Of a DNA stretch of 64,000 bases, positions 1-64,000 are shown one piece after another. The notes beneath the pieces were generated by a model. The model saw only the letters and a list, made by a program, of their open reading frames with translations, ran no database searches and was not told where the DNA came from. Source of the stretch: Eledone cirrhosa. Its lineage: Eukaryota. Every line of letters starts with the position of its first letter. The first letter of the stretch is position 1. A program made the position numbers and the translations under genes. Location: positions 29,202,001 to 29,266,000 of the forward strand of contig OZ024753.1 in assembly GCA_964016885.1 (NCBI GenBank), in the 5' to 3' direction.

Positions 1-4
1 TACA

Positions 5-45
<41 letters not shown>

Positions 46-134
46 ACATACATATATATACATATACATATATGTACATACATATATATATATATACATA
101 TATATACATATACATATATATTCATACATATATA

Positions 135-1210
<1,076 letters not shown>

Positions 1211-1407
1211 TATACATATACATACATATATATATATATATATATACCTATATATATATATACATATAGATACATACATATATATACATATACATATATA
1301 TACATATATATACATACACATATATATATATATATATATACATACATATATATATATATATACATACATATATATATATACATATATATACATATACATA
1401 TATATAC

Positions 1408-1458
<51 letters not shown>

Positions 1459-1599
1459 CATACATATATATACATATATATATATACATATATATATACA
1501 TACATATATATATATATATACATACATATATATATACATACATATACATACATACATACATATATATATACATACATACATATACATATATATATATAT

Positions 1600-2173
1600 G
1601 GTGGCTGCCAACTCGTTTTCGAGTACGGCCACTACTTTATATCCATGCAGGAGAACCCCTACCGATGCGCTGAACGAGTGTGACTTTTTAGTCCAGCCAG
1701 CGACTTGAAAACTCTGGCACAAAGACTACACTTGTGACCATTATTGACACATAGTGCTGGGCGCATGGTACCATGTGACGACAAGTGCAGAGAGATCTCC
1801 AGATATAAAGCAATGCCTGTGAAGCTTTTATAGTGAGCAAAGGCACTGCCCAAAGCCAGTCCCACTCTCTTAACCAAGATGATATTTACCAAAAAGAAGA
1901 ACAAGTCAACATCATTGGATACCATCAGGGTTGCAGGTGTTATATCAGAGTTTTCCTTCTCCTAGAATTCTGCCTTGACAAAGGCTAAGGGGTCATCTCT
2001 CCCGGTGATTTTGGATGGCTATTGACTCTTAAGAGCTCCTTTGCCCTTTGACAGGTGTTGTTTTTAGTCCTGCGGGATGTCCAAAGTCACCCTCCTCACC
2101 AAGAAACCTTGGTGGGGTTGCCAGTTTAGTCGCCAACGACCCGACCATGAGACAGGTTGTACTGGGATACATG
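1600..2173 (-). mobile_element. Non-autonomous bipartite RTE-derived element, copy 1
   Basis: The minus strand carries the RTE 5'UTR-type motif ctaggagaaggaaaactctg joined to a C2H2 finger [22 protein letters not shown], with no EN or RT. A near-identical copy lies at 9612-10220. Confidence 0.65.
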
Positions 2174-2210
2174 TATATATATATATATATATACATATAT
2201 ATATACATAC

Positions 2211-2265
<55 letters not shown>

Positions 2266-2292
2266 CAAATATATCCATATACATATGTATTC

Positions 2293-2372
<80 letters not shown>

Positions 2373-2471
2373 TATACATATACATACATATATATATATA
2401 TATATATACATATATATACATATAGATACATACATATATATACATATACATATACATATATATACATATAT

Positions 2472-2502
<31 letters not shown>

Positions 2503-2645
2503 CATACATATATATATATATACATACATACATATATATACATATATATACATATACATATATATATACATATATATACATACATATACATATATATATA
2601 TATACATATATATATATACATATATATATACATATATATACATAC

Positions 2646-2676
<31 letters not shown>

Positions 2677-2677
2677 C

Positions 2678-2728
<51 letters not shown>

Positions 2729-2795
2729 TATACATATATATATACATATATATATATACATATATATATATACATATATATAGATATATATATAC

Positions 2796-2828
<33 letters not shown>

Positions 2829-2841
2829 CATATATATACAT

Positions 2842-2888
<47 letters not shown>

Positions 2889-2895
2889 TATACAT

Positions 2896-2926
<31 letters not shown>

Positions 2927-2927
2927 C

Positions 2928-2984
<57 letters not shown>

Positions 2985-3013
2985 CATATACATATATATA
3001 TACATATATATAC

Positions 3014-3064
<51 letters not shown>

Positions 3065-3087
3065 CATATACATATATATATATATAT

Positions 3088-3282
3088 AGTTTTAAAATAG
3101 ATGAGATTCTACAGGACTAGAACTGTTTCATTCTTTAGAAATCAGCAGGAGATTCCTGATGATTTCTAAAGAATGAAACAGTTCTAGTCCTGTAGAATTT
3201 CATCTATTTTAAAACTTTTATACTCTGCAATGTATTGAGTACCTTACTTACTGTGGTTACCTCCGATTCAACCCGGAATAAC

Positions 3283-3287
<5 letters not shown>
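3088..3287 (+). mobile_element. HHR fold-back element, family A (PLE-type, non-autonomous)
   Basis: Inverted repeat of about 60 bp (3088-3150 vs 3152-3216) plus a unique tail. The family recurs at 15008 and 16503. Confidence 0.8.
3149..3201 (+). ncRNA. Type I hammerhead ribozyme (family A)
   Basis: Stem I gagattc/gaatttc, core CUGAUGA at 3156-3162, stem II ttct/agaa, GAAA, stem III cag/ctg. Predicted cleavage after GUA at 3194. Confidence 0.85.
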
Positions 3288-3358
<71 letters not shown>

Positions 3359-3412
3359 CATACATACATATATATACATATATATATATACATATATATA
3401 TACATACATATA

Positions 3413-3444
<32 letters not shown>

Positions 3445-4561
3445 CATATATATACACACACATATATATACATACATACATATACATATATATATATACA
3501 TATATATATACATACATATATATATATACATATATATATAGATATATATACATATATATATATACATATATATATATACATATATATATATACATATTTA
3601 TATACATATATATATATATTTATATACATATATATATATACATATTTATATACATATATATATACATATATATATACATATATATATACATATATACATA
3701 TATACATATATATATACATATATATAATACATACATATATATATACATATACATATATATATACATATATATATTCATATATATATACACATATATATAC
3801 ATATATATATACATATATATACATATATATATACCTATACATATACATATACATATATATATACATATATATATATACATATATATACATATATATATAT
3901 ATACATATATATGTACATATATATACATATATATATATATATGTACATATATATACATATATATATACATATATATATATATATACATATATATATACAT
4001 ATATATATGTACATATATATATATACATATATATACATATATATATATTATACATACATATATATATATACATACATATATATATATACATACATATATA
4101 TACATATATATATATTATACATACATATATATATACATACATATATATATACATACATATATATTATACATACATATATATATACATACATATATATACA
4201 TATATATATATTATACATACATATATATATACATACATATATATATACATACATATATATTATACATACATATATATATACATACATACATATATATATA
4301 TATATACATATATATTATGAGCAGTTGAAGACGTGTTTTTACTTCTCTCCCCGTGTAAGCAGCAAGTCACACAGCCACAAAACAAAACCACAAAACAAAA
4401 CCAAACAAACAAAAATTGACCGGTTAATACATTTACATACATCTATATTATTATATATTTGAAACCACGTGTTTACCAACTTGTGAGTACATTTTCCTTT
4501 AACTACAAATTATTATATACTTTCGTCTTTTCATTCATTTAATTAATTTCAAATAACCAGA

Positions 4562-4621
<60 letters not shown>

Positions 4622-4765
4622 TCATATTTATATATATACTCTTCTCACTCACACACAAGAAAAACAAGAAAAACAAAAAAACAAAACAAAAAACAAAAAT
4701 AAATTTAAAAAAAATATATATATATATTGAAATACTTAACTAAAACACAAACACTCAAAACTAGA

Positions 4766-5291
4766 ATGGCTAACCAGCAAAAATCCAAACAGAACTGGTC
4801 TGATAATGAAATCGACATTCTAATAAACACATGGTATTGCCTTACCCAAACAGAAGACATAGATGCTTCATGTCTGAACGACATTGCTAAACGTACAGTT
4901 CAACTTTTGAAAACCCGATCTGAACAACAGATTCAAAATAAATTAAAGCAAATCGAAATTGCTTTTAAATTAATCAATAAACATTTGGATAAACTACGGT
5001 GTGTTTTTTCTTCGGATGCTGTCCAGCAGCAGCAACAACAACAACAGCAGCTCCAACGGCAACAACAACAACAGCTACAACAACAACAGCAACAACAACA
5101 TCAACAACAGCAACAACAACAACGACAACAACAACAACAGTGTGAACCACTCCTTGATTCATCAACAATGGCCGATCTACTAAATGAAACTATTGACCTC
5201 CCAGTAGCCTCTGTTTCACAGCAGGAAACGCCACATCCTTTCTCTGGCCCAGCAGTCCAATCATCACCACTCCCAACATCTTCTTCTCTGC

Positions 5292-5359
<68 letters not shown>

Positions 5360-6001
5360 GCTACTACTACTACTACAACATCTTTGGCTACTGCTATCTC
5401 AAGGAATTTACCTTCTAATACGAGTACAAGAACTCTCCCTCCCACAGTCCACAAAGGTCGTCAAATCCTACTCAAACCATCATCTACACCTCTCACAACA
5501 CACACACCCACATACCCACCCACTCGAAACCCCATCGTTTGCCGCTACTCTCTACGCTATAGAATATGTACGGATAGTGGCTGCAAATTCACCCATTTAC
5601 CTAGGACAAAACGGTCTATCCCCACAAACAGCCACCACCATAATACATACTCTAATTTAACACCAACACAACCACCAATAACTCAAACAAGGAATCCACA
5701 AATCTGCCGCTTTTCCCTGCGAGACAGATTGTGTTTAGACCGGGATTGTCCCTTTACCCATCTCCCGGGGACCCGTCGGACAAATGAAAATAAAATTAAA
5801 AATAAAAGCAAAAACAAAAACCATAACCTACATAAAAATAACCACTACCACAGTCACCAACAGTCTTCTAAACAGGAAACTTCTTCCTCTTTTTTAGCCA
5901 TAATGAATCTGGCAAAAGAACTGGAAAAAAACATTCGAGCTATCACCCAGCACCACCCTCCACTATCACCCCACTGCACAAACTCCCATTGCTGCCATTA
6001 A
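4766..6001 (+). CDS. LINE ORF1: Myb/SANT-like N-terminus, polyQ and polyT tracts, two CCCH zinc fingers
   Basis: Open from ATG 4766. Contains NWSDNEIDILINTW, (CAA/CAG)n and (ACT)n tracts, and the fingers CRYSLRYRICTDSGCKFTH and CRFSLRDRLCLDRDCPFTH. Confidence 0.7.
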
Positions 6002-8866
6002 CAAACAAACAAATTAACCACATCCCTTTCTTCGTCCTCACTGAAACCCATCTCAGTAACCTTCACTTAGAAGCCGAGGTGAAAGTGAAAAATTTCAAAG
6101 CCATCCGTGCTGATCGCGCTGGCAGAAGAAAGGGCGGGACTGCCATTTATGTCCATAATTCTTTCTCAACAGAGGCTATGAACATATTCACTAATGGATA
6201 CTGCGAAGCAGTCACTGTATTCAGTCAAACCAACAACCTAATAGTAGTTGGGCTCTATAGGCCACCCCAAACGCCTGTACCATGCTTCAAGGAATGCCTC
6301 AACAGCATAAAGTGTTTCATCCAAGAGTGTCACACTGACGACATCTTAATGATGGGGGACTTCAACCTCCCCGGAGTTGACTGGTCCACAAACAGCCTGC
6401 CACCAGGTTCTTCTGCCTCAACCTCTGACAGGGAAGCAGTGGAATCGCTTCTTGACTTCATGGATGATTTCTTCCTATCCCAACTGGTGCTCGAACCAAC
6501 GAGGTGCCACAAAAACGTCCTAGACTTAATTTTCAGCAATCACACTGACAATATCCACAATATTGCAGTGGAGAAAACTCTACTCTCTGATCATGACATG
6601 GTTCTCTGTGATCTGAGATTCCACCGTCCAATATACAAACCCAATGTCATCTCTCCTGTCCATCCGTTTGACGCTATGGATTTCCACAATGCAAACTGGG
6701 AAGCGATCAGTCATGATCTTGCACATGTCGACTGGTCCTTCACGCACACTCATACACCCACTAACATCAAAAAGTCCTGGCAGACATTTGTGGACACTGT
6801 TACAAACATATGTGCAAAACACACCCCATTAAGAACTATAAACAAATCTAAGAGCAGAATCCCTAGAAATAGAAAAATGCTCATCAGAAAAATTAAGAGA
6901 ACGAACAAAAAAATCAACAAGCTGAAATACTGTCAGCAGCAACACATCAACTTGACTGCCATTTCATCACTAGAGATTAAAAAAGATAACCTCCAAAACA
7001 ACATAATGTCTCTCATCAACAATCAGAGAAGAGCTGAAGAGGCCTGGGCCATTAAGAAGATCAAACTCAATCCCAAAGTGTTCTTTTCATTTGCAAAAAA
7101 ACACAAAATCACTGGCTGGCCCTCTAATTGATGAAAATGGCACTCTTCAAGACAATGCTAAAACCATGGGTGAGATACTGCAGAAACAATACTGCTCTGT
7201 TTTCAGCAATCCTGATATGGCCGATCTGGGCTGTATCGGCGATATTACTCCCCATTACACCTTACCGGACATAACGTTTGGCGCCCCTGATGTCTTAGCG
7301 GCAATAAAGGAAATCAAGCATAATTCAGCAGTAGGTCCCGATAGGTTCCCTGCTTGTGTCTTGAAGGCGTGTCAACACCAACTTGCATCTCCTCTTGCCA
7401 ATCTGTGGCGGAACTCACTGGATGCTGGATATGTGCCAGAAAACCTTCTATCCCAGTCTGTTGTCCCAGTTTTCAAAAAAGGAAACAAATCCCTTGCCGT
7501 GAATTACCGTCCAATCTCACTCACCTCTCATATCATTAAGGTATTTGAGAGAGTGGTGAGATCGCGAATGACCCACTTCCTTGAGAGTAACAATATGCTG
7601 AACTCCAACCAGCATGGATTCCGTAATGGAAGGGATTGCCTGACGCAGCTACTGCATCACTTTGATGACATTTTGAGAGCCTTGGGAGAGGGTTCCAACA
7701 CTGATGTTATCTACCTTGATTTCAGCAAGGCCTTTGACAAGGTTGATCATAACATTCTACTGAGAAAGCTGTCCAATATTGGTGTCACTGGAAAGCTGCT
7801 GCAGTGGATCAAGAGCTTCCTGTCAAACAGAACCCAACATGTTGTAGTTGAAGGAGTCAAATCCAGCCCAGCCAAAGTCAGTAGTGGGGTCCCACAAGGC
7901 ACTGTGTTGGGCCCACTTCTCTTCATCATCTATATTAATGACATCACTGACATCATCAAACACAGCAACATTAAAATTTTCGCTGATGATTCCAAGCTCC
8001 AAAAAGTCATCAATGGCGTGGATGACCGGATAAGCCTTCAGTCAGACCTACTGGCTGTTACCCAATGGGCGGAAAAGAACAACATGTTACTGAACGAAGA
8101 CAAATTCGAACTGATCCACTTTGGAAAAGAGGATGCTCTGAAACTCCCGTACTCCCTTCCCTCCGGGGAAACTCTCGTGGCATCTAACAACATCAGAGAC
8201 TTGGGAGTAACCGTGGACAGCAACATAAGCTGGGCCACGCATATAAGCAGCAAAGTTGACATGGCCCGCAGAATGTGTTCCTGGATCCTCAGAACCTTCT
8301 AGTCGAAAGATTCCCACACCATTATCCTTCTCTTCTCTACTTTTGCCCGACCACACCTTGAATACTGTTGTCCACTGTGGTCTCCCCACACGAAACAAAG
8401 TATCATGAAACTTGAAGCTCCTCAAAGGGCAATCACGAAAAAGATAGATGGCATGTCAGACCTTGACTACTGGGGTCGACTAGAAAAGCTGAAACTTTAC
8501 TCACTCCAACGTCGCCGTGAGCGTTATATTATCTGCATGATGTGGAAAATGTTCCATCATCACTGCCCAAATGATGTTGGCATCGCCTTCAAGATACACC
8601 CAAGGCTTGGGCCCTGTGCTATCCGTCCCATACAAAAATCTAAATCGCAACTCATAACAACAATACGGCACAATTATTTCACCTCAATTGGCCCTGCTCT
8701 CTTCAACATCACACCAGGACACGTCAAAACAGAAACTGACCACACAAAATTTAAGAAGTCTTTGGACAAATTCCTCCAAGTAATCCCGGACAAACCACCC
8801 ACACCCGGATATGTCTCCGCAAACAGTAATTCTCTTCTCGAATGGGCCATGGTGCCCAAATCCTGA
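5989..8866 (+). pseudogene. LINE ORF2 (AP endonuclease + reverse transcriptase), disrupted
   Basis: APE motifs LTETHL, YRPP, GDFNLP, LDL and SDH. RT motifs YRPISLTS, DFSKAFDKV, GVPQGTVLGP and FADD. Frameshift near 7105 and an in-frame TAG at 8300-8302. Confidence 0.92.
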
Positions 8867-9082
8867 ATTGAAAGACTTCGCCAGGTGGTGCTATTAAGTT
8901 AGACATGGCCTGGGCCAATACTGGCCAAAACATTTCAAAGTTATTCAAAGTTATATATATTATACATACATATATATATATACATACATATATATATATA
9001 CATACATATATATACATATATATATATTATACATACATATATATATATATACATATATATATACACATATATATATACATAC

Positions 9083-9146
<64 letters not shown>

Positions 9147-9147
9147 G

Positions 9148-9178
<31 letters not shown>

Positions 9179-9240
9179 GTTTACATACATATATATATAT
9201 ACATACATATATATGTATACATATATACATATATACATAC

Positions 9241-9277
<37 letters not shown>

Positions 9278-9292
9278 CGTATATATATATAC

Positions 9293-9323
<31 letters not shown>

Positions 9324-9432
9324 GATATATATATATACATATATATATACATATATATATACATACATATATATACATATATATATATACATACATATAT
9401 ACATACATATATATACATATATATATACATAC

Positions 9433-9463
<31 letters not shown>

Positions 9464-9611
9464 CATATATATATACATACATATATATATATATATATAT
9501 ACATACATATATACATACATATATACATACATATATATACATATATATATACATACATATATATATACATATATATATATATATACATATATATATACAT
9601 ATATATATACA

Positions 9612-10220
9612 TGGTGGCTGCCAACTCGTTTTCGAGTACGGCCACTACTTTATATCCATGTAGGAGAACCCCTACCGATGCGCTGAACGAGTGTGACTTT
9701 TCAGTCCGGCCAGCGACTTGAAAACTTTGGTACAAACACTAGACTTGTGACAACTATTGACACATAGTGCTGGGCCCATGGTACCATGTGACGACAAGTG
9801 CAGAGAGATCTCCAGATATAAAGCAATGCCTGTGCCGTGAAGCTTTTATAGTGAGCAAAGGCACTGCACAAAGCCATTCCCACTCTCTTAACCAAGATGA
9901 TATTTACCAAAAAGAAGAACAAGTCAACATCATTGGATATCATCAGGGTTGCAGGTGTTATATCAGAGTTTTCCTTCTCCTAGAATTCTGCCTTGACAAA
10001 GGCTAAGGAGTCATCTCTCCCGGTGATTTTGGATGGCCATTGACTCTTAAGAGTTCCTTTGCCCTTTGACAGGTTTTGTTTTTAGTCCTGCAGGATGTCC
10101 AAAGTCACCCTCCTCACCAAGAAACCTTGGTGGGGTTGCCAGTTTAGTCATCAACGACCCGACCATGGGACAGGTTGTACTGGGATACATGTTACCAGTA
10201 GCACCAACTGGTGACCTGAC
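9612..10220 (-). mobile_element. Non-autonomous bipartite RTE-derived element, copy 2 (longer 5' end)
   Basis: Aligns by eye with 1600-2173 along its whole length, plus about 30 nt more at the 5' end that includes a hairpin. Confidence 0.65.
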
Positions 10221-10307
10221 ATATATATATACATATATATATATATACATACATATATATATATACATAAACCAAAGAAGCCTTCAATACATCAAAAGAC
10301 TTTATTA

Positions 10308-10345
10308 GCCAACAATGTTTCGTCCTATTAAGGACTCATCAGGGC
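10308..10345 (-). ncRNA. Minimal type I hammerhead ribozyme
   Basis: Minus strand reads gcc CTGATGA gtcc-ttaata-ggac GAAA ca-t-tg TT ggc. The cleavage triplet is GUU. Confidence 0.8.
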
Positions 10346-11813
10346 AAGTAAAGCTACAAGAAGCACTATCGGCCAATACAAGCCAAAAACTCAGAAGAAT
10401 ATGGAGTATACATCTATTAAAGCTTAGGAAAGATATCAAGGAAAAGTTGTCTAAGATTAAGAGTGAGCAGTTACAAACATAGATATGGACCAAATAGCAA
10501 GGAAGTGATTAACATGTTGAACCCACACTGCAAATATTGTATAATGCAAGAACTTGAAACACAAATGGTAATATAATGCGAGTATAATATAATATAATAG
10601 ATGGTGATAATAAAAAGCTTAATATATGTATATATATACATATATCTCTATACATATACACATTAGTACAAATACAAACTAACACTTATTAAGTATTTAA
10701 ATATATATATATATATATTGTTTACAGTATAATATAATAAAGATAAAAATAAGAATAAAGATAAAAATAAAAATAAAATATAATATGTCAGTGTGCATAA
10801 ACAATATAGAAACATTATAATAACATTATAATAACAATATTATAATATATTGGCATCAAAAGATATACAAAATTACATCATACATATAATTTAAGTTAAC
10901 AAATAGTATAAAGTTTTACACAGGGTAAGAAAAAATCATATTGAACTAAATTGTGTTGTAAAAATTGTGTTGAAAAAATATCTATACCATTGTAACAAAT
11001 ACACGGAGGTCAAGTCATTTTACATATTACCAAAATATCACAAAATATTACAAAATATATTTACGTGGTTAACATACAGACATATATTAATGAAATTACA
11101 TGGTCAGACAAACAGCGTGTGGTAGTAAAAAAATAAATAAAATGAACGGAAGATCGAAAAACAAAAACAAGTATATTTACTTAGGTGTCACAAGCGGTTA
11201 AGTAAAAGAAAAAAGATAGAAATGTAGACCAGAGAGTTGACTAGAAAAACCTTTTTAAATTAATTAATATTAAAAGTATTTAAAATACATATTTAGTCAC
11301 TTTAAAATTGGCTATTGTTTAAGTCATCAAAACCGTATAAGTTTAAGATATCTCAATAAAATTATCAAGAATAGAGTAAAATATGCTTCGTTCAGTCGAA
11401 TAACGTTATCAAATAAAAGGACTCTAAATAGAACTATGGTAGACCAATGGGAACAGAAAGAAGAGAGGTTATGGAGGATAGGGAGGAGCATAAAATTAAA
11501 ATCAATATATTATATAATATCATAAAAGGAGCATAAAGGTGAAATTTATATATAGTGTAATAGAAGTGGCGGATATTAAGTGTGTAGAGGAGGAGGTACA
11601 TTAGTTGAATGAGACTCCAACCAAAGTATTTAATAAGATATAAACCCATAAGGTGTTAGTAGTGAAACTATAATAATGCTTAAGACGATAGATAGGGTAT
11701 GGTAGCCAAAAGACTATGGAAACTAAAATCGAAAAGTTGTAAAAAAACTAATAATAATAAAGATGATGGTAATCAAAATGAACCTAAACAAAAAGGATAA
11801 GGAAATATAGCAG

Positions 11814-12850
11814 CTAATGGATACGATTTAAACTACCAGAACTTTTAGGTCTATAATAGAAGAAAGAATTAGAAATGGCATGGGGGTAGGAAGAAAATAT
11901 CTCAGACTTTCTATTAAGCAAAACTTCCCTAGAGAAAATTATAGAGTGGGTCTGTAGGATACAGAGATTACAGAATTTAGTGTGTGTTGATAGGTTATTA
12001 GAGCGTGCTACTATACGCCAATTAAGGCTATATGGCATGCCTGCCCCTTTAAGATCCCAGATATGGTGTGCTAAAGAAGTAGAGTTCTTAAACTTAACAT
12101 GCTTAACATTAGAGATATGAGAATTAAACCTAGTTTTAAAAGTATTTGATGTGGAGCCTATATATGTGCTATTAGAAGAATCAGTCTTAACTTCACAAGC
12201 ATAAACAATGTTCCTAGAGAGGCAGTGACCATTTAAAGGGCAGTTAATACTTACTCTACAGTTACACTTCCTGGTGCTATTTACCGGCTGAATAAGTGAT
12301 GCATCACTTCTAGGGTTATTATAAGATAAGGTGTGTTCAGGTGGTAAGGCATTAATGGATCTATCAAGACTAGTAGTACGCAACGAGGAGTAGCTGTCCC
12401 TAATTTTCTTATTGTTAGTGCTAGCTAAATGAGAACTAATATTAGGGGTGGTAGAGAATGATAGTTTAATTACATTTTTATTAAAAATACCATGGTATTT
12501 ATTAGTAGGAGGGAAATTTTTCTCTAAGATAGAAAAGAAAGACCTAGGGATGTTAGTTAATACTTCATGATCATAAGGCGGGTTAAAATAAGTATTGAGT
12601 CTCCTCCTATTTCTATCCTTACCAACTCTACCGTTATCCAGTATCCCACTAATAGGATCAGGGTTACTACGAGGACTAGTTGAAACAACATTATTAGAAG
12701 CAGCCAAAACCCTATTGAGTCTCCTTCTGTTTCCACCTTTAGTATATCTACTGTTATCTGGAATCATATCAATAGGATTAGGGTTACTACCAGGATCAGT
12801 TGAAACAACACTATTAGAATCAGTAAAAACATTACCACTGGGTGAGCGAT
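11814..12850 (-). pseudogene. PLE C-terminus: linker + GIY-YIG endonuclease
   Basis: YFNPPY...NFPPTNKYHGIFNKN...CNCRVSINCPLNGHCLSRNIVYACEV...YIGSTSNTFKTRFNSH...CNLC. Confidence 0.88.
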
Positions 12851-13220
12851 CATTGTTGGCTGATAAAGACTTTTGATGTATTGAAGGCTTCTTTGGTTTA
12901 CTTTTTATAATTCTTCGGCTCTGTTTAATTACATTGAGCTATATCCTATACTGTCATTTCTATAATATGAAGAGGGTGTTTAACTCCAACACACTCTAGT
13001 ATTTTAATTCTTATATATATATATATACATACATATATATATACACATACATATACATATATATATATATACATACATATACATATATATATACATATAC
13101 ATATATATACATACATACATTTATATATATATACATACATACATATACATATATATACATACATACATATATATATACATACATATACATATATATACAT
13201 ACATACATATACATATACAT

Positions 13221-13253
<33 letters not shown>

Positions 13254-13824
13254 TGTATACATACATACATACATATATATACATATACATACATATATAT
13301 ACATATACATACATATATATACATATACATACATACATATATATACATACATACATATATATACATATATATATATACATACATATATACATACATACAT
13401 ATATATATATATATACATACATACATATACATATATATATACATACATACATATATAATTATACACATACATATATATATATACATACATACATATACAT
13501 ATATACATACATACATACATATACATACATATATATATATACATTCATACATATATATATATACATTCATACATATATATACATATACATACATATATAT
13601 ACATATATATATACATACATATATATATACATACATATATATACATATATACATACATATATATATATATACATACATACATATATATATATACACACAT
13701 ACATATACATATATATATATACATACATATATATACATATATACATACATACATATATATACAAATATACATACATACATATATATACATATATACATAC
13801 ATATATATATATACATACATATAT

Positions 13825-13889
<65 letters not shown>

Positions 13890-14170
13890 CATATATATAT
13901 ATGCATACATATATACATATATATACATATATATATATATACATATATATATATACATACATATAGATATATACATACATATATATATACATACATATAT
14001 ATATATATACCTACATATATATATAAATATACATATATATATATACATACATATATATATATACCTACATTTATATATATATATACATACATATACCTAC
14101 ATATATATATATATACGTACATATACCTACATATATATATAGAGAGAGATATATACATACATATACCTAC

Positions 14171-14201
<31 letters not shown>

Positions 14202-14233
14202 CCTACATATATATATATATATATACAAATACC

Positions 14234-14309
<76 letters not shown>

Positions 14310-15007
14310 CATACATATATATATATACATACATATATACATATACATACATACATACACATTTATATACATACATATATATACATCATCATCATCATCA
14401 TTATCATACGACCGCTTTTGCCTGCTTGCAAGGGAAATATACATATAAATACATACATACATATACATACATTCATACACACACATACACACACATATAT
14501 TTATATATATATACACGCACACACATACATACATATATCCATACACACACATATAGATATATATGGAGGAGTGGTGGTCGGGGGCATTTTTTTCTTTCGC
14601 ACAAGAATAAAAGTCATAGAAAATTTATGAGAAATCTTTTTCGGTAGATTCTTTTGGAAATGCAATATCTGATAATTAAATAAGTGGTTGCAATAGGAGG
14701 AAGATTATCTAATGTTCAAGATCTTGATTCTCTTCCATGTCCATTCTTTTATTTTTTCTCTTTGCTTTATGCTTTGTCGTATTCCACATTTCATATACAA
14801 GTATCCCGAGAAATTTTCCATCTGCCGTTCTTCAATAGTCTTTGTTCTCTGATATTCAATGAAGAAAAGTATTATTAATTTCAAACTGGATAGATATCTT
14901 ATCCCCCACCCCTCTCTCTCTTTCTCTCTGCGTGGCTCTCTCAAACGTGGTTTTGTCTTTTGCGTAAATATATATATATATATATATATATATTTATTTT
15001 TCATTTT

Positions 15008-15192
15008 TATATAGATGAGATTCTACAGGACTAGAACTGTTTCATTCTTTAGAAATCATCAGGAATCTGAGCCAGATTCCTGATGATTTCTAAAGAATGA
15101 AACAGTTCTAGTCCTGTAGAATCTCATCTATATTAAAACTTTTATACTCTGCTATGTATTACTTACTGTGGTTACCTTCGATTCAACCCGGA
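15008..15192 (+). mobile_element. HHR fold-back element family A, intact hammerhead core on both strands
   Basis: Near-perfect palindrome at 15008-15134. CUGAUGA at 15080-15086 (+) and 15056-15062 (-). Confidence 0.85.
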
Positions 15193-15203
15193 TATATATA
15201 CAT

Positions 15204-15282
15204 GCATTGGCAGCATGACCCACCCAAAGTATATATATATATATATATATATATATACTTTGGGTGGGTCATGCTGCCAATG

Positions 15283-15285
<3 letters not shown>
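15204..15285. repeat. Mini-palindrome of PLE 3'-end-like sequence around a (TA)n spacer
   Basis: cattggcagcatgacccacccaaagtata and its reverse complement. It resembles the end of the PLE at 49425-49451 (attggcaacatgaccctcccaaagtata). Confidence 0.7.
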
Positions 15286-15311
<26 letters not shown>

Positions 15312-15315
<4 letters not shown>

Positions 15316-15520
15316 GAACGAGTAGGACCCCGACGGCTGAGCTCAAGCCGTTTCGATGGCTAATTCTGGACTCAGAATACTGGCGTCCAGAATTAGCCGT
15401 CGAAACGGCTTGAGCTCAGCCGTCGGGGTCCTATTCGTTCCTATTACCCACTCTACTACCCTAAGTATTGAGTACTTTGGTGCGTTATGGTCCATCTGGT
15501 TCCTTACCACATTTCCTTCG

Positions 15521-15523
<3 letters not shown>
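15312..15523 (+). mobile_element. Fold-back element family B with the 3' half of a hammerhead
   Basis: Inverted repeat at 15312-15443 with GAAA cggct-tgagctc-agccg TC. The CUGANGA half is absent. A near-identical copy lies at 45427. Confidence 0.7.
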
Positions 15524-15560
<37 letters not shown>

Positions 15561-15602
15561 ACCTATCTGCCTATATTCCAGTTTGTCTATGCATTTTCTA
15601 TT

Positions 15603-15705
<103 letters not shown>

Positions 15706-29333: not shown

Positions 29334-30376
29334 GGGGGGGGGGGCAGTTGTCTAGTTATACTAATTACTACAGGTGGTAACGGTTTCAACGTTCAAGGCT
29401 TATACGTGAATTGGATGTTCAGTGTTAAAAAGTGTGGTTTAACACTGGCAGAGTGTTTATATAACGAAAGAGATCGAACTTCTTAAAGCTTTAGCCATGG
29501 TAAGAACACTATTTCCAAGATATTTTTATAGCTAATCACACACAACGGAAAATTTATAAATTTGTTAAATAAAATTGATTTACATAGGCTATTTAAGTAA
29601 ACATTTAGAAGTTTGCCTTAAATTAAATTTTCGTTTAACTTGTTTTAGATTTGTTTAGAGATATTTGGTAATATGTCATCGGAATATGATAAAATGTTTG
29701 AAGTGTTTGATACTTCCAGTAATAACGTTGGAAAAAATATATAAATGATGATTCAGTTAGATATGTATGCTTAGAAGTGAAATTTGGGTTTCTGAAGTGG
29801 TTTTAAGGTATTTTGAAATATTAACATGAGAAGACTCTCAAAAATATGTCAACGTGATTCCACCATAACTACGAGAGATATTTAAATGGATATAATTTAA
29901 TAAGTATCTGTTAAAGAAATATTCTACATATCAATAATACTTTACATTTGGGTATATCATATTTCTAGACTGGAAACGAAAAACAAAAGAATGCTGCCAT
30001 TGAGAGAGGGAGGAGAGGGGGGAATGAAAGAGGAAGGAAAGAGAGAGGAAAGAGAGTGGGGAAAGAGAGTGAGAGAATGAATGAGGATGACAGAAAAGAG
30101 AGAAAGAATGAGATTGAGAGAAGAGAGAGTGTGAATAAGATTGAGAGGAAAGAGGGAGAGAATGAATGAGAGTGCGAAGATAGAGAAAGAGACAGAGAGG
30201 GAGTGAAAGAGAATGAGAGAGAGGGAGTGAAAGAGAATGAGAGAGAGGGAGTGAATGAGCATGAGAAGATAGTAAAGAGAGAGAAAAGAGAGAGAGAACA
30301 ATTATATATACGTTTGTTTGAGTGTACACGTGTTCTCATTCCATTCATAATGTGTGGTAACATGACATCACACCAA

Positions 30377-31237
30377 AACCCTGTAATATTACTTTACTAA
30401 TCTACCACTGGTTATAAACCCTGTAATATTACTTTACTAATATACCACTGGTTATAAACCCTGTAATATTACTTTACTAATATACCACTGGTTATAAACC
30501 CTGTAATATTACTTTACTAATATACCACTGGTTATAAACACTAATATTACTTTACTAATATACCACTGGTTATAAACCCTGTAATATTACTTTACTAATC
30601 TACCACTGGTTATAAACATTGTAATATTACTTTACTAATATACCACTGGTTATAAACACTGTAATATTACTTTACTGATCTACCACTAGTTATAAACATT
30701 GTAATATTACTTTACTAATCTACCACTGGTTATAAACATTGTAATATTACTTTACTAATATACCACTGGTTATAAACCCTGTAATATTACTTTACTAATC
30801 TACCACTGGTTATAAACATTGTAATATTACTTTACTAATATACCACTGGTTATAAACATTGTAATATTACTTTACTAATATACCACTGGTTATAAACATT
30901 GTAATATTACTTTACTAATATACCACTGGTTATAAACATTGTAATATTACTTTACTAATATACCACTGGTTATAAACACTCTAATATTACTTTACTAATA
31001 TACCACTGGTTATAAACATTGTAATATTACTTTACTAATATACCACTGGTTATAAACACTCTAATATTACTTTACTAATATACCACTGGTTATAAACACT
31101 CTAATATTACTTTACTAATATACCACTGGTTATAAACACTGTAATATTACTTTACTAATATACCACTGGTTATAAACACTCTAATATTACTTTACTAATA
31201 TACCACTGGTTATAAACACTCTAATATTACTTTACTG
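30377..31237. repeat. 40-bp minisatellite, about 21 copies
   Basis: Unit gtaatattactttactaatataccactggttataaacatt. The 40-bp period is directly visible. Confidence 0.95.
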
Positions 31238-31575
31238 ATGGTCTAACACCGTTCTGGATTTAATTGGATTCTGCCAAAGTATTTGACCTAATTTACATGT
31301 TTGTTAGATTTAAGTAGCATATTTCTTTTTTATGAAGGATTACATTAGATATATTTTTCAATATCAAACAAATTAAGTGGACAACCAGCTGTGTATGTGT
31401 GTGTGTGTGTGTGTATATATATACATATATATATACATGTGTGTGTGCATGTGCCGTATGCGTGTGTGTGTATGTACATATGTGTATGTGTGTGAATGTG
31501 TATGTATGTATGGTCCAGTAACTCCCGCTAGAGTCGTAGGGGAGCCGTATTGACATACGGCGTTTCTTGGGCATA

Positions 31576-31635
<60 letters not shown>

Positions 31636-31641
<6 letters not shown>

Positions 31642-32725
31642 GGAAAAAATGAAACGAAATTTCATTTCCCACTCTTAGTACGGCTGTTACTTAAATATAA
31701 GTATGTACATGTACATACATATATGTATACAGACGTACAGTAGTATGTATATATATATATACATACATGCACACATATATATATGCACGTATGGATTCAC
31801 CGAACATTTATTATAATGCTCGGTGTGTTTGTAAAAAAACAAACATCCCGTATTAAGCCGTAGTGTCCAGCAACCATCGTTGCTCGTTTGTTCAACACTG
31901 ACAAAGGAACGCTGTACTAGTTTCAAGCTTATTAGCTATCGTCAGCAACGTATACCTTCCTGCCAGATTGTTGAACGTATATACTTACCTTATGCATATT
32001 AGCGGCTGAGTAACCCAATTTGTATATCGAGTGGGTTAATCGGCCGGGTGCACCGAAAACGATAAACGGAAAAAATGAAACAGCGTTCCTTTGTCAGTGT
32101 TGAACAAACGAGCAACGATGGTTACTGGACACTACGGCTTAATACGGGATGTTTGTTTTTTTACAAACACACCGAGCATTATAATAAATGTTCGGTGAAT
32201 CCATACGTGCATATATATATGTGTGCATGTATGTATATATATATATACATACAACTGTACGTCTGTATACATATATGTATGTACATGTACATACTTATAT
32301 TTAAGTAACAGTCGTACTAAGAGTGGGAAATGAAATTTCGTTTCATTTTTTCCGTTTATCGTTTTCGGTGCACCCGGCCGATTAACCCACTCGATATGCA
32401 AATTGGGCTACTCAGCCGTTAATATGCATAAGGTAAGTATATACGTTCAACAATCTGGCAGGAAGGTATACGTTGCTGACGATAGCTAATAAGCTTGAAA
32501 CTAGTACAGCGTTCCTTTGTCAGTGTTGAACAAACGAGCAACGATGGTTGCTGGACACTACGGCTTAATCCGGGATGTTTGTTTTTTTACAAACACACTG
32601 AGCATTATAATAAATGTTCGATGAATCTATACGTGCATATATATATATGTGTGCATGTATGTATATATATATACATACTACTGTACGTCTGTATACATAT
32701 ATGTATGTACATGTACATACTTATA
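31636..32725. mobile_element. Retrozyme-like HHR repeat, subfamily E1: one inverted permuted monomer plus about 1.5 direct monomers (426-nt unit)
   Basis: HHR acgttg CTGACGA tagct-aata-agctt GAAA ctag TA cagcgt at 32470-32512 (+) and about 31909-31951 (-). Confidence 0.85.
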
Positions 32726-32740
32726 TATATATATATATAT

Positions 32741-32796
<56 letters not shown>

Positions 32797-34686
32797 ATAC
32801 ATATGCATATTTATATATATATATACATGTGTGTGTGTGTGTGTTTCTGTGTGTATGCGTGTGTGGGTGTGTTCTATTGAATTTGTTTGTTTCTTTCTGT
32901 ATGTGTGTGTATGTAGGTGTGTACGTGTTTAAAAGGTTTGCTTCGTACTCTTGAGGTCGTTTACACTTCCTAGCAACTAAGGTAAATTTGTTTTACCATA
33001 GCCTCCGGTGTGGTAATATGGGGTAGACAGAAGCAGTATGGAAAACCAACTATACCAGTAATTCACCATGGCCCCTTGTCAAATGAGATACAATTGAAAT
33101 TATCCTAAATTTTGGAGACCAACACCAAGTAGCAGCCACGTCAGTAAGTGAAAAACATATACTTAACCCGTCATTAAACGTGAAAAACACTTTACTGTTT
33201 TTGTTTTAAAATATTTCATATAAAAGCATATTTTTCATATTTGAAACAACTATTTCATTGTCTTATTCATCATTTTAGTTGTTGTTGTTGTTGTCGTTGC
33301 TGTTAATGTCGTTGTAATTCGAACTGTTTTCACAATTAAGTTAAAATGTGTGCGCATTATAGAGAGGGAGAGAGAGAGAGAGAGGGGAGAGAGAGAGAGA
33401 GAGAGAGTGCGCGTGCGAGTGTGTGTGTCGAGTGCGCGTGCGAGTGTGTGTGTCGAGTGCGTGTGCGTGTGCGTGTGTTTGTGCGTGTGCGAATGTGTGT
33501 GTGTAATTAACAAAAAATTCCAGAAATAACTCGAGTCACATTTAATAGGTTGAATGCCAACAAAAATGCAAAGAAGAAAACACATAGTAAATGAAATAGC
33601 CTATTAGGGATAGTATCTGTTAGGGTGGCTTATTTTCATTGTTTTCTGCTATTACTCATTAATCAACTATATTTACTAATTATAATATAATTTACATCAG
33701 GCGGAGTAACAATTTCCAAACGACTTCAAGATTTTACGATTGTGTGTATGTGAAATACTGCTGCCGCTCGTGCAAGGAGTTGATATATTGATGAAATATT
33801 TTCACGATATAACAGAATTAAAGCAAGGCGGTGTAATAGGAAAAATAGCCTCCATCTGTTTGGTTGAGCTAATGTAATTTGGTGTGCAATGTTATTAGAT
33901 AAATTTAAGATATTTTTCGTAACATAATTTGAAATATATCCCCGAGCTACAACTGGTAGAATCAGTAAACTGATCTACAAAGAATTGATGTTTCTTACCC
34001 CGCCATGCTCCTTGTTGCTTTGAATTCCATGGCAAAAATATATGTATTCAAAACCTTAAGGAACTGCACAAGAATAAAATAAATATTTGTACTGTTAAGT
34101 TCCTGTACTGAATACAATCGTGCTCACAAAAATATGTTCCTATCCAAGACTAGCGTAATATGCAGGAGAAAGATTTTTATCTCATTTACTTATCTCAGAC
34201 TTGCCAACCTCTAAAAAGCCAAACGGGGAGTACCATGAAAAAAGGGGCCCCCAAAACTGGTAGAAATGAAGCAAAATGGGAAGATATAATGAAAATCATA
34301 CCCATTTTCACAAGGGAAGACACCACTCACACACCCCAAAGTCTCTCTCTCAAATCTCCCCGTCGGACGAAGAGAGTTTAGAGGTCTGTTATCTTTATGG
34401 AAGCTGGAAACATTTACTAGTATCAGCCTAGCAGATGCACGAGCATGAATGTATATCAGAGTTGCCCCCTTTGTGTAGGCAAAGTAGGAAGTGTTTATTT
34501 GGAATAAAATAATAAATATATATAATTAAACATAAAAAACTATTTCTTTACAATTTTTAATAAAAATGCTAATAAATATATGAAATTTAATGTAAAATAA
34601 AATGGTCAAATTTGATGTTAACCTATGGTGGTAGATTGGCCGAATATACAGATCTATCTATCTACACACACACACACATATATATA

Positions 34687-34796
<110 letters not shown>

Positions 34797-35798
34797 TAAT
34801 TTATTAAAATAACAGATTAAAGTTTAAGCAAAGAATCGCTGCTTTCACCCTTAACGGGATCTTCTGAAACTAACAAAGTCAATCTGTAAACGCAGAACTG
34901 GATATTTCAAAAAACGTTGCAACCGGAGGAAGACAGGAAGACGATACTTTGGTTCGTGGTAACGTTCGCTGGCAAAGAACGGGAAAAAACGAATAATACG
35001 TCATTAATAGGAGCGGTGAAAAACAATTACGCGCAAAGACAAATCCACGTTTATGGTATAAAAGAGGTCGTAGACTAATGTTCTCTTAGGTGGTGCATAG
35101 AGACGTTCTCTGGCAATGAACGAAAAAACGAAGATAATAAGTCATATGTGGAGCGTGGAGAACAATAGCACGCAAAGACAAAACCACGTAAATGGTATAG
35201 CAGAAATCGTAGACTAAAATTCTAACTAGGAGACCAAATGAATCTCCGCTACAGAGTTAAGAACAAAGTAAATAAATACAATACAGAAGTAATAGGAACA
35301 AATAAATACATACACGCAAACAGATACGTACATACACAAGCATACGCAAAACCTTACCATGGGTATACAAAACCACGCACATATAAATATGTGTGTGTGT
35401 GTATGTTTGTGTACAAATAAATAAATAATTATATAAACGTATATAAGTAAATAAATACGTATATAACAAGCGCATACGCATACCTACATATAAATACACG
35501 AATGTAGGAGACGTAAGTCAACTAAAACAAGAAGTACACATATACACACACCCACCATACGTACGAACCTGCACACTCACGCGGACGCAAAACTCCCGTA
35601 TACACATAGCCAAACCCTAAATACCAGAATATGTAAAAATTATACGCTATAACAGTCAAATATACGTACGAGAAGGTATACATACCTTCACAAAACATAC
35701 GGGTAATATATACTTACCTATGCAAATAAGTAAAGGAATAAACAAAACATATACTTAGCTCCCACATCAAAACGTAGAATATCCACGTATAGATCGTG

Positions 35799-37918
35799 CT
35801 ATCCGTTAAGGTATAACGTGGGGCTGTAATACAGGAAAGTTTTGTGCAATTTATGTTTACAAGCCGAAATTGCCTCAGATTTTTTGTTTAAGATGTGGTC
35901 TGTAGCGTAGAGTATTTCCAGGGCCTCAGCGGCGCAGAGGTCACATGGTCTTTTATTTCCGTTATACGATCTAGCCCTAGCTAGGATCTCCCAGTGTAAC
36001 TTATATTGGGTGTGGTTGTCTTTTAGACTCCAGATATAAGCTGAAAGTGACGTCATATTCCTTCTTAGAGGGTAACGAAAAGAATGGGTATGCATGTAAA
36101 GACGCTGCTTGAAACTATTGGCGGTTAACCCTATGTAGGCCCTACGGGACGTGGGTGTTACAACCTTACATTTGTAGACAATGTTACTAGAGAGGCATTT
36201 CCCGGATAGGGGGCAATCAGCCCGATTCCTACAATTACAGTTAGTACTACCTACAGGGTTGCACGTGTTCCTACGGCTAGGTAGTTTAGCTAAATTTGAA
36301 GCTGTGATGTTATGTGCAAGGTTAGGAGTTGTAGAGTAAGACATTTTAATAGTATTTCTATTAAAAATTTTACTGTAGGGGGAAAATGCTTCGTAATAAG
36401 GGAAAGAAAGATCTTAGCTAATGGTGTGGCCACCTCCATATTATATGGTGGGTTAAACCAACAAATGCGACGGGATCTATTTCTTCTAGGTCTATTTTCG
36501 TACACTGTATATGCTACCTTATCGACAAATCCACTTCGAGCAAGAGCTTCATTGTAATAAGTGGAATGGTCGTTGAAAATGCGTTCGTTGGTGGAAAGAC
36601 GGGAAAGCCTCAACGAAACGTTTCTTACCAGGTTCTTGGTTATGCTGGCAGGATGGTTGGAATGCTTACTTATGTAATTAAGCGTATCATTCGGTTTTCT
36701 ATACGGGTAATACAACCCATTCAATAAATTGAGGGTAACGTCGAGGTAATTAACGACCGAGAGATTGGCCTCAACCTGTATAGAGAGGTTGAAGCCTTTA
36801 AAGAAGGCTGTGAGTTCTTTTCTGAACCTGTCGCAAGCACGAGGTCCGCACTTAGTCATGGTCAAAAGACCATCGTCACGGTACAAACCACCGCCCGCGT
36901 TGGGGAATTCGTCCTTGATAGAGAAAAGAAGGAAAAGGCCAACAAGATCAGTAACCTCCGCAGAGTCACTGGCGCCCATACTCACGTCGAATGGGGTACT
37001 ATTGGATTTTTTAATCCAAATAGAGTCGTCGAAATTAATCACCGACTTTCGGGCATTAAGGATGACATCAACTTCAAAATCCTTAACCACTGTGAGTGTT
37101 TTAGCGAAATTGATAGCTCTAAGGAGAAGTGGTAAAGTGATGGAGGAGTAGTAATTGTTGATGTCGAATTGGATAAAACGGCAATGTTCCTTGTTACATA
37201 TGCCGTTGAACCAATCAATCACCGCGAAAGAATTGTTCCACAGTGCGAGAGGGGCCAAACTTCTAATTTCAGGTATAATTCTATCAAGAATCGTTTTACT
37301 AAGTCTACCTAAATCGGACTTCGTAGGGTTAATAAGCCGAATAGAGGGGTTGTTCGGAAAATTGGATTTGTGATCCTTCAGGGTAAAGTGGGGATAGATA
37401 GGGTCCAGAGGTTCGGTCCGGTCCAGGATGTTGAGATCAGATGTGATTTTAAACCCAGCATCGTTGATTTCATTGATGACGCACCGATTAGTTTTACGGT
37501 AATCCTTAGTTACAGCATTATGTAGTAGTTGATGGTAAGTACTGCGCTCCACTTGATATAGGTTGCCAGTTTTGTCGGAATGGACGTGCACGGCGTTAGA
37601 ATCCTTAATAGAACGAATTCTATTCTTCAGGTCTTGCTGGAAGGAATTGCTCCTATTCCGAAATTTGATATTCCGAATGAGTTCCAAGACATCATTTTCG
37701 AAGGGTAGCAATGCTGGGTTCCACGGAGGGTTATTATAAGTTTTAAATCCAAATTTATCCTGTTTGTTGTCTGCTTTTCGCGGATTATAGAAATAAAAGG
37801 CACGCCAACGCAACCTTTTAATGAACGCGTCTGTTTTCTGTATTAGGAGTTTTAGGTATGTTTTCCTGCTTGGTACGGGTATGTTCTTTGTAGAAATATT
37901 CAGATGTTGTTTCTGCAT
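35799..37918 (-). pseudogene. PLE RT-GIY-YIG polyprotein with one frameshift near 36370
   Basis: STKNIP...RLRWRA...SDKTG...LKDHK...FDINNYYSSI...MGASDSAEVTDLVG...GLYRDDGL...WFNPPY, then the GIY-YIG part NIVYKCKV...YIGLTANSFKQR. Confidence 0.92.
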
Positions 37919-39787
37919 GATGAATATAAGTCAGTAGAGTGCCTTTTTGGCGTGCCTTTTATTTCGATAATCCGCGAAAAGCAGATAAGTAAGCATTCCA
38001 ACCATCCTGCCAGCATAACCAAGAACCTGGTAAGAAACGTTTCGTTGAGGCTTTCCCGTCTTTCCACCAACGAGCGCATTTTCAACGACCATTCCACTTA
38101 TTACAATGAAGCTCTTGCTCGAAGTGGATTTGTCGATAAGGTAGCATATACAGTGTACGAAAATAGACCTAGAAGAAATAGATCCCGTCGCATTTGTTGG
38201 TTTAACCCACCATATAATATGGAGGTGGCCACACCATTAGCTAAGATCTTTCTTTCCCTTATTACGAAGCATTTTCCCCCTACAGTAAAATTTTTAATAG
38301 AAATACTATTAAAATGTCTTACTCTACAACTCCTAACCTTGCACATAACATCACAGCTTCAAATTTAGCTAAACTACCTAGCCGTAGGAACACGTGCAAC
38401 CCTGTAGGTAGTACTAACTGTAATTGTAGGAATCGGGCTGATTGCCCCCTATCCGGGAAATGCCTCTCTAGTAACATTGTCTACAAATGTAAGGTTGTAA
38501 CACCCACGTCCCGTAGGGCCTACATAGGGTTAACCGCCAATAGTTTCAAGCAGCGTCTTTACATGCATACCCATTCTTTTCGTTACCCTCTAAGAAGGAA
38601 TATGACGTCACTTTCAGCTTATATCTGGAGTCTAAAAGACAACCACACCCAATATAAGTTACACTGGGAGATCCTAGCTAGGGCTAGATCGTATAACGGA
38701 AATAAAAGACCATGTGACCTCTGCGCCGCTGAGGCCCTGGAAATACTCTACGCTACAGACCACATCTTTAAAAAAAAATCTGAGGCAATTTCGGCTTGTA
38801 AACATAAATTGCACAAAACTTTCCTGTATTACAGCCCCACGTTATACCTTAACGGATAGCACGATCTATACGTGGATATTTTACGTCTTGATGTGGGAGC
38901 TAAGTATATGTTTTGTTTATTCCTTTACGTATTTGCATAGGTAAGTATATATTACCCGTATGTTTTGTGAAGGTATGTATACCTTCTCGTACGTATATTT
39001 GACTGTTATAGCGTATAATTTTTACATATTCTGGTATTTAGGGTTTGGCTATGTGTATACGGGAGTTTTGCGTCCGCGTGAGTGTGCAGGTTCGTACGTA
39101 TGGTGGGTGTGTGTATATGTGTACTTCTTGTTTTAGTTGACTTACGTCTCCGAACACTCGTGTATTTATATGTAGGTATGCGTGTGCGCTTGTTATATAC
39201 GTATTTATTTACTTATATACGTTTATATAATTATTTATTTATTTGTACACAAACATACACACACACACATATTTATATGTGCGTGGTTTTGTATACGCAT
39301 GGTAAGGTTTTGCGTATGCTTGTGTATGTACGTATCTGTTTGCGTGTATGTATTTATTTGTTCCTATTACTTCTGTATTGTATTTATTTACTTTGTTCTT
39401 AACACTGTAGCGGAGATTCATTTGGTCTCCTAGTTAGAATTTTAGTCTACGATTTCTGCTATACCATTTACGTGGTTTTGTCTTTGCGTGCTATTGTTCT
39501 CCACGCTCCACATATGACTTATTATCTTCGTTTTTTCGTTCATTGCCAGAGAACGTCTCTATGCACCACCTAAGAGAACATTAGTCTACGACCTCTTTTA
39601 TACCATAAACGTGGATTTGTCTTTGCGCGTAATTGTTTTTCACCGCTCCTATTAATGACGTATTATTCGTTTTTTCCCGTTCTTTGCCAGCGAACGTTAC
39701 CACGAACCAAAGTATCGTCTTCCTGTCTTCCTCCGGTTGCAACGTTTTTTGAAATATCCAGTTCTGCGTTTACAGATTGACTTTGTT

Positions 39788-39838
39788 AGTTTCAGAAGAT
39801 CCCGTTAAGGGTGAAAGCAGCGATTCTTTGCTTAAACT
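39788..39838 (+). ncRNA. Variant hammerhead motif (family C; CAGAAGA core, CUU site)
   Basis: agttt CAGAAGA t-ccc-gttaa-ggg-t GAAA gcag-cgattct-ttgc TT aaact. The same variant occurs near 16220, 34865 (-) and 44165. Confidence 0.6.
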
Positions 39839-40469
39839 TTAATCTGTTATTTTAATAAATATTTGCTCTACGGTTCTTATATATTTGATATATATTTTCC
39901 TTATCGAGCCCTCTTTGGATTTTAGTCTTCAATTTTATTATTATTACTATATATATATTATATATATATATATATATTATATATTTCTATGATATATATA
40001 TATATTATATATATATTATATATATATATATATTATATATTTCTATTATATATATATATATTATATATATATTATATATATATATATATTATATATATAT
40101 ATTATATATATATATTATATATATATATATATTATATATATATTATATATATAGATATATATTATATATAGATATATATATTATATATATTATATATATT
40201 ATATATATTATATATATATTATATATATATATATATTATATATAGATATATATATTATATATATATATTATATATATATATATTATATATATATATATTA
40301 TATATATATATATATTATATATATATATTATATATAGATATATATATTATATATATTATATATATTATATATATATTATATATATAGACATATATTATAT
40401 ATATATATATATATTATATATATATATATTATATATATATATATTATATATATATATATTATAATCAAT

Positions 40470-41681
40470 TCGCTGCATAGGAAAATACCCGGTGCTACCG
40501 GAGGTTTATATAGAGATGACATGCTTTTACTTATTGAAAATAATAACTCTGAACTAAATAGAAAAAGAAAACAAATTACACAATGTTTTAATTACTTTAA
40601 TCTAAAAATAGAAATTGAGAATAACCATAGAATAGTCAATTTCCTAGATGTAACATTAAATCTCAACACATGTCTTCACTATCCATTTCATAAGTTGAAT
40701 GAAAACTTAAACTATGTCAGTTTTAACTCTAACCACACCCAGATCTGTTAAAAATACTATAGTGAACTCTGTTCAAAAACGTATCTCTAGAATCTCATCT
40801 AATAAAAAGATTTTCGACGAAAAAGCCCAGTATTACAATGAAGCGTTAGCTAGAGCAGGATATAGTGATAAAATTATGTACATAGATAATAATAGACAAA
40901 CTAACCAAAATAACAACAATTTTAATTACGGCAACAATTTTAACAACTATAATAGAAAGCATTACAATAATTCCAAAAGCCAAAAAAGAAATAGAACTAG
41001 GAATATAATATGGTTTGCCCCCCCCCCTTCTCACTAAACATTAAAACCCACATCGCTAAACTATTTTTTAATGCTCTTGATAATCGCCTCCCTAGAACAC
41101 ATCGGTATCACTCAATTTTCAATAGACATACTATAAAATTAACTTACTCATCCACCAAAAATTTAGCACAAAATATTAATAGAATAAATAATAGGAATTT
41201 AAAACCTAGCCAAAATACCGATAATAGCATAAATAATATCCAAGTAAACAAATGTAACTGTAGAGATAGATCTAAATGTCCGTTAAATAACAATTGGTTA
41301 GTTAAAAATATAATATACAACTGTAATGTTAAAACGGACTTAAATTCTTTTAACTATGTTGGTTCCACCTCGACAGAATTTAAACTTCGCTATAATAACC
41401 ACAAGAATTCTTTCACAGATCCAAGCAAAAAATCTTCAACATCACTATCAGGCTTACTCTGGCAACTTAAGCATGATAACGTTGGATATTCGACGGCTTG
41501 GAATATAGTCTCAAGAGGGATTCCTTTTAATTCATCCTCTGAGACATGTGACCTCTGCGCGGAGGAGATATTCTTTATACTAAAATCTAAAAATTCCCTT
41601 AATTTACGGACAAATTTATTCAGTTGCTGCAGACATAGATTGAACTCAACGTTTAAATATAAATATAAATTTAAAATGTAG
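40470..41681 (+). pseudogene. 5'-truncated PLE RT/GIY-YIG with frameshifts (same type as 35799-37918)
   Basis: GGLYRDDML...NFLDVTLNL...IIWFAPP...CNCRDRSKCPL...NIIYNC...YVGSTSTEFKLRYNNH...CDLC. Confidence 0.88.
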
Positions 41682-42763
41682 TATATTTACTTTGATTTAT
41701 AATTATTTATGAAACTCGCCGATAAATCTTTCGATTTCTTTTTTTTAAACATTCTTCATGAATAATTAAACTACCCTAAAAGCTGATGCTCCAAATATAT
41801 CGAATAAATTTTACACTAGATAAACTTCTATAATAAATATAAGACCATCTGTAGATCAAATGGGTATCCTAAACATTTGGAATGATTTCTGCTAGACAGG
41901 ATTTGGTAAATAATTTTGGTTTTGTTTGCTTTTGATTCTGATGCTTATAATGAACTTGGCAATATATTTTCAATTAATTTTGAAGGGTTGATCTCTGTGG
42001 TTGATTTGCGGGGCATACTGTGTTTTATCTTTAATATTTTTTAATTTTTTATTGATATATTGATATCTGTTGTCTATTTATGCTTGAACGATAATCATGT
42101 AGAGTAAAGACAAGAATAGTATTGTTAAAATTAATGTAGATTCTATATATATTTGTGTGTATGTACACATATATATATACTAGAATTTTTATAGTACAAT
42201 GAGAATGTTTTCATGTGAAATAGGAATTTGCAGAGTTGATCACGTAAATTCACATGGAAGTCTATAGTATCGAATCTGGGATAACCTTCTATTTTCTTTT
42301 TCTTTTTCTTTTTTCATGAAAGTGCATATATACTTATGTATTTCAATTTTTTTTTGAAGTTTTTTATCTCAGTTTTTTATCTCAGTTTTTTATCTCATTT
42401 TTTACCTCAACTCTGATATAAACCTAGGAATTTTAAACTAGACATATGATCATTATTTTTCACACATTATTGATACGTGTCTCATTCATGAATACTGATA
42501 TTTACATTATAATACCTAATTCATACGAATTGATATTTTTACATTGATGAAACATAATGTTTTAAATCTGCCTCGTTTATATCTGGATATTTTTCTTTTC
42601 TCTCTATGTAACGGCTGTTTTCTCTCCTAACCACATATATCTCTCTCTACCTTAATACTAGAACTAAATAAATAAATAAATATATCATTGATACGTCATT
42701 CAACTGGTGCCCAACTACTTATTTTCTTTCTCTCTATCTCTATCTATATCTATCTCTCTCTAT

Positions 42764-42819
<56 letters not shown>

Positions 42820-43019
42820 TTCTCTCTCTCTCTCTCTCTATCTATCTCCCTCTGTGTTTTTTCTCTCTCTATCTATCTCTCTCTGTTTCTTTACATGAAT
42901 TTCTTCTCTCTATCTATCTCTCTATATCTATCTCTCTCTATTTAGTTGCATGCATTTCTTCTTTTTCTTCGCTTTTTCTTTCTTTCTTTTTATAACTGTC
43001 CCTAACATTTTTCACTACC

Positions 43020-43202
43020 AAATCAACTTTTTAAATGGAAGTTGAAGTTGTAAGGTATGTCAAATCTAACTTTTTATAAGACTGTTTATATTGTATTTTG
43101 TCTGAAGAAGGCATACCATATTTTTAATATGATATCCCTGAAATATATATAATGAAATAAATATGGTTTTATAAATATAGTTTCCATTTATTTAATATCG
43201 TA
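43020..43202 (+). mobile_element. Family D HHR element (short arm)
   Basis: Homologous to 21950-22132, with core CTGAAGA near 43102. Confidence 0.75.
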
Positions 43203-43226
43203 TATATTATATATATATATTATATA

Positions 43227-43266
<40 letters not shown>

Positions 43267-43476
43267 ATATATTATATATATATATATATTATATATATAT
43301 ATATTATATATATATATATATTATATATATATATTATATACATAAATATATTATATATATTATATACATAAATATATTATATACATAAATATATTATATA
43401 TATATATATATATATTATATAATATATATATATTATATATATATATATATTATATTATATATATATTATATATATA

Positions 43477-43551
<75 letters not shown>

Positions 43552-43576
43552 CATATATATATATTATATATATATA

Positions 43577-43659
<83 letters not shown>

Positions 43660-43697
43660 ATATTATATATATATATATATTATATATATATATATTG

Positions 43698-43733
<36 letters not shown>

Positions 43734-43735
43734 TA

Positions 43736-43766
<31 letters not shown>

Positions 43767-43795
43767 TAAATATATATATATATTATATAAATATA

Positions 43796-43852
<57 letters not shown>

Positions 43853-43890
43853 ATATATAATAAATATACATATATTATATATATATATAT

Positions 43891-43943
<53 letters not shown>

Positions 43944-43990
43944 ATTATATATATATATATATATTATATATATATATTATATATATATAT

Positions 43991-44022
<32 letters not shown>

Positions 44023-44098
44023 ATTATAATATATATTATATATATATATTATATATATATATATATTCATATATATATATATTATATATATATATATA

Positions 44099-64000: not shown

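Follow-up and report, generated by a model that had tools for sequence, protein, structure and literature searches.

Does a repeat copy that begins at the predicted cut of its own hammerhead ribozyme record the activity of that ribozyme in vivo? The question was raised by an insertion in Eledone cirrhosa, lying in a 64,000-nt stretch of DNA that we analysed as a whole and call the window (G000:C13:29202001-29266000; genome of 3.0 Gb in 1,796 contigs; positions are those of the window throughout). The initial annotation had described a plus-strand copy starting exactly at the cleavage site, next to a permuted minus-strand unit, and had proposed a self-cleaved RNA and/or a circle or multimer as the template. 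We favor another reading, to which we give a probability of roughly 0.8: a 426-nt hammerhead repeat, classed as a non-LTR retrozyme, is abundant in the genome, and the locus would be one of its ordinary two-armed copies, which a Penelope-like reverse transcriptase/endonuclease likely inserted in trans and which would start at the predicted cut by chance.

Anatomy of the locus

The window is AT-rich and contains many microsatellites. The inserted element is built from a 426-nt unit (GC 37%) that carries one type I hammerhead; the period first noticed at this locus was confirmed. Features are collected in Table 1, with unit positions (u) numbered from the first base past the predicted cut, that is, u1 at window 32081. 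At their 3' ends, both arms enter (AT)n. A target duplication of >4 bp, when present, is a criterion of non-LTR retrozymes; both ends of the locus lie inside (AT)n, where a duplication is unreadable. The unit showed no coding capacity: neither a reverse transcriptase (RT) nor a GIY-YIG open reading frame (ORF) was found, the only open frames of at least 120 aa touching the locus being two that are driven by microsatellites. The element can therefore only be non-autonomous. A 40-bp minisatellite (window 30376-31236, 21.6 copies, 95% matches) lies 400 nt to the left of the insertion.

Table 1. Features of the two-armed insertion (window positions)
Feature	Position	Strand	Remark
(AT)n target tract, left	31576..31635	.	
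446-nt minus arm, from u260 to u279 of the following unit, with S2 (fixed site) as its 3' end	31636..32081	-	6 differences vs plus unit
56-nt "tail", S1 (about u223) to S2 (u279), with predicted hairpin	31636..31691	-	terminal only on the minus arm here
Minus-arm type I hammerhead	31909..31951	-	predicted cut after 31915, read through
2-nt microhomology at the head-to-head arm joint	32080..32081	.	covers the position where the plus arm is predicted to be cut
650-nt plus arm, u426/1/2, one whole unit, on to about u223, with S1 (fixed site) as its 3' end	32080..32729	+	last few bases blend into the AT tract
Internal S2 copy (u279)	32359..32359	+	contigs from public runs exit there into (AT)n; loose ends: X1 56, X4 4, X6 2
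Plus-arm type I hammerhead: stem I 6 bp, stem II 3-4 bp, stem III 2 bp with palindromic loop	32470..32512	+	predicted cut after 32506, read through
(AT)n target tract, right	32730..32825	.	

Because the arms have two bases in common at the joint, the start of the plus arm can be read as u426, u1 or u2. The arm does start at the cut, as had been claimed, but the word "exactly" could not be retained. As for the minus arm, described as a permuted unit with the same sequence at both ends, about 20 nt are indeed repeated there, because the arm exceeds the unit by 20 nt, and this holds for any arm longer than 426 nt. Its bounds are those of Table 1, and its length is not an enriched one (see below).

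The hammerhead ribozyme

In the predicted fold of the hammerhead, stem I has 6 bp, stem II is short, and stem III has 2 bp and a palindromic loop, an architecture known for metazoan hammerheads that may act as dimers (PMC4209133). It gave no Rfam match at the gathering score. The core was intact in 198 of 261 copies, and among the same 261 copies the stem I pair 393-3 was found as UG (176), GU (40) and AU (26). This compensatory change suggests that the ribozyme is under selection. What is selected would probably be the making of monomers or circles, as we infer from the account of such elements in PMC7229834; the junction at the locus does not show it. A comparison of conservation between core and flanks was set aside, as the copies bearing junctions bias its result.

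5' ends are not enriched at the predicted cut

The intact junction of this subfamily was read straight through at 9,380 places in the genome (exact matches). A cut-site pattern requiring mismatches upstream of the cut matched 56 places genome-wide, and a control pattern of the same design, located 11 nt upstream, matched 67. True 5' ends were found at 36 of the 51 places checked for the cut-site pattern (out of 56; a few of the 36 duplicate one junction) and at 21 of the 30 checked for the control (out of 67). Once corrected for the pass rate of each pattern, genome-wide 5' ends amounted to 73.5 at the cut versus 70.6 at the control site. Moreover, the A that precedes the cut was present at 28 of the 36 cut-site 5' ends, which argues against a cleaved template, since a cleaved RNA would not template that A.

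The local profile gave the same picture. A pattern accepting any 5' end from u386 to u13, a 54-nt span, produced 1,916 matches. We examined 93 of the first 100 matches in the list. A script called 15 of them internal deletions or duplications (a few calls being imperfect, none of them at the cut); without these, 78 were kept. Two of these 78 ends fell at u426 or u1, against 2.9 expected, and none at u1 alone; four fell within u426-u2, against 4.3 expected, with a 95% upper bound of 2.2-fold. Hence, an arm start at the predicted cut is no commoner genome-wide than a start at neighbouring positions. Since two independent genome-wide tests lacked enrichment at the cut, the locus provides no evidence of cleavage in vivo. 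Enrichment of 5' ends at the cleavage nucleotide was the test that had been set beforehand for the proposal that the junction records a self-cleaved template and in vivo ribozyme activity, and by that test the proposal is not supported.

The minus arm has an ordinary length

A possibility was that synthesis stops after one round on a circle, yielding arms just over 426 nt. The pattern for 5' ends at u245-u335 gave 2,462 matches. Many belonged to a subfamily carrying a short deletion; this subfamily was excluded by eye when 40 places were picked and added to 30 loci. The resulting profile was flat, with bins of 7, 9, 5, 5, 8, 7, 7 and 8 (56 ends from 71 matches). Among the first-round arms ending at u279, 7 of 16 were 427-456 nt long, against 5.9 expected (p=0.61). 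The one-round stop was rejected on these grounds, and, arm lengths being distributed flatly, nothing sets the 446-nt minus arm apart.

Most arms end at two fixed sites, nearly always one of each per pair

The 3' ends behaved differently from the flat 5' ends. Among 342 complete arms, 122 ended at u217-227 (S1), 147 at u274-280 (S2) and 73 elsewhere. S1 and S2, which lie 56 nt apart, accounted for 269 ends, 211 of them directly followed by TA repeats. Two hairpins are predicted here, a small one whose loop contains S1 and a longer one with S2 right behind it. Contigs from public runs also leave the unit at S2 into (AT)n, with the counts given in Table 1 (X6 being from another study). The sampled loci had been picked by 5' patterns, independently of their 3' ends, and came mostly from contig C1.

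Adjacent arms were oriented head to head in 105 of 119 cases, and in most of these the arms overlapped, or were separated, by a few bases. Both ends were at a fixed site in 68 of 123 pairs, the other 55 having at least one end elsewhere. Few of these 68 pairs used one site twice: 65 combined one S1 with one S2 end (p about 2e-16), as did 55 of 57 at stricter identity, and the studied locus is such a pair. Paired arms were concordant at 359 of 393 polymorphic sites, versus 55.5% between insertions, and their lengths were uncorrelated (rho 0.07). Only 30 of the 65 S1+S2 pairs had the S1 arm nested in the S2 arm, and the locus was not among them: its S1 arm has 650 nt and its S2 arm 446 nt. Arm starts were at most 20 nt apart in 16 of 97 pairs.

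A second, short hammerhead family showed a tail on exactly one arm in all 12 distinct pairs (counted by eye among 30 loci, 11 of them single-armed). Its copies in the window (21688-22125, 43014-43199, 54998-55366 and 60581-60841) have short head-to-head arms with a tail of ~90 nt on one of them, and are very young, several being 100% identical genome-wide. A second subfamily of the retrozyme itself, about 77% alike and with a longer unit, lies at window 55411-56205 and 61350-62856. It comprises an S1+S2 insertion with head-to-head arms, which occupies the AT tract behind the second hammerhead family, and a 3.3-copy array.

The one-sided tail is already known qualitatively for Penelope-like elements. 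The count of paired starts and its presence in a retrozyme were not encountered in the literature searched, which consisted of openly available main texts, and no paper there stated a paired-start rule.

A proposed mechanism with two internal starts on one RNA

From these genomic end-products, on which every step is based, we infer that the two target ends are primed as a pair, each at its own internal start, on a single RNA. A Penelope-like enzyme would cut both strands of a (TA)n tract; one target end would prime cDNA at the internal start S2 and the other at S1, on the same RNA; each cDNA would halt at a random point; and the two cDNA ends would be joined via a few shared bases, then filled in. 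This scheme is in line with how an anole Penelope element behaves in vitro (PMC11167929) and with the genomic account in PMC8557442. The template RNA would be a circle or an uncut multimer: the arms read across unit junctions, so that the template must span them. Read-through of unit junctions was part of the initial annotation and is supported by multi-unit copies. Retro-mobilisation, also proposed there, is supported by the copies themselves, which number in the thousands, lie dispersed, are truncated at the 5' end, often comprise several units and have fixed 3' ends in (TA)n.

As to circle versus linear multimer, variant sharing in 17 insertions gave a divergence of 3.3% in phase, 3.9% out of phase and 3.5% within arms (Wilcoxon p=0.58), and variant triples split 88:137 (p=0.077). 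Rare alleles were fixed in all copies in 8 cases, singleton in 462 and partial in 107.

LINE-1 twin priming produces a head-to-head inversion in which both target ends prime and the joint bears microhomology; its first primer sits on the poly(A) tail and its second at a random internal site. The retrozyme, by contrast, has two fixed internal starts separated by 56 nt, and its two arms have overlapping sequences.

A broader proposal, which could as well prove wrong as right, is that Penelope-type integration is an obligately asymmetric double priming, in which one enzyme complex would hold both cut ends of the AT tract and start two cDNAs on the same RNA, one at either of two fixed internal sites; animal retrozymes would carry their own pair of sites to hijack it. 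The short arms of retrozymes make such a one-per-start rule countable, in 65/68 pairs here and 12/12 in the second family. Several observations count against our favored reading of the locus. Each of the two starts matches (TA)n over a few bases, unlike the non-homologous starts described for the anole enzyme in vitro (PMC11167929); 73 of the 342 arms end outside S1 and S2; and the 56-nt tail is longer than the 30-40 nt described.

Other readings of the two-armed structure

It is very unlikely, in our judgement, that the plus arm was copied up to the end of a self-cleaved RNA, with the junction recording ribozyme activity in vivo. In favor of this reading, no more than one base separates the arm start from the predicted cut. 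The conserved fold of the hammerhead, with its compensatory change in stem I, makes it probable that cleavage has a role at some stage of the life cycle, and an excess of up to about 2-fold would be compatible with the local profile. Against this stand a 5'-end rate equal to that of the control site, a local count no higher than expected, the upstream A retained at most cut-site ends, and the many junctions read through. As a family-wide 5'-end signal, the self-cleaved template is refuted. Still harder to credit is that the head-to-head arms stem from misassembly, from a fold-back read or from two separate insertions that recombined later: inverted repeats in AT tracts are difficult to assemble, but the arms differ at 6 of 446 positions and at both end points, and neither artefact nor random recombination yields the shared orientation and the S1+S2 pairing counted above.

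We also doubt, less strongly, that the one-tail pattern arises at the DNA level with the same enzyme, by single priming followed by template switching and endonuclease resolution, which would give the second arm and the tail, as proposed in PMC8557442. Such a route explains a tail at exactly one end and the variants common to both arms, and some pairs do start close together. Yet a simple fold-back expects the S1 arm to lie always inside the S2 arm, and was rejected because this was the case in less than half of the pairs and not at the locus; in vitro, moreover, two RT starts delimit the tail (PMC11167929). Forms of this route that are more complex than a simple fold-back keep some probability; priming at two internal starts remains our preferred reading.

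Penelope-type copies in the window and the search for a partner

No autonomous element sharing the unit sequence was found among the Penelope-type elements of the window or among 30 loci of one genome-wide family, and recurrent 5' flanks among 195 solo-arm flanks revealed no longer element. A Penelope-type GIY-YIG fragment lies head to head with a retrozyme arm and is present twice, in inverted orientation (L180:717-2200 and L179:1000-1735). It was rejected as the partner, having a different hammerhead and no common sequence with the unit; the joint is possibly a chimeric insertion of two RNAs, or nesting.

The two ORF-bearing Penelope-type insertions of the window share the one-tail anatomy; their tails measure about 87 and 52 nt. 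The one at 34801-39945 lies between AT tracts and has head-to-head arms 99.4% alike over 1,874 bp, with the 87-nt tail on the right arm only and, near the 3' end, a hammerhead-like motif with one core base altered; its ORF (36290-37930) gave no Pfam match. The other, at 45682-49453, has inverted ends, hammerheads at 45891 (-) and 49296 (+), and its tail on the left arm only; its ORF (47085-48953) gave weak RT and GIY-YIG Pfam matches, under the curated cut-offs. Further Penelope-type fragments lie at 11814-12938, 41001-41681 and 51014-52198, and LINE-type ORFs with an RT domain at 4709-8866 and 25362-27494 (Pfam RVT_1, E 5e-32 and 2e-26).

Discussion

The element resembles the metazoan non-LTR retrozymes of PMC7229834 in its non-coding tandem unit within 150-450 bp, low GC (<50%), one type I hammerhead per unit, and thousands of dispersed copies. 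Penelope-like elements were proposed there as the partner that mobilises such retrozymes (Cervera and de la Pena 2020). Head-to-head arms, paired fixed 3' ends and a tail, as seen here in genomic copies, are features that we did not meet in that account.

These features match what is described for Penelope-like insertions (Craig et al. 2021, PMC8557442; Frangieh et al. 2024, PMC11167929), namely 5'-truncated partial tandems, an inverted, 5'-truncated copy at the 5' end, a tail at one end and a bias for (TA)n targets. For an anole Penelope element in vitro, PMC11167929 describes cutting and extension of both strands, with two internal RT starts bounding the tail. That element was predicted to act as a dimer, its hammerhead mutants had no effect on insertion, and no RNA ends were seen at the cut. 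The likeness extends to the two internal starts and to insertion independent of hammerhead cleavage. The retrozyme differs in lacking RT and GIY-YIG ORFs and in its longer tail. Its near-strict use of one start of each kind also differs from the Penelope papers as far as their main texts go, where the tail is "often only at one end" and the anole enzyme used both starts on either strand, with no strand difference.

The same class of partner is concluded in a preprint that treats retrozymes as non-autonomous Penelope derivatives (bioRxiv 10.64898/2026.07.22.740005). Its case rests on co-occurrence and pLTR phylogeny, and its main text contains neither "tail" nor "insertion site"; ours rests on insertion anatomy, and no sequence-related pLTR was found.

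The element is a new family of metazoan non-LTR retrozyme with Penelope-type insertion anatomy. That the proof of cleavage failed agrees with the in vitro finding that Penelope insertion does not need hammerhead cleavage (PMC11167929). What remains is a mechanistic fingerprint linking an animal retrozyme to Penelope-like enzymes, a link argued so far, in the papers considered, from co-occurrence and phylogeny. The rule of one arm per start site is sharp and testable, and it bears on the origin of the inverted ends and the one-sided tail of Penelope elements.
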